From: a virus
Lineage: Duplodnaviria; Heunggongvirae; Uroviricota; Caudoviricetes
IMG/VR virus record: IMGVR_UViG_2651869748_000003
Location: 1-22,875 of that record
Reading direction: 5' to 3' (one strand)
DNA: 22,875 nucleotides
Part shown: piece after piece, positions 1 through 22,875 of the stretch
How positions within the stretch are numbered: the first letter of the stretch is position 1
How the letters are laid out: each line of letters begins with the position of its first letter
Made by a program: the position numbers and the translations under genes
Notes under the pieces: generated by a model
The model's database searches: none
Told to the model about the DNA's origin: nothing
The model's input: the letters and a program-made list of their open reading frames with translations, nothing else

Positions 1-517
1 CACCAAGCAGAGCAATAAAACCTGGTCCCTGACGCATCCGGTGGATGACGCAATTACCCTGCTGACACAGGGCGGCAGACTGACCTGTAAGTTCCGCCTC
101 TCAGGCGCACTGACCAACAATCAGTTCGGGCTGGGGATTTATCTGTATACCGATGTAGCGTTACCTGACGTCGTGGCGATGACCGGGACTGGTAACCCGT
201 TCCTGATGTCGTTCTTCACCCAGACCACAGACGGCAAACTGAATCTGATGCATCACAAGAAAGCCGGAAACACAAAGTTGGGCGAGTTCGGGAATTACAG
301 TAACGACTGGCAGACGCTGGAGCTGGTGTTCACCGCCGGCAGTGCCACGGTTACTCCGAAACTGAATGGAGTGGCTGGCCCGGCATTCCAGGTCATAAAA
401 GACAGTCTGACACTGGGGCTGAATGCGCTGACGCTGACGGATATTACCAAAAATGCAGCGTATGGCGTTGAGATAGAAAGTCTGGTGCTGGAGATAAATG
501 CACCGGCATCATCATAA
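1..517 (+). CDS. Hypothetical protein, 5'-partial (reading frame open to the window edge; ORF track starts it at GTG 41)
   Basis: Frame is open from nt 2 with no stop before the GTG at 41, so the gene probably begins upstream of the window. No recognisable motif; not lambda-like; sits immediately upstream of the lysis cassette where lambdoid phages often carry morons. Confidence 0.45.
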   Translation, partial: TKQSNKTWSLTHPVDDAITLLTQGGRLTCKFRLSGALTNNQFGLGIYLYTDVALPDVVAMTGTGNPFLMSFFTQTTDGKLNLMHHKKAGNTKLGEFGNYSNDWQTLELVFTAGSATVTPKLNGVAGPAFQVIKDSLTLGLNALTLTDITKNAAYGVEIESLVLEINAPASS

Positions 518-603
518 AAAGTGAGCCAGCCAAATGGAAGGTATCGTTAAACTCACCGGTAGTGTCAGTGGGTCGTCTGAGATGCCTGCATGAGTTATCA
601 GAG

Positions 604-632
604 CCATCAGTACTTAACTGGTGGCTTTTTTT
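604..632 (+). terminator. Candidate rho-independent terminator (possibly tR'-like) upstream of the holin
   Basis: Stem CCATCAG (604-610), loop TACTTAA, stem CTGGTGG (618-624; one G-U pair), followed by CTTTTTTTATT. Lies between the upstream ORF stop (517) and the holin start (668). Confidence 0.5.
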
Positions 633-667
633 ATTGTTGTCAGCTTCCGGATAACGGGAGACGGGGT

Positions 668-883
668 ATGTACCAGATGGAAAAAATCACAACAGGTGTG
701 TCATACACCACGTCAGCGGTGGGAACGGGCTACTGGTTCCTGCAGTTGCTGGACAGGGTTTCCCCGTCTCAGTGGGCGGCAATAGGCGTGCTGGGGAGTC
801 TGCTGTTTGGGCTGCTGACATATCTGACTAACCTGTATTTCAAAATCAGAGAGGACCGTCGTAAGGCGGCGCGGGGAGAGTAA
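668..883 (+). CDS. S: Class II holin (phage 21 S21-type pinholin), 71 aa, dual-start motif MYQM
   Basis: Two predicted TMDs ([20 protein letters not shown] and [23 protein letters not shown]) and a charged C-terminal tail ([13 protein letters not shown]); close to the S21/EssD sequence as I recall it. GGGAG at 655-659 is 8 nt upstream of ATG 668. The ORF-track start at ATG 590 has no SD and would read through the 604-632 hairpin. Confidence 0.9.
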
Positions 884-887
884 AGCG

Positions 888-1232
888 ATGAAGAAAAAAT
901 ACGAACTGGTTGTTAAAGGGATAAATAATTACCCGAATAAGATTACTGTTACTGTGGCACTGGAAATTGGTGGGTATCCGTCACTGTTGTTGCCAGATGT
1001 GGCGATTAGTCTTGACCGTACTGAAGATGCCACGCTGGAGTTTTACGAAGCTGAGGCGAAAAAGCAGGCGAAGCAGTTTTTCATGGATGTTGCTGCCGGG
1101 TTATGTGAAGGGGATGGTCCGTTGCCGGAAAAGCGCCCCGTAATTTTAGAGGCGCAGGATGTGTTGATAACCTACAGAGGAAAACTACCGGGAATAATTA
1201 CTGGTTCTCTGAAGACTCCACCGCTGGCCTGA
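888..1232 (+). CDS. Hypothetical 114-aa protein inserted between holin and endolysin; no TMD or signal peptide evident
   Basis: ATG 888 is 5 nt after the holin stop with GGGGAGAG upstream (translational coupling). Codon usage looks coherent. Phage 21 and lambda have no gene at this position. Confidence 0.65.
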   Translation: MKKKYELVVKGINNYPNKITVTVALEIGGYPSLLLPDVAISLDRTEDATLEFYEAEAKKQAKQFFMDVAAGLCEGDGPLPEKRPVILEAQDVLITYRGKLPGIITGSLKTPPLA

Positions 1233-1282
1233 AGACTTAACATATCCAGGGATTTGAAATCGATAAACCCTGATAAATATCC

Positions 1283-1816
1283 ATGAACACCAAAATCAAA
1301 TACGGCCTGTCGGCTGCCGTTCTGGCGCTGATTGCCGCTGGTGCGTCTGCGCCTGACATTCTCGATCAGTTTCTGGATGAAAAGGAAGGCAATCACACCA
1401 CGGCATACCGTGATGGTGCAGGTATCTGGACCATCTGCCGTGGTGCCATCATGGTGGATGGCAAACCTGTCGTTCCGGGCATGAAGTTGTCGAAGGAAAA
1501 ATGCGACCAGGTTAACGCCATTGAGCGTGATAAAGCGCTGGCGTGGGTGGAGAAAAACATCAAAGTGCCATTGAGCGAACCCCAGAAAGCGGGGATCGCG
1601 TCATTCTGTCCGTACAACATTGGTCCCGGTAAGTGTTTCCCGTCGACGTTTTATAAACGAATTAATGCAGGTGATCGCAGGGGAGCGTGTGAGGCGATTC
1701 GCTGGTGGATTAAGGACGGTGGCAGAGACTGCCGTATTCGTTCAAACAACTGCTACGGTCAGGTATCCCGTCGTGACCAGGAGAGCGCGCTGGCGTGCTG
1801 GGGTATCGACAGATAA
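1283..1816 (+). CDS. R: SAR endolysin (T4-lysozyme-like, GH24) with N-terminal signal-anchor-release segment
   Basis: N-terminal weakly hydrophobic Gly/Ala-rich segment (GLSAAVLALIAAGASAP) followed by E-x8-D-x5-T catalytic spacing (EGNHTTAYRDGAGIWT). Immediately downstream of a pinholin, as in phage 21. Confidence 0.9.
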   Translation: MNTKIKYGLSAAVLALIAAGASAPDILDQFLDEKEGNHTTAYRDGAGIWTICRGAIMVDGKPVVPGMKLSKEKCDQVNAIERDKALAWVEKNIKVPLSEPQKAGIASFCPYNIGPGKCFPSTFYKRINAGDRRGACEAIRWWIKDGGRDCRIRSNNCYGQVSRRDQESALACWGIDR

Positions 1817-1905
1817 GCAGAATATTTTGCTGAAAAATAAAGCATGGCCACGCGGGCGGATAACATGAAATCCTGCGAACTGGCGAAACGTAAGTGAATA
1901 AAAGT

Positions 1906-1945
1906 AAAAACCCCGTTTGTTGGCACCAAGCGGGGTTTTGTGTTT
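1906..1945. terminator. Stem-loop with flanking A-tract and T-tract (candidate bidirectional terminator or attenuator) between endolysin and spanin genes
   Basis: AAAAACCCCG (1906-1915), 15-nt loop, CGGGGTTTT (1931-1939), then GTGTTT. The stem arms are perfectly complementary. Confidence 0.45.
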
Positions 1946-2014
1946 CCTGACTCCGGAAAAGTCAAAGGAGAAAGTGTGTTTGATTTTAGCAAACTGATTC
2001 GGGAGATTCGAGTG

Positions 2015-2113
2015 ATGGCTGAAAAATTATCCACCTGGAAGTTCATTCTTATCTGGCTGGTGTTTGTGATTATGGCCTCCGGTTATTTCATCGGTCAGAT
2101 ACGCTGGTGGTGA
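2015..2113 (+). CDS. Candidate 32-codon micro-ORF encoding a single-TMD peptide ([32 protein letters not shown])
   Basis: GGGAG at 2001-2005 is 9 nt upstream of ATG 2015. Stop TGA 2111-2113 is 1 nt before the Rz ATG 2115. Hydrophobic core flanked by K and R/W. Below the size cutoff of the supplied ORF track. Confidence 0.35.
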
Positions 2114-2114
2114 A

Positions 2115-2579
2115 ATGAACCGCGTACTGTGCGTGGTCATCATTGCCCTGCTGGTGGCCTGTGGTGCGCTTAGTCTGGGGCTGAATCATTACCGTGATAA
2201 CGCCATTACCTACAAAGCCCAGCGCGACAAAAATGTCAGAGAACTGAAGCTGGCGAACGCGGCAATTACTGACATGCAGATGCGTCAGCGTGATGTTGCT
2301 GCGCTCGATGCAAAATACACGAAGGAGTTAGCTGATGCGAAAGCTGAAAATGATGCTCTGCGTGATGATGTTGCCGCTGGTCGTCGTCGGTTGCACATCA
2401 AAGCAGTCTGTCAGTCAGTGCGTGAAGCCACCACCGCCTCCGGCGTGGATAATGCAGCCTCCCCCCGACTGGCAGACACCGCTGAACGGGATTATTTCAC
2501 CCTCAGAGCGCGACTGATAATAATGCAAAAACAACTTGAAGGGGCACAGCTATACATTCGAGAGCAATGCCTCAGATAA
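2115..2579 (+). CDS. Rz: i-spanin Rz (inner-membrane spanin subunit)
   Basis: N-terminal TMD ([18 protein letters not shown]), coiled-coil-like periplasmic region, Rz1 embedded in the +1 frame. Similar to lambda/DLP12 Rz as recalled. Confidence 0.9.
2335..2517 (+). CDS. Rz1: o-spanin Rz1 (outer-membrane lipoprotein), wholly embedded in Rz
   Basis: AAGGAG at 2322-2327 is 7 nt upstream of ATG 2335. Signal peptide with lipobox LVVVGC; proline-rich mature part ([15 protein letters not shown]); 60 aa as in lambda Rz1. Confidence 0.85.
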
Positions 2580-2886
2580 AAACCGGCCAAGGATAATCCG
2601 CTGAAGATTCGCCGGTGGCTAAAGTGTGCCAAGAGTTCAATTTACGCAATTACTCCAGTCGATGCTATGCACCGTCTTTGTGAAGTCAATGGATACCTGA
2701 TTTATTTCTGTGCGCTGTATCGTCGCTGTACTCTTGCATTAATTATGACTGTAGCCTGACGGGGAACTCCTTCTGCACAAGTGTGGGGGAATAATCAAAA
2801 ACGATGCACACCGGGGTTACCGGGTACACATATTTCATCATGCCAGCGAGTCCGGTTCTGGCACGGAAGAAACCGGACGTTATGAT

Positions 2887-3297
2887 TTAGTGCGGAAATA
2901 TTTGTGTAGTGTTCTGAATGTTCTCAGTAAAGAGTAATGAATTATCAAAGGTATAGTAATACCTTTTGTTTTCGTGGATATTTGTAATCCATCTGAAAAC
3001 CCCTGCTGTAGCAAGATTTTTCCTGTATTCGTAAAATGATAACTCTCCTGATTTGAATCCTTTTAAGGTGGCTTCTATAAGGCATTTATTTTTTGAAAAT
3101 CTTACATTTACAACCTTACCCTGTCCTTTTATTAAAACCGTATTATCGTTTTCAAGAACAAGATGAATATTCTCTGTGGCTAAATAGTAAATGTAATGTG
3201 AGACATTGTGACGTTTTAGTTCAGAATAAAACCAGTGATAGTTTAAATTATTTCGCACTTTATCGAATATTTGTTTAAAAATGGCAACCTGAGCCAT
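2887..3297 (-). CDS. DUF1398-like protein (lambda right-end ORF / E. coli YbcV-YdfO family), about 136 aa
   Basis: Minus-strand ORF in the AT-rich segment. Start chosen at the second Met (MAQVAIFK...) because GGAAGG lies 7 nt upstream; the track start at 3312 has no SD. Resembles the lambda right-end ORF and YbcV as recalled. Confidence 0.75.
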
Positions 3298-3354
3298 TGT
3301 AGTACCTTCCATGTGATATGAGGGGGCGTAGTCTGCACGATTATCTAAATTGCT

Positions 3355-3588
3355 TCAATCTGGTCTGACCTGTTTTCTGAGCAATTCAGTAATGTCACTC
3401 TTTTCTTTGTTTGCTTCAGGCGAAACTCTTTTTACTGAGCACAGTCTCCGGCGGCAGGCTTCAATGACCCAGGCTGAGAAATTCCCGGACCCTTTTTGAA
3501 CAAGAGCGATGTTAATTTGTTCAATCATCTGGTTTGGAAATCGGATGTTGCGGGTTGTTGTTCTGCGGGTTCTGTTCTTTGATGACAT
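3355..3588 (-). CDS. Small ribbon-helix-helix-like protein (YlcI/YnfO, DUF3950-like; lambda right-end ORF homolog), 77 aa
   Basis: GGGGA is 6 nt upstream of ATG 3588 on the minus strand. Arg/Thr-rich N-terminus, then a strand-helix-GxS-helix pattern (NIRFPNQMIEQINIALVQKGSGNFSAWVIEACRRRL). Same position and orientation as the lambda right-end ORF as recalled. Confidence 0.75.
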   Translation of the reverse strand: MSSKNRTRRTTTRNIRFPNQMIEQINIALVQKGSGNFSAWVIEACRRRLCSVKRVSPEANKEKSDITELLRKQVRPD

Positions 3589-3794
3589 AATGTTTCCCCA
3601 TATTCAGTGTTGCTGATTTGTATTATCTGAAGTTGCTTTTACGTTAATTTGACGCAGATCAATCAATACGATACCTGCGTCATAATTGATTATTTCTCGT
3701 GGTTTGATGGCGTACACACATGTTGTGATAAACCTTATATAGATGATAATCATTATCATTTCGTGGGTCCTTTCCGGCGATCCGGGCCGTTACG

Positions 3795-3806
3795 GGGCGG
3801 CGACCT
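3795..3806 (+). other. cosN (cohesive-end site), GGGCGGCGACCT
   Basis: The 12-mer and its flanks (TTACG upstream, CGCGGGTTTTCGCTATTTATGAAAATTTTCCGG downstream) match the lambda genome ends as I recall them. Lies about 185 bp upstream of the small terminase gene, as in lambda. Confidence 0.85.
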
Positions 3807-3843
3807 CGCGGGTTTTCGCTATTTATGAAAATTTTCCGGGATC

Positions 3844-3942
3844 CATGTCCGGTTTCTCTTCAAGTTAACTATATGAAAAATATAAAAACAGGTCTTCTGT
3901 GAACCGGACATGAACAAAAAACAGACATGTAAACCGGACATG
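3844..3942 (+). other. cosB-like region: three copies of an 11-bp element (AACCGGACATG at 3902-3912 and 3932-3942; inverted CATGTCCGGTT at 3844-3854) flanking an A-tract-rich segment
   Basis: Repeats seen directly. The arrangement (one inverted copy, AT-rich bendable spacer, two direct copies 30 bp apart) parallels lambda R3-I1-R2-R1, but the repeat sequence differs from the lambda R elements as recalled. Confidence 0.6.
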
Positions 3943-3989
3943 ACCGGTTTTGTTGTGATTGTGAGGTGAGAGTTTTTGCGAGGTGAGGA

Positions 3990-4499
3990 GTGGCTACGCA
4001 GACTGAAGTTGCCAGGCATTTAAGTCTGACCGATCGCCAGCTTCGCAGATTGCAGAAATTGCCGGGTGCCCCGATATCGAATAAGCGAGGGCAACTGGAT
4101 CTGGATGCCTGGCGCGATTTTTACATATCGTATCTGAGGAGAAGTAAAAACGATGTGCCTGATGGCGATAGCGAAGACGACTATGAGGAGAAATTGCTTA
4201 TTGCCAGATGGGAACTGACAGCAGAACAGGCTGTTACACAGCAGTTAAAAAATGAGGTGTCAAAAGGAAAACTTATTGACACCGGGTTCTGTATTTTTGC
4301 CCTCAGTAAGCTGGCAATGGCGTTATCCAGTACGCTTGATTCCATCCCTTTATCCATGCAGCGACAGTTTCCTGATTTAACACCGCGCCATCTTGACCAT
4401 CTGAAAACCCTTATTGCGAAGGGGGCAAATCAGTGTGCGCGGGCAGGGGATAAATTACCGGATTTACTCGATGAATATATCAGAGCAACAACTGAATAA
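3990..4499 (+). CDS. nu1: Terminase small subunit (Nu1-like; lambda-like C-terminal half, diverged N-terminal DNA-binding domain)
   Basis: GTG start at 3990. The C-terminal half aligns with lambda Nu1 as recalled (FCIFALSKLA...LPLSMQRQFPDL..RH.D.LK); the N-terminal approx. 40 aa (ATQTEVARHLSLTDRQLRRLQK) is HTH-like but diverged. 3' end overlaps the large subunit gene by 29 nt, as in lambda. Confidence 0.85.
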   Translation: MATQTEVARHLSLTDRQLRRLQKLPGAPISNKRGQLDLDAWRDFYISYLRRSKNDVPDGDSEDDYEEKLLIARWELTAEQAVTQQLKNEVSKGKLIDTGFCIFALSKLAMALSSTLDSIPLSMQRQFPDLTPRHLDHLKTLIAKGANQCARAGDKLPDLLDEYIRATTE

Positions 4500-6399
4500 T
4501 ATGGTGGCCGCCGTTTCGGTTGCGCTGCAGCCTCTGGTCAGGGTTGTACCGATGACGGCAGTTGAATGGGCTGACCAGTATTATTATCTGCCGAAAGAAT
4601 CCTCATACGGTGACGGCGAATGGAAAACGCTGCCGTTCCAGATCGCCATCATGAACAGTATGGGGAATGATCAGATCCGCACTGTTAATCTGATTAAATC
4701 TGCCCGTGTTGGCTATACAAAGATGTTGCTGGGAGTCGCCGGGTATTTTATTGAGCATAAATCCCGAAACAGTCTGCTTTTTCAGCCCACGGATTCTGCC
4801 GCTGAAGATTTTATGAAGTCTCACGTGGAGGCGACGATTCGGGACGTGCCATGCCTGAAAGATCTTTCCCCGTGGCTGGGTCGTAAACATCGTGACAATA
4901 CTCTCACGCTGAAACGCTTTTCATCGGGGGTGGGCTTCTGGTGCCTGGGTGGTGCGGCAGCAAAAAACTACCGTGAAAAATCCGTGGACGTGGTCTGCTA
5001 TGACGAACTTTCCTCGTTCGAGCCGGATGTCGAAAAAGAGGGCTCGCCAACCCTGCTGGGGGATAAGCGTATTGAGGGCTCGGTATGGCCAAAATCCATT
5101 CGCGGCTCGACGCCTAAAATAAAAGGCTCCTGCCAGATCGAAAAAGCGGCCAACGAGTCGGCGCATTTCATGCGTTTTTATGTGTCCTGCCCGCACTGTG
5201 GGGAGGCGCAGTATCTGAAATTTGGCGATGAGTCCACGCCTTTTGGCCTTAAATGGGAGAAGGACAGCCCCGAAAGCGTTTTCTACCTCTGTGAACATCA
5301 TGGCTGCGTGATCCATCAGTCTGAGCTTGACCAGAGCAACGGGCGGTGGATCTGCGAAAACACGGGCATGTGGACCCGCGACGGTCTGACGTTTTTCAGC
5401 GCCGCGGATAATGAAATTCCGCCGCCGCGCTCCATCACATTTCATATCTGGACGGCGTACAGTCCGTTCACCACCTGGGTACAGATTGTCTATGACTGGC
5501 TGGATGCACTGAAAGATCCCAACGGCCTGAAAACCTTTGTGAACACCACGCTGGGCGAGACCTGGGAAGAGGCCGTGGGCGAAAAACTCGATCACCAGGT
5601 GCTGATGGATAAGGTGGTGCGTTACACGGCGACGGTGCCTGCCCGGGTGGTTTATCTGACGGCGGGCATTGACTCGCAGCGAAACCGTTTTGAGATGTAT
5701 GTCTGGGGATGGGCTCCGGGAGAGGAAGCCTTTCTGGTGGATAAAATCATCATTATGGGGCGTCCTGATGAGGAAGAGACGCTGTTACGTGTGGATGCGG
5801 CGATCAACAAAAAATACCGCCATGCGGATGGCACCGAAATGACTATTTCCCGTGTCTGCTGGGACACCGGGGGGATCGATGGTGAAATTGTTTATCAGAG
5901 ATCAAAAAAACACGGTGTTTTCCGGGTGCTGCCGGTAAAAGGCGCATCTGTCTATGGCAAGCCGGTGATCACCATGCCAAAAACCCGCAATCAGCGGGGC
6001 GTGTATCTGTGTGAAGTGGGAACGGACACCGCAAAAGAAATTCTCTATGCCCGTATGAAAGCCGATCCCTCGCCTGCGGATGAAGCCACGTCGTATGCCA
6101 TCCGTTTTCCTGATGATCCGGAGATTTTTTCGCAGACAGAGGCGCAGCAACTGGTGGCGGAAGAGCTGGTGGAGAAGTGGGAAAAAGGAAAGATGCGTCT
6201 GCTGTGGGATAACAAAAAGCGGCGTAACGAAGCGCTGGACTGCCTGGTGTATGCCTACGCGGCATTACGTGTGTCCGTGCAACGCTGGCAGCTTGATCTG
6301 GCTGTACTGGCAAAATCCCGGGAAGAAGAGACGACCCGGCCAACCCTGAAAGAACTGGCAGCGAAGCTGTCCGGAGGAGTGAATGGTTACAGTCGCTGA
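4471..6399 (+). CDS. A: Terminase large subunit (lambda gpA homolog), 642 aa
   Basis: Collinear similarity to lambda gpA as recalled (TAVEWAD..YYLPKES, KSARVGY.KMLLGV, WCLGGAAAKNYREKSVDV, GDKRIEGSVWPKSIRGSTPK). Start set at ATG 4471 (MNISEQQ...), matching the lambda Nu1/A overlap; the track's upstream start at 4414 is unlikely. Confidence 0.95.
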   Translation: MNISEQQLNNMVAAVSVALQPLVRVVPMTAVEWADQYYYLPKESSYGDGEWKTLPFQIAIMNSMGNDQIRTVNLIKSARVGYTKMLLGVAGYFIEHKSRNSLLFQPTDSAAEDFMKSHVEATIRDVPCLKDLSPWLGRKHRDNTLTLKRFSSGVGFWCLGGAAAKNYREKSVDVVCYDELSSFEPDVEKEGSPTLLGDKRIEGSVWPKSIRGSTPKIKGSCQIEKAANESAHFMRFYVSCPHCGEAQYLKFGDESTPFGLKWEKDSPESVFYLCEHHGCVIHQSELDQSNGRWICENTGMWTRDGLTFFSAADNEIPPPRSITFHIWTAYSPFTTWVQIVYDWLDALKDPNGLKTFVNTTLGETWEEAVGEKLDHQVLMDKVVRYTATVPARVVYLTAGIDSQRNRFEMYVWGWAPGEEAFLVDKIIIMGRPDEEETLLRVDAAINKKYRHADGTEMTISRVCWDTGGIDGEIVYQRSKKHGVFRVLPVKGASVYGKPVITMPKTRNQRGVYLCEVGTDTAKEILYARMKADPSPADEATSYAIRFPDDPEIFSQTEAQQLVAEELVEKWEKGKMRLLWDNKKRRNEALDCLVYAYAALRVSVQRWQLDLAVLAKSREEETTRPTLKELAAKLSGGVNGYSR

Positions 6400-6589
6400 A
6401 CTGCAGGCGCTGCGTCAGGCGCGCCTTGATTTATTAACCGGTAAACGGGTGGTGTCTGTCCAGAAAGATGGTCGCAGAATTGAATATACGGCGGCTTCTC
6501 TGGATGAGCTTAACCGGGCGATCAATGATGCGGAGTCGGTACTGGGGACAACCCGGCGTCGCCGTCGTCCGCTGGGAGTGAGGTTATGA
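6383..6589 (+). CDS. W: Head-tail joining / head completion protein (lambda gpW homolog), 68 aa
   Basis: LTGKRVVSVQKDGRRIEYTAASL matches lambda W as recalled; same length; overlaps flanking genes as in lambda. Confidence 0.9.
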   Translation: MVTVAELQALRQARLDLLTGKRVVSVQKDGRRIEYTAASLDELNRAINDAESVLGTTRRRRRPLGVRL

Positions 6590-8178
6590 AACGAACGCCT
6601 GTCCTGATTGATGTGAACGGCGTTCCGCTTCGTGAGAGTCTCAGCTACAACGGGGGCGGTGCAGGATTTGGCGGGCAAATGGCGGAGTGGTTGCCACCGG
6701 CGCAGAGTGCCGATGCAGCCCTGCTGCCTGCGTTGCGTCTGGGGAATGCCCGGGCAGATGATCTGGTGCGCAATAACGGAATAGCGGCCAATGCGGTGGC
6801 ACTGCATAAGGATCACATTGTCGGGCATATGTTTCTTATCAGCTACCGTCCGAACTGGCGCTGGCTGGGGATGCGGGAGACCGCAGCAAAAAGCTTTGTC
6901 GATGAGGTGGAGGCGGCCTGGTCGGAATACGCCGAAGGGATGTCTGGCGAGATCGACGTGGAAGGAAAACGCACGTTCACGGAATTTATCCGTGAAGGTG
7001 TGGGCGTTCATGCGTTTAACGGCGAAATCTTTGTGCAGCCGGTCTGGGATACGGAAACCACGCAGTTATTCCGTACGCGTTTTAAAGCCGTGAGTCCGAA
7101 ACGGGTGGACACGCCAGGACACGGTATGGGGAACCGTTTTCTGCGGGCCGGTGTGGAGGTCGATCGATATGGTCGTGCCGTTGCGTACCATATCTGTGAG
7201 GATGATTTTCCGTTCTCCGGGAGTGGACGATGGGAACGGATCCCGCGTGAACTTCCCACCGGGCGTCCGGCCATGCTGCATATTTTCGAGCCGGTGGAGG
7301 ACGGGCAGACCCGTGGGGCCAATCAGTTTTACAGCGTAATGGAACGGCTGAAGATGCTCGATTCCCTGCAGGCAACACAGCTTCAGTCGGCCATAGTGAA
7401 GGCGATGTATGCAGCGACGATTGAAAGTGACCTTGATACCGAAAAGGCCTTTGAATATATCGCCGGTGCGCCGCAGGGGCAGAAGGATAATCCGCTTATT
7501 AATATTCTGGATAAGTTCTCCACCTGGTATGACACGAATAACGTGACGCTGGGTGGTGTCAAAATTCCGCACCTTTTCCCCGGGGATGATCTGAAACTAC
7601 AGACTGCGCAGGATTCAGACAATGGATTTTCGGCGCTTGAACAGGCGCTGCTGCGGTATATCGCCGCCGGTCTTGGCGTTTCCTACGAACAGTTGTCCCG
7701 TGATTACTCGAAGGTCAGTTATTCAAGTGCCAGGGCCTCTGCCAATGAGTCGTGGCGCTATTTTATGGGGCGGCGAAAATTTATTGCGGCCCGGCTGGCC
7801 ACGCAGATGTTTTCCTGCTGGCTGGAAGAGGCACTTCTTCGGGGGATTATCCGTCCGCCACGGGCGCGTTTTGATTTTTATCAGGCGCGATCAGCCTGGT
7901 CACGGGCAGAGTGGATTGGTGCCGGAAGAATGGCCATTGACGGGCTCAAGGAGGTTCAGGAATCGGTGATGCGCATTGAGGCCGGACTGAGCACGTATGA
8001 GAAAGAGCTGGCGCTGATGGGCGAGGATTATCAGGACATTTTCCGCCAGCAGGTCAGGGAATCTGCAGAGCGGGAAAAAGCCGGACTCTCACGTCCGGTG
8101 TGGATAGCGCAGGCGTATCAGCAGCAGATAGCGGAGAGTCGCAGGCCGGAAGAGGAGACAACACCCCGTGAGACGTAA
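6586..8178 (+). CDS. B: Portal protein (lambda gpB homolog)
   Basis: Extensive collinear similarity to lambda gpB as recalled (GNARADDLVRNNG, FEPVEDGQTRGAN.FYSVME, LQSAIVKAMYAATIES, GSGRMAIDGLKEVQE). Confidence 0.95.
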   Translation: MKRTPVLIDVNGVPLRESLSYNGGGAGFGGQMAEWLPPAQSADAALLPALRLGNARADDLVRNNGIAANAVALHKDHIVGHMFLISYRPNWRWLGMRETAAKSFVDEVEAAWSEYAEGMSGEIDVEGKRTFTEFIREGVGVHAFNGEIFVQPVWDTETTQLFRTRFKAVSPKRVDTPGHGMGNRFLRAGVEVDRYGRAVAYHICEDDFPFSGSGRWERIPRELPTGRPAMLHIFEPVEDGQTRGANQFYSVMERLKMLDSLQATQLQSAIVKAMYAATIESDLDTEKAFEYIAGAPQGQKDNPLINILDKFSTWYDTNNVTLGGVKIPHLFPGDDLKLQTAQDSDNGFSALEQALLRYIAAGLGVSYEQLSRDYSKVSYSSARASANESWRYFMGRRKFIAARLATQMFSCWLEEALLRGIIRPPRARFDFYQARSAWSRAEWIGAGRMAIDGLKEVQESVMRIEAGLSTYEKELALMGEDYQDIFRQQVRESAEREKAGLSRPVWIAQAYQQQIAESRRPEEETTPRET

Positions 8179-9673
8179 TCTTTCACACATTATTGCCGCA
8201 GCATTCAATGAACCGCTGCTTCTGGAGCCCGCCTATGCGCGGGTTTTCTTTTGCGCGCTCGGGCGCGAGATGGGGGCAGCAAGTCTTTCGGTACCACAAC
8301 AGCAGGTACAGCTTGATGCTCCCGGAATGCTGGCTGAAACGGACGAGTACATGGCCGGAGGTAAACGACCGGCCCGTGTTTACCGGGTGGTGAACGGTAT
8401 TGCTGTACTGCCGGTGACAGGCACGCTGGTGCACCGGCTGGGGGGGATGCGGCCATTTTCCGGAATGACAGGCTATGACGGCATTGTCGCCTGTCTTCAG
8501 CAGGCAATGGCGGATAGCCAGGTGCGGGGCGTACTGCTGGACATTGACAGTCCGGGCGGGCAGGCCGCCGGCGCGTTTGACTGCGCTGACATGATTTACC
8601 GCCTCCGTCAGCAGAAGCCGGTCTGGGCACTGTGCAATGACACGGCCTGTTCTGCAGCCATGCTGCTGGCGTCGGCCTGCTCCCGACGGCTGGTTACCCA
8701 GACATCCCGTATCGGCTCCATTGGCGTGATGATGAGCCATGTCAGCTATGCCGGTCATCTGGCGCAGGCCGGTGTGGATATCACGCTGATTTACTCAGGG
8801 GCGCACAAGGTGGATGGCAATCAGTTTGAAGCCTTACCGGCAGAGGTTCGCCAGGACATGCAGCAGCGCATTGATGCGGCGCGCCGGATGTTTGCCGAAA
8901 AAGTGGCCATGTTTACCGGTCTGTCTGTTGATGCCGTCACGGGAACAGAGGCCGCCGTTTTTGAAGGTCAGTCCGGCATTGATGCCGGGCTGGCGGATGA
9001 ATTAGTCAATGCGTCGGATGCCATCAGCGTGATGGCCACGGCGCTGAACAGTAATGTCAGAGGAGGCACTATGCCGCAATTAACTGCAACGGAAGCCGCC
9101 GCGCAGGAGAACCAGCGAGTGATGGGGATCCTGACATGCCAGGAAGCGAAAGGACGTGAACAGCTTGCCACGATGCTGGCAGGACAACAGGGCATGAGCG
9201 TTGAACAGGCCCGGGCGATTCTGGCCGCGGCGGCACCGCAGCAGCCGGTGGCATCCACGCAGAGTGAAGCCGATCGCATTATGGCGTGTGAAGAAGCGAA
9301 CGGTCGTGAACAACTGGCGGCAACGCTGGCGGCGATGCCGGAGATGACGGTGGAAAAAGCCCGCCCGATCCTGGCTGCTTCACCGCAGGCGGATGCCGGA
9401 CCCTCACTCCGTGATCAGATCATGGCACTGGATGAGGCAAAAGGGGCTGAGGCGCAGGCTGAACAACTGGCTGCCTGCCCGGGAATGACTGTGGAGAGCG
9501 CCCGGGCTGTGCTGGCTGCGGGATCAGGTAAGGCAGAACCGGTCTCTGCATCCACAACCGCCCTGTTTGAACGCATCATGGCGAACCATTCACCGGCAGC
9601 GGTACAGGGTGGCGTGCCACAGACGTCAGCAGACGGTGATGCGGACGTGAAAATGCTCATGGCCATGCCATGA
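8168..9673 (+). CDS. C: Prohead protease / scaffold fusion (lambda gpC homolog, S49/ClpP-family serine peptidase domain plus C-terminal scaffold region), 501 aa
   Basis: GTG start overlapping the portal stop by 11 nt. N-terminal peptidase domain similar to lambda C as recalled (NGIAVLPV.GTLV, GMTGY.GI, GAFDCAD, SRRLVTQT..GSIGVMM). C-terminal region carries three tandem approx. 41-aa repeats. Confidence 0.9.
   Translation: MRRNLSHIIAAAFNEPLLLEPAYARVFFCALGREMGAASLSVPQQQVQLDAPGMLAETDEYMAGGKRPARVYRVVNGIAVLPVTGTLVHRLGGMRPFSGMTGYDGIVACLQQAMADSQVRGVLLDIDSPGGQAAGAFDCADMIYRLRQQKPVWALCNDTACSAAMLLASACSRRLVTQTSRIGSIGVMMSHVSYAGHLAQAGVDITLIYSGAHKVDGNQFEALPAEVRQDMQQRIDAARRMFAEKVAMFTGLSVDAVTGTEAAVFEGQSGIDAGLADELVNASDAISVMATALNSNVRGGTMPQLTATEAAAQENQRVMGILTCQEAKGREQLATMLAGQQGMSVEQARAILAAAAPQQPVASTQSEADRIMACEEANGREQLAATLAAMPEMTVEKARPILAASPQADAGPSLRDQIMALDEAKGAEAQAEQLAACPGMTVESARAVLAAGSGKAEPVSASTTALFERIMANHSPAAVQGGVPQTSADGDADVKMLMAMP
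8858..9673 (+). CDS. nu3: Candidate nested in-frame scaffolding protein (lambda Nu3 equivalent); start uncertain (ATG 8858 or ATG 9071)
   Basis: In lambda, Nu3 starts at an internal in-frame Met of C. ATG 8858 is the nearest positional equivalent (weak GAGG, 10 nt upstream). ATG 9071 has a strong AGGAGG at 9061-9066 and would give a 200-aa product. Confidence 0.4.
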   Translation: MQQRIDAARRMFAEKVAMFTGLSVDAVTGTEAAVFEGQSGIDAGLADELVNASDAISVMATALNSNVRGGTMPQLTATEAAAQENQRVMGILTCQEAKGREQLATMLAGQQGMSVEQARAILAAAAPQQPVASTQSEADRIMACEEANGREQLAATLAAMPEMTVEKARPILAASPQADAGPSLRDQIMALDEAKGAEAQAEQLAACPGMTVESARAVLAAGSGKAEPVSASTTALFERIMANHSPAAVQGGVPQTSADGDADVKMLMAMP

Positions 9674-9709
9674 AGTCAGTGCTGATCATCAACAGGAGGT
9701 TTTTACAAT

Positions 9710-10057
9710 ATGGTAACGAAAACCATCACTGAACAGCGTGCGGAAGTACGTATTTTTGCCGGTAATGATCCGGCTCATACCGCCACAGGCAGCAGCGGGA
9801 TTTCCTCGGCAACACCGGCACTGACGCCCCTGATGCTGGATGAAGCCAGCGGGAAACTGGTGGTCTGGGACGGACAGAAAGCCGGTAGTGCAGTTGGCAT
9901 ACTGGTACTGCCGCTTGAAGGCACAGAGACGGTACTGACCTATTACAAGTCGGGGACCTTTGCGACGGAGGCAATCCGCTGGCCTGAAAGTGTGGATGAA
10001 CACAAAAAGGCAAATGCCTTTGCCGGCAGTGCCCTGAGTCACGCGGCGCTGCCGTAA
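9710..10057 (+). CDS. D: Head decoration protein (lambda gpD homolog)
   Basis: NDPAHTATG...TPLMLD...KLV.WDG...AVGIL...TL..YKSGTF matches lambda D as recalled; AGGAGG 18 nt upstream. Confidence 0.95.
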   Translation: MVTKTITEQRAEVRIFAGNDPAHTATGSSGISSATPALTPLMLDEASGKLVVWDGQKAGSAVGILVLPLEGTETVLTYYKSGTFATEAIRWPESVDEHKKANAFAGSALSHAALP

Positions 10058-10065
10058 CACGTTAT

Positions 10066-10085
10066 CAGGCCACCGCGGTGGCCTG
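10066..10085. promoter_or_regulatory. Perfect 20-bp GC-rich palindrome CAGGCCACCGCGGTGGCCTG between D and E (candidate RNA stem-loop or protein-binding site)
   Basis: Self-complementary sequence seen directly in the 57-bp D-E intergenic gap; followed by ACTGATTTCT. Confidence 0.4.
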
Positions 10086-10114
10086 ACTGATTTCTGAATG
10101 AAAGGAACTGATTT

Positions 10115-11143
10115 ATGGGATTGTTTACGACCCGCCAGTTACTCGGTTATACCGAACAAAAAGTGAAATTTCGTGCGCTGTTTCTGGAGCTGTTTTTCCG
10201 CCGTACGGTGAATTTCCATACCGAAGAGGTGATGCTGGACAAAATTACCGGAAAAACGCCGGTGGCGGCCTATGTCTCCCCGGTTGTTGAAGGAAAAGTG
10301 CTGCGTCATCGTGGTGGTGAAACCCGCGTGTTACGTCCGGGCTACGTCAAGCCGAAACACGAATTTAATTACCAGCAGGCGGTTGAGCGTCTTCCCGGTG
10401 AAGATCCGGCTCAGCTGAACGACCCGGCCTACCGTCGTCTGCGTATCATCACTGATAACCTCAAACAGGAAGAGCACGCCATTGTCCAGGTGGAAGAAAT
10501 GCAGGCGGTGAATGCCGTGCTGTATGGCAAATACACGATGGAAGGAGACCAGTTCGAGAAAATTGAGGTCGATTTTGGCAGGTCGACGAAGAATAACATC
10601 ACTCAGGGTAGTGGTAAGGAGTGGTCAAAACAGGATCGTGACACGTTCGATCCTACACATGATCTTGACCTCTACTGCGACCAGGCCAGCGGTCTTGTGA
10701 ATATTGCCATTATGGACGGTACCGTCTGGCGTCTGCTGAATGGCTTTAAATTGTTCCGCGAAAAACTGGATACCCGTCGCGGCTCTAATTCGCAACTCGA
10801 AACAGCGGTGAAAGACCTGGGCGCGGTGGTGTCCTTCAAAGGGTATTACGGCGATCTGGCCATTGTGGTGGCAAAAACGTCTTATGTGGCAGAGGACGGT
10901 ACCGAAAAACGTTATCTGCCTGAGGGCTCGCTGGTCCTGGGGAATACGGCAGCAGAGGGCATTCGTTGCTATGGTGCCATTCAGGATGCGCAGGCGTTGT
11001 CCGAAGGTGTGGTGGCCTCTTCCCGTTATCCGAAACACTGGCTGACGGTAGGGGATCCCGCCCGTGAATTTACCATGACGCAGTCCGCGCCGCTGATGGT
11101 GTTGCCGGACCCGGATGAGTTTGTGGTGGTACAGGTGAAATAA
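10115..11143 (+). CDS. E: Major capsid protein (lambda gpE homolog)
   Basis: Collinear similarity to lambda E as recalled (PGYVKPKHE, DPAYRRLRII, YTM.G..F, NITQ..G.EWSK.D..T.DPT, DPAREFTM.QSAPLM). Confidence 0.95.
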   Translation: MGLFTTRQLLGYTEQKVKFRALFLELFFRRTVNFHTEEVMLDKITGKTPVAAYVSPVVEGKVLRHRGGETRVLRPGYVKPKHEFNYQQAVERLPGEDPAQLNDPAYRRLRIITDNLKQEEHAIVQVEEMQAVNAVLYGKYTMEGDQFEKIEVDFGRSTKNNITQGSGKEWSKQDRDTFDPTHDLDLYCDQASGLVNIAIMDGTVWRLLNGFKLFREKLDTRRGSNSQLETAVKDLGAVVSFKGYYGDLAIVVAKTSYVAEDGTEKRYLPEGSLVLGNTAAEGIRCYGAIQDAQALSEGVVASSRYPKHWLTVGDPAREFTMTQSAPLMVLPDPDEFVVVQVK

Positions 11144-11152
11144 TCCGTGAGC

Positions 11153-11180
11153 GGGGGCGAAATGCCCCCGTGTCTTTTTT
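11153..11180 (+). terminator. Rho-independent terminator or attenuator immediately after the major capsid gene
   Basis: GGGGGC (11153-11158), loop GAAAT, GCCCCC (11164-11169), then GTGTCTTTTTT. Begins 10 nt after the E stop. Confidence 0.6.
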
Positions 11181-11194
11181 CACAGGGGGATGAT

Positions 11195-11569
11195 ATGGCA
11201 ACGAAAGAGCAAAATCTGAAACGGCTTGATGAACTGGCCCTGATTCTGGGGCGTGAGCCGGATATATCCGGGAGTGCCGCAGAGATAGCGCAGCGGGTGG
11301 CAGAATGGGAAGAGGAAATGCAGTCATCCGGCGATGATGTACAGGTTATGAATATGGATATCCGGGAGAGGGAAAACGCGGCTCATGATGTTCGTGAGGA
11401 AACATCCGGCGCGTTAACGCGCATCAGAGTTCTGACCTGCCTCCATCTCTGTGGCGTTGATGGTGAAACGGGGGAATCCGTTGAGCTTGCGGATGTTGGT
11501 CGGGTGATTCTGATTATGTCCTCAGATGCAAAAACACACGTTGATGGTGGAATGGCTGTTTATGCGTGA
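11195..11569 (+). CDS. FI: DNA packaging protein FI homolog
   Basis: Position and size match lambda FI. Start chosen at ATG 11195 (MATKEQNLKRL), which avoids reading through the terminator hairpin; acidic, low-complexity middle region. Confidence 0.8.
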   Translation: MATKEQNLKRLDELALILGREPDISGSAAEIAQRVAEWEEEMQSSGDDVQVMNMDIRERENAAHDVREETSGALTRIRVLTCLHLCGVDGETGESVELADVGRVILIMSSDAKTHVDGGMAVYA

Positions 11570-11915
11570 TTTTCAGAATGCCTTTGATGCCGCCCTTGCC
11601 GGGGTGGACAGTACGATTGTTGAAGTGATGGGCATCAGTGCGCAGTTCACCTCGGGGGCACAGTGTGGCAGCGAAGTTCAGGGGGTTTTTGACGATCCGG
11701 AGTCGCTGGGGTTTGCCGGTAGCGGGGTCCGTATTGAAGGAAGCTGCCCGTCATTATTTGTACGGACGGATACGGTTCGTGCTGTGCGGCGTGGTGACAC
11801 GCTGACCATTAATGGTGAGACATTCTGGGTGGATCGTGTTTCTCCGGATGACGGGGGCAGTTGTTATCTCTGGCTCAACCGTGGGCAACCACCGGCAGTT
11901 AACCGGCGACGATAA
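11562..11915 (+). CDS. FII: Head-tail connector protein FII homolog, 117 aa
   Basis: Start ATG 11562 overlaps the FI stop (ATGCGTGA). C-terminal GDTLTI....FWVDRVSPDDGGSC.LWL.RG.PPAVNRRR matches lambda FII as recalled; same length. Confidence 0.9.
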   Translation: MRDFQNAFDAALAGVDSTIVEVMGISAQFTSGAQCGSEVQGVFDDPESLGFAGSGVRIEGSCPSLFVRTDTVRAVRRGDTLTINGETFWVDRVSPDDGGSCYLWLNRGQPPAVNRRR

Positions 11916-11929
11916 ACGCAGGGTGAATT

Positions 11930-12463
11930 ATGGCGATAAAAGGGCTTGATCAGGCGATTGAAAATCTGAGCCGGGTTCGTAAAAACGCCATTCCGGCGGC
12001 TTCAGCAATGGCCATTAACCGCGTGGCCACAACGGCGATTAATCAGTCTTCGTCACAGGTTGCCCGGGAGACCAGGGTGAGCCGGAAACTGGTAAAGGAA
12101 CGGTCCAGACTGAAACGGGCCACGGTCAGAAATCCGAATGCCAGAATTATCGTTAACCGCGGTGATCTCCCGGTGATTAAGCTGGGGATCAGGATGCCGG
12201 GGCGTCGTCCGGACAGCATACTCAAAGCCGGTCAGCATCGTTATCAGCGGGCATTTATTCAGCGATTAAAAAATGGTCGCTGGCATGTCATGCAGCGTGT
12301 GGTCGGGAAAAACCGTTACCCCATTGATGTGGTGAAAATCCCGATGGCGGCCCCACTGAAACAGGCGTTTGATGAGAATGTTGACCGTATCCGGCGTGAA
12401 CGTCTGCCCGGAGAACTGGCATACGCGCTGAAACAACAACTGAGGATTGCGATAAAACGATGA
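11930..12463 (+). CDS. Z: Tail completion protein Z homolog
   Basis: MAIKGL.QA.ENLSR and C-terminal LKNGRWHVMQRV.GKNRYPIDVVKIPMA match lambda Z as recalled. Confidence 0.9.
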   Translation: MAIKGLDQAIENLSRVRKNAIPAASAMAINRVATTAINQSSSQVARETRVSRKLVKERSRLKRATVRNPNARIIVNRGDLPVIKLGIRMPGRRPDSILKAGQHRYQRAFIQRLKNGRWHVMQRVVGKNRYPIDVVKIPMAAPLKQAFDENVDRIRRERLPGELAYALKQQLRIAIKR

Positions 12464-12855
12464 AACATACTGATATCCGTGCTGCAGTGCTGGATGCACT
12501 GGAGCTGCATGAACACGGGGCGACGCTGTTTGATGGTCGCCCCGTTGTTTTTGACGAAGAGGATTTTCCCGCGGTCGCGGTTTATCTGACGGATGCAGAG
12601 TATACCGGTGAAGAGCTGGATGCAGATACCTGGCGGGCCACACTGCATATTGAGGTGTTTTTACCAGCACAGGTACCGGATTCGGAGCTGGATTCGTGGA
12701 TGGAAAGCCGGATTTATCCGGCGATGACTGCGATCCCGGCACTGGCAGACCTGATTACCACGATGGTTACGCAGGGCTATGAGTATCGTCGTGATGACGA
12801 TATGGCGTTATGGAGTTCTGCGGATCTGACTTATTCCATTACATACGAGATGTGA
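12460..12855 (+). CDS. U: Tail terminator protein U homolog, 131 aa
   Basis: Near-collinear identity to lambda U as recalled ([60 protein letters not shown]); overlaps the Z stop by 4 nt. Confidence 0.95.
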
Positions 12856-12862
12856 GGACGAT

Positions 12863-13615
12863 ATGTCAACACCAAATCCCCTTGAGCCGGTAAAAGGTGC
12901 CGGTACCACCCTGTGGGTTTATAACGGTCAGGGTGACGCCTATGCAAACCCGTTGTCAGACGATGACTGGCAGCGACTGGCTAAGGTGAAGGATCTGACG
13001 CCGGGCGAGATGACGGCAGAACCCTACGATGATAACTACCTGGATGATGAAGACGCGGACTGGAGCGCGACCGGGCAGGGGCAGAAGTCTGCAGGAGATA
13101 CCAGTTTTACGCTGGCCTGGAAACCGGGAGAAGAAGGTCAGAAAGGGCTTATAGGCTGGTTTGAAAGCGGGGATGTGCGGGCCTATAAAATCCGTTTCCC
13201 GAACGGCACGGTGGATGTGTTCCGTGGCTGGGTCAGCAGTATCGGTAAGGCCGTAACGGCGAAGGAAGTGATCACCCGCACGGTGAAAGTGACCAACGTG
13301 GGTAAACCTTCTGTGGCGGAAGAACGCAGCGAAATTACGCCGGTCACTGCGATTAAGGTGACGCCGACATCTGGTACGGTGGCAAAAGGGAAAACAACAA
13401 CCCTGACGGTTTCTTTTGAGCCGGAAAGTGCAACCGACAAGACGTTCAGAGCGGTTTCCGCCGATCCGTCAACGGGAACCATTGCTGTGAAAGATATGGT
13501 GATCACTGTGACGGGGGTTAAGGCTGGAAAAGTGAGTATCCCCGTGATTTCCGGTAATGGTCAGTTTGCCACGGTAGCTGAAGTCACCGTTACTGAAGCG
13601 GGCGCTGCAGGGTAA
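12863..13615 (+). CDS. V: Major tail tube protein V homolog with C-terminal Ig-like domain
   Basis: [53 protein letters not shown] match lambda V as recalled; C-terminal approx. 90 aa is Thr/Val-rich and beta-strand-like. Confidence 0.95.
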
Positions 13616-13628
13616 ACGGAGGTCATAC

Positions 13629-14060
13629 ATGTTTCTGAAAACAGAACAATTTGAATATAACGGTGTGTCTGTCACGCTTTCCGAATTGTCTGCGCTGCAG
13701 CGTATTGAGCATCTTGCCCTCCTGAAACGGCGTGCAGAACAGGCAGAATCCAGCGGCAACCTGCAGGTAAGCGTGGAAGATCTCGTCAGAACCGGCGCGT
13801 TTCTGGTGGCGATGTCCCTGTGGCATAACCATCCGCAGAAAACGGGGTCACCGTCAATGAATGAGGCCGTGATGCAGATTGAGCAGGAAGTCCTGACCAC
13901 CTGGCCTGCTGATGCCATTGCCCGGGCGGAAGATGTGGTGTTGCGTCTGTCCGGGATGAGCGGGCCTGTTCATGTGGATACGGATATCACCGAAGTGGCG
14001 AAAAATAACGCGCTGACTGATGATGATTTTTCTGCGGGAAAGTCTTCGACGGCGAGCTGA
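13629..14060 (+). CDS. G: Tail assembly chaperone G homolog
   Basis: MFLKTE.FE.NGV.VTLSELSALQRIEHLAL.KR.AEQAES and GAFLVAMSLWHNHPQKT match lambda G as recalled. Confidence 0.95.
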   Translation: MFLKTEQFEYNGVSVTLSELSALQRIEHLALLKRRAEQAESSGNLQVSVEDLVRTGAFLVAMSLWHNHPQKTGSPSMNEAVMQIEQEVLTTWPADAIARAEDVVLRLSGMSGPVHVDTDITEVAKNNALTDDDFSAGKSSTAS

Positions 14061-14500
14061 ATTTTGCCCTCAGACTGGCGCGTGAGATGGGGAGGCCTGA
14101 CTGGCGCGCCATGCTTGCCGGGATGACATCCACCGAATATGCCGACTGGCGACATTTTTACCGCATGCATTATTTTCACGATACCCAGCTGGATATGCAT
14201 TTTTCCGGGCTGACGTACGCTGTACTCAGCCTGTTTTTTTGCGATCCGGATATGCATCCCTCTGATTTCAGTCTGCTTGTCCCCCGGCATGAGGAAGAGC
14301 AGGTGGAGAGGCCGGATGAGGACAAAATGCTGATGCAGAAAGCGGCAGGACTTGCCGGAGGCGTCCGGTTCGGTGGGGACGGAGGGCGCGATATTTTATC
14401 GTCTGCGGATGTGGCGGATGTCATGGTGGATGATGCCGCATTAATGATGGCTTCAGCGGGGATTCCGGGAGGTGTGAGATATGTCCCAGCCGGTTGGTGA
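13629..14500 (+). CDS. T: Tail assembly chaperone G-T fusion made by -1 programmed ribosomal frameshift at slippery heptamer GGGAAAG (14036-14042)
   Basis: GGGAAAG sits in the G frame as G GGA AAG, 18 nt before the G stop. The -1 frame is open from there to 14500 and reads VFDGELNFALRLAREMGRPDWRAMLAGM..., matching the lambda gpGT junction as recalled. Confidence 0.85.
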
Positions 14501-17060
14501 TCTTGTTATTGACCTGAGTCTGGATGCTGTCCGTTTCGATGAGCAGATGAGCCGGGTAAGGCGTCATTTTTCAGGTCTGGATACCGACGTCAGAAAAACC
14601 GCCAGTGCTGTTGAACAGGGCCTGAGCCGCCAGGCGCTGGCTGCACAAAAAGCCGGGATTTCCGTCGGGCAGTATAAAGCGGCCATGCGAACCCTGCCCG
14701 CACAGTTTACGGATATCGCCACGCAGCTTGCCGGTGGTCAGAATCCCTGGCTGATCCTGCTGCAACAGGGCGGTCAGGTGAAGGACTCCTTCGGCGGGAT
14801 GATCCCCATGTTCAGGGGGCTTGCCGGTGCGATCACCCTGCCGATGGTCGGGGTCACCTCGCTGGCGGTGGCGACAGGTGCGCTGGTGTACGCCTGGTAC
14901 CAGGGAGATTCCACGCTTTCAGCGTTTAATAAAACCCTGGTTCTTTCCGGTAATCAGTCCGGACTGACTGCCGATCGTATGCTGACTCTCTCAAGAGCCG
15001 GGCAGGCAGCAGGGCTGACGTTTAACCAGGCGAGAGAGTCACTGGCAGCCCTGGTGAATGCCGGTGTGCGTGGTGGTGAACAGTTTGATGCCATCAACCA
15101 GAGTGTCGCGCGTTTTGCGTCTGCATCCGGTGTGGAGGTGGATAAAGTCGCTGAAGCCTTCGGGAAGCTGACCACCGACCCTACGTCGGGGCTGATTGCG
15201 ATGGCGCGCCAGTTCCGTAACGTGACGGCAGAGCAGATTGCGTATGTTGCGCAGCTGCAGCGTTCCGGTGATGAGGCCGGGGCCTTACAGGCGGCGAACG
15301 ATATCGCCACGAAAGGCTTTGATGAGCAGACCCGTCGCCTGAAAGAAAACATGGGGACACTGGAGACCTGGGCGGATAAAACCGGGAAGGCATTCAAATC
15401 GATGTGGGATGCCATTCTGGATATCGGTCGTCCTGAGTCCTCAGCGGATATGCTCGCCAGTGCGCAGAAGGCATTTGATGAGGCGGATAAAAAATGGCAG
15501 TGGTACCAGAGCCGGAGCCAGCGCCGCGGTAAAACCTCCTCTTTCCGGGCCAACCTTCAGGGCGCATGGAATGACCGGGAAAATGCCCGTCTGGGGCTGG
15601 CAGCGGCCACGCTGCAGTCGGATATGGAAAAAGCCGGTGAACTGGCCGCCAGGGACCGGGCCGAACGGGACGCATCACAGCTGAAGTATACCGGAGAGGC
15701 GCAGAAGGCGTATGAGCGTCTGCTGACGCCGCTGGAGAAATATACCGCCCGTCAGGAAGAACTGAATAAGGCACTGAAAGACGGGAAAATCCTGCAGGCA
15801 GATTACAACACGCTGATGGCGGCGGCGAAAAAGGACTATGAAGCGACGCTGAAAAAGCCGAAACAGTCCGGCGTGAAGGTGTCTGCGGGCGATCGTCAGG
15901 AAGACAGTGCTCATGCTGCCCTGCTGACGCTTCAGGCAGAACTCCGGATGCTGGAGAAGCATGCCGGAGCGAATGAGAAAATCAGCCAGCAGCGTCGCGA
16001 TTTATGGAAAGCGGAAAATCAGTATGCGGTCCTGAAAGAGGCAGCCACGAAACGGCAGTTATCTGAGCAGGAAAAATCCCTGCTGGCCCATGAGAAAGAG
16101 ACGCTGGAGTACAAACGCCAGCTGGCTGAGCTGGGAGACAAAGTTGAACACCAGAAACGGCTGAATCAGCTGGCACAGCAGGCTGCGCGGTTTGAGCAGC
16201 AGCAGGGCGCGAAGCAGGCGGCAATCAGTGCCCAGGCGCGGGGCCTCACCGACCGTCAGGCGCAGCGGGAGTCGGAAGAGCAGCGCCTTCGTGACGTGTA
16301 CGGTGATAATCCGGATGCGCTGGCGAAGGCCACATCTGCACTGAAGAACACCTGGTCTGCGGAGGAGCAGCTTCGTGGAAGCTGGATGGCCGGTCTGAAG
16401 TCCGGCTGGGGCGAGTGGGCAGAAAGTGCGACGGACAGTTTTTCGCAGGTTAAAAGCGTGGCCACGCAGACCTTTGACGGTATTGCACAGAATATGGCAG
16501 CGATGCTGACCGGCAGCGAACAGAACTGGCGTGGTTTCACCCGTTCTGTGCTCTCCATGCTGACAGAGATTTTTCTGAAGCAGGCGATGGTGGGGATAGT
16601 CGGGAGTATCGGCAGCGCCATTGGCGGTGCTTTCGGTGGTGGTGCGTCTGCCTCCACGGGGACGGCCATTCAGGCTGCGGCGGCGAACTTCCATTTCGCG
16701 ACCGGGGGATTTACGGGGACGGGGGGTAAATATGAACCTGCGGGAATTGTTCATCGCGGGGAGTTTGTCTTCACGAAGGAAGCAACCAGCCGGATTGGCG
16801 TCGGCAACCTGTACCGCCTGATGCGGGGCTATGCGGAAGGTGGTTATGTGGGCGGTGCCGGAAGTCCGGCGCAGATGCGGCGGGCTGAAGGCATTAATTT
16901 TAATCAGAACAATCACGTGGTGATTCAGAACGATGGTACGAATGGTCTGCCAGGTCCACAGATGATGAAGGCAGTGTATGACATGGCCCGCAAGGGTGCC
17001 CGTGATGAAATTCAGACACAGATGCGTGATGGTGGCCTGTTCTCCGGAGGTGGACGATGA
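14481..17060 (+). CDS. H: Tail tape measure protein H homolog, 859 aa
   Basis: Long collinear similarity to lambda H as recalled (N-terminal PVGDLV.DLSLDA.RFDEQM.RVRRHFSG; C-terminal GGFTGTGGKYEPAGIVHRGEFVFTKEATSRIGVGNLYRLMRGY); overlaps the T frame end by 20 nt. Confidence 0.95.
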   Translation: MSQPVGDLVIDLSLDAVRFDEQMSRVRRHFSGLDTDVRKTASAVEQGLSRQALAAQKAGISVGQYKAAMRTLPAQFTDIATQLAGGQNPWLILLQQGGQVKDSFGGMIPMFRGLAGAITLPMVGVTSLAVATGALVYAWYQGDSTLSAFNKTLVLSGNQSGLTADRMLTLSRAGQAAGLTFNQARESLAALVNAGVRGGEQFDAINQSVARFASASGVEVDKVAEAFGKLTTDPTSGLIAMARQFRNVTAEQIAYVAQLQRSGDEAGALQAANDIATKGFDEQTRRLKENMGTLETWADKTGKAFKSMWDAILDIGRPESSADMLASAQKAFDEADKKWQWYQSRSQRRGKTSSFRANLQGAWNDRENARLGLAAATLQSDMEKAGELAARDRAERDASQLKYTGEAQKAYERLLTPLEKYTARQEELNKALKDGKILQADYNTLMAAAKKDYEATLKKPKQSGVKVSAGDRQEDSAHAALLTLQAELRMLEKHAGANEKISQQRRDLWKAENQYAVLKEAATKRQLSEQEKSLLAHEKETLEYKRQLAELGDKVEHQKRLNQLAQQAARFEQQQGAKQAAISAQARGLTDRQAQRESEEQRLRDVYGDNPDALAKATSALKNTWSAEEQLRGSWMAGLKSGWGEWAESATDSFSQVKSVATQTFDGIAQNMAAMLTGSEQNWRGFTRSVLSMLTEIFLKQAMVGIVGSIGSAIGGAFGGGASASTGTAIQAAAANFHFATGGFTGTGGKYEPAGIVHRGEFVFTKEATSRIGVGNLYRLMRGYAEGGYVGGAGSPAQMRRAEGINFNQNNHVVIQNDGTNGLPGPQMMKAVYDMARKGARDEIQTQMRDGGLFSGGGR

Positions 17061-17386
17061 AAACCTTCCGCTGGAAAGTGAAACCCGGTATGGATGTGGC
17101 TTCGGCCCCTTCTGTAAGAAAGGTGCGCTTTGGTGATGGTTATTCCCAGCGAGCGCCTGCCGGGCTGAATGCCAACCTGAAAACGTACAGCGTGACGTTT
17201 TCTGTTCCCCGTTGGGAGGCCACGGCGCTTGAGTCGTTTCTGGCTGAGCACGGGGGCTGGAAATCCTTTCTGTGGACGCCGCCTTATGAGTGGCGGCAGA
17301 TAAAGGTGACCTGCGCAAAATGGTCGTCACGGGTCAGTATGCTGCGTGTTGAGTTCAGCGCAGAGTTTGAACAGGTGGTGAACTGA
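17057..17386 (+). CDS. M: Minor tail protein M homolog, 109 aa
   Basis: Size and position as lambda M; ATG overlaps the H stop (ATGA). Confidence 0.9.
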   Translation: MKTFRWKVKPGMDVASAPSVRKVRFGDGYSQRAPAGLNANLKTYSVTFSVPRWEATALESFLAEHGGWKSFLWTPPYEWRQIKVTCAKWSSRVSMLRVEFSAEFEQVVN

Positions 17387-18084
17387 TGCAGGATATCCGG
17401 CAGGAAACACTGAATGAATGCACCCGTGCGGAGCAGTCGGCCAGCGTGGTGCTCTGGGAAATCGATCTGACAGAGGTCGGTGGAGAACGTTATTTTTTCT
17501 GTAATGAGCAGAACGAAAAAGGTGAGCCGGTCACCTGGCAGGGGCGACAGTATCAGCCGTATCCCATTCAGGGGAGTGGTTTTGAACTGAATGGCAAAGG
17601 CACCAGTACGCGCCCCACGCTGACGGTTTCTAACCTGTACGGTATGGTCACCGGGATGGCGGAAGATCTGCAGAGTCTGGTCGGCGGAACGGTGGTCCGG
17701 CGTAAGGTTTACGCCCGTTTTCTGGATGCGGTGAACTTCGTCAACGGAAACAGTGACGCCGATCCGGAGCAGGAGGTGATCAGCCGCTGGCGCATTGAGC
17801 AGTGCAGCGAACTGAGCGCGGTCAGTGCCTCCTTTGTACTGTCCACGCCGACGGAAACGGACGGCGCTGTTTTTCCGGGACGTATCATGCTGGCCAACAC
17901 CTGCACCTGGACCTATCGCGGCGGTGAGTGCGGTTATCACGGTCCGGCGGTCGCGGATGAATATGACCAGCCAACGTCCGATATCACGAAGGATAAATGC
18001 AGTAAATGCCTGAGCGGTTGTAAGTTTCGCAATAACGTCGGCAACTTTGGCGGCTTCCTTTCCATTAACAAACTTTCGCAGTAA
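17386..18084 (+). CDS. L: Minor tail protein L homolog (four-Cys cluster), 232 aa
   Basis: Same length as lambda L; conserved cysteines in CTWTYRGGECGYHG ... CSKCLSGC. Confidence 0.95.
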   Translation: MQDIRQETLNECTRAEQSASVVLWEIDLTEVGGERYFFCNEQNEKGEPVTWQGRQYQPYPIQGSGFELNGKGTSTRPTLTVSNLYGMVTGMAEDLQSLVGGTVVRRKVYARFLDAVNFVNGNSDADPEQEVISRWRIEQCSELSAVSASFVLSTPTETDGAVFPGRIMLANTCTWTYRGGECGYHGPAVADEYDQPTSDITKDKCSKCLSGCKFRNNVGNFGGFLSINKLSQ

Positions 18085-18089
18085 ATCCC

Positions 18090-18833
18090 ATGACAGAGAC
18101 AGAATCAGCGATTCTGGCGCACGCCCGGCGATGTGCGCCAGCGGAGTCGTGCGGCTTCGTGGTGAGAACGCCGGAGGGGGAAAGATATTTTCCCTGCGTG
18201 AATATTTCCGGTGAGCCGGAGGATTATTTCCGGATGGCTCCGGAGGACTGGCTGCAGGCAGAGATGCAGGGTGAGATTGTGGCGCTGGTCCACAGCCACC
18301 CCGGTGGTCTGCCCTGGCTGAGTGAGGCTGACCGGCGGCTGCAGGTGCAGAGTGATTTGCCGTGGTGGCTGGTCTGCCGGGGGGCGATTCACAAGTTCCG
18401 CTGTGTGCCACATCTTACCGGGCGGCGCTTTGAGCACGGGGTGACGGACTGTTACACGCTGTTCCGGGACGCTTACCATCTGGCGGGGATTGAGATGCCG
18501 GATTTTCATCGTGAGGATGACTGGTGGCGTAACGGTCAGAATCTCTATCTGGATAATCTGGAGGCCACAGGGCTGTATCAGGTGCCGTTGTCAGCGGCGC
18601 AGCCGGGCGATGTGCTGCTGTGCTGTTTTGGTTCATCGGTGCCGAATCACGCCGCAATTTACTGCGGCGACGGCGAGCTGCTGCACCATATTCCTGAACA
18701 ACTGAGTAAACGAGAGAGGTACACCGACAAATGGCAGCGACGCACACACTCCCTCTGGCGTCACCGGGCATGGCACGCATCTGCCTTTACGGGGATTTAC
18801 AACGATTTGGTCGCCGCATCGACCTTCGTGTAA
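18090..18833 (+). CDS. K: Tail tip assembly protein K homolog (JAB/MPN-like HSHPGG motif plus NlpC/P60-like Cys/His peptidase region)
   Basis: VALVHSHPGG..WLSEAD (JAMM-like) and GVTDCYTLF...NHAAIY (NlpC/P60-like) seen in sequence. Full ORF is 247 aa; an internal Met at 18234 would give the shorter product used in the older lambda annotation. Confidence 0.9.
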   Translation: MTETESAILAHARRCAPAESCGFVVRTPEGERYFPCVNISGEPEDYFRMAPEDWLQAEMQGEIVALVHSHPGGLPWLSEADRRLQVQSDLPWWLVCRGAIHKFRCVPHLTGRRFEHGVTDCYTLFRDAYHLAGIEMPDFHREDDWWRNGQNLYLDNLEATGLYQVPLSAAQPGDVLLCCFGSSVPNHAAIYCGDGELLHHIPEQLSKRERYTDKWQRRTHSLWRHRAWHASAFTGIYNDLVAASTFV

Positions 18834-19372
18834 AAACGGGGGCCGAAGCTATCCGTGCGCTGGCCACACAGATCCCGGCGTTTCGTCAGAAACTGAATGA
18901 GGGCTGGTATCAGGTGCGCATTGCCGGGCGTGATGCAGGCGAAACCGAATTATCTGCCCGTCTTAATGAGCCGCTGGCAAATGGTGCCGTGATCCACATT
19001 GTGCCGCGTCTGGCGGGTGCCAAAAGTGGCGGTGTTTTTCAGGCAGTGCTGGGTGCGGCGCTGATTGCTACGGCAATCTGGATGCCGGGAATCAGTATCG
19101 CTTTCAGTGACATTCTCTTTTCTATGGGGGCAGCGATGACGCTTGGTGGTGTTGCACAGATGCTGGCTCCTAAACCCCAAACCCCCCGAACGCAGACAAC
19201 GGATAACGGCAAACAGAACACCTATTTCTCCTCACTGGATAACATGGTTGCCCAGGGCAATGTTCTGCCTGTTCTGTACGGTGAAATGCGCGTGGGGTCA
19301 CGCGTGGTTTCTCAGGAGATCAGCACGGCAGACGAAGGGGATGGTGGTCAGGTTGTGGTGATTGGTCGCTGA
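18731..19372 (+). CDS. I: Tail tip assembly protein I homolog
   Basis: C-terminal GGVAQMLAPK..TPR.QTTDNGKQNTYFSSLDNMVAQGNVLPVLYGEMRVGSRVVSQEISTADEGDGGQVVVIGR matches lambda I as recalled; overlaps K by 103 nt, as in lambda. Confidence 0.9.
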   Translation: MAATHTLPLASPGMARICLYGDLQRFGRRIDLRVKTGAEAIRALATQIPAFRQKLNEGWYQVRIAGRDAGETELSARLNEPLANGAVIHIVPRLAGAKSGGVFQAVLGAALIATAIWMPGISIAFSDILFSMGAAMTLGGVAQMLAPKPQTPRTQTTDNGKQNTYFSSLDNMVAQGNVLPVLYGEMRVGSRVVSQEISTADEGDGGQVVVIGR

Positions 19373-19401
19373 TGCAAAATGTTTTATGTGAAACCGCCTC
19401 C

Positions 19402-19430
19402 GGGCGGTTTTGTCGTTTATGGAGCATGAC
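19402..19430 (+). terminator. Stem-loop with U-rich tail between I and J (candidate partial terminator or RNA-stabilising hairpin)
   Basis: AAACCGCC (19402-19409), loop TCCG, GGCGGTTT (19414-19421), then TGTCGTTTA. Confidence 0.4.
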
Positions 19431-19432
19431 GA

Positions 19433-22400
19433 ATGGGCAAAGGAAGCAGTAAGGGGCATACCCCGCGCGAAGCGAAGGACAACCTGAAGTCCACGCAACT
19501 GCTGAGTGTGATTGATGCCATCAGCGAAGGGCCGATTGACGGTCCGGTGGATGGATTAAAAAGCGTGCTGCTGAACAGTACGCCGGTGCTGGACAGTGAG
19601 GGGAATACCAATATCTCCGGTGTCACGGTGGTGTTCCGGGCTGGTGAGCAGGAGCAGACTCCGCCGGAGGGATTTGAATCCTCCGGCTCCGAGACGGTGC
19701 TGGGTACGGAAGTGAAATACGACACGCCGATCACCCGCACCATCACGTCGGCAAACATCGATCGTCTGCGTTTTACCTTCGGTGTGCAGGCACTGGTGGA
19801 AACCACCTCAAAGGGGGACAGGAATCCGTCGGAAGTCCGCCTGCTGGTTCAGATACAACGTAACGGTGGCTGGGTGACGGAAAAAGACATCACCATTAAA
19901 GGCAAAACCACCTCACAGTATCTGGCATCGGTGGTGGTGGGTAACCTGCCGCCGCGCCCGTTCAATATCCGGATGCGCAGGATGACGCCGGACAGCACCA
20001 CAGACCAGCTGCAGAACAAAACGCTCTGGTCGTCATACACCGAAATCATCGATGTGAAACAGTGCTACCCGAACACGGCACTGGTCGGCGTACAGGTGGA
20101 TTCGGAGCAGTTCGGCAGCCAGCAGGTGAGCCGTAATTATCATCTTCGCGGGCGCATTCTGCAGGTGCCGTCGAACTATAACCCGCAGACGCGACAATAC
20201 AGCGGTATCTGGGACGGAACGTTAAAACCGGCATACAGCAACAACATGGCCTGGTGTCTGTGGGATATGCTTACCCATCCGCGCTACGGCATGGGGAAAC
20301 GTCTTGGTGCGGCGGATGTGGATAAATGGGCGCTGTATGTCATCGGCCAGTACTGCGACCAGGCAGTGCCGGACGGCTTTGGCGGCACGGAGCCGCGCAT
20401 CACCTGTAATGCGTACCTGACCACACAGCGCAAGGCGTGGGATGTGCTCAGTGATTTCTGCTCGGCGATGCGCTGTATGCCGGTATGGAACGGGCAGACG
20501 CTGACGTTCGTGCAGGACCGACCGTCGGATAAGGTGTGGACCTATAACCGCAGTAATGTGGTGATGCCGGATGATGGCGCGCCGTTCCGCTACAGCTTTA
20601 GCGCCCTGAAAGACCGCCATAATGCCGTTGAGGTGAACTGGATTGACCCGAACAACGGCTGGGAGACGGCGACAGAGCTTGTGGAGGATACGCAGGCCAT
20701 TGCCCGTTACGGTCGTAACGTCACGAAGATGGATGCTTTTGGCTGTACCAGCCGGGGGCAGGCACACCGCGCCGGGCTGTGGCTGATTAAAACAGAACTG
20801 CTGGAAACGCAGACCGTGGACTTCTGCGTGGGCGCAGAAGGGCTTCGCCATGTGCCGGGCGATGTCATTGAAATCTGTGATGATGACTATGCCGGTATCA
20901 GCACCGGTGGTCGTGTGCTGGCGGTGAACAGCCAGACCCGGACGCTGACGCTCGACCGTGAAATCACGCTGCCATCCTCCGGTACCACGCTGATAAGCCT
21001 GGTTGACGGAAGTGGCAATCCGGTCAGCGTGGAGGTTCAGTCCGTCACCGACGGCGTGAAGGTAAAAGTGAGCCGTGTTCCTGACGGTGTTGCTGAATAC
21101 AGCGTATGGGGGCTGAAGCTGCCGACGTTGCGCCAGCGCCTGTTCCGCTGCGTGAGTGTCCGTGAGAACGACGACGGCACGTACGCTGTCACAGCCGTGC
21201 AGCATGTCCCGGAAAAAGAGGCCATCGTGGATAACGGGGCGCACTTTGACGGCGACCAGAGCGGCACGGTGAATGGTGTCACGCCGCCAGCGGTGCAGCA
21301 CCTGACTGCCGAAGTCACCGCAGACAGCGGGGAGTATCAGGTGCTGGCGCGATGGGACACACCGAAGGTGGTGAAGGGCGTGAGCTTCCTGCTCCGTCTG
21401 ACCGTAACAGCGGACGACGGCAGTGAGCGGCTGGTCAGCACGGCCCGGACGACGGAAACCACATACCGCTTCACGCAACTGGCGCTGGGGCGTTACACGC
21501 TGACAGTCCGGGCGGTAAATGCGTGGGGGCAGCAGGGCGATCCGGCATCGGTATCGTTCCGGATTGCGGCACCGGCAGCGCCTGTCACTATTGAACTGAT
21601 ACCAGGGTATTTTCAGATAACAGCGGTCCCGAAACTGGCTGTATATGACCCGACGGTGCAGTTTGAGTTCTGGTTCTCGGAAAAGCGGATTATCGATATC
21701 AGGCAGGTTGAAACCAGCGCGCGTTATCTTGGTACGGCGCTGTACTGGATAGCCGCCAGTAGCAATATTAAGCCGGGTTATGATTATTACTTTTATATCC
21801 GCAGCGTGAACACCGTAGGTAAATCGGCATTTGTGGAGGCCGTCGGTCGGGCGAGCGATGATGCGGAAGGTTATCTGAATTTTTATAAAGGGTTGATCAA
21901 TAAAACGCATCTCGGCAAGGAACTGCTGGAAAACTTTGAGCTGACGGAGGATAACGCCAGCAAACTGGAGGAGTTTTCGAAAGAGTGGAAGGACGCTAAC
22001 GATAAATGGAATGCCATGTGGGGCGTCAAAATTGAGCAGACCAAAGACGGCAAACATTATGTCGCGGGTATTGGCCTCAGCATGGAGGACGCGGAGGAAG
22101 GCAAGCTGAGTCAGTTTCTGGTTGCCGCTAACCGTATCGCATTTATTGACCCGGCAAACGGGAATGAAACGCCGATGTTTGTGGCGCAGGGCAATCAGAT
22201 ATTCATGAACGACGTGTTCCTGAAGCGCCTGACGGCCCCCACCATTACCAGTGGTGGCAATCCACCGGCATTTTCCCTGACATCAGACGGAAAGCTGACC
22301 GCTAAAAATGCGGATATCAGTGGCAGTGTGAATGCGAACGCCGGGACGCTCAACAATGTCACGGTAAATGAAAACTGTACGATTAAGGGCATGCTGGAGG

Positions 22401-22846
22401 CGACTCAGGTCAGAGGTGACTTCGTTAAAGCTGTATCCAAATCATTCCCGAAACAGGCTGGTACGTGGGGTAACACGGAAACACCAAACGGGACGGTTAC
22501 AGTCACCATCAGCGATGATCATAACTTTGACCGTCAAATCATTATTCCGCCCATTATCTTTAACGGAATAGCGTATAGCGATCCGGGAAGTGGTAATAAC
22601 CCGGGAGGTACAAGATACACGGGGTATGGTTTTGAAGTTCGCAAAAACGGTGTATTAATCGCATCCAGAGAAACTAAAGGGGCCATTCCCGGTAGCTACA
22701 GTGCGGTTATTGATATGCCGAGTGGCAGGGGAAGCGTCACTCTGGAGTTTAAGGTTTTCCATAAAGGCAATCAGTGGGCAGGTAATATCACCGACTGTAC
22801 GGTGATTGTGACCAAAAAAGCCGCTTCCGGCATCAGTATTCGTTGA
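19433..22846 (+). CDS. J: Tail tip / central tail fiber host-specificity protein J homolog, 1137 aa, with diverged C-terminal domain
   Basis: About 1000 N-terminal residues collinear with lambda J as recalled; the last approx. 150 aa differ and the DNA becomes more AT-rich. Confidence 0.95.
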
Positions 22847-22875
22847 AATTGTTATAACCCATATAAGGGCACCAG

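Follow-up and report, generated by a model that had tools for sequence, protein, structure and literature searches.

A conserved terminator-type hairpin between a NanS-p-type esterase gene and the holin gene of a Stx-type lambdoid prophage

Late gene expression in lambdoid phages depends on the antiterminator Q, and polymerase modified by Q resists the terminators that it meets downstream. For Stx phages the published order of the late region is Q, pR′/tR′, tRNAs, stx, nanS-p and S (PMC10462455; PMC8065619). In these phages pR′ is constitutive and its transcript ends at tR′, which lies 258 nt downstream of pR′ and next to Q; StxS, a late transcript that is terminated prematurely, functions as an sRNA, and the tRNAs of the late region have a primary start site of their own in Stx2 lysogens (PMC7547250). 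The nanS-p gene is co-induced with the late genes, rising by 1–2.4 log with mitomycin C in parallel with stx2a (PMC10462455). The C-terminal domain of NanS-p has been described as a lectin-like jelly-roll carbohydrate-binding module (PMC10462455; PMC8065619), and in the homologue from phi24B the N-terminal DUF1737 domain reportedly decorates the T=9 capsid (bioRxiv 10.64898/2026.04.10.717836).

Here we consider the boundary between the accessory genes and the lysis genes in a 22,875-nucleotide stretch of a Caudoviricetes record (IMG/VR IMGVR_UViG_2651869748_000003, positions 1 to 22,875), referred to below as the window. Over positions 1–900 the sequence matches a prophage of E. coli O111:H2 strain 12A at 100% identity and Stx2-converting phage 86 (NC_008464) at 98.2%, and O55:H7 strain DEC5D has an identical holin protein and the same 150-nt spacer between the esterase and holin genes. 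The identity to 12A is complete to about 5.6 kb (window position 5616), stands at about 98% thereafter and is lost by an indel or mosaic break past about 10–11 kb; the best full-window match in the E. coli collection is 95.5% over 96%. The junction comprises the following features, each given with the evidence for it.

1–517, plus strand: 3′ end (last 171 codons and stop) of a NanS-p/YjhS-type SASA sialate O-acetylesterase gene, as judged from Pfam, PDB and RefSeq.
518–599, no strand assigned: spacer from the esterase stop to the hairpin, in which no gene, promoter or known RNA was detected.
590–667, plus strand: spurious, non-coding N-terminal extension of the holin (in-frame ATG survey, hairpin crossing, start of the Pfam model).
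600–635, plus strand: predicted intrinsic (Rho-independent) terminator (terminator scan, RNA fold, folding of variants, covariation).
644–660, plus strand: leader stem-loop CUUCCG/CGGGAG (644–649/655–660), whose 3′ arm holds the Shine-Dalgarno sequence GGAG (657–660), predicted from a fold of 633–690.
668–883, plus strand: class II holin S of the phage 21 S family, with a dual start at Met1 (ATG 668) and Met4 (ATG 677), from Pfam PF04971 and RefSeq.

Frame 2 is open from the edge of the window to a TAA at 515–517 (171 codons), the entry in the list of open reading frames being 41–517. An earlier sequence-only reading had held that this frame, open to the window edge, does not encode Q, and this was borne out: the sole Pfam match of the 171 residues is DUF6645 (E 3.6e-20, 72.6 bits against a cutoff of 27), and the Q families PF03589, PF06530 and PF06323 gave no match to the truncated frame in the Pfam search. 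The homology search proposed in that reading instead points, in both Pfam and PDB, to the C-terminal domain of a NanS-p/YjhS-type esterase. As the window is cut before DUF1737 and SASA, these domains were read from the 12A relative, whose full-length protein of 617 amino acids comprises DUF1737, SASA and DUF6645. It matches NanS/YjhS (PDB 3pt5) with E 1e-122 and, over residues 421–613, the crystal structure of the NanS-p C-terminal domain (PDB 6yp6) with E 4e-30; by the annotation of the 12A and phage 86 records, the frame forms the end of a ‘SASA family carbohydrate esterase’. By these matches, positions 1–517 encode the C-terminal lectin-like domain (DUF6645) of a NanS-p/YjhS-type SASA esterase. 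[quoted passage not shown] Activity as a 9-O-acetyl sialic acid esterase is known for the homologues only (PMC8065619). The head genes of this prophage are of the lambda type and encode a decoration protein of their own (window 9710–11143), whereas in phi24B it is DUF1737 that reportedly decorates the T=9 capsid.

In 12A the genes run in the order RusA, a 180-aa DUF1133 protein, a small ORF, a DNA methyltransferase, tRNA-Ile/Arg/Arg, an empty stx slot, the esterase and the holin; those that are intact share one strand. The DUF1133 protein matches the phage antitermination Q family PF06530 weakly, though above the gathering score (28.2 versus 26 bits), and is annotated as Q in phage records that are about 80% identical; it is likely to be the Q of this type of prophage. 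Directly 3′ of its gene lies a two-hairpin leader (−36.7 kcal/mol, z = −5.4), the end of which, GAACCCG...CGGGUU followed by U7, resembles the terminator tR′. Gene and leader occupy 4704–5360 in the closest relative (L002), with the terminator at 5326–5354, and the leader is a candidate for a short pR′–tR′ RNA comparable to StxS. At 7175–7664 of the same relative, between the tRNA genes and the esterase, where Stx phages have stxAB, there is a pseudogene fragment only. L002 is a stx-less prophage with the late-region architecture of a Stx phage. Other relatives (L092, L093, L094 and 933W) have Q genes of other families. All the examined relatives with a record long enough to show it have Q on the strand of the hairpin, about 2.7–5 kb upstream of it, and in those with an identical junction the distance is about 2.7–4.4 kb; the position of Q and pR′ for the window is taken from these relatives. 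The suggestion that late transcription might be organised differently here is not sustained, as the gene order is that of the published Stx-phage late regions.

The same comparison decides the fate of another proposal of the sequence-only reading, namely that the hairpin acts as tR′; it would then be the first terminator after a late promoter just upstream, and the esterase would sit outside the late operon. In lambda no terminator other than tR′ is known between pR′ and S, which counts in favour of this proposal, as does the finding that in the scan the hairpin is the last structure before S. Against it, the relatives with an identical junction have Q kilobases upstream, and in 12A the Q gene is followed by a terminator of its own. 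In addition, a consensus scan found no plus-strand promoter-like site upstream of the hairpin within the window (1–600). The hairpin should not be equated with tR′, because Q and a separate terminator lie kilobases away in the relatives and positions 1–600 hold no promoter-like site. The location of tR′ beside Q in Stx phages, 258 nt downstream of pR′ (PMC7547250), and the co-induction of nanS-p with stx (PMC10462455) also speak against it, and we regard the proposal as extremely improbable. A search for phages with Q immediately upstream of an S21-type holin, which bears on a possible origin of the hairpin from an ancestral phage-21-type tR′, retrieved none.

The hairpin itself pairs A600–U611 with A617–U628 in a stem of 12 pairs, five of them G–C, around a 5-nt loop (612–616); the core is a 9-bp stem (602–610/618–626), and the U-tract at 626–632 (U7) is followed by AUU. 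It has the G+C-containing stem, the short loop and the 3′ U-tract of at least five residues by which intrinsic terminators are recognised. The RNA folds with −17 kcal/mol (z = −3.84), and one of 200 shuffled sequences folds as well. The terminator scan detects the hairpin, although four terminator-like sites were observed in 3.5 kb against 3.7 in shuffles, so that the scan alone does not rise above chance; it is conservation with compensatory changes, described below, that makes the hairpin more than a chance structure. From the end of the U-tract it is 35 nt to the holin ATG at 668 and 24 nt to the Shine-Dalgarno GGAG. The sequence-only reading, which placed a clean intrinsic terminator 35 nt before the Shine-Dalgarno sequence, was right about the type of hairpin, whilst its distance is the one to the start codon. 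With a single copy in the window, the hairpin is not a repeated palindromic element, a possibility ruled out on this ground.

For comparison we assembled 85 holin 5′ flanks, consisting of the window, annotated phage and genome loci and 80 viral contigs, which reduce to 26 distinct sequences. All 26 fold at the same place, with −16 to −23 kcal/mol. In an alignment of 17 variants over an 11-pair helix, 95.7% of the cells are paired, a figure that drops to 44–65% when the 3′ partners are slid. Compensatory changes are present in six of the 11 pairs (for example AGCCAUCAG/CUGGUGGCU versus GACCAUCGG/CCGGUGGUC), and the covariation score was matched by none of 500 shuffles. These compensatory changes argue that the pairing is held by structural selection and is not merely hitch-hiking.

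The position of the hairpin is constant as well. When window positions 518–690 were searched against 50,697 phage records, 315 matched; the spacer is common to 10 of them, and in 305 the similarity starts at window position 598 or 620, either at the hairpin or within it. In 933W and a Stx1 phage, two extra small ORFs stand between the esterase and a homologous hairpin. The prophages PP2 and PP5 of E2348/69 and the sister prophages L092 and L093 have the same hairpin family (GCCGUCAGUG...CACUGGCGGC and a U-tract), about 50 nt before the holin despite spacers of 290–450 nt, and in PP5 the hairpin persists beside an IS that has replaced the holin. Since the same family occurs at the same distance behind different upstream genes, the hairpin appears to belong to the 5′ flank of the holin, whatever gene lies upstream, and it is not simply a moron's own terminator, one of the options put forward in the sequence-only reading. 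More distant S21-type holins have terminators of unrelated sequence at the corresponding position (one is annotated in Ayreon, and cdtI and DLP12 show others); none of the hairpins that precede the holins of Ayreon, cdtI, DLP12 and ev245 is a homologue of the window hairpin. A literature search found no explicit description of an S-proximal terminator, and the 933W record has no annotation of one.

The U-tract is degraded in several variants (to CUCUUGUUG or ACUUGUUG, for instance), and so efficient termination has not been uniformly maintained. One subgroup (GGGGC/GUGUCGG...CUGAUGCCCC; L009–L011, L019, L034, L046 and L060) combines many G–U pairs with such a degraded tract (CUCUUGUUG or ACUUGUUG), and its members are possibly weaker terminators before the lysis genes. 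The poor U-tracts are one reason to consider that the hairpin might mainly stabilise mRNA 3′ ends or mark a recombination-module boundary, with little termination, its conservation then being a matter of hitch-hiking with the holin module. Mosaic joints that fall exactly at the hairpin agree with this, as does a fragment of the E2348-type hairpin within the spacer (GTCAGTGGGT, 563–572), which suggests past recombination. The compensatory changes in six of 11 pairs are hard to reconcile with hitch-hiking, however, and the U7 of the window allele is that of a textbook terminator; the presence of non-homologous terminators at the same position in other phages is a further argument against this account, which we consider unlikely.

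In the spacer between the esterase and the hairpin, the scan found no promoter-like or terminator-like site on either strand; for 506–600 it found no minus-strand terminator or sRNA, and the minus-strand fold is unremarkable. Rfam gave no meaningful match, either for the whole window at gathering thresholds or for 400–800 at E up to 10. The 10-nt string at 563–572 (GTCAGTGGGT; GUCAGUGGGU) is identical to 10 nt in the 5′ arm and loop of the holin-proximal hairpin of the E2348/69 type (GCCGTCAGTGGGTGACACTGGCGGC), and may be a recombination scar or a partial duplication of the hairpin.

In other prophages this slot is occupied. PasA and PasC are Hfq-dependent sRNAs of EPEC E2348/69 prophages that map to the esterase–holin spacer (PMC8550237 Table S6; bioRxiv 10.64898/2026.05.13.724894), on the strand opposite to esterase and holin by their published coordinates (PMC8550237). 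We observe them on that opposite strand in the spacers of L089 (NC_011601.1 743415–743499, minus strand), L090, L092 and L093, of which L092 and L093 are sister prophages more divergent from the window. The window, 12A, DEC5D and Stx2 phage 86 share the short 150-nt spacer without PasA or PasC. A blastn-short search of the window for PasA and PasC (word size 7, E up to 1) returned the trivial GGCTTTTTTT tail only, and both sRNAs were set aside for this allele; a comparison of PasA, PasC, PasD2 and the intergenic regions of E2348/69 with the window and its relatives revealed no similarity apart from the U-tract. The spacer of the window appears to be a short, Pas-free allele of a slot that holds PasA/PasC or extra small ORFs in sister prophages.

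This occupancy raises the question of whether the hairpin could chiefly be the 3′ Hfq module of a plus-strand sRNA from the esterase 3′-UTR (about 518–632), termination before the holin being secondary. A stem-loop followed by U7 is typical of such a module, the slot encodes the Hfq-dependent PasA/PasC in sister prophages (PMC8550237; bioRxiv 10.64898/2026.05.13.724894), and StxS, which derives from a prematurely terminated late transcript, provides a precedent in Stx phages (PMC7547250). PasA and PasC, however, lie on the opposite strand and lack similarity to the window, Rfam gave no match and no promoter was found in the spacer. Moreover, the spacer upstream of the hairpin is unconserved across the phages that bear the hairpin, and in E2348/69 no sRNA was called on the plus strand beside the homologous hairpin, where one interaction is on record. 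We consider this improbable. A combined version, in which the plus strand of about 518–632 would be an Hfq-binding sRNA in the PasA/PasC slot and the hairpin would double as its 3′ module and as a safety gate for the lysis genes, seems to us decidedly improbable.

The holin gene that follows is well defined. Its product matches PF04971 with E 9e-33 (112.5 bits), the dual-start motif Met1-Tyr-Gln-Met4 can be read directly, and many Stx phages have a protein that is 100% identical. A Shine-Dalgarno sequence lies 7 nt before ATG 668, and the RefSeq coordinates of the holin are 668–883. The list of open reading frames nevertheless includes a 97-aa frame, 590–883, which runs across the hairpin, as the sequence-only reading had pointed out; with the RefSeq start at 668, the call from ATG 590 is an over-extension. 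The 25 loci with a spacer of the window type and three others have an upstream ATG in frame, which 54 of 82 loci lack, and in the 71-aa protein the match to the Pfam holin model begins at residue 5. We take the extension to ATG 590 for an ORF-calling artefact.

Dual-start holins are known to use RNA structure in their leaders, for which lambda sdi and S21 are the models. The leader here contains a second stem-loop, at 644–660, in which the helix is 99% paired and is near-invariant among the 17 variants, so that covariation cannot test it. By analogy it is likely to exert sdi-type translational control of the Met1/Met4 dual start: it would mask the holin ribosome-binding site and act as a translational element separate from the 600–632 hairpin. 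Whether the upstream hairpin might itself regulate holin translation in the manner of lambda sdi deserves mention, since it too lies within the leader of a gene of the class that uses leader structure. It ends 24 nt upstream of the Shine-Dalgarno sequence and makes no contact with it, however, and the Shine-Dalgarno sequence is already sequestered by the stem-loop at 644–660; a translational role for the hairpin at 600–632 is thus very improbable.

The reading that we prefer, with a probability of roughly 0.7, is that the hairpin is a terminator within the Q-antiterminated late operon, which would stop Q-independent transcription before the lysis cassette and be read through after induction. 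The esterase would form part of an accessory block (methylase, tRNAs, stx or an empty slot, esterase) between the Q/pR′/tR′ module and the lysis cassette. In the lysogenic state, polymerase starting at Q-independent late-region promoters would halt at 600–632 and leave S, R and Rz untranscribed; such transcription might come from the tRNA promoter, from toxin or esterase promoters or from leakage through tR′. On induction, Q-modified polymerase from pR′ would pass 600–632 and the other late-region terminators, giving a single late transcript that spans the esterase, lysis, head and tail genes. The rise of nanS-p by 1–2.4 log with mitomycin C, parallel to that of stx2a, fits this scheme. Points against it are the degraded U-tracts of several variants, a number of terminator-like sites in the region no higher than in shuffles, and the failure of the simple scan to find a Q-independent promoter for the esterase. 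The identity of the frame, the hairpin with its conserved pairing and constant position, and the presence of Q upstream in the relatives come from the comparisons above, whereas termination in vivo, read-through by Q and a protective role of the hairpin are what we infer.

The sequence-only reading had also considered, as one alternative, that the upstream gene is a moron inserted between pR′ and S. This comes close, as an accessory block does stand at that place in the relatives with a terminator behind it, and the G+C content of the esterase gene (55–57%) is about 5 points higher than that of its flanks (47–52%). A simple consensus scan found no Q-independent promoter of its own, however, and the label is debatable because nanS-p is co-induced with the late genes and because the N-terminal domain is reported as a capsid decoration in phi24B.

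Downstream of the holin, the window has several further features. A DUF1327/YdfR gene (888–1232) is inserted between holin and endolysin; in 933W, R follows S directly, and the corresponding frame of phage 86, at 807 nt, is longer. A 13-pair hairpin (AAAACCCCGTTTG...CAAGCGGGGTTTT) lies at 1907–1939, downstream of the endolysin gene and ahead of Rz; flanked by an A-run on its 5′ side and a T-rich stretch on its 3′ side, it resembles a bidirectional terminator, and this is the position of the ant gene in 933W and phage 86. An A+T-rich island (36–42% G+C against about 50%) extends from about 2500 to 3700 (L002 11500–12700), between Rz and the terminase gene, and its minus-strand genes, DUF1398 (2887–3297) and ynfO (3355–3588), have the look of a moron-like insert on the opposite strand.

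Taken as a whole, the layout appears to be the ordinary and already known architecture of Stx-type lambdoid prophages of E. coli. The gain is mainly one of annotation, in that the holin start is placed at ATG 668 and the truncated frame is assigned to NanS-p. The late operon, antiterminated by Q, would have several terminators, this hairpin among them, with no sign of an unusual late-gene layout. A modest addition is the covarying family of terminators directly before the lysis cassette across Stx-type prophages. Such a hairpin would keep Q-independent transcription of the accessory genes from reaching the holin, and where the U-tract is weakened, as in some variants, spontaneous lysis and toxin release could be affected.

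Among described systems, the junctions of phage 86, 12A and DEC5D are the closest to that of the window (98.2–100% over 1–900), with the same C-terminal variant of the esterase, the 150-nt spacer, the hairpin and the holin; phage 86 differs from 12A in having stx2AB directly upstream of the esterase, a slot that is empty in 12A. The NanS-p proteins of 933W and phi24B (vb_24B_21, gp84) share DUF1737, SASA and DUF6645 with the 12A relative and are likewise encoded just upstream of the lysis cassette, but the C-terminal domain of 933W NanS-p is 37% identical to that of the window, and the lambda-type head with its own decoration protein sets the window prophage apart from the phi24B capsid. PasA/PasC of E2348/69 occupy the same esterase–holin slot in L092 and L093, on the opposite strand, and are missing from the window. 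Like the predicted terminator of the window, lambda tR′ is an intrinsic terminator upstream of S in the late operon, and the window hairpin too would be expected to be overridden by Q-modified polymerase; unlike it, tR′ lies directly after pR′ beside Q and yields a short constitutive RNA, whereas the window hairpin is placed kilobases downstream, behind accessory genes. Finally, the esterase resembles the morons of lambdoid phages in being an accessory gene of higher G+C content with a terminator after it, but morons have their own promoter, whereas expression of the esterase follows induction and its terminator co-varies with the flank of the holin.

Follow-up and report, generated by a model that had tools for sequence, protein, structure and literature searches.

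Known antiholins include the dual-start product S21-71, T4 RI and P1 LydB. Lambdoid phages also carry morons, a concept that goes back to Hendrix and Juhala and for which lambda bor and lom are examples, and several phage proteins, such as phiKZ Dip, T7 gp0.7 and T4 Srd, target RNase E. The YdfR (DUF1327) family has a single member with experimental data, E. coli K-12 YdfR (b1555, P76160), encoded by the cryptic prophage Qin, for which binding of the N-terminal half of RNase E and co-purification of RNA have been reported (PMC13232886). The first 72 codons of K-12 ydfR were recovered in a bacterial two-hybrid screen with RNase G and RNase E, the full-length protein interacted with RNase E 1-597, and Strep-YdfR co-purified Rne1-598-FLAG and DNase-resistant nucleic acid (RNA Biol 2026, PMC13232886). 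An RNA bridge is possible in this co-purification, as it was not repeated after nuclease treatment. Overexpression of K-12 YdfR altered few transcripts and caused no growth defect (PMC13232886). An over-expression screen also lists ydfR, with a 3-fold increase in the streptomycin MIC, which is too weak to build on. A 2014 paper on an envelope screen is cited for ydfR, but the gene is absent from its main text, and our literature search for DUF1327 returned incidental mention only.

The window analyzed here, a 22,875-nt stretch of the IMG/VR record IMGVR_UViG_2651869748_000003, begins in the late region of a lambda-like prophage, in which the holin, ydfR and endolysin genes follow the C-terminal portion of a NanS-type esterase (DUF6645). 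A 298-nt gap, Rz/Rz1 and then the terminase, head and tail genes come after the endolysin. The positions of the features of the lysis region are listed in Table 1. The holin has dual starts, Met1 and Met4, at 668 and 677, and by sequence reading the endolysin R has a G/A-rich N-terminal (SAR-type) segment and the E-8-D-5-T spacing. The holin start is preceded, at a distance of 40 nt, by a strong terminator-like hairpin on the plus strand (600-628; 12 bp, then TTTTTTT), which late transcription would have to pass, presumably via Q antitermination.

Table 1. Features of the lysis region of the window, with the evidence for each.
Feature	Position	Strand	Evidence or remark
Phage-21-type class II holin (pinholin), 71 aa	668..883	+	PF04971 E 9e-33; PHROG 9876/20
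Shine-Dalgarno GGGGAGAG	873..880	+	Within final holin codons
Spacer AGCG, 4 nt, from holin TAA (881-883) to ydfR ATG	884..887	+	Sequence read
ydfR-family gene (DUF1327)	888..1232	+	PF07041; PHROG 406; 100% nt match to RefSeq CDS
N-terminal family-defining domain, residues 1-74	888..1109	+	AlphaFold2; alignments; dN/dS
C-terminal linker and tail, residues 75-114, ending ...EKRPVILEAQDVLITYRGKLPGIITGSLKTPPLA	1110..1229	+	Allele comparison; low pLDDT
Endolysin leader, 50 nt	1233..1282	+	Kept in window, L098, L100, L013 and L105
Endolysin R, 177 aa, T4-lysozyme family	1283..1816	+	PF00959 (Phage_lysozyme) E 2.4e-24; PHROG 7
Rz spanin	2115..2579	+	PF03245 E 1.4e-52
Rz1, embedded in Rz	2335..2517	+	ORF with lipobox-like LVVVGC

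The initial annotation of this DNA had described a 114-aa ORF wedged between pinholin and endolysin. We confirmed this ORF at 888-1232 on the plus strand, with an ATG start and 114 codons plus a stop. The proposed translational coupling to the holin stop held for the Shine-Dalgarno sequence, GGGGAGAG, which is present; the gap had been given as 5 nt and is in fact 4 nt, because the holin TAA occupies 881-883 and the ydfR ATG begins at 888. The same annotation called the product unassigned and without a recognizable motif, which is wrong as a statement about the databases, where it belongs to DUF1327 in Pfam and to the YdfR family in RefSeq. The Pfam profile search that had been proposed as a check was run and returned PF07041 (DUF1327) over residues 1-112 with 153.1 bits (E 2.4e-45; gathering cut-off 25 bits). 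PHROG 406 matched with E 4e-64, and in E. coli FDAARGOS_536 the gene is found at 100% nucleotide identity under the CDS "YdfR family protein" (WP_000731267.1), with the same flanking genes. Membership of the window gene in the YdfR/DUF1327 family is near certain, and the family is already catalogued under a Pfam entry, a RefSeq name and a K-12 gene name. The ORF is no discovery, since the holin-ydfR-endolysin arrangement is common. Searches of the window protein found no NCBIfam family, no PADLOC defence model at E <= 0.1, and no lysis-category match in Pfam, PHROGs or NCBIfam; an Rfam search of the whole window found no RNA family.

K-12 ydfR sits in the same slot of Qin (essQ stop, 4 nt, ydfR, rrrQ) and belongs to the same Pfam family. 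The N-terminal 74 residues of the two proteins are 47% identical, and this stretch matches the RNase E-interacting region. The K-12 protein differs in its length of 103 aa and in its C-terminal 30 residues, which are unrelated, and its stop codon overlaps the start of the endolysin gene, in place of the 50-nt leader of the window. An ORF whose product is 97.4% identical to the window protein over 114 residues (three residues differ) lies between S and R in H-19B, BP-4795, YYZ-2008 and dozens of Stx1a/Stx2c-converting phages, and the flanking genes are as in the window. This ORF is unannotated in the H-19B record and is a "hypothetical protein" in most of the other Stx-phage records.

DNA matching ydfR is carried by K-12, by many Stx phages and by more than half of the complete E. 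coli genomes (3006 of 5426 by megablast, at up to 8 places per genome). The family itself has a very narrow range: 94 members were recovered when 1.84 billion representative proteins were searched with a profile, and a scan of one genome each for 185,579 species turned it up in only three species, E. coli, E. ruysiae and E. albertii, plus one contig of a Veillonella MAG. Cronobacter, Sodalis ligni and metagenomes contribute rare outliers, and no match came from scanning viral sequences with the Sodalis homologue. The lysis genes of the 22,874-nt contig deposited within the Veillonella parvula MAG (L096, JAGZPX010000007.1), namely a holin, a K-12-type ydfR and an endolysin, match those of E. 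coli prophages. Their protein identities to those of the window are 79%, 47% and 90%, the same values as for the E. coli locus L095, and the contig is probably a mis-binned E. coli prophage.

The Shine-Dalgarno sequence embedded in the holin serves whichever gene comes next, ydfR in the window and the endolysin in cassettes without ydfR. The identical sequence and 4-nt spacer precede R in Stx2a_F723 and ydfR in K-12 Qin. Because this holin-embedded signal and the stop-plus-4-nt junction are used, ydfR should come off the late transcript with the lysis genes, and we expect the window copy to be made late, together with them. No promoter-like site was found upstream of the window ydfR and no terminator-like site between it and R. 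The endolysin leader is common to loci with different ydfR alleles, and there is no Shine-Dalgarno sequence near the R ATG. A candidate regulatory hairpin in this 50-nt leader was dropped, as it folds no better than shuffled sequences (z = 0.0). Base composition sets the gene apart from its neighbors: the GC content of the N-terminal domain is 43.7% and the GC3 of the gene 47%, against a GC of 54% and a GC3 of 60-67% for holin and R (GC of 53-54% for holin, R and Rz).

The window protein (12.4 kDa, pI 5.5) is soluble. The earlier claim that it has neither a transmembrane segment nor a signal peptide was upheld, with a maximal 19-residue Kyte-Doolittle mean of 1.18, compared with 1.70 for the holin. 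Structure prediction, also proposed as a check, gave a confident N-terminal domain only. With a 20-sequence alignment, AlphaFold2 modelled residues 1-76 at a mean pLDDT of 88 (pTM 0.77) as three antiparallel strands followed by a long helix, with the layout beta(5-14)-beta(18-27)-beta(37-43)-alpha(50-74), while residues 75-114 were modelled at a pLDDT of about 30 and have no confident structure. An alignment of diverse members places the family-defining unit in the first 72-76 residues, and many distant members consist of this unit alone. Across 23 diverse members Y53-E54 is invariant and Y5 nearly invariant; V21, R44 and A57 are also nearly invariant. The domain is under purifying selection, as judged from a dN/dS of 0.18-0.35 against diverged alleles, at a near-saturated dS. 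This range, together with the 153 bits for DUF1327 and the PHROG 406 match, puts the ORF well beyond chance, and it is a genuine protein-coding gene. A BFVD fold search gave no match at E <= 0.001, and a sequence profile search of the PDB gave nothing below E 0.3. Compared with a dsRBD (alpha-beta-beta-beta-alpha), the modelled domain shows a weak likeness and lacks the first helix.

By comparison of alleles, the C-terminal 40 residues are an exchangeable module. In L098 and L100 the tail is 91-92% identical to that of the window at the nucleotide level, but the N-terminal domain only 58-59%; in L099 and L095 the tail is unrelated, at an identity of about 25-28%. Proteins of 113-116 aa end at the tail, and those of 176 or 183 aa add some 60-70 helical residues. 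Alternative tails are found in the 104-aa (mEp460 type) and 103-aa (K-12 type) proteins, and the Stx2-86 type, at 268-287 aa, has an extension of roughly 170 residues. For the tail, dN/dS varied with the comparison set between 0.15 and 1.1, with too few substitutions to establish selection. Rare variants (P0001, P0002, P0010 and P0067) are tandem duplications of the N-terminal domain (169 and 196 aa) or read-through fusions of holin and YdfR (184-187 aa, PF04971 plus PF07041); they may be assembly or sequencing artefacts, since most occur on single contigs.

The position of the gene was surveyed in 240 IMG/VR loci drawn from three allele groups (window, MTQ and K-12 types) and in six species-genome loci. 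The order holin stop, 4 nt, ydfR ATG was found in 238 of the 240 (78/80, 80/80 and 80/80 in the three samples) and in all six of the others, and neither set contained an Escherichia locus with the gene anywhere but between holin and endolysin. The distance from ydfR to the endolysin is allele-specific, at 50 nt, 63 nt or a 4-nt overlap: the 50-nt gap is present in 60 of 80 close relatives of the window, and 78 of 80 K-12-type cassettes have an overlap of the ydfR stop with the start of R (gap -4). This survey, which the initial annotation had also suggested, bore out a fixed position for Escherichia, but distant homologues lie elsewhere. The Sodalis ligni homologue is upstream of tail gene L, one on a JGI contig is between tail I and J, one on a metagenome contig (L101) is upstream of J, the Cronobacter homologue directly follows Rz, and those of L103 and L104 are ahead of HNH and terminase genes. 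In L105 and L106 the gene occupies the slot after a different holin family (PF16080) and before the lysozyme; this placement favours a link to lysis.

Although fixed in place, the gene is optional. Among the phage records, 434 have this holin and only 101 a YdfR relative, so that ydfR is missing from about three quarters of those with the same holin. The premise that phage-21-type cassettes run from holin to endolysin to Rz/Rz1 with no gap is thus true of some cassettes only. In Stx2a_F723 the holin is 70/71 identical to that of the window, there is no ydfR, and the endolysin ATG stands at the same site 4 nt after the stop, behind the same Shine-Dalgarno sequence. Since R takes over this position, ydfR is a precise optional insert at the holin junction, and since the holin is near-identical without it, the holin needs no adaptation to the absence of ydfR. 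In the E. albertii locus L099 the holin gene is 99% identical to that of the window, while the N-terminal domain of ydfR has a nucleotide identity of only 60%; holin and ydfR alleles assort independently.

The initial annotation had left the choice between a lysis regulator and a moron. The moron-like option is favoured, and the regulator weakened, because the gene is optional, R occupies the same junction in Stx2a_F723, distant homologues lie elsewhere and the GC content of the N-terminal domain is low. The sporadic distribution of a passenger moron, named in that annotation as grounds for giving up a lysis role, is largely what we observed, yet the position is near-invariant within Escherichia. 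Like the morons of lambdoid phages, ydfR is polymorphic at a fixed late-gene junction, being present or absent there in close relatives, has mosaic alleles and deviates in base composition, with a GC content below that of its flanks. It differs from them in that the window copy is coupled to the holin and lacks both a promoter-like site upstream and a terminator after it; stand-alone relatives are preceded by a T-run terminator and carry their own Shine-Dalgarno sequence.

Our preferred reading, at a probability of about 45%, is that ORF 888-1232 is a catalogued, optional, late-expressed and moron-like accessory gene, and that its product is a cytoplasmic binding module with RNase E and/or RNA as the candidate target. 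The gene would fill a cargo slot between pinholin and endolysin, as in many lambdoid prophages of Escherichia, and would be an accessory late gene, neither a component nor a dedicated timer of the holin-endolysin-spanin pathway. YdfR would act in the cytoplasm as a binding module, its best candidate target being the catalytic N-terminal half of host RNase E and/or RNA, and late in infection it would modulate mRNA processing or decay and not the formation of membrane holes. The link to RNase E comes from a single paper on a 47%-identical homologue and is the only experimental lead; the window protein would resemble phiKZ Dip, T7 gp0.7 and T4 Srd only if the K-12 result transfers. Against this reading, overexpression of K-12 YdfR barely changed the transcriptome, the modelled likeness to a dsRBD is weak with its first helix missing, and the invariance of the slot in Escherichia, together with the PF16080 holin context, could reflect a lysis-linked role. 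If modulation of RNase E or RNA is correct, a host-takeover function would be added to the lambdoid late operon. The expression of ydfR should coincide exactly with toxin release and cell lysis. The main lesson is that a "textbook" phage-21 cassette carries a common and catalogued optional insert.

A late-expressed accessory gene is more likely than a dedicated lysis-timing regulator. In the latter case, which we consider unlikely, YdfR would bind the cytoplasmic C-terminal tail of the pinholin or the unreleased SAR endolysin, and delay or sharpen triggering. In favour of this, the slot and its 4-nt junction hardly vary within Escherichia, ydfR occupies this slot also after a second holin family, PF16080, and the junction predicts co-translation with the lysis proteins. 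The window YdfR would thereby share with antiholins its expected appearance at the same time as the holin. It differs from them in having no transmembrane segment, no secretion signal and no hit among the lysis families of Pfam and PHROGs, so that neither the membrane or periplasmic segment of an antiholin nor homology to one was found, and the holin keeps its own dual-start antiholin. Nor is there the obligate co-occurrence with the holin expected of an antiholin: about three quarters of the holin-carrying phage records have no ydfR, and in Stx2a_F723 a 70/71-identical holin works with R directly coupled, which makes a gene of this type dispensable for near-identical holins. The independent assortment of holin and ydfR alleles and the tail or post-Rz sites of distant homologues also count against such a regulator, as does the overexpression of K-12 YdfR without a growth phenotype, although the Qin lysis genes were not expressed there. 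If lysis timing is affected after all, the gene would be relevant to the kinetics of Stx release.

A quite improbable alternative is that the window copy is the remnant of a mobile two-gene module, in which a stand-alone DUF1327 gene is paired with a convergent partner; the window copy would have lost the partner and gained the C-terminal tail. The two genes might encode a factor made in the lysogen and a counter-factor made late, or be regulated by antisense. In L005, L008-L011, L100-L107 and L013, DUF1327 is followed by an ORF of 58-104 aa on the reverse strand. Such an ORF accompanies almost every stand-alone DUF1327 gene, with the two stops 9-24 nt apart or overlapping. Partners were assigned to PHROG 25324, 10490, 2572 or 1853, and one matched 6806 weakly. 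The pairs recur at different sites: the PHROG 25324 partners of Cronobacter, located after Rz, and of E. coli, located just after the holin, share 86% identity, and the PHROG 10490 pair is flanked by tail genes in one contig, while another contig has it before the terminase. When two of the partners were searched in 50,697 phage records, nine hits were obtained, five of which overlap a DUF1327 annotation; in phage Evi the partner hit is 12 nt from the DUF1327 match, and all six hits that were inspected lie on or beside DUF1327. Moreover, the stand-alone genes of L006, L010 and L101 share the 5' boundary GCCGAAAGGCAGGA directly before the ATG. Against this, the window and its 60 closest relatives have the 50-nt spacer only and no partner, the Sodalis copy has no partner either, and the partner families show no detectable mutual homology. 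We rate as doubtful the broader proposal that the 72-residue DUF1327 unit is a portable RNase E/RNA-binding phage module that lambdoid phages supply along with their late genes, ancestrally paired with a convergent partner and moving between late-operon slots. If that were true, it would represent a new class of phage degradosome modulator, reshaping mRNA decay. In L006, L101 and L103 the stand-alone DUF1327 gene is preceded by a T-run terminator-like sequence. Such a terminator and the GCCGAAAGGCAGGA boundary would fit a mobile cassette with its own ribosome-binding site.

Finally, a mainly cis-acting role, in which translation of ydfR would set the endolysin:holin ratio by displacing R from the holin Shine-Dalgarno and the protein would matter little, is very unlikely: R does occupy the stop-plus-4-nt site when ydfR is absent, stands behind the conserved 50-nt leader with no Shine-Dalgarno near its ATG when ydfR is present, and overlaps the ydfR stop in the K-12 type (gap -4 in 78/80), but the N-terminal domain is under purifying selection as a protein, it is kept at about 25-30% identity in phages where no endolysin adjoins, and the leader hairpin is no better than shuffled sequence.

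The initial annotation had pictured ydfR as the clearest insert in an otherwise regular region. That insert is real, but a second interruption had been missed, the 298-nt gap between R and Rz, which contains a small membrane ORF. This ORF (1976-2113 within the frame 1940..2113, plus strand) encodes 45-57 aa with one hydrophobic segment, matches PHROG 6632 (E 1.4e-29) and stops 1 nt before the Rz ATG at 2115. As a membrane protein coupled to Rz in this way, its product is arguably a better candidate for a lysis accessory than YdfR. The gap (1817-2114) has a GC content of 44% and a 13-bp terminator-like hairpin at 1907-1939 with T runs on both strands. Its length varies between 297 and 1197 nt in close relatives, and Stx2 phages have an antirepressor gene there; the gap is a second variable cargo slot. 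An AT-rich block (2580-3989, 40% GC) separates Rz from the small terminase gene and has two genes on the reverse strand (2887..3312 and 3355..3588), one encoding a DUF1398 protein (E 3.3e-43) and the other a 76-aa PHROG 949 protein. The tag "head protein" that PHROG 413 gives to the DUF1398 family looks doubtful. DUF1398 is the family of YdfO, which is also encoded near the lysis genes in K-12 Qin.

Follow-up and report, generated by a model that had tools for sequence, protein, structure and literature searches.

What occupies the interval between the endolysin gene R and the i-spanin gene Rz of a phage in which these two lysis genes lie apart? In the K-12 prophages Qin and DLP12, R and Rz overlap by 4 nt. 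In the 22,875-nt stretch of viral DNA analysed here (the window, to which all coordinates refer), R extends to 1816 and Rz begins at 2115, which confirms the 298-bp gap reported in a preliminary description of this DNA. Given the overlap in Qin and DLP12, and the 83% identity of the window's R to K-12 rrrQ, the spacer is an insertion when compared with these prophages. The following features surround the spacer or form its R-proximal part:

668-883: S21-type holin gene (Pfam match; classic MYQM motif)
1283-1816, plus strand: endolysin gene R (Pfam Phage_lysozyme, E = 2e-24; 83% identity to rrrQ)
1817-1905, plus strand: part of the spacer proximal to R, with an A-rich tract at its 3' end (about 1896-1910)
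2115-2579, plus strand: i-spanin gene Rz (Pfam Phage_lysis, E = 1e-52)
2335-2517: o-spanin gene Rz1, embedded in Rz (Rz1 profile match, E = 5e-20)

The hydrophobic N-terminus of R resembles those of signal-anchor-release (SAR) endolysins. The R-proximal part of the spacer is conserved at 85-91% among E. coli prophages irrespective of the sequence downstream, and its A-rich tract reads on the minus strand as a terminator U-tract. A 17-codon ORF at 1843-1896 was considered as a leader peptide for attenuation and rejected, as it is not conserved and has a TTG start and an early stop in locus L008. Here, we present comparative evidence, drawn from sequence, that the remainder of the spacer carries a real, widely conserved and mostly unannotated gene for a predicted 45-residue membrane peptide.

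Results

The spacer ORF encodes a conserved, predicted membrane peptide

The preliminary description had recognized a 32-codon ORF with an ATG at 2015, a GGGAG Shine-Dalgarno sequence (SD) at 9-nt spacing, and a stop 1 nt before the Rz ATG. All of these elements are present, but the ATG is codon 14 of an ORF that begins 13 codons earlier, at GTG 1976. The frame is open from this GTG and yields 45 aa, the form common to the whole family:

1976-2113, plus strand: ORF of 45 codons for a predicted small single-pass membrane peptide; GTG start read as Met, TGA stop
2042-2101, plus strand: region encoding the predicted transmembrane helix, residues 23-42 (hydropathy and structure model)
2102-2117, plus strand: junction CGC TGG TGG TGA A ATG, comprising the C-terminal RWW, the stop, and a weak SD-like GGTGG for Rz

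The translation has the same 45 residues as RefSeq WP_000459345.1 ('hypothetical protein') and matches PHROG 6632 over its full length (residues 1-45 on profile positions 1-45 of 45, E = 6.4e-30); both entries carry names only, without an assigned function. NCBI PGAP annotates the 45-aa form in some genomes, such as E. coli DEC5D and 98-3133, and most genome and phage records leave the ORF unannotated. Searches of Pfam, NCBIfam, PADLOC, and PDB sequences with the peptide returned no family, and a literature search found nothing on this gene.

Conservation of the reading frame among relatives, which the preliminary description had proposed as a check, is complete in the non-redundant set: the frame is intact, with the start codon at the same position, in 23 of 23 homologues. 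Comparison of the window with the Salmonella and E. fergusonii copies gave a dN/dS of 0.09-0.15, with synonymous sites saturated in codons 15-45. The length, the start codon, Met14, a Trp-Lys/Arg-Phe motif, and the transmembrane domain (TMD) are conserved over the Enterobacterales and in a Pseudomonas phage; a few copies (P0026, P0027, and P0031) are frameshifted. The peptide consists of an amphipathic N-terminal helix, a break, and a transmembrane helix ending in RWW, with one TMD at residues 23-42 (Kyte-Doolittle mean 2.1); in an AlphaFold2 model (pLDDT 85) helices span residues 4-17 and 20-44 on either side of the break. The earlier suggestion of a small membrane peptide is right.

The peptide has no match to a holin Pfam family, and its C-terminus, QIRWW, lacks a charged hydrophilic tail. 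Nor does it match the spanin families PF03245, PF06085, and PF10721, and it has essentially no periplasmic domain. The ORF stops at TGA 2111-2113, leaving 1 nt before the Rz ATG at 2115, a spacing that would allow termination-reinitiation coupling to Rz. The RWW C-terminus is also retained at loci where no spanin follows, which rules out that it is kept merely as a ribosome-binding site for Rz.

An internal Shine-Dalgarno sequence precedes Met14

The start recognized in the preliminary description has its own conserved signals:

2001-2017, plus strand: SD2, GGGAG (2001-2005), and ATG 2015 (Met14) at 9-nt spacing; predicted start of the 32-codon form

Met14 is present in all 18 aligned sequences, the codon for Glu10 is always GAG, and that for Arg9 always CGG or AGG. 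An SD core lies 4-11 nt ahead of Met14 in 20 of 23 sequences against 2.7 expected, a contrast that overstates independence to the extent that the homologues share ancestry. This conserved internal SD suggests that the gene has two starts, and SD2 with Met14 is probably a second translation start giving a 32-residue form.

A conserved hairpin and leader belong to the gene

Between the R-proximal part of the spacer and the ORF lie the following elements:

1907-1939, both strands: predicted hairpin of the intrinsic-terminator type, usable on both strands (5' arm 1907-1919, loop 1920-1926, 3' arm 1927-1939)
1940-1975, plus strand: leader with a small stem-loop (about -7 kcal/mol; folds of 17 leaders)
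1965-1970, plus strand: SD1, AAGGAG, at 5-nt spacing from GTG 1976, with an SD at the same place across the family

The hairpin with A/T flanks that had been described earlier is confirmed as a stem of 13 pairs (counting A-U pairs; 6 are G-C) with a 7-nt loop. On the plus strand, TTTTGTGTTT lies directly 3' of the stem, an A-run lies on its 5' side, and a U-run occupies 1936-1949; on the minus strand, TTTTTACTTTTATT follows the stem. The sequence has the G+C-rich stem, short loop, and 3' U-run of an intrinsic terminator, a structure that has been maintained in evolution. The fold energy is -18.9 kcal/mol on the plus strand (z = -3.2 against shuffles) and -15.8 kcal/mol on the minus strand. A single terminator-like match is not rare, as 2.5 kb contained 4 such matches with 2.2 expected, and the significance of this hairpin rests instead on its conservation across homologous loci. 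Over 17 such loci, 97.3% of cells in the stem are paired, compared with 36-59% in slid controls; 6 of the 13 stem pairs have compensatory changes on both sides, and 0 of 500 shuffles reached the observed covariation. A comparison of G-U with A-C pairings revealed no consistent strand asymmetry, the plus strand being favoured in 10 of the 17 loci. Since it folds equally well on either strand, the hairpin is not assignable to the minus strand. Rfam covariance models, including those of the AgvB, AsxR, STnc, and Isr sRNAs, gave nothing at the gathering score in the whole window, and at E <= 10 the interval 1700-2250 returned only terminator-like noise (rimP leader, His leader, RsmY).

A hairpin with a U-run is found 30-36 nt upstream of the homologue at every locus examined except the metagenomic contig L098, with differing stem sequences, and an AAAGCnAAAA motif ahead of the stem is kept in all homologous loci. 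From this position some 30 nt upstream of the homologues, together with the compensatory stem changes, we conclude that the hairpin is part of the small-ORF unit and not of R or Rz. In the leader, a stem pairs the tail of the U-tract (UUUCCU, 1943-1948) with SD1, and the equivalent stems of relatives covary (CCUUG/CAAGG, CGUUA/UAACG, and CCUG/CAGG). The start codon is GTG or TTG in 16 of 18 sequences. No promoter-like site was found on the plus strand in 1817-2114, including the stretch from hairpin to ORF. As judged from the compensatory changes in the stem and the purifying selection on the protein, the hairpin, the 36-nt leader, and the 45-codon gene are conserved together.

The unit is found at gene boundaries in many late operons

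Of 5426 complete E. coli genomes, 1337 (about a quarter) contain 80% or more of the spacer. The family comprises 41 cluster representatives at 50% identity, nearly all of 32-86 aa, and ranges over the Enterobacterales and one Pseudomonas phage. It is present, and mostly unannotated, in H-19B, in many Stx1a, Stx2a, and Stx2c phages, in SPN3UB and SEN34, and in the Pseudomonas phage. Scans of viral contigs and metagenomes added little diversity, since they returned mostly near-identical E. coli copies.

Within lysis cassettes, the unit accompanies five endolysin types, four Pfam holin families, and two i-spanin families (PF03245 and DUF2514). The TGAnATG junction is conserved with Rz in E. coli, Salmonella, and C. 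braakii, and with DUF2514 in E. fergusonii; in Edwardsiella and Citrobacter sp. Cu233 the ORF lies in the endolysin-spanin gap at a different spacing, and on a Providencia contig it follows a CHAP-domain lysin, the contig ending before any spanin gene. The position of the ORF 1 nt before the ATG of two unrelated i-spanin families fits translational coupling. Elsewhere, hairpin and ORF lie between baseplate spike and wedge genes. Loci of this kind, away from any lysis gene, include SEN34 and baseplate operons of Pantoea, Yersinia, and Serratia; in Sodalis, Brenneria, and Izhakiella the unit follows tail-fibre genes, and it has also been located downstream of a portal gene and within a Mu-like head operon. 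In SEN34 the entire intergenic gap measures 87 nt and is filled by hairpin and leader. Tandem copies, each with its own hairpin, occur in E. fergusonii (L093) and at locus L200. In two related E. coli prophages (L006 and L007) the same hairpin and leader precede other small-ORF families that lack the -10 motif described below, and other small transmembrane ORFs ending in (R/K)WW fill the same gap in relatives. The comparison of these loci shows a unit that has been inserted at late-operon gene boundaries in many temperate phages.

The first codons overlap a candidate minus-strand promoter

Two further elements are predicted on the opposite strand:

1983-1991, minus strand: predicted extended -10 promoter element TGCTAAAAT, overlapping codons 3-6
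1897-1977, minus strand: predicted cis-antisense RNA of about 80 nt, extrapolated from the promoter element and the terminator

The pattern TGNTAWAAT occurs once in the 22.9-kb window, as TGCTAAAAT at 1991-1983; the -35 of this candidate promoter is weak (3/6). The more relaxed TGnTAnnnT is found within the first 36 nt of 21 of 23 non-redundant homologues (L098 and L199 being the two without it) against 2.6-2.8 expected under synonymous shuffling, and the shuffling P-values for the motifs are too optimistic because the homologues share ancestry. Codons GAT3, TTT4, AGC5, and GAG10 are invariant while other degenerate codons vary, with Ser5 encoded by AGC in 17 of 17 sequences, and TGnTAnnnT persists despite amino-acid changes at those codons in L097, L099, L200, L202, and a Pseudomonas phage. 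The synonymous-site constraint that the preliminary description had recommended looking for is thus found in the invariant codons 3-5 and 10, in the internal SD, and in the minus-strand -10 motif.

Together, the minus-strand extended -10 and the hairpin predict an antisense RNA whose 5' end would lie near the GTG, which would be complementary to SD1 and the leader, and which would end at the hairpin plus UUUUUACUUUUAUU. Its predicted fold consists of a 5' single strand, a stem-loop, and the terminator (z = -3.4). In prophages PP2 and PP5 of EPEC E2348/69, R and Rz overlap and neither spacer nor cassette is present, so that the RIL-seq data for this strain are silent on the cassette.

Discussion

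We propose, with a probability of roughly 0.45, that the R-Rz spacer is a self-contained, horizontally mobile cassette for a tightly gated late membrane peptide, with a layout like that of type I toxin-antitoxin systems. Q-modified polymerase is expected to pass a terminator of this kind when it transcribes a lambdoid late operon. The peptide would accordingly be made only when transcription continues beyond its own terminator, that is, in Q-antiterminated late transcription, and it would be a late lytic product of the inner membrane, oriented N-in with RWW at the periplasmic face. Three layers of silencing are envisaged: the upstream terminator; a weak GTG start whose SD is paired with the U-tail of the terminator; and a convergent antisense RNA of about 80 nt that would start from the extended -10 in codons 3-6, cover SD1 and the start, and stop at the bidirectional hairpin. 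The internal SD and ATG would probably give rise to a second, 32-residue form, and in the window the translation of Rz is probably coupled, since ribosomes that finish the peptide would stop 1 nt before the Rz ATG. Such gating would be expected for a membrane-active, potentially toxic peptide that aids or times the lytic endgame, and not for a spanin-specific factor.

In several respects this arrangement recalls type I toxin-antitoxin systems such as hok/sok, which encode hydrophobic single-TMD peptides of less than 60 aa (45 aa here) and in which the SD is sequestered by structure; the cis-antisense RNA of the cassette, with a promoter in the 5' codons and covering SD and start, is a prediction. 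In symE/symR, transcription of the antisense RNA begins just within the toxin ORF, and the RNA overlaps the toxin's SD and start. Counting against this parallel, the toxin gene of a classic type I system is transcribed from a promoter of its own, and none is seen here: in place of a plus-strand promoter, the cassette has an upstream terminator and would depend on late-operon read-through. The peptide is unrelated in sequence to Hok and to the other known toxins, and it has no match in Pfam or NCBIfam. The hokW-sokW module of the Stx2 prophage Sp5 provides a precedent for a phage-borne type I system that aids phage release. The predicted antisense RNA also matches the geometry of PasA, PasB, and PasC, validated Hfq-bound sRNAs of 79-85 nt from EPEC E2348/69 prophages, which are encoded opposite the late genes and terminate at a hairpin that immediately follows the preceding late gene. 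The Pas RNAs differ in occupying other gaps (esterase-holin; tail genes I-J) and in having no paired conserved ORF for a membrane peptide. PasA or PasC was considered for the esterase-holin gap of the window and rejected, as neither this gap nor the rest of the window has similarity to them. A broader proposal is offered only tentatively: the cassette may represent an undescribed phage-borne class resembling type I toxin-antitoxin systems, in which a dual-start membrane peptide is locked by a bidirectional terminator and a Pas-like sRNA from its first codons, and which moves as a unit between temperate-phage late operons across the Enterobacterales and into Pseudomonas phages. The anti-SD-like 5' end of the sRNA (CUUUCUCC) might also allow it to target host mRNAs in trans in lysogens, and after induction the peptide would aid membrane collapse or lysis timing.

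Other readings of the locus account for part of these observations. It is possible, if somewhat doubtful, that the ORF is an ordinary late accessory gene with a non-toxic membrane role and without an antisense RNA, the hairpin being a terminator, insulator, or 3'-end stabiliser and the constraint on codons 3-12 reflecting translation signals. Protein conservation, hairpin covariation, and late-operon contexts, which are everything actually demonstrated, fit this reading, as do the lack of strand asymmetry in the hairpin, the occurrence of the same hairpin and leader before ORF families without the -10 motif, and the lack of an Rfam match in the region. AT-rich early codons could moreover be selected for translation initiation, which explains GAT, TTT, and AAA but not the invariant AGC of Ser5. 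An accessory gene also leaves unexplained the constant terminator on its 5' side, found even in tandem copies and in essential structural operons, and the survival of TGnTAnnnT through amino-acid changes. That the ORF is instead a chance reading frame or a decaying remnant, two options that the preliminary description had allowed, with the hairpin being incidental, might be argued from its very short length, its omission from most annotations, and the few frameshifted copies. This reading is refuted by a dN/dS of about 0.1 with saturated synonymous sites, by the intact frame and shared features of a family that extends from E. coli to a Pseudomonas phage, and by the covariation of the hairpin; the homologues, moreover, are not all recent copies of a single sequence, and we give it practically no weight.

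The same description had suggested that the peptide could modulate spanins or the holin. A lysis-specific factor that binds or regulates an i-spanin, pinholin, or SAR endolysin, with the hairpin setting the Rz:R ratio, would account for the ORF directly preceding the i-spanin with a TGAnATG junction in E. coli, Salmonella, E. fergusonii, and C. braakii, for its place beside lysis genes in Edwardsiella, Citrobacter sp. Cu233, and Providencia, for the N-in single-TMD topology that it shares with Rz, and for the other (R/K)WW-ending ORFs in the same gap of relatives. However, the same unit lies among baseplate, tail-fibre, portal, and Mu-like head genes, far from spanins and holins, so a role specific to them is weakly supported. 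The companions within lysis cassettes include unrelated holins, five endolysin types, and two i-spanin families, and thus no single lysis partner is conserved; the RWW end, too, is kept without a following spanin. We therefore regard a lysis-specific factor as unlikely. Dual-start holin/antiholin genes such as lambda S105/S107 and phage 21 S68/S71 likewise encode a small lysis-region membrane protein and have two conserved in-frame starts, the second of which is only a probable start in the cassette; their forms differ by 2-3 residues as opposed to the 13 predicted here, and the cassette encodes a peptide with one TMD and no charged C-terminal tail and is also found outside lysis cassettes. 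Less likely still is a moron expressed in the lysogen, like HK97 gp15, whose product in the inner membrane would block superinfection by other phages or modify a membrane protein of the host. As with gp15, a small single-pass membrane protein is encoded by DNA inserted between late genes that are direct neighbours in related phages, at sites like those of known morons (between tail genes in the case of gp15), and the 298 bp between genes that overlap in Qin and DLP12 is extra DNA of the kind expected of a moron. Morons as defined for HK97/HK022 carry a sigma-70 promoter ahead of the gene and a terminator behind it, and HK97 gp15 has its own upstream promoter. The order promoter-gene-terminator of gp15, with its annotated downstream terminator, is reversed in the cassette, where a terminator lies directly upstream, no promoter is seen before the ORF, and the next gene follows 1 nt after the stop. 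In addition, gp15 has 62 aa and an N-terminal TMD, the peptide shows no sequence similarity to it, and the PADLOC search produced no match.

Roughly one in four complete E. coli genomes and many Shiga-toxin phages, the classic H-19B among them, carry the gene, yet it is mostly unannotated. A hairpin, a leader of about 35 nt, a GTG start, and the motif xDFSKLIRExRxM provide a search signature for its annotation, and the cassette accounts for intrinsic terminators inside late operons. If the gating model is true, the lysis and late regions of medically important prophages would turn out to encode an additional small membrane effector and perhaps an sRNA, and the cassette would be a clear case of a mobile small-protein gene that takes its own 'off switch' along. 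If the model is false, the locus would still hold a well-supported gene for a small membrane protein that merits a name.

Lysis region of the window

The window begins with a lambdoid lysis region, whose features are as follows.

Features of the lysis region
to 517: SASA-type esterase gene, 3' end
668-883: S21-type class II holin
888-1232: YdfR-family ORF of 114 aa (PHROG 406, without known function), between holin and endolysin
1283-1816: endolysin R
1907-1919 and 1927-1939: arms of a terminator-like hairpin (13 pairs, 6 of them G-C; 7-nt loop)
1976-2113: small ORF
2115-2579: Rz
2335-2517: Rz1, embedded in Rz
2887-3588, minus strand: DUF1398 (YdfO-like) and YlcI/YnfO-family genes, just downstream of Rz and convergent with the lysis genes

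A 298-bp spacer separates R from Rz; the counterparts of these two genes overlap by 4 nt in Qin and DLP12, cryptic prophages of K-12. With R of the window at 83% identity to rrrQ, and Rz at 93.5% to rzpD over its 3' 387 nt, the spacer amounts to an insertion relative to these prophages. Its first 90 nt (1817-1905) are 85-91% conserved in E. coli prophages regardless of downstream content, and are alignable in part with Salmonella phages; this stretch yielded neither a promoter nor a conserved ORF. The remainder is a three-part cassette of hairpin, leader (1940-1975) and small ORF.

Several neighboring features deserve mention. The YdfR-family ORF, whose slot holds a 185-aa variant in O55:H7 DEC5D, is another uncharacterised conserved lysis-cassette gene. 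The DUF1398 and YlcI/YnfO families also occur near the lysis genes of Qin and DLP12. The esterase-holin gap (518-667) contains a terminator-like hairpin with a T-run (600-628); in EPEC this gap is occupied by the sRNAs PasA and PasC, neither of which matches the window by blastn, and the gap measures 150 nt in the window versus 447 nt in E2348/69.

A conserved small membrane-protein gene

The preliminary description placed in the spacer a 32-codon ORF starting at ATG 2015, preceded by GGGAG at 9-nt spacing and ending 1 nt before the Rz ATG. These elements are all present; the frame, however, is open from GTG 1976, which AAGGAG (1965-1970) precedes at 5-nt spacing, so that ATG 2015 is codon 14 of a 45-codon ORF. 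Judged by its conservation, this ORF is a real gene. The 45-codon form is exactly WP_000459345.1, a "hypothetical protein" that PGAP calls in some genomes and leaves unannotated in others whose DNA is 100% identical. The product matches PHROG 6632 (unknown function) end to end (E = 6e-30) and has no relatives in Pfam, NCBIfam, PADLOC or the PDB. Compared with the window, the Salmonella protein is 67% identical with a dN/dS of 0.13 and the E. fergusonii protein 82% identical with a dN/dS of 0.09, synonymous sites in codons 15-45 being saturated (pS 0.7-0.9). These ratios, together with the broad conservation of the family, refute the earlier suggestions that the ORF arose by chance or is a remnant.

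An exhaustive profile search yielded 41 cluster representatives, nearly all of 32-86 residues, that share the pattern xDFSK(L/I)IRE(L/I)RxMxE(K/Q)LPxW(K/R)F followed by a TMD and, in a large subset, end in (R/K)WW. In keeping with a membrane peptide, hydropathy gives one TMD at residues 23-42; an AlphaFold2 model (pLDDT 85) has helices at 4-17 and 20-44 with a break at 18-19. The terminal RWW is retained at loci that lack a following spanin, and is thus a feature of the peptide and not of an Rz ribosome-binding site alone.

The spacer (at least 80% of its length) is present in 1337 of 5426 complete E. coli genomes. With one genome per species, homologues were found in Citrobacter, Edwardsiella, Yersinia, Pantoea, Sodalis, Brenneria, Izhakiella, Providencia, Trabulsiella, Symbiopectobacterium and Serratia. 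Tblastn located the ORF, usually unannotated, in H-19B and dozens of Stx1a, Stx2a and Stx2c phages, in Rac-SA53, SPN3UB, FSL SP-016 and SEN34, and in Pseudomonas phage YMC11/02/R656. PP818812.1 (Actinobacillus phage vB_Apl-pPE4) has at 37933-38067 an E. coli-type ORF with 91% identity, and Escherichia phage Rac-SA53 likewise has such a 91% copy; the host label or purity of PP818812.1 may be worth checking. The i-spanins of H-19B and 1720a-02 have been described as "significantly longer" than those of other lambda-family members (Kongari et al. 2018, PMC6139136, Fig. 3 legend). In H-19B the cassette lies directly upstream of Rz, and the called i-spanin start may merit checking.

The hairpin and leader

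The terminator-like hairpin noted previously is real, folding at -18.9 kcal/mol (z = -3.2) with an A-run before it and TTTTGTGTTT after it. By comparison across loci, it belongs to the small gene. At all homologous loci read, very distant ones included, except one metagenomic contig (L098), the ORF is preceded at 30-36 nt by a G+C-rich hairpin with a U-run, and the stem sequences differ between loci (ACCCCG/CGGGGU, GCCCCG/CGGGGC, GCUCCG/CGGAGC, AACCCG/CGGGUU). In a 17-sequence alignment 97.3% of cells are paired and 6 of 13 pairs have changed on both sides, a covariation reached by none of 500 shuffles; slid registers are 36-59% paired. Where small ORFs stand in tandem, in E. fergusonii (L093) and a metagenome (L200), each has its own hairpin. 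The leader contains a short stem in which the U-tail or a CCUUG box pairs with the SD region, and its arms also covary (CCUUG/CAAGG, CGUUA/UAACG, CCUG/CAGG). No promoter-like site is present between hairpin and ORF.

Signals within the coding sequence

The preliminary description had suggested examining the peptide for conservation and synonymous constraint; it is conserved across relatives, and pS is 0.23 in codons 2-13 versus 0.7-0.9 downstream. Most degenerate codons vary among 18 aligned homologues (Phe23 is TTT in 10 and TTC in 8; Glu16 is GAA in 6 and GAG in 4), but four are invariant, namely Asp3 GAT (15/15), Phe4 TTT (12/12), Ser5 AGC (17/17) and Glu10 GAG (17/17), and Arg9 is CGG or AGG only. 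Because other synonymous sites are saturated, the conservation of codons 3-10 is argued not to be simple inertia.

Codons 9-10 form the GGGAG block, 9 nt upstream of the invariant Met14, and codons 3-6 form on the minus strand (1991-1983) TGCTAAAAT, a near-consensus extended -10 element and the sole occurrence of TGNTAWAAT in the 22.9-kb window. Of 23 non-redundant sequences, 20 have an SD core 4-11 nt ahead of Met14 (2.7 expected from synonymous shuffling), and 21 of 23 homologues have TGnTAnnnT within their first 36 nt (2.6-2.8 expected), both tests treating as independent sequences that share kinship. The conserved SD core suggests that the originally proposed start, ATG 2015, is probably used as well, giving 45- and 32-residue forms.

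The -10 motif survives amino-acid differences (HISR, EFIK, HLSR, and ILS with Ser as TCA) and is present in the Pseudomonas phage copy. A transcript from it would have its 5' end near the GTG and cross the AAGGAG and leader in antisense before stopping at the same hairpin, directly after which the minus strand reads UUUUUACUUUUAUU; the predicted 81-nt RNA folds into a 5' single strand, a stem-loop and the terminator (z = -3.4). Against such a promoter count a weak -35 and the two homologues without the motif; against an antisense, type I-like reading, the folding of the hairpin favours neither strand, and two E. coli relatives (L006, L007) carry the same hairpin and leader before other small-ORF families that lack the motif. 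Precedents render the antisense and toxin-like parts plausible by analogy: PasA, PasB and PasC of EPEC are validated sRNAs of 79-85 nt, opposite late genes and ending at a hairpin that immediately follows the gene before, and in the type I module hokW-sokW of prophage Sp5 induction raises the level of the toxin, which doubles phage release. PasB (L203 1461-1544; E2348/69 1466261-1466343) occupies the gap between tail genes I and J on the strand opposite the late operon, and is overlapped on the other strand by a 22-codon ORF (MKINVKELFLLLGQKNTNAAKL) that begins just past the shared hairpin; the layout is cassette-like, but this ORF is not hydrophobic. The E2348/69 prophages PP2 and PP5 lack the spacer, and RIL-seq data from that strain are therefore uninformative on the cassette.

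Genomic contexts

In lysis regions the unit follows any of five kinds of endolysin (PF00959 lysozyme, GH19, GH108, CHAP, or a 138-aa enzyme without Pfam match) and precedes Rz (PF03245) or a DUF2514 i-spanin, with TGAnATG spacing where it directly abuts the spanin gene. Elsewhere it separates baseplate spike genes from wedge genes (Pantoea, Yersinia, Serratia and the functional phage SEN34), follows tail-fibre or DUF2612 genes (Sodalis, Izhakiella, Brenneria, Symbiopectobacterium) or a portal gene, and is found within a Mu-like head operon and, in a Pseudomonas phage, in the tail region. From this range of contexts, the cassette behaves as a mobile unit landing at late-operon gene boundaries.

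The R-Rz gap is itself a hotspot for genes encoding small membrane peptides. Up to four different small ORFs, each with a single TMD (PHROGs 6632, 4906, 1115/4493), are arrayed there in other prophages of E. coli, and the one adjoining Rz again ends IRWW with TGAnATG spacing; the (R/K)WW end is common to several families of the gap.

Small-ORF arrays in R-Rz gaps
L005, 1793-2141: E. coli JJ1886
L006, 1657-1985: E. coli 7/2
L007, 2222-2335: E. coli O157:H7 G5295
L008, 1578-2141: E. coli TUM13881

At the E. fergusonii locus (L093, 2663-3140) two hairpin-led cassettes stand in tandem, the first encoding an unrelated 50-aa TM peptide ending KWW. Each is followed by the string TGGTGGTGATATG, which would fit entry of the second through recombination at the TGGTGGTGATATG junction.

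Proposed role

The spacer thus holds a conserved, mobile, three-part cassette, which we read from its sequence as a terminator-led small membrane-protein gene, probably dual-start and probably antisense-guarded. Q-modified late transcription is established lambdoid biology, and the peptide would be made only from such transcripts, which pass its own terminator. Outside the late state it would be silenced by the terminator, a weak GTG/TTG start with a partly paired SD, and the convergent antisense RNA. Silencing in several layers is typical of membrane-active peptides whose leaky expression does harm; our preferred reading is accordingly a late accessory role in the lytic endgame, in which the peptide would perturb the membrane, with an organisation resembling that of a type I toxin-antitoxin pair. 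The modulation of spanins or holin considered earlier would be at best a local side effect of coupling: in the window the peptide's stop lies 1 nt before the Rz ATG, only a weak GGTGG precedes Rz, and Rz translation is probably coupled to that of the peptide, but the unit also occurs at baseplate, tail, portal and head loci.

The nearest known kinds are morons and type I-like small toxins with sRNAs. One defining feature of type I modules is a promoter of the toxin's own, which the cassette lacks, and the promoter-gene-terminator definition of a moron does not describe it. The finding of greater interest is the cassette itself, which is widespread, mostly unannotated and unstudied.

What the first reader, a model, noticed from the sequence alone, without database searches (positions are those of the whole stretch)
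3795..3960. cos site with lambda-type cosN but a different set of cosB repeats
The 12-nt cohesive-end sequence and flanks match lambda as recalled, but the region between cosN and the small terminase gene has three copies of AACCGGACATG (one inverted, an A-tract-rich spacer, then two direct copies 30 bp apart) instead of the lambda R elements. The layout mimics lambda R3-I1-R2-R1, which suggests changed packaging specificity with the cutting site retained.
Basis: partly seen in the sequence, partly recalled or inferred. Interest (0 to 1): 0.5.

Follow-up and report, generated by a model that had tools for sequence, protein, structure and literature searches.

The report
Lambda-type cos site, different terminase-binding repeats
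This is the DNA-packaging start site of a lambda-like E. coli prophage. It keeps lambda's cutting site but uses its own binding repeats, matched to a divergent small terminase subunit. It is a common, previously unannotated packaging-specificity class rather than a new kind of system.

Summary
Window 3789-3839 is 100% identical to lambda across cosN (3795-3806). After that, lambda's R elements are replaced by three exact copies of AACCGGACATG: 3844-3854 (minus strand), 3902-3912 and 3932-3942 (plus strand).

- The first two copies sit where lambda and phage 21 have R3 and R2, in the same orientations.
- An IHF-like element lies between them at lambda's I1 position.
- In 14 diverged relatives the spacer is exactly 47 bp. 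The proximal and distal repeats change together within each phage. One recognition-helix residue of the small terminase (Arg20 versus any other residue) tracks one base of the repeat (G versus T) in 26 of 26 loci.
- The small terminase has a Nu1-like C-terminal part and a divergent N-terminal winged helix-turn-helix domain.

The repeat core CATGTCCG lies between lambda's CGTTTCCG and phage 21's CATGTCGG.

This is not rare. The same cosB and terS occur in 1149 of 5426 complete E. coli genomes. That includes O157 Sakai prophages Sp4 and Sp14, whose cos and Nu1 were already aligned in 2009 without any analysis of cosB.

Verdict: a further specificity class of a known system. Binding and specificity remain untested.

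The parts
3765..3771 (+). cosQ heptamer GGGTCCT
   Evidence: It is identical to lambda and at the same distance from cosN. It is conserved in nearly all relatives. The same element is labelled cosQ for Sakai Sp4/Sp14 in PMC2669165 Fig S8.
3795..3806 (+). cosN: the 12-nt cohesive-end sequence GGGCGGCGACCT, the inferred nicking site of TerL
   Evidence: It is identical to lambda, phage 21 and phi80. That it gives a 5' overhang in virions is inferred, not tested.
3817..3839 (+). Conserved cosN-to-R3 spacer CGCTATTTATGAAAATTTTCCGG (lambda bp 23-45, the I2/IHF-labelled element)
   Evidence: It is identical to lambda. It is recognisable even in GC-rich distant relatives. It is labelled IHF in PMC2669165 Fig S8. 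The similarity to lambda ends exactly at 3839/3840.
3844..3854 (-). Proximal repeat (R3 equivalent): AACCGGACATG on the minus strand, CATGTCCGGTT on the plus strand, at cos bp 50-60
   Evidence: Exact copy. It is invariant in 36 alleles. A xxxxTCCGGTT site sits at the same distance from cosQ in 26 diverged loci. It overlaps the bp 55-63 stretch that lambda TerS contacts in R3 (PMC9026076).
3866..3878 (-). I1-like IHF element: TTTCATATAGTTA on the minus strand, 2 mismatches to WATCAANNNNTTR
   Evidence: It has the same strand and position as lambda I1 (AAACATTAAGTTA, also 2 mismatches) and phage 21 I1. In 12 of 14 relatives a 0-2-mismatch match sits at the same offset, including perfect matches such as AATCAATTGGTTA.
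3902..3912 (+). First distal repeat (R2 equivalent), inverted relative to the proximal one, at cos bp 108-118
   Evidence: Exact copy. It is separated from the proximal site by exactly 47 bp in all 14 complex-type relatives. Phage 21 R2 lies at bp 107-122 in the same orientation.
3932..3942 (+). Second distal repeat (accessory, R1-like position), direct with the R2 equivalent and 30 bp downstream
   Evidence: Exact copy. It is present in some relatives only, at +88 to +102 from the proximal site. AGCCGGACATG is a common allele.
3939..3949 (-). Overlapping 10/11 inverted copy: CATGACCGGTT on the plus strand, giving a near-palindrome at 3931-3950
   Evidence: It is variable or absent in some alleles, so it is probably dispensable.
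3990..4499 (+). terS: small terminase subunit, 169 aa, GTG start
4471..6399 (+). terL: large terminase subunit (gpA family)
   Evidence: Pfam GpA_ATPase and GpA_nuclease both match. It is 66% identical to lambda gpA over 639 aa.

Best explanation
Window 3765-3950 is the cos site of a lambda-like prophage with inferred 12-nt 5' cohesive ends.

The cutting module is of the lambda type: cosQ, cosN and a gpA-type large terminase. The recognition module, cosB, is a separate specificity class.

Proposed mechanism:
- The N-terminal winged helix-turn-helix domain of the phage's own small terminase (3990-4499) binds CATGTCCGGTT-type sites.
- A TerS dimer holds the proximal site (R3 equivalent, 3844-3854) and the inverted site 47 bp downstream (R2 equivalent, 3902-3912).
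- These two sites are brought together by an IHF-induced bend at 3866-3878.
- This anchors TerL over cosN for nicking.
- The third copy (3932-3942, with its overlapping partial inverted copy) is an accessory site, as R1 is in lambda.

Basis of each step. Shown here: the sequence features, their positions, their conservation and their covariation. Inferred by analogy with lambda and phage 21: TerS binding, IHF bending, the cut positions, and non-interchangeability with lambda and phage 21.
For: 1. Identity to lambda through cosQ, cosN and bp 45, then an abrupt switch.

2. Three exact 11-mers in 100 bp; 1 of 20,000 shuffles reaches this.

3. The positions and orientations match the annotated R3 (50-65), I1 (74-86) and R2 (107-122) of phage 21 and of lambda.

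4. Close relatives (36 alleles from 81 loci):
- the proximal site is invariant;
- site columns vary in 2 of 33 cases against 26 of 81 for other columns (p=0.003);
- single-base indels in the spacers rule out a protein-coding explanation.

5. Diverged relatives from Salmonella, Klebsiella, Citrobacter, Enterobacter and IMG/VR contigs:
- the spacer is always 47 bp;
- an IHF consensus lies at a fixed offset in 12 of 14;
- proximal and distal sites change in concert (ACATG, AAATG or AAGTG types).

6. TerS residue 20 is Arg in all 8 distinct loci whose site reads TGTCCGG. It is Asp, Asn, Ser, Thr or Lys in all 18 loci whose site reads TTCCGG. One GC-rich Arg lineage (L120) is clearly separate from the enteric ones.

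7. The TerS N-terminus folds as the TerS/Rpp-type winged HTH. The C-terminus is Nu1-like and TerL is gpA-like.

8. Function in vivo:
- viable phages PhiR12_1 to PhiR12_5 carry the same cosB and terS at 97% identity;
- Sakai Sp4, which has the same cos, is found packaged in particles (PMC2669165).

9. A satellite-like island carries a copy of this cosB with the same 60/30 start-to-start spacing and no terS.
Against: - There is no direct binding, end-mapping or packaging-specificity experiment for this cos.
- Sequence methods do not link the N-terminal domain to lambda Nu1. A profile search of PDB sequences finds nothing, and hhalign gives only 36% probability. The fold evidence is moderate (pLDDT 76; Foldseek E-values near 1).
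- The third exact copy has R2 orientation, not R1 orientation. The R1-oriented partial copy is not conserved.
- The window's IHF element has 2 mismatches to the consensus, as does lambda's own I1.
- The covariation counts are not phylogenetically independent. Only two or three switches are clearly separate.
- Two of the repeats fall inside terminator-like hairpins.
Confidence: 0.8

Rival explanations
1. The architecture is as described, but the specificity is not new. The sites are functionally phage-21-type R sites, and phage 21 terminase and this terminase would package each other's DNA.
For: The repeat core CATGTCCGG differs from phage 21's R1/R2 core CATGTCGG by one inserted or changed base. 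R3 and R2 positions and orientations coincide within 3 bp.
Against: The exact phage 21 core is absent from the region. The TerS N-terminal domain shows no BLAST similarity to phage 21 gp1, where only residues 64-166 align. Its recognition helix (DRQLRRLQK) is unlike phage 21's (PRTIERWQS). In the lambda/21 system a difference at two base pairs (56 and 59) already gives more than 1000-fold discrimination (PMC4669245). This site has the phage 21 base at one of those positions and the lambda base at the other.
Confidence: 0.08
2. The repeats are bound by a protein other than the phage's TerS. Candidates are a satellite-encoded redirecting protein of the Rpp type or a host or phage regulator. The cognate TerS would then recognise something else.
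For: PICI cos sites keep lambda-like cosQ and cosN but carry a different R3 that is read by Rpp-TerS complexes (PMC6739421 and PMC9026076). The best structural match of the TerS N-terminal domain is RppC itself. A satellite-like island carries the same repeats.
Against: The window encodes a complete lambda-like head and tail module with terS directly downstream, and no rpp-like gene at about +100. The sites covary with a residue of the adjacent TerS helix across 26 loci. Relatives with a simple cosB have the site within 20-30 bp of the terS start and no other candidate gene nearby.
Confidence: 0.05
3. The repeats exist because they form RNA or DNA hairpins, for example terminators or attenuators of the late transcript entering terS. 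They are not protein-binding sites.
For: The consensus scan flags 3836-3852 and 3931-3950 as stem-loops followed by T-rich tails.
Against: Neither hairpin is conserved. Relatives keep the sites but lose the complementary partner, for example CAGAGATCGATGTCCGG in L011, and alleles lacking the 3943-3949 arm. The site at 3902-3912 is in no hairpin. There is no Rfam match. The fixed 47-bp spacing with an IHF consensus is not explained by hairpins.
Confidence: 0.04
4. The repeats are a chance or relic feature of a defective prophage and have no present function.
For: Many E. coli lambdoid prophages are defective (PMC2669165).
Against: The shuffle test gives about 5e-5. The sites are conserved and change in concert across genera. 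Viable PhiR12 phages carry the same module. The reading frames of terS, terL and the structural genes are intact in the window.
Confidence: 0.03

Closest known systems
Phage lambda cos (cosQ-cosN-cosB with R3-I1-R2-R1; TerS gpNu1, TerL gpA)
   Same: cosQ, cosN and the first 45 bp are identical. R3, I1 and R2 equivalents are at the same positions (within 2 bp) and in the same orientations. terS and terL lie directly downstream. The TerS C-terminal part is 46% identical and TerL 66% identical.
   Different: The R-site sequence is CATGTCCGGTT rather than CGTTTCC(G/T)TTCT. The TerS N-terminal DNA-binding domain is not recognisably similar in sequence, and Pfam Nu1 positions 1-61 are unmatched. The third exact site is in R2 orientation, not R1 orientation.
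Phage 21 cosB (R3 AATCGTGTCGGTACTT, R2/R1 TTTCATGTCGG(A/G)CCTT; TerS gp1)
   Same: It is the closest R-site sequence, sharing CATGTC..GG. cosN is identical. R3 and R2 are centred about 59-60 bp apart in both. I1 is at the same place.
   Different: There is one extra or changed base in the core (CATGTCCGG against CATGTCGG) and the flanks differ. The TerS DNA-binding domain is of a different subfamily.
Sakai prophages Sp4/Sp14 'putative cos' and Nu1 (Asadulghani et al. 2009, PMC2669165 Fig S8)
   Same: This is the same element. The TerS N-terminal sequence matches (MATQTEVARHLSLTDRQLRRLQK...), allowing for machine-reading errors in the held text. The cos sequence matches up to ...TTTTCCGGGATCCATGT. 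Sp4 DNA was found packaged.
   Different: That paper labels only cosQ, cosN and an IHF site. Its alignment stops where cosB begins, so the repeats, their layout and the specificity question are not treated.
N15 / Monarch cosB (simple R3-only and complex forms of one specificity; Feiss et al., PMC4669245)
   Same: The present TerS family also has two architectures. Enteric phages have the complex form (R3-I1-R2, with or without R1). Many distant relatives have a simple R3-only form with terS starting 20-30 bp later.
   Different: The N15 R3 sequence (GAGGTTGTTGT) and TerS helix are unrelated to this one.
Gifsy-1 cosB
   Same: It has a tripartite layout with R2 inverted. Its cohesive-end variant GGGCGGCAGCGT also occurs joined to the present cosB type in a Salmonella prophage (L012).
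   Different: The Gifsy-1 R sites are AGATCC(G/T)TTC, and its TerS belongs to the lambda/21 subfamily.
PICI cos sites read by Rpp-TerS (EcCICFT073; PMC6739421, PMC9026076)
   Same: cosQ and cosN are lambda-like, with a non-lambda sequence at the R3 position.
   Different: PICIs have only an R3 equivalent, followed by rpp at about +100, and no structural genes. Here there is a full cosB followed by terS, terL and a complete head and tail module.

Membership tests
Lambda-like cos site (12-nt 5' cohesive ends; cosQ-cosN-cosB) | cosN with a 12-nt cohesive-end sequence closely matching lambda's | tested here: met
   GGGCGGCGACCT at 3795-3806 is identical to lambda, phage 21 and phi80, and the flanks are identical over 3789-3839.
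Lambda-like cos site (12-nt 5' cohesive ends; cosQ-cosN-cosB) | The 7-bp cosQ (GGGTCCT) upstream of cosN | tested here: met
   It lies at 3765-3771 with the same spacing as in lambda. It is described as highly conserved in PMC4669245.
Lambda-like cos site (12-nt 5' cohesive ends; cosQ-cosN-cosB) | A TerS-binding R3 site about 48-65 bp from the left end | tested here: met
   The repeat lies at cos bp 50-60. A site is held at the same distance from cosQ in 26 loci. Binding itself is not testable here.
Lambda-like cos site (12-nt 5' cohesive ends; cosQ-cosN-cosB) | IHF site I1 between R3 and R2 | tested here: met
   TTTCATATAGTTA lies at 3866-3878 (minus strand) with 2 mismatches, as in lambda's I1. 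It has the same strand and offset as 0-2-mismatch sites in 12 of 14 relatives. This is consensus-level evidence only.
Lambda-like cos site (12-nt 5' cohesive ends; cosQ-cosN-cosB) | R2 inverted relative to R3 | tested here: met
   3902-3912 is the exact reverse complement of 3844-3854. The spacer is 47 bp in all 14 complex-type relatives.
Lambda-like cos site (12-nt 5' cohesive ends; cosQ-cosN-cosB) | R1 in the same orientation as R3 | tested here: inconclusive
   The third exact copy (3932-3942) has R2 orientation. Only an overlapping 10/11 copy (3939-3949) has R3 orientation, and it varies among alleles.
Lambda-like cos site (12-nt 5' cohesive ends; cosQ-cosN-cosB) | Virion DNA carries 12-nt 5' overhangs produced at cosN | not testable with these tools
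   No virion-end data are available. The PhiR12 records are not cos-ended.
Lambda-like cos site (12-nt 5' cohesive ends; cosQ-cosN-cosB) | Nu1-family TerS and gpA-family TerL genes directly downstream | tested here: met
   PF07471 matches TerS residues 49-150. PF05876 and PF20454 match TerL, which is 66% identical to lambda gpA.
Lambda packaging specificity (cosB-lambda / gpNu1) | R sites with the CGTTTCC core and a lambda-type recognition helix | tested here: not met
   There is no CGTTTCC or GGAAACG in 3795-3989. The TerS N-terminus gives no BLAST match to lambda Nu1.
Phage 21 packaging specificity (cosB-21 / gp1) | R sites with the C(A/G)TGTCGG core and a phage-21-type recognition helix | tested here: not met
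   The exact core is absent and the best match is 8 of 11 bases. gp1 aligns only from residue 64 onward.
Winged helix-turn-helix TerS DNA-binding domain (gpNu1/Rpp type, MerR-like) | An N-terminal domain of about 55-65 residues with helix-turn-helix, wing, then helix | tested here: met
Rpp-dependent PICI cos | Only an R3 equivalent, an rpp gene about 100 bp downstream, and no phage structural genes | tested here: not met
   The cosB is tripartite, and terS, terL and the full head and tail genes follow it. Family features are taken from PMC9026076.

The most novel reading that the evidence does not exclude
This TerS subfamily (MATQxEVAxHL...) with its TCCGGTT-core sites is a fifth, mutually exclusive packaging specificity of lambda-like cos phages, alongside the lambda, phage 21, N15/Monarch and Gifsy-1 types.

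It would be the dominant one in the E. coli prophage pool, including EHEC strains, where up to five copies share one genome. It would therefore define which defective prophages and satellites can be cross-packaged.

Its natural Arg20-to-G versus non-Arg-to-T covariation would give a readable one-residue, one-base specificity code for small-terminase recognition.
Probability: 0.5. Interest if true: 0.5.

Novelty: new member of a known kind. Interest (0 to 1): 0.35.

Why it matters
Packaging specificity decides which DNA molecules in a polylysogenic cell end up in phage heads. This cosB and terS type is present in about one in five complete E. coli genomes, often in several copies per genome. 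It occurs in EHEC O157, O26 and O145 strains.

Prophages that share it can package each other's DNA. This was inferred for Sakai Sp4 and Sp14 (PMC2669165). At least one satellite-like island has copied it.

Annotating the sites would allow three things:
- prediction of cross-packaging groups among prophages that carry virulence genes;
- design of cosmid and transduction tools orthogonal to lambda and phage 21;
- use of a natural series of matched TerS-helix and site variants to study how small terminases read DNA, a question that for lambda has had to be approached genetically because in vitro binding is weak (PMC6739421).

It does not change the known mechanism.

Tried and rejected
- The half-match AAACAGACATG (3919-3929) was considered as a fourth site. 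It was rejected because it is not conserved even in 97%-identical relatives.
- The minus-strand ORF 3819-4019 was considered as an explanation. PhiR12_1 annotates a hypothetical protein there. It was rejected because alleles carry 1-nt, 17-nt and 30-nt indels in it.
- The hairpin or terminator reading was rejected.
- A first population alignment gave no signal because indel alleles scrambled it. It was redone on equal-length alleles.
- A genome-contig scan with the single protein gave only 4 loci.
- The first viral-contig scan returned 80 near-identical loci, which were useful only for the population footprint. Re-querying with a diverged first sequence gave the diverse set.
- A profile search of PDB sequences found nothing relevant. 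Profile-profile comparison to the lambda/21 DNA-binding domain was weak.
- Literature searches for the repeat sequence and for the PhiR12 accessions found nothing relevant. Subscription-only papers, such as the Feiss laboratory's 2015 Virology papers, could not be searched.
- The published lambda/21 contact assignments (residues 20 and 24 with bp 59 and 56) could not be mapped cleanly onto the covarying residue here. It aligns with lambda residue 21. I therefore do not claim the same contact geometry.

Full report
**1. What is in the sequence**

The 12-nt lambda cohesive-end sequence GGGCGGCGACCT lies at 3795-3806. Aligned with lambda (the DE3 prophage copy, where cos is contiguous), the window is 100% identical over 3789-3839. 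That is lambda -6 to +45. The cosQ heptamer GGGTCCT lies at 3765-3771 with lambda's spacing. From 3840 onward the two sequences diverge.

The 11-mer AACCGGACATG occurs exactly three times in the whole 22.9-kb window:
- 3844-3854 on the minus strand;
- 3902-3912 on the plus strand;
- 3932-3942 on the plus strand.

A 10/11 copy at 3939-3949 (minus strand) overlaps the third copy. Together they form a near-palindrome at 3931-3950. Only 1 of 20,000 dinucleotide-preserving shuffles of 3795-3989 gave any 11-mer three times. The lambda R core (CGTTTCC) and the phage 21 R core (C[A/G]TGTCGG) are both absent.

**2. The genes around it**

- Downstream lies a 169-aa ORF (3990-4499, GTG start). It matches Pfam Phage_Nu1 only over residues 49-150, which is profile positions 62-163.
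- BLASTP aligns only residues 73-164 to lambda Nu1 (46% identity) and residues 64-166 to phage 21 gp1 (40%). The first 60 or so residues match neither.
- The next gene (4471-6399) is a gpA-family large terminase, 66% identical to lambda gpA over its full length.
- The rest of the window is a lambda-like lysis, head and tail module.

The element is therefore a phage, not a satellite. Its cutting enzyme is lambda-like, while the DNA-recognition end of TerS is different.

**3. Comparison with annotated cosB sites**

The phage 21 record annotates the following:
- R3 at bp 50-65, AATCGTGTCGGTACTT;
- I1 at bp 74-86;
- R2 at bp 107-122, inverted, TTTCATGTCGGACCTT on the other strand;
- R1 at bp 150-166, TTTCATGTCGGGCCTTG.

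Counted from the cohesive end, the window's features fall as follows:
- sites at bp 50-60, 108-118, 138-148 and 145-155;
- TAACTATATGAAA at bp 72-84, against lambda's TAACTTAATGTTT at bp 74-86.

The first two sites therefore have the positions and orientations of R3 and R2.

The octamers at the aligned position are:
- lambda, CGTTTCCG;
- phage 21, CGTGTCGG in R3 and CATGTCGG in R2 and R1;
- this phage, CATGTCCG.

At the two base pairs that set lambda/21 discrimination, bp 56 and bp 59 (PMC4669245), this site carries the phage 21 base at the first and the lambda base at the second. The sites are thus diverged homologues of R sites and are closest to phage 21. Gifsy-1 (AGATCC[G/T]TTC) and N15 (GAGGTTGTTGT) are different again.

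**4. Population footprint**

The same cosB and terS occur in 1149 of 5426 complete E. coli genomes at 80% coverage or more, with up to 5 copies per genome. These include O157:H7 EDL933 (3 places), O26 strain 11368 and O145. In the phage collection only PhiR12_1 to PhiR12_5 carry them.

Among 81 IMG/VR and other loci whose TerS is about 99% identical, there are 36 alleles of the region:
- the proximal site is invariant;
- the two distal sites are nearly invariant, with AGCCGGACATG a common variant of the third;
- the spacers vary freely and carry single-base indels.

On equal-length alleles, 2 of 33 site columns vary against 26 of 81 other columns (Fisher p=0.003). One allele has lost exactly the 30 bp between the two direct copies.

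**5. Diverged relatives**

I recovered TerS relatives 30-81% identical, together with their upstream DNA, from Klebsiella, Salmonella, Citrobacter, Enterobacter and IMG/VR contigs.

Every relative with a recognisable cosQ has an xxxxTCCGGTT site at the R3 position, 73-87 bp from cosQ and mostly 77-80 bp.

In the 14 loci with a complex cosB:
- the first distal site is always inverted and the spacer is always exactly 47 bp;
- an IHF-consensus element (WATCAANNNNTTR, 0-2 mismatches) lies on the minus strand at offset 18 in 12 of the 14, with perfect matches in four;
- the window's element has 2 mismatches, as does lambda's own I1.

Proximal and distal sites change together within each phage:
- CATGTCCGGTT with AACCGGACATG;
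- CACTTCCGGTT with AACCGGAAGTC;
- CATTTCCGGTT with AACCGGAAATG.

Many distant relatives have a simple, N15-like cosB instead. It consists of one site, often TTCCGGTTCCGG, with terS starting 20-30 bp later.

**6. Covariation with TerS**

Residue 20 lies in the predicted recognition helix (window sequence D15-RQLRRLQK-23).
- It is Arg in all 8 distinct loci whose site has G immediately 5' of TCCGG. One of these, L120, is a GC-rich lineage that otherwise groups with non-Arg relatives.
- It is Asp, Asn, Ser, Thr or Lys in all 18 loci that have T at that position.

The counts are not phylogenetically independent. However, by whole-protein identity the window (Arg) is closer to Asp-type relatives (77-81%) than to other Arg-type ones (60-71%). 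So either several switches occurred, or the DNA-binding domain and its sites move together as one module. Both readings tie the sites to this protein.

MAFFT and hhalign both place residue 20 opposite lambda residue 21, next to the published specificity residue 20. I do not claim identical contact geometry.

**7. Fold of the TerS N-terminus**

An AlphaFold2 model (23-sequence alignment, mean pLDDT 76) shows helices at 4-10 and 15-22, a wing, and a helix at 38-54.

- Foldseek finds MerR and RacA DNA-binding domains and 6hn7_B, with TM 0.54-0.62 normalised to the target but weak E-values.
- Sequence-profile searches do not find lambda Nu1 structures.

The winged-HTH assignment is therefore supported at the level of fold only.

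**8. Evidence of function in vivo**

PhiR12 phages that plaque on K-12 and E. coli C carry this module.

Asadulghani et al. 2009 (PMC2669165) aligned the 'putative cos' and Nu1 of Sakai Sp4 and Sp14 with lambda. Allowing for machine-reading errors in the held text, the Nu1 N-terminal sequence is the window's, and the cos matches up to ...GGGATCCATGT, where their alignment stops. They found Sp4 DNA in particles although its nu1 is disrupted by an IS element, and they attributed this to Sp14 terminase. They labelled cosQ, cosN and an IHF site but not cosB.

The Feiss laboratory papers I could read list lambda, 434, phi80, 21, N15, Monarch and Gifsy-1 as the lambda-like cos phages, with lambda, 21 and N15 as tested specificities (PMC4669245). 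None of the papers found mentions this repeat.

**9. Rivals**

- Chance is excluded (see section 1).
- Hairpins or terminators are flagged by a consensus scan, but they are not conserved in relatives, and there is no Rfam match.
- A coding explanation is excluded by the indel alleles.
- Binding by a satellite Rpp-type protein is unlikely. This is a complete phage with terS adjacent and no rpp, and the sites covary with TerS.
- Identity of specificity with phage 21 cannot be excluded without experiment. It is unlikely given the unrelated recognition helix and the sensitivity of the lambda/21 system to single base pairs.

**10. Verdict**

This is a real, functional-looking lambda-type cos. Its cosB is a distinct member of the R3-I1-R2(-R1) family, paired with a divergent TerS DNA-binding domain.

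- The architecture and mechanism are those already known for lambda and phage 21.
- The element itself is very common, and its cosQ, cosN and Nu1 were shown in 2009.
- What appears unannotated in the literature I could search: the identity and layout of its TerS sites, their concerted variation, and the two-architecture structure of the family.
- Novelty: new member of a known kind. Interest: moderate to low.

Noticed in passing
L003 3930-4130 and L151 5133-15900 (E. coli strain 135, NZ_CP080260.1, about 3775132-3785900): An island of about 11 kb next to tRNA-Pro, between yejM and yejO, looks like a phage satellite. It carries an integrase, an HTH regulator, an Icd-like protein, a RepA helicase, SSB, PerC, ProQ, a lambda-gpE-family capsid gene and a gpD-family decoration gene. 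It ends in a cos site with cosN GGGCGTCGACCT and window-type repeats at the same 60/30 start-to-start spacing, plus an AACCGGAAGTG copy. No terS or rpp lies beside the cos site.
   Followed up: partly
L154 3560-4283 (E. coli SYNB1934, NZ_CP080246.1); The capsid, decoration and cos module of that island occurs in 589 of 5426 complete E. coli genomes. In most of them the similarity stops at about cos bp 45, the same cosN/cosB junction at which the window departs from lambda. The common form has an N15-like R3 (GGTGGTGGTTTTGTTGTT) and its own N15-like small terminase gene. cosB, with or without terS, therefore appears to be exchanged as a cassette in satellites too.
   Followed up: partly
L012, L013, L106-L108, L011 (upstream of terS); L152 (Gifsy-1): The cohesive-end sequence and the cosB type assort independently. 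TCCGGTT-type cosB with MATQ-type TerS is found joined to lambda-type (GGGCGGCGACCT), N15-type (GGGCGGCGTCCG), Gifsy-1-type (GGGCGGCAGCGT) and other 12-mers.
   Followed up: partly
window 3902-3942 and 3959-3987; IMG/VR alleles u32 and u13: One natural allele has lost exactly the 30 bp between the two direct repeat copies. Another has lost 17 bp between the two GTGAGGTGAG copies upstream of terS. These look like unequal crossovers at the repeats, the route the Feiss laboratory proposed for deriving simple cosB from complex cosB.
   Followed up: no
window 2846-2883: An inverted repeat, GAGTCCGGTTCT...AGAAACCGGACG, contains the same TCCGGTT/AACCGGA core but with different flanks. It lies just past the stop of the minus-strand DUF1398 gene (2887-3312). 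It is probably a terminator hairpin and unrelated to packaging.
   Followed up: no
lambda bp 41-47 (L153); window 3835-3841: Lambda itself has TCCGGTT at bp 41-47, 13 bp upstream of where this phage has its core. The window reads TCCGGGA at that place. This is probably part of the conserved TTTTCCGG element rather than a site.
   Followed up: no
L001 3077-3199 (PhiR12_1, PV340549.1): The deposited annotation calls a 41-aa hypothetical protein on the minus strand across cosB. Indel alleles of this stretch argue that it is not a gene.
   Followed up: partly
window 2887-3312 and 3355-3588 (minus strand): DUF1398 and DUF3950 genes sit on the opposite strand between the lysis genes and cos, a position where lambda has no such genes. 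They may be morons.
   Followed up: no

Follow-up and report, generated by a model that had tools for sequence, protein, structure and literature searches.

Three tandem modules in the scaffold part of a lambda C/Nu3 homologue of phage 21 type

Described relatives of the gene

In phage lambda, gpC and gpNu3 follow an architecture in which an S49 protease carries a scaffold tail, with a putative nested in-frame start, and it is this architecture that returns, at the same position in the head operon, in the gene described here. The sizes differ: lambda C (J02459) has 439 aa and a predicted nested product of 131 aa, compared to 501 and 200 aa for the present gene. J02459 itself annotates lambda nu3 from an earlier methionine, which leads to a product of 201 aa, and the annotators of N15 chose the downstream site. 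Medina et al. reportedly found in 2011 that purified gpNu3 is part helical and part disordered, with cooperative unfolding and weak dimerisation, and that it drives the assembly of gpE, a behaviour that would fit one small folded module accompanied by disordered segments.

Phage 21 is closer still. Its head genes were reportedly dealt with by Smith and Feiss in Gene in 1993, and the head operon record M81255.1 is one that we take to stem from that work. The present gene and phage 21 gene 5/6 (M81255.1, OL657228.1) share 98.5% of their nucleotides over 1506 nt, and its protein differs from that of gene 5 by nine amino acids in 501, all of them point substitutions, of which one falls in the second of the three modules discussed below (A373V in R2) and four in the C-terminal tail. 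Within gene 6, M81255.1 lists three repeat_region features, the 'Tri1 box', the 'Tri box' and the 'Tri3 box' (locus coordinates 2471-2574, 2611-2721 and 2752-2865), each with the remark 'function unknown; putative'. When 6667 is added to these coordinates to obtain those of the window (i.e. the whole stretch of viral DNA analysed, 22,875 nt), the boxes coincide with modules R1-R3; that is, three tandem boxes of ~ 35-38 codons at fixed positions in the scaffold frame are present in the window as well. The triple repeat is therefore already known, its annotation in phage 21 dating back about thirty years, to the 1990s. As a discovery it carries little weight, since it has been annotated for so long and occurs in about one in three complete E. 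coli genomes. What is added here is a tally of copy number (1, 3 and 4), a dating of the triplication by positional orthology, the conservation of the internal start, the prediction of a three-helix bundle and the observation that a curated domain model is missing.

Two further members of the family are relevant. The lambda gpC homologue STM2605 of the Salmonella prophage Gifsy-1 (498 aa) is 65% identical overall to the window protein (86% for the capsid protein) and contains three modules in the same order, orthologous by position; its annotation cites the Swiss-Prot entry 'Head-tail preconnector protein GP5 [Contains: Scaffold protein GP6]'. The Gifsy-1 lineage is a diverged one from Salmonella, and in related Salmonella proteins the tail extends differently. 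The prophage protein WP_096934546.1 of E. coli strain STEC309 belongs to the same family and has the same module as well as the internal Shine-Dalgarno sequence and ATG, but with its 538 aa it contains four modules, in a strict 46-aa period and with copies that are 72-80% identical in nucleotides.

Outside the family, tandem three-helix-bundle binding modules are known from surface proteins of bacteria (the Staphylococcus protein A domains and the GA modules), which are among the systems nearest to the present one. A passage in a study of P22 describes the C-terminal helix-turn-helix domain of the scaffold protein gp8 as essential for coat binding (10.1101/2022.12.13.520362). This domain resembles the module discussed here in being small and helical and in lying near the C-terminus of a scaffold, but P22 has only one such unit, and no protease is joined to its scaffold. 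Searches of PDB sequences and with Foldseek gave no sequence or fold match between the module and the P22-type coat-binding domain, and the likeness is one of functional analogy rather than homology.

The protease-scaffold gene and its putative nested start

The window carries a late operon of lambdoid type, from a phage or prophage, with genes for lysis, terminase, portal, head, tail and J, and outside the protease/scaffold gene it is a mosaic that is ~ 90% identical to PhiR12-type phages. The gene for the 501-aa protease/scaffold fusion, the counterpart of lambda C and of gene 5 in phage 21 (8168..9673, plus strand), is adjoined upstream by the portal gene (6586-8178) and followed downstream by the decoration gene (9710-10057) and then the major capsid gene (10115-11143), which is the B-C-D-E order of lambda. 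The head gene products in the window are 50-61% identical to their lambda counterparts. The major capsid protein (342 aa, versus 341 aa in lambda) is 61% identical, and a length of 341-342 aa holds for all three capsid genes compared, i.e. those of lambda, the window and Gifsy-1.

Among the PHROG profiles, phrog_53 ('head maturation protease') matches the 501-aa ORF from end to end (E 3e-228). The Peptidase S49 domain (SppA/ClpP-fold; Pfam PF01343) spans aa146-293 (8603..9046, plus strand) with an E-value of 7.2e-35 and a score of 120.7 bits (cutoff 24.9), and the NCBIfam model SppA_dom also matches (E 4e-31), albeit under its own cutoff. Over its first 300 aa the window protein, a putative protease, shares 59% identity with the N-terminal 306 aa of lambda C, and in the pairwise alignment the motifs at the aligned serine (CSA) and lysine (HKVDGN) are conserved between the two. 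The S49 domain, the phrog_53 match and the location between the portal and the decoration and capsid genes together identify the ORF, by sequence and position, as a homologue of lambda C with the nested scaffold gene Nu3, and judging from its near-identity to phage 21 it is a phage 21-type allele of this head-assembly gene.

The putative start of the nested gene can be read from the sequence as well. A strong, putative internal Shine-Dalgarno sequence (AGAGGAGG; 9059..9066, plus strand) lies 4 nt ahead of an in-frame ATG at 9071, the codon for M302. From this codon a nested scaffold gene, homologous to phage 21 gene 6 and lambda Nu3 (9071..9673, plus strand), is predicted to produce a 200-aa protein that would be identical to the C-terminus of the 501-aa protein and would contain all three modules. 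Phage 21 has the same internal ribosome binding site and ATG, and both M81255.1 and OL657228.1 annotate a putative ribosome binding site of gene 6 at the equivalent site, together with the gene 6 CDS. A Shine-Dalgarno sequence and ATG at the equivalent position were found in all seven genes that were checked, including those of lambda, N15, phi80, Gifsy-1 and STEC309; in the relatives checked, GGAGG or AGGAG lies 3-6 nt ahead of an in-frame ATG directly past the protease domain. The corresponding residue is M309 in lambda, M311 in both N15 and phi80, M302 in Gifsy-1 and M303 in STEC309. The predicted nested products follow the number of modules, with 131 aa (lambda) and 137 aa (N15 and phi80) for one module, 197-200 aa for three (Gifsy-1, phage 21 and the window) and 236 aa for four (STEC309).

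The modules, their copy number and their age

The sequence-only reading had placed three tandem repeats of ~ 41 aa at 9107-9529 in the scaffold part, and they are indeed present at exactly these coordinates; the translation of 9107-9529 on the plus strand yields the very peptide that was quoted. All three are encoded on the plus strand: R1 covers aa314-358 (9107..9241) and is the counterpart of the phage 21 'Tri1 box' (mapped to 9138-9241 of the window), R2 covers aa367-407 (9266..9388) and corresponds to the middle 'Tri box' (9278-9388), and R3 covers aa414-454 (9407..9529) and corresponds to the 'Tri3 box' (9419-9532). Pairwise local BLOSUM62 scores between R1, R2 and R3 range from 83 to 101, compared to 23-25 (± 4.5-4.9) for shuffled sequences (z = 12-18). 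None of the 2000 composition-preserving shuffles reached the observed score, which means that the alanine-rich composition is not the source of the similarity. In addition, there are three independent PHROG profiles for proteins of scaffolds or of capsid assembly (8399, 8940 and 17040), and every one of them hits the repeat region in three separate places.

When aligned by codon, the modules share 46-61% of their amino acids and 52-67% of their nucleotides, with an identity at the third position of just 32-41%. Tandem Repeats Finder detected no repeat in the DNA, and the repeat is seen at the protein level only. Such a low third-position identity combined with conservation of the amino acids indicates that R1-R3 are kept alike by selection on the protein and not on the DNA. 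The residues EAKGRE...LA..PGMTVEQA...LAAAP are retained in every copy and lineage.

Lambda C had been described in the earlier reading as 62 aa shorter, with one full and one partial copy, and J02459 bears this out: lambda C contains a single complete module (aa357-400, ENSRIMGILNCEEAHGREEQARVLAETPGMTVKTARRILAAAPQ), after which comes TALDRLMQG, and there is a weak partial one. In lambda the module is preceded by a Ser/Thr/Ala-rich linker of ~ 40 aa that is absent from the window protein, so that the net gain of 62 aa is accounted for by two extra modules minus this linker. R1 is the closest of the three to the single module of lambda and, by sequence, is clearly orthologous to it.

For aa302-501, AlphaFold2 returned three separate units, each consisting of a long helix, a short helical turn and two more helices. 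The block pLDDT was 75-81 for the units (77-81 for R1), whereas linkers and tail were of low confidence and the pTM was 0.26. Such a pTM, together with the low-confidence linkers, means that no fixed arrangement between the units is predicted. The structure predictions are based on shallow alignments of 25-30 sequences (25 for aa302-501) and the model confidence is moderate. Each module is thus predicted to be a small three-helix bundle, joined to the next by a flexible linker.

PDB sequence searches returned no chain related to the module. A Foldseek query with the complete 200-aa model gave nothing meaningful either, because the units in that model have an arbitrary relative orientation. Taken over the PDB sequence, profile and Foldseek searches, no solved structure was found that is related to the module by sequence or fold. 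Neither does a curated family in Pfam or NCBIfam span the module; a domain model for it would label genes such as this one as protease-scaffold fusions, instead of plain 'S49 family peptidase'. The comparison of the module with the last helix-turn-helix of the S49 domain gave an hhalign probability of 77% (P 2e-5), and the module may have arisen by duplication of that element.

Among complete E. coli genomes the triple form is widespread: the 603-nt scaffold region is found, at a coverage of at least 80%, in 1,864 of 5,426 genomes (2,922 places), including that of O157:H7 EDL933. The four-module form (538 aa) occurs in 104 of the same 5,426. To capture the diversity of the family, the whole protein was searched against 1.84 billion cluster representatives at 50% identity, in which modules were counted with an iterated module HMM. 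This gave 127 representatives of at least 380 aa, of which 95 have one module, 31 have none that is detectable and a single one has three (P0093; 505 aa, 61% identical). As for the named phages, lambda, phi80 and N15 have one module and Gifsy-1 has three. Had lambda and most relatives carried three copies, this would have been the ordinary state, but one copy is what 95 of the 127 relatives have. Three copies are therefore a lineage-specific condition and not the norm of the family, and at the same time the rule within a single lineage that is very common.

A protein search with the 200-aa scaffold part mostly returned fragments at contig edges, and it was used for finding variants and not for the tally. 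Two-module forms with in-frame deletions are also seen among database fragments, and P0011, one of these, represents 53 member sequences. The protein search with the module profile yielded short fragments only, without any match outside S49 proteins.

The copies were described in the sequence-only reading as about half identical in nucleotides and the duplication as old, which agrees both with the identities given above (52-67%) and with the observation that copies at the same position are closer across proteins than copies within one protein. R1 is 80% identical to the R1 of P0093, P0029 and P0027, and R2 shares 81% identity with its Gifsy-1 counterpart R2, versus 60% with its best neighbour in its own protein, which is also the best match between any modules of the window protein. 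The best match of R3 elsewhere is the R3 of the Salmonella homologue P0029 (66%). Since units at the same position are more alike across proteins than within them, the triplication must predate the split between the phage 21-type and Gifsy-type head modules. As far as these comparisons go, the three copies are an old tandem triplication in the lineage of phage 21 and Gifsy-1. The four copies of STEC309, in turn, are most like each other (up to 92% in protein), which suggests later expansion or homogenisation and points to copies that are either younger or homogenised.

Possible role of the modules and the C-terminal tail

From one reading frame, two products would be made, i.e. a 501-aa S49 protease with a scaffold tail and a 200-aa scaffold. 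The scaffold would consist of an independently folding module of ~ 41 residues, present three times as beads on flexible linkers, and then a tail of ~ 47 residues. The module is the only well-conserved and confidently folded element of the nested product, and for this reason it is taken to be the contact unit of the scaffold. Its partner during procapsid assembly would be the major capsid protein, bound on the inner face, and/or another scaffold or portal subunit. The module would, in addition, bring the attached protease into the shell, where the scaffold would then be destroyed by the protease. With three modules the scaffold would be trivalent, compared to a monovalent one in lambda, and the modules would replace the long disordered linker of lambda. 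Candidate partners are known from lambda, where a two-hybrid map shows interactions of Nu3 with E, with Nu3 itself and with C, and cites that of Nu3 with B from earlier work (PMC3224144).

It seems fairly probable that the module is a protein-contact unit whose copy number sets the valency of the scaffold, with the partner and the effect of extra copies being what we infer on top of the conservation and the predicted fold. The earlier suggestion that the number of copies could reflect altered capsid contacts is plausible, although the capsid protein, which has the size of its lambda counterpart and is 61% identical to it, gives no sign of such a difference. A more specific version, in which the module is an uncatalogued three-helix-bundle domain for capsid binding or scaffold pairing and the copy number (1, 3 or 4, plus the deletion forms) sets valency, is tentative, and we would not bet on it. 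If this version is true, nature provides an allelic series on valency and linker length in the assembly of the same T=7 shell. In any case, a natural series of 1, 3 and 4 copies, with nested scaffolds of 131 to 236 aa at a constant capsid size, is convenient for questions on the valency and length of scaffolds.

A different explanation is that the modules mainly act as a spacer, setting the length or mass of the scaffold inside the procapsid and standing in for the lambda linker, in which case copy number would be near-neutral. Forms with one, three and four modules as well as in-frame deletion forms are all natural, and the linker from the end of the protease to the module is indeed longer in one-copy relatives (median 64 aa) than in three-copy proteins (29 aa), with the Ser/Thr/Ala-rich linker of ~ 40 aa in lambda being absent from the window protein. 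However, the total C-terminal length varies, being ~ 150 aa in one-copy relatives versus ~ 210 aa in the window protein, as does the length of the nested products. Moreover, the same residues are kept in all copies and lineages in spite of the low identity at third positions. We therefore regard a mere spacer as unlikely, and return to the protein-contact module as the preferred reading.

Far less credible is a role of the Tri boxes at the level of DNA or RNA, for instance as regulator binding sites or translational signals. It is true that M81255.1 lists the boxes as repeat_region features of the DNA and that OL657228.1 marks two matches to the CII-site pattern in gene 6, but the CII pattern occurs three times in the window versus 4.3 times expected by chance, and the divergence of the copies in nucleotides, especially at third positions, as well as the blank result of Tandem Repeats Finder, argue against it, so that a DNA-level role was rejected. 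Minus-strand ORFs do run across the region, but they match no phage protein family, and overlapping minus-strand genes were likewise rejected. That the module is a nucleic-acid-binding unit of the helix-hairpin-helix type, which would organise or exclude DNA in the procapsid, is just as improbable, because the weak Pfam match at aa427-450 (E 0.093) reaches 13.1 bits against a cutoff of 24 at one site only, for which PF00633 membership was rejected, and the profile matches to the C-terminal HhH repeats of NusA are also weak (E about 1.2).

The module is followed, after its third copy, by the C-terminal tail (aa455-501; 9530..9670, plus strand), which includes a weak candidate for a partial fourth copy (9557-9589) and a conserved end (...DADVKMLMAMP). 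In the AlphaFold model the tail is of low confidence, with one helix at aa461-473. The partial fourth copy that had been proposed, TTALFERIMANH (aa463-474), does rank fourth in a scan of the whole protein with a helix-A PSSM, but 5% of shuffled tails score equally, by which it is not significant (p about 0.05) and only suggestive. The length of the tail after the last module is similar throughout, with a median of 53 aa in one-copy relatives and 48-50 aa in three-copy proteins.

Longer and shorter forms of the module array

The protease/scaffold gene occurs elsewhere as an allele with four modules instead of three, located at 628-2244 of L010 (a locus of E. coli STEC309; WP_096934546.1) and also at 1-1043 of L009. 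The encoded protein is 538 aa long and its four modules follow a strict period of 46 aa, while the module copies within the allele share 72-80% identity at the DNA level. The allele was found in 104 of the 5,426 complete E. coli genomes, and together these features argue, on sequence grounds, for a further, more recent expansion of the array in another prophage lineage.

Shortened forms exist as well: in five protein relatives of the product of 8168-9673 (P0011, which represents 53 member sequences, P0016, P0020, P0021 and P0092), in-frame deletions have either reduced the array to two modules or merged adjacent modules, and in P0092 (382 aa) the end of the protease domain is joined to the end of the second module, R2. 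Such variants may reflect decaying prophages, repeat-to-repeat recombination or assembly errors.

As for its origin, in a profile-profile comparison the module matched the C-terminal helix-turn-helix of the S49 domain (window 8882-8947, aa239-260, RRMFAEKVAMFTGLSVDAVTGT) over 22 columns, with a probability of 77% and a P of 2e-5. The module may derive from this segment, or the resemblance may simply be that of generic helix-turn-helices.

Predicted internal start and annotated CII sites

Directly after the S49 domain, a strong internal Shine-Dalgarno sequence and an in-frame ATG (window 9059-9073) are kept in all seven C-type genes examined, including those at L004, L005, L006 and L010 and that of lambda (L003 1702-1714; AGGAGGG-cga-ATG, C residue M309). 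Starting from M309, lambda Nu3 is predicted to be 131 aa long, whereas the classic J02459 record places the start at M239 (201 aa); the N15 annotation has the scaffold start at the downstream site (137 aa).

According to the annotation of the phage 21 genome in OL657228.1, the scaffold gene contains two 'CII binding sites' (window 9076-9089 and 9310-9323, minus strand). These appear to be unsupported matches to the pattern TTGYN6TTGY, since it is not enriched in the window (3 occurrences versus 4.3 expected by chance).

Make-up of the window

The best phage matches, those of the PhiR12 type (~90% identity), cover only ~599-21884, leaving both ends (1-598 and about 21900-22875) outside, while the 98.5% figure for phage 21-like identity comes from the protease/scaffold gene (8168-9673) only. 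From these alignments, the window looks like a mosaic lambdoid element, with ends unlike the sequenced phages among the matches listed.

Follow-up and report, generated by a model that had tools for sequence, protein, structure and literature searches.

A 434-type receptor-binding tip on the lambda-like J protein of a lambdoid phage late region

The J protein encoded at the end of this lambdoid late region raises the question of whether its C-terminal tip is an exchanged receptor-recognition module and, if so, which outer-membrane receptor it would recognise. We analysed a 22,875-nt stretch of DNA, called the window throughout (IMG/VR virus record IMGVR_UViG_2651869748_000003, positions 1 to 22,875). 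An earlier reading of the letters alone (the sequence-only reading) had held that J tracks lambda J over most of its length and that from 22380 its last approximately 150 residues differ from those of lambda and are encoded by AT-richer DNA. It took this as the mark of a swapped receptor-recognition module, so that a receptor other than LamB was probable.

The J gene and its break with lambda

The window corresponds to a lambdoid phage or prophage late region, in the order P21-type holin, lysozyme, Rz, a reverse-strand DUF1398 gene, Nu1, A, the head and tail genes and finally J. By open reading frame order, J closes the tail gene cluster, preceded by H, M, L, K and I; a K-like protein (JAB and NlpC/P60 domains) and then Lambda_tail_I lie directly upstream of it, and an annotated relative has the same gene order. 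The window ends 29 nt past the J stop codon and does not reach the genes for the side tail fibres, a further influence on host range. The J frame (19433–22846, plus strand) is intact and encodes a tail-tip attachment and host-specificity protein of 1137 aa, and the open reading frame list held no minus-strand frame of at least 80 aa overlapping 22380–22846. J matched the lambda J structures 8iyk and 8k35 over its full length (phmmer, E=0), and Pfam reported FNIII-A_GpJ, Phage-tail_3, Ig_J, Ig_J_second, Phage_Tail_Tip and Ig_GpJ_C in canonical order, all above cut-offs. These matches place the protein in the lambda gpJ family. The segments of the gene and the features of its tip are collected in Table 1.

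Table 1. Segments of J and features of its tip, in window coordinates
Feature	Position	Strand	Basis
J hub domains and first Ig/FNIII domain, common lambda-like allele	19433..21499	+	92–100% DNA identity to lambda per 60-nt interval
Second Ig/FNIII domain and helical shaft segment of J, minority allele	21500..21940	+	Mismatches to six reference J genes
Perceval-like tract: beta-prism fibre, receptor-binding domain and first 29 nt past the stop	21941..22875	+	Near-identity to Perceval
NENCTI motif, aa 979–984	22367..22384	+	Nucleotide alignment at the junction, protein alignments
434-type receptor-binding domain, aa 983–1137	22379..22846	+	Sequence identity, Pfam, AlphaFold model
Loop L1, aa 1004–1019, putative receptor-contact loop	22442..22489	+	Model, lambda alignment
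Loop L2, aa 1046–1063, putative receptor-contact hairpin	22568..22621	+	Model, lambda alignment
Loop L3, aa 1081–1086, TKGAIP	22673..22690	+	Inter-strand in the model; 1-residue indel relative to lambda
Loop L4, aa 1112–1121	22766..22795	+	Model, lambda alignment

Aligned to lambda J (J02459), the gene showed DNA identity of 0.93–0.99 per 90-nt interval up to 22312, 0.86 in the interval 22313–22402, and 0.41–0.53, with gaps, from 22403 to the stop codon. Across the junction, mismatches climbed from 5–13 to 50–62 per 100 nt, and identity fell from ~95% to ~45% within ~20 nt. The earliest mismatch cluster lay at 22384–22395, directly 3' of the NENCTI codons in the nucleotide alignment, so the start of 22380 proposed earlier was accurate and J does track lambda until ~22385. 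The protein followed the same course, being nearly identical to lambda J upstream of aa 983 and only 39% identical (57/146, 13 gap columns) over the 155 residues from there to its end, which upholds the earlier claim about the last approximately 150 residues. NENCTI is the last block common to lambda-type, 434-type and A8-type J and marks the tip-family junction. In published work, lambda aa 964, in one of the last shared stretches, served as the graft point for natural gpJ tips on lambda J (PMC11338833).

Base composition followed this break in part. GC and GC3 were 0.595 and 0.717 over 19433–21592, 0.501 and 0.599 over 21593–22378, and 0.477 and 0.463 over 22400–22846; the profile across J is thus not flat, and GC drops in two steps. 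The first step, at ~21600, is present in lambda J too and therefore gives no sign of a swap. The second is module-specific: the lambda tip has a GC of 0.553, and the tips of phage 434 (0.477) and of the A8 type (0.479) match the window. Among all 447-nt intervals of the sequence, the J tip falls within the lowest 9% for GC, and in the head and tail genes (from ~4340) equally AT-rich intervals start only at 21585–21590 and at 22268–22429, the latter overlapping the C-terminal region of J. The claim of an AT-richer C-terminus accordingly holds for the DNA past the junction, but not for the part of the fall that begins upstream and is shared with lambda. The lowest GC in the window is found at 2459–4250 (minimum 0.32 near 2875), a stretch that contains the reverse-strand DUF1398 gene.

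Relatives of the tip and the mosaic history of J

A DNA search with the last 447 nt of J gave 74 phage records with full-length coverage at 91–99.8% identity. PhiR49_1, Perceval, IdasGreatGrand and many long-tailed Stx1a- and Stx2c-converting phages, those of E. coli O157 among them, were 99.6–99.8% identical to the tip; the cdtI phage and Ayreon were 99.3% identical, and phage 434 and the hybrid "Lambda h434 imm21" were 92.2% identical (~8% DNA divergence). Perceval and PhiR49_1 are plaque-forming phages, and Ayreon was isolated on a K-12 derivative. At the protein level, the tip was 100% identical to those of Perceval (OV696612), PhiR49_1 (PV340568) and the database proteins P0001 and P0002 (two clusters). 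The tip type is also common in bacterial genomes, a module-spanning 576-nt query (22300–22875) being at least 80% present in 2082 of 5426 complete E. coli genomes.

We aligned the tip to J proteins of known receptor, a check that the sequence-only reading had proposed. Identity was 95.5% to 434 (OmpC), with 148 of 155 residues identical and no gaps, 46% to the A8 type (OmpC) and 39% to lambda (LamB). The J proteins of 434 and of the window are both 1137 aa long, have the same loop lengths and meet the lambda-like body at the same junction, differing in the 155-residue tip by seven substitutions. The A8/phage 21 type was far more distant (46% to the A8 type and 43% to phage 21, with 11 gap columns each), and against the lambda type there were indels in all four loops, the segments around lambda residues 1012 and 1107 not being conserved. 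From these alignments, the tip is a member of the 434-type J receptor-binding domain family. The h434 hybrid record and 434 carry the same J tip, and it was with the lambda h434 hybrids that the host-range determinant of 434 became known.

Over the 2.9 kb of J that precede the tip, phages with more than 99.6% DNA identity to it matched the window at only ~95%, the same level as lambda, and the rest of the genomes of Perceval, PhiR49_1 and the O157 Stx phages differed from the window. The best whole-window matches in complete E. coli genomes stopped matching at 22378–22389. One of them, the O111:H2 12A prophage, matched the window at 95.5% over 96% of its length and is the only such relative examined for its tip; its J is 1132 aa long, and its tip is of a third type, almost identical to that of A8. 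The abrupt break, the same tip on ~95% identical backbones and a close relative with an A8-type tip together bear out the proposal of a swapped receptor-recognition module: the tip is a swapped module from a different, lower-GC allele family than that of lambda. The alternative, that the C-terminus diverged gradually in place from a lambda-like ancestor under strong diversifying selection without any exchange, has some basis, as the J tip region is known to be under such selection (PMC6646904) and the fold and the core motifs DDHxFDRQI, IDMPxGxG and KKxxxGISI are common to lambda, so that the tips are homologous. We nevertheless give it next to no credence, since gradual divergence fits neither a collapse of identity over so few nucleotides nor a shift in GC3 at the junction, and since the nearly identical tip sits on backbones that are themselves only 95% identical to the window, with another tip type in the closest backbone relative examined.

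The exchange need not have taken place at the junction itself. A tract nearly identical to Perceval begins at ~21940 and is ~0.9 kb (935 nt) long, with 10 mismatches from 21963 to 22875, only 2 of them after 22270. As aligned, 22385 is the boundary of the tip families and not necessarily the crossover point in the history of the window phage itself; because the Perceval-like tract starts well upstream of it, the actual crossover was probably in the fibre-coding part of J. The tip arrived within this tract, by homologous recombination in conserved flanking J sequence.

Upstream of the tract, the segment 21500–21940 differed from all six reference J genes (phages and prophages) by 9–19 mismatches per 100 nt. 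It was 100% identical to J in E. coli FDAARGOS_1059 and in a second O111:H2 12A prophage, and 99.6% identical to J in EPEC E2348/69. The allele is a minority one, with at least 99% identity in only 156 of 4501 matching records, and an exact 60-mer from this rare patch at 21.6 kb had no match in species-representative genomes. The first part of the gene was mostly 92–100% identical per 60-nt interval to 434, PhiR49_1, Perceval and phage 21 as well, with single intervals down to 83%. J is in this sense a mosaic of three or more parts. From phylogenetic incongruence, the J "specificity region" (lambda aa 960–1132) has been described as independently inherited (PMC6646904).

Fold and putative contact loops of the tip

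Pfam placed Ig_GpJ_C at aa 1001–1136 of J (E=9e-26). When the PDB was searched by sequence with only the tip as query, all matches were J receptor-binding domains, with A8 gpJ (9wca/9wcb) at E=2.7e-29 and lambda J (8xcj/8xck, 8iyk) at ~1e-20 (best E=7e-21). A protein database search with the tip gave mostly short fragments and some chimeric gene calls; the chimeric calls P0052, P0055, P0057 and P0063 and the truncated fragment P0036 were left out, and aa 968–1137 were modelled as a monomer with AlphaFold2 from an alignment of 14 sequences. The model is an all-beta sandwich (mean pLDDT 80.4, pTM 0.71). Its top four Foldseek matches in the PDB were 9wcb, 8xck, 9wca and 8xcj (TM 0.69–0.72), all J entries, the next match being ten orders of magnitude weaker. 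As modelled, the tip has the Ig-like J receptor-binding fold.

The A8 gpJ chimera in complex with OmpC (9wca, 9wcb; 9wcb with EDL933 OmpC) is the closest solved structure to the tip by both sequence and fold. Like the window J, A8 gpJ has a lambda-like body joined at the same junction, and its tip binds OmpC; unlike the window tip, it has different loop lengths, which together with its low identity places it in a separate tip family. The O111:H2 12A prophage is its natural counterpart, and the phage 21 tip is a relative. The lambda J–LamB complexes (8xcj, 8xck) share with the window tip the Ig-like fold (TM ~0.7), the position at the end of a beta-prism fibre and the core motifs, and differ from it in sequence, in the four loops and in tip GC (0.55 compared with 0.48).

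The lambda J tip domain is Ig-like, and its four bottom loops, L1 to L4, insert into the porin (PMC11101478). All four indels of the window tip relative to lambda fall within alternate inter-strand segments of the model (L1 to L4 in Table 1). L1 lies between the first and second main strands and is mainly non-strand apart from two internal strand stretches of 3 residues each; its length exceeds that of the lambda counterpart by 2 residues, and it contains the position aligned with lambda host-range residue 1012. L2 is 6 residues longer than in lambda and includes the family-polymorphic positions 1049 and 1050. L4 is shorter than in lambda (4–6 gap columns, depending on the alignment), aligns with the lambda segment containing host-range residue 1107 and includes the family-polymorphic position 1115 (W, G or R), with 1108 and 1110 on the preceding strand. 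The motifs DDHxFDRQI and IDMPxGxG sit in the intervening loops. From the alternating strand topology of the monomer model, we infer that the four indel-bearing segments face the receptor.

The seven substitutions between the window and 434 (window to 434: S1004A, Q1008K, A1009V, N1019D, S1049D, D1050N and R1099G) lie mainly in L1, which holds four of them, and L2, plus a neighbouring loop. Their sites account for most of the positions that vary among 27 family members, the other main ones being 1108, 1110 and 1115.

A divergent, AT-richer gene end could also be the non-functional remnant of a decaying prophage, and it is true that no exact match to the window was found in complete E. coli genomes, nor any whole-window match above ~95.6% among phage records or complete E. 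coli genomes. Decay is nonetheless very improbable: the frame of 1137 codons is intact and as long as that of 434 J, phages that have been propagated as plaques carry the identical tip protein, the Pfam and structural matches are strong over the whole domain, and the late genes neighbouring J are all intact.

The window J consists of ~982 lambda-like residues (hub, Ig/FNIII domains, helical shaft and beta-prism fibre) joined at NENCTI to an Ig-like domain of 155 residues. By analogy with the lambda J–LamB and A8 gpJ–OmpC complexes, three copies of this domain would make up the distal end of the central tail fibre, with their four bottom loops entering a trimeric porin at its extracellular face. 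When lambda J binds its porin, the three domains move apart and the rearrangement leading to tail opening begins (PMC11101478); the trigger is presumably the same for the window tip, in which spreading of the tips would likewise lead to opening of the tail tube.

The predicted receptor and its meaning

The receptor of phage 434 is OmpC, and with the 434 J gene lambda switches its binding from LamB to OmpC (PMC11101478, PMC3509688). Because the tip is 95.5% identical to that of 434 and has identical loop lengths, it most likely binds the porin OmpC and not LamB. The earlier expectation of a receptor other than LamB is in line with this homology and with the loops corresponding to 1012 and 1107 not being conserved; the tip did not align closely to lambda J with conserved LamB contacts, as it would have to for the opposite view. 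We hold the OmpC prediction with high but not full confidence because J tips change porin easily. In lambda J, residues 1012 and 1107 are key sites at which few substitutions gain use of OmpF (PMC6646904), and phage 21, which natively uses LamB, adds OmpC use by one mutation (PMC11336670). The tip of phi330, an unrelated OmpC-dependent EHEC siphophage, shows only 35–40% identity to 434 and lambda (PMC12502783).

The main alternative is that the tip is of the 434 type by descent but that its loop substitutions have shifted it to a porin other than OmpC, such as LamB or OmpF, or to more than one. The seven differences that separate it from its OmpC-binding relative are mostly in or beside putative contact loops, single or few substitutions switch porin in the J of lambda and phage 21, and the phage 21 (LamB) and A8 (OmpC) tips are themselves 80% identical. 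We nevertheless regard this as unlikely. The window and 434 tips, with no difference in loop length, are far closer than those of phage 21 and A8, the substitutions are conservative and polymorphic across the whole family (S/A, Q/K, A/V, N/D, S/D, D/N and R/G), and no report of a non-OmpC receptor for the 434-type family was found. Neither the Perceval paper nor the preprint using the PhiR phage panel gave receptor data for the phages with an identical tip, and the literature on mEp460, Ayreon, cdtI and phi458 consisted of genome announcements and the J-evolution paper; no experiment with this exact allele turned up in these sources.

With OmpC as the most likely receptor, the polymorphic sites in and next to the loops probably tune which OmpC variants are recognised. 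Such tuning has precedents, as the A8 and 1A2 gpJ tips accept different OmpC variants (PMC11338833) and the gpJ variant 1A2 (Eligo) is specific for the OmpC of EDL933. A stronger version, in which the loop polymorphisms relative to 434 retarget the tip to different OmpC variants or add a second porin, is a tentative idea that we think would more probably fail than hold. If it did hold, natural 434-type tips would form a series in which each allele binds its own set of OmpC variants and evolves together with the diversity of ompC.

Each component had been recorded before, from the tip allele and its junction to the modular exchange, the fold and the probable receptor, and the finding is an ordinary one. 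It brings no new concept: lambdoid phages were already described as exchanging the specificity region of J, and natural J tips have already been grafted onto lambda at the same junction for DNA delivery. The prediction that follows is that the phage or prophage of the window adsorbs through OmpC and is indifferent to LamB. If so, it would bear on host range, on the routes by which hosts become resistant and on superinfection patterns in the numerous E. coli strains with this tip.

A close relative with a different J tip

Among complete E. coli genomes, the nearest relative of the whole window was a prophage of E. coli O111:H2 12A (L006, NZ_CP077479.1), with 95.5% identity over 96%. No whole-window match above about 95.6% identity was found among phage records or complete E. 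coli genomes. The match to L006 ends at position 22,389 (compared stretch: 1–22,389), and the 1132-aa J of this prophage carries a tip, the C-terminal receptor-binding domain, that is almost the same as that of the engineered OmpC-binding "A8" gpJ (PDB 9wca/9wcb). The window and L006 are thus a natural pair with similar tails and differing tips.

Features upstream of the tip

Features of the window discussed in this section
Feature	Position	Strand	Remarks
Low-GC island	2459–4250		Between lysis genes and terminase
DUF1398 gene	2887–3312	minus	141 aa; Pfam E=3e-43
K homologue	18090–18833		ORF; JAB plus NlpC/P60
Tail assembly protein I homologue	18731–19372		ORF as mechanically listed
J mid-segment	21500–21940		Part of J coding for second Ig/FNIII domain and helical shaft; minority allele

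The island, whose GC content falls to a minimum of 0.32 near 2875–3320, contains the DUF1398 gene and looks like an inserted accessory gene. Further along, the mechanically listed I ORF overlaps the K homologue by about 100 nt. In the annotated relative L007, the start of I overlaps the last 4 nt of K, so the true start of I in the window is probably near 18,830.

Within J, the mid-segment showed 9–19 mismatches per 100 nt against lambda, 434, Perceval, PhiR49_1 and two E. coli prophages. The J genes of E. coli FDAARGOS_1059 and a second O111:H2 12A prophage matched it at 100% identity, and J of E2348/69 at 99.6%. Identity of at least 99% to this segment occurred in only 156 of the 4501 matching records, and an exact 60-mer taken from it (21590–21649) was absent from species-representative genomes.

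Tip similarity and receptor

We also compared the A8-type tip of L006 (3442–3936) with the J tip of phage 21 (L005, OL657228.1, 4164–4673), which aligned without gaps at 80% identity. LamB is the reported native receptor of phage 21 (PMC11336670), whereas OmpC is that reported for A8. J tip similarity at the 80% level does not fix the receptor.
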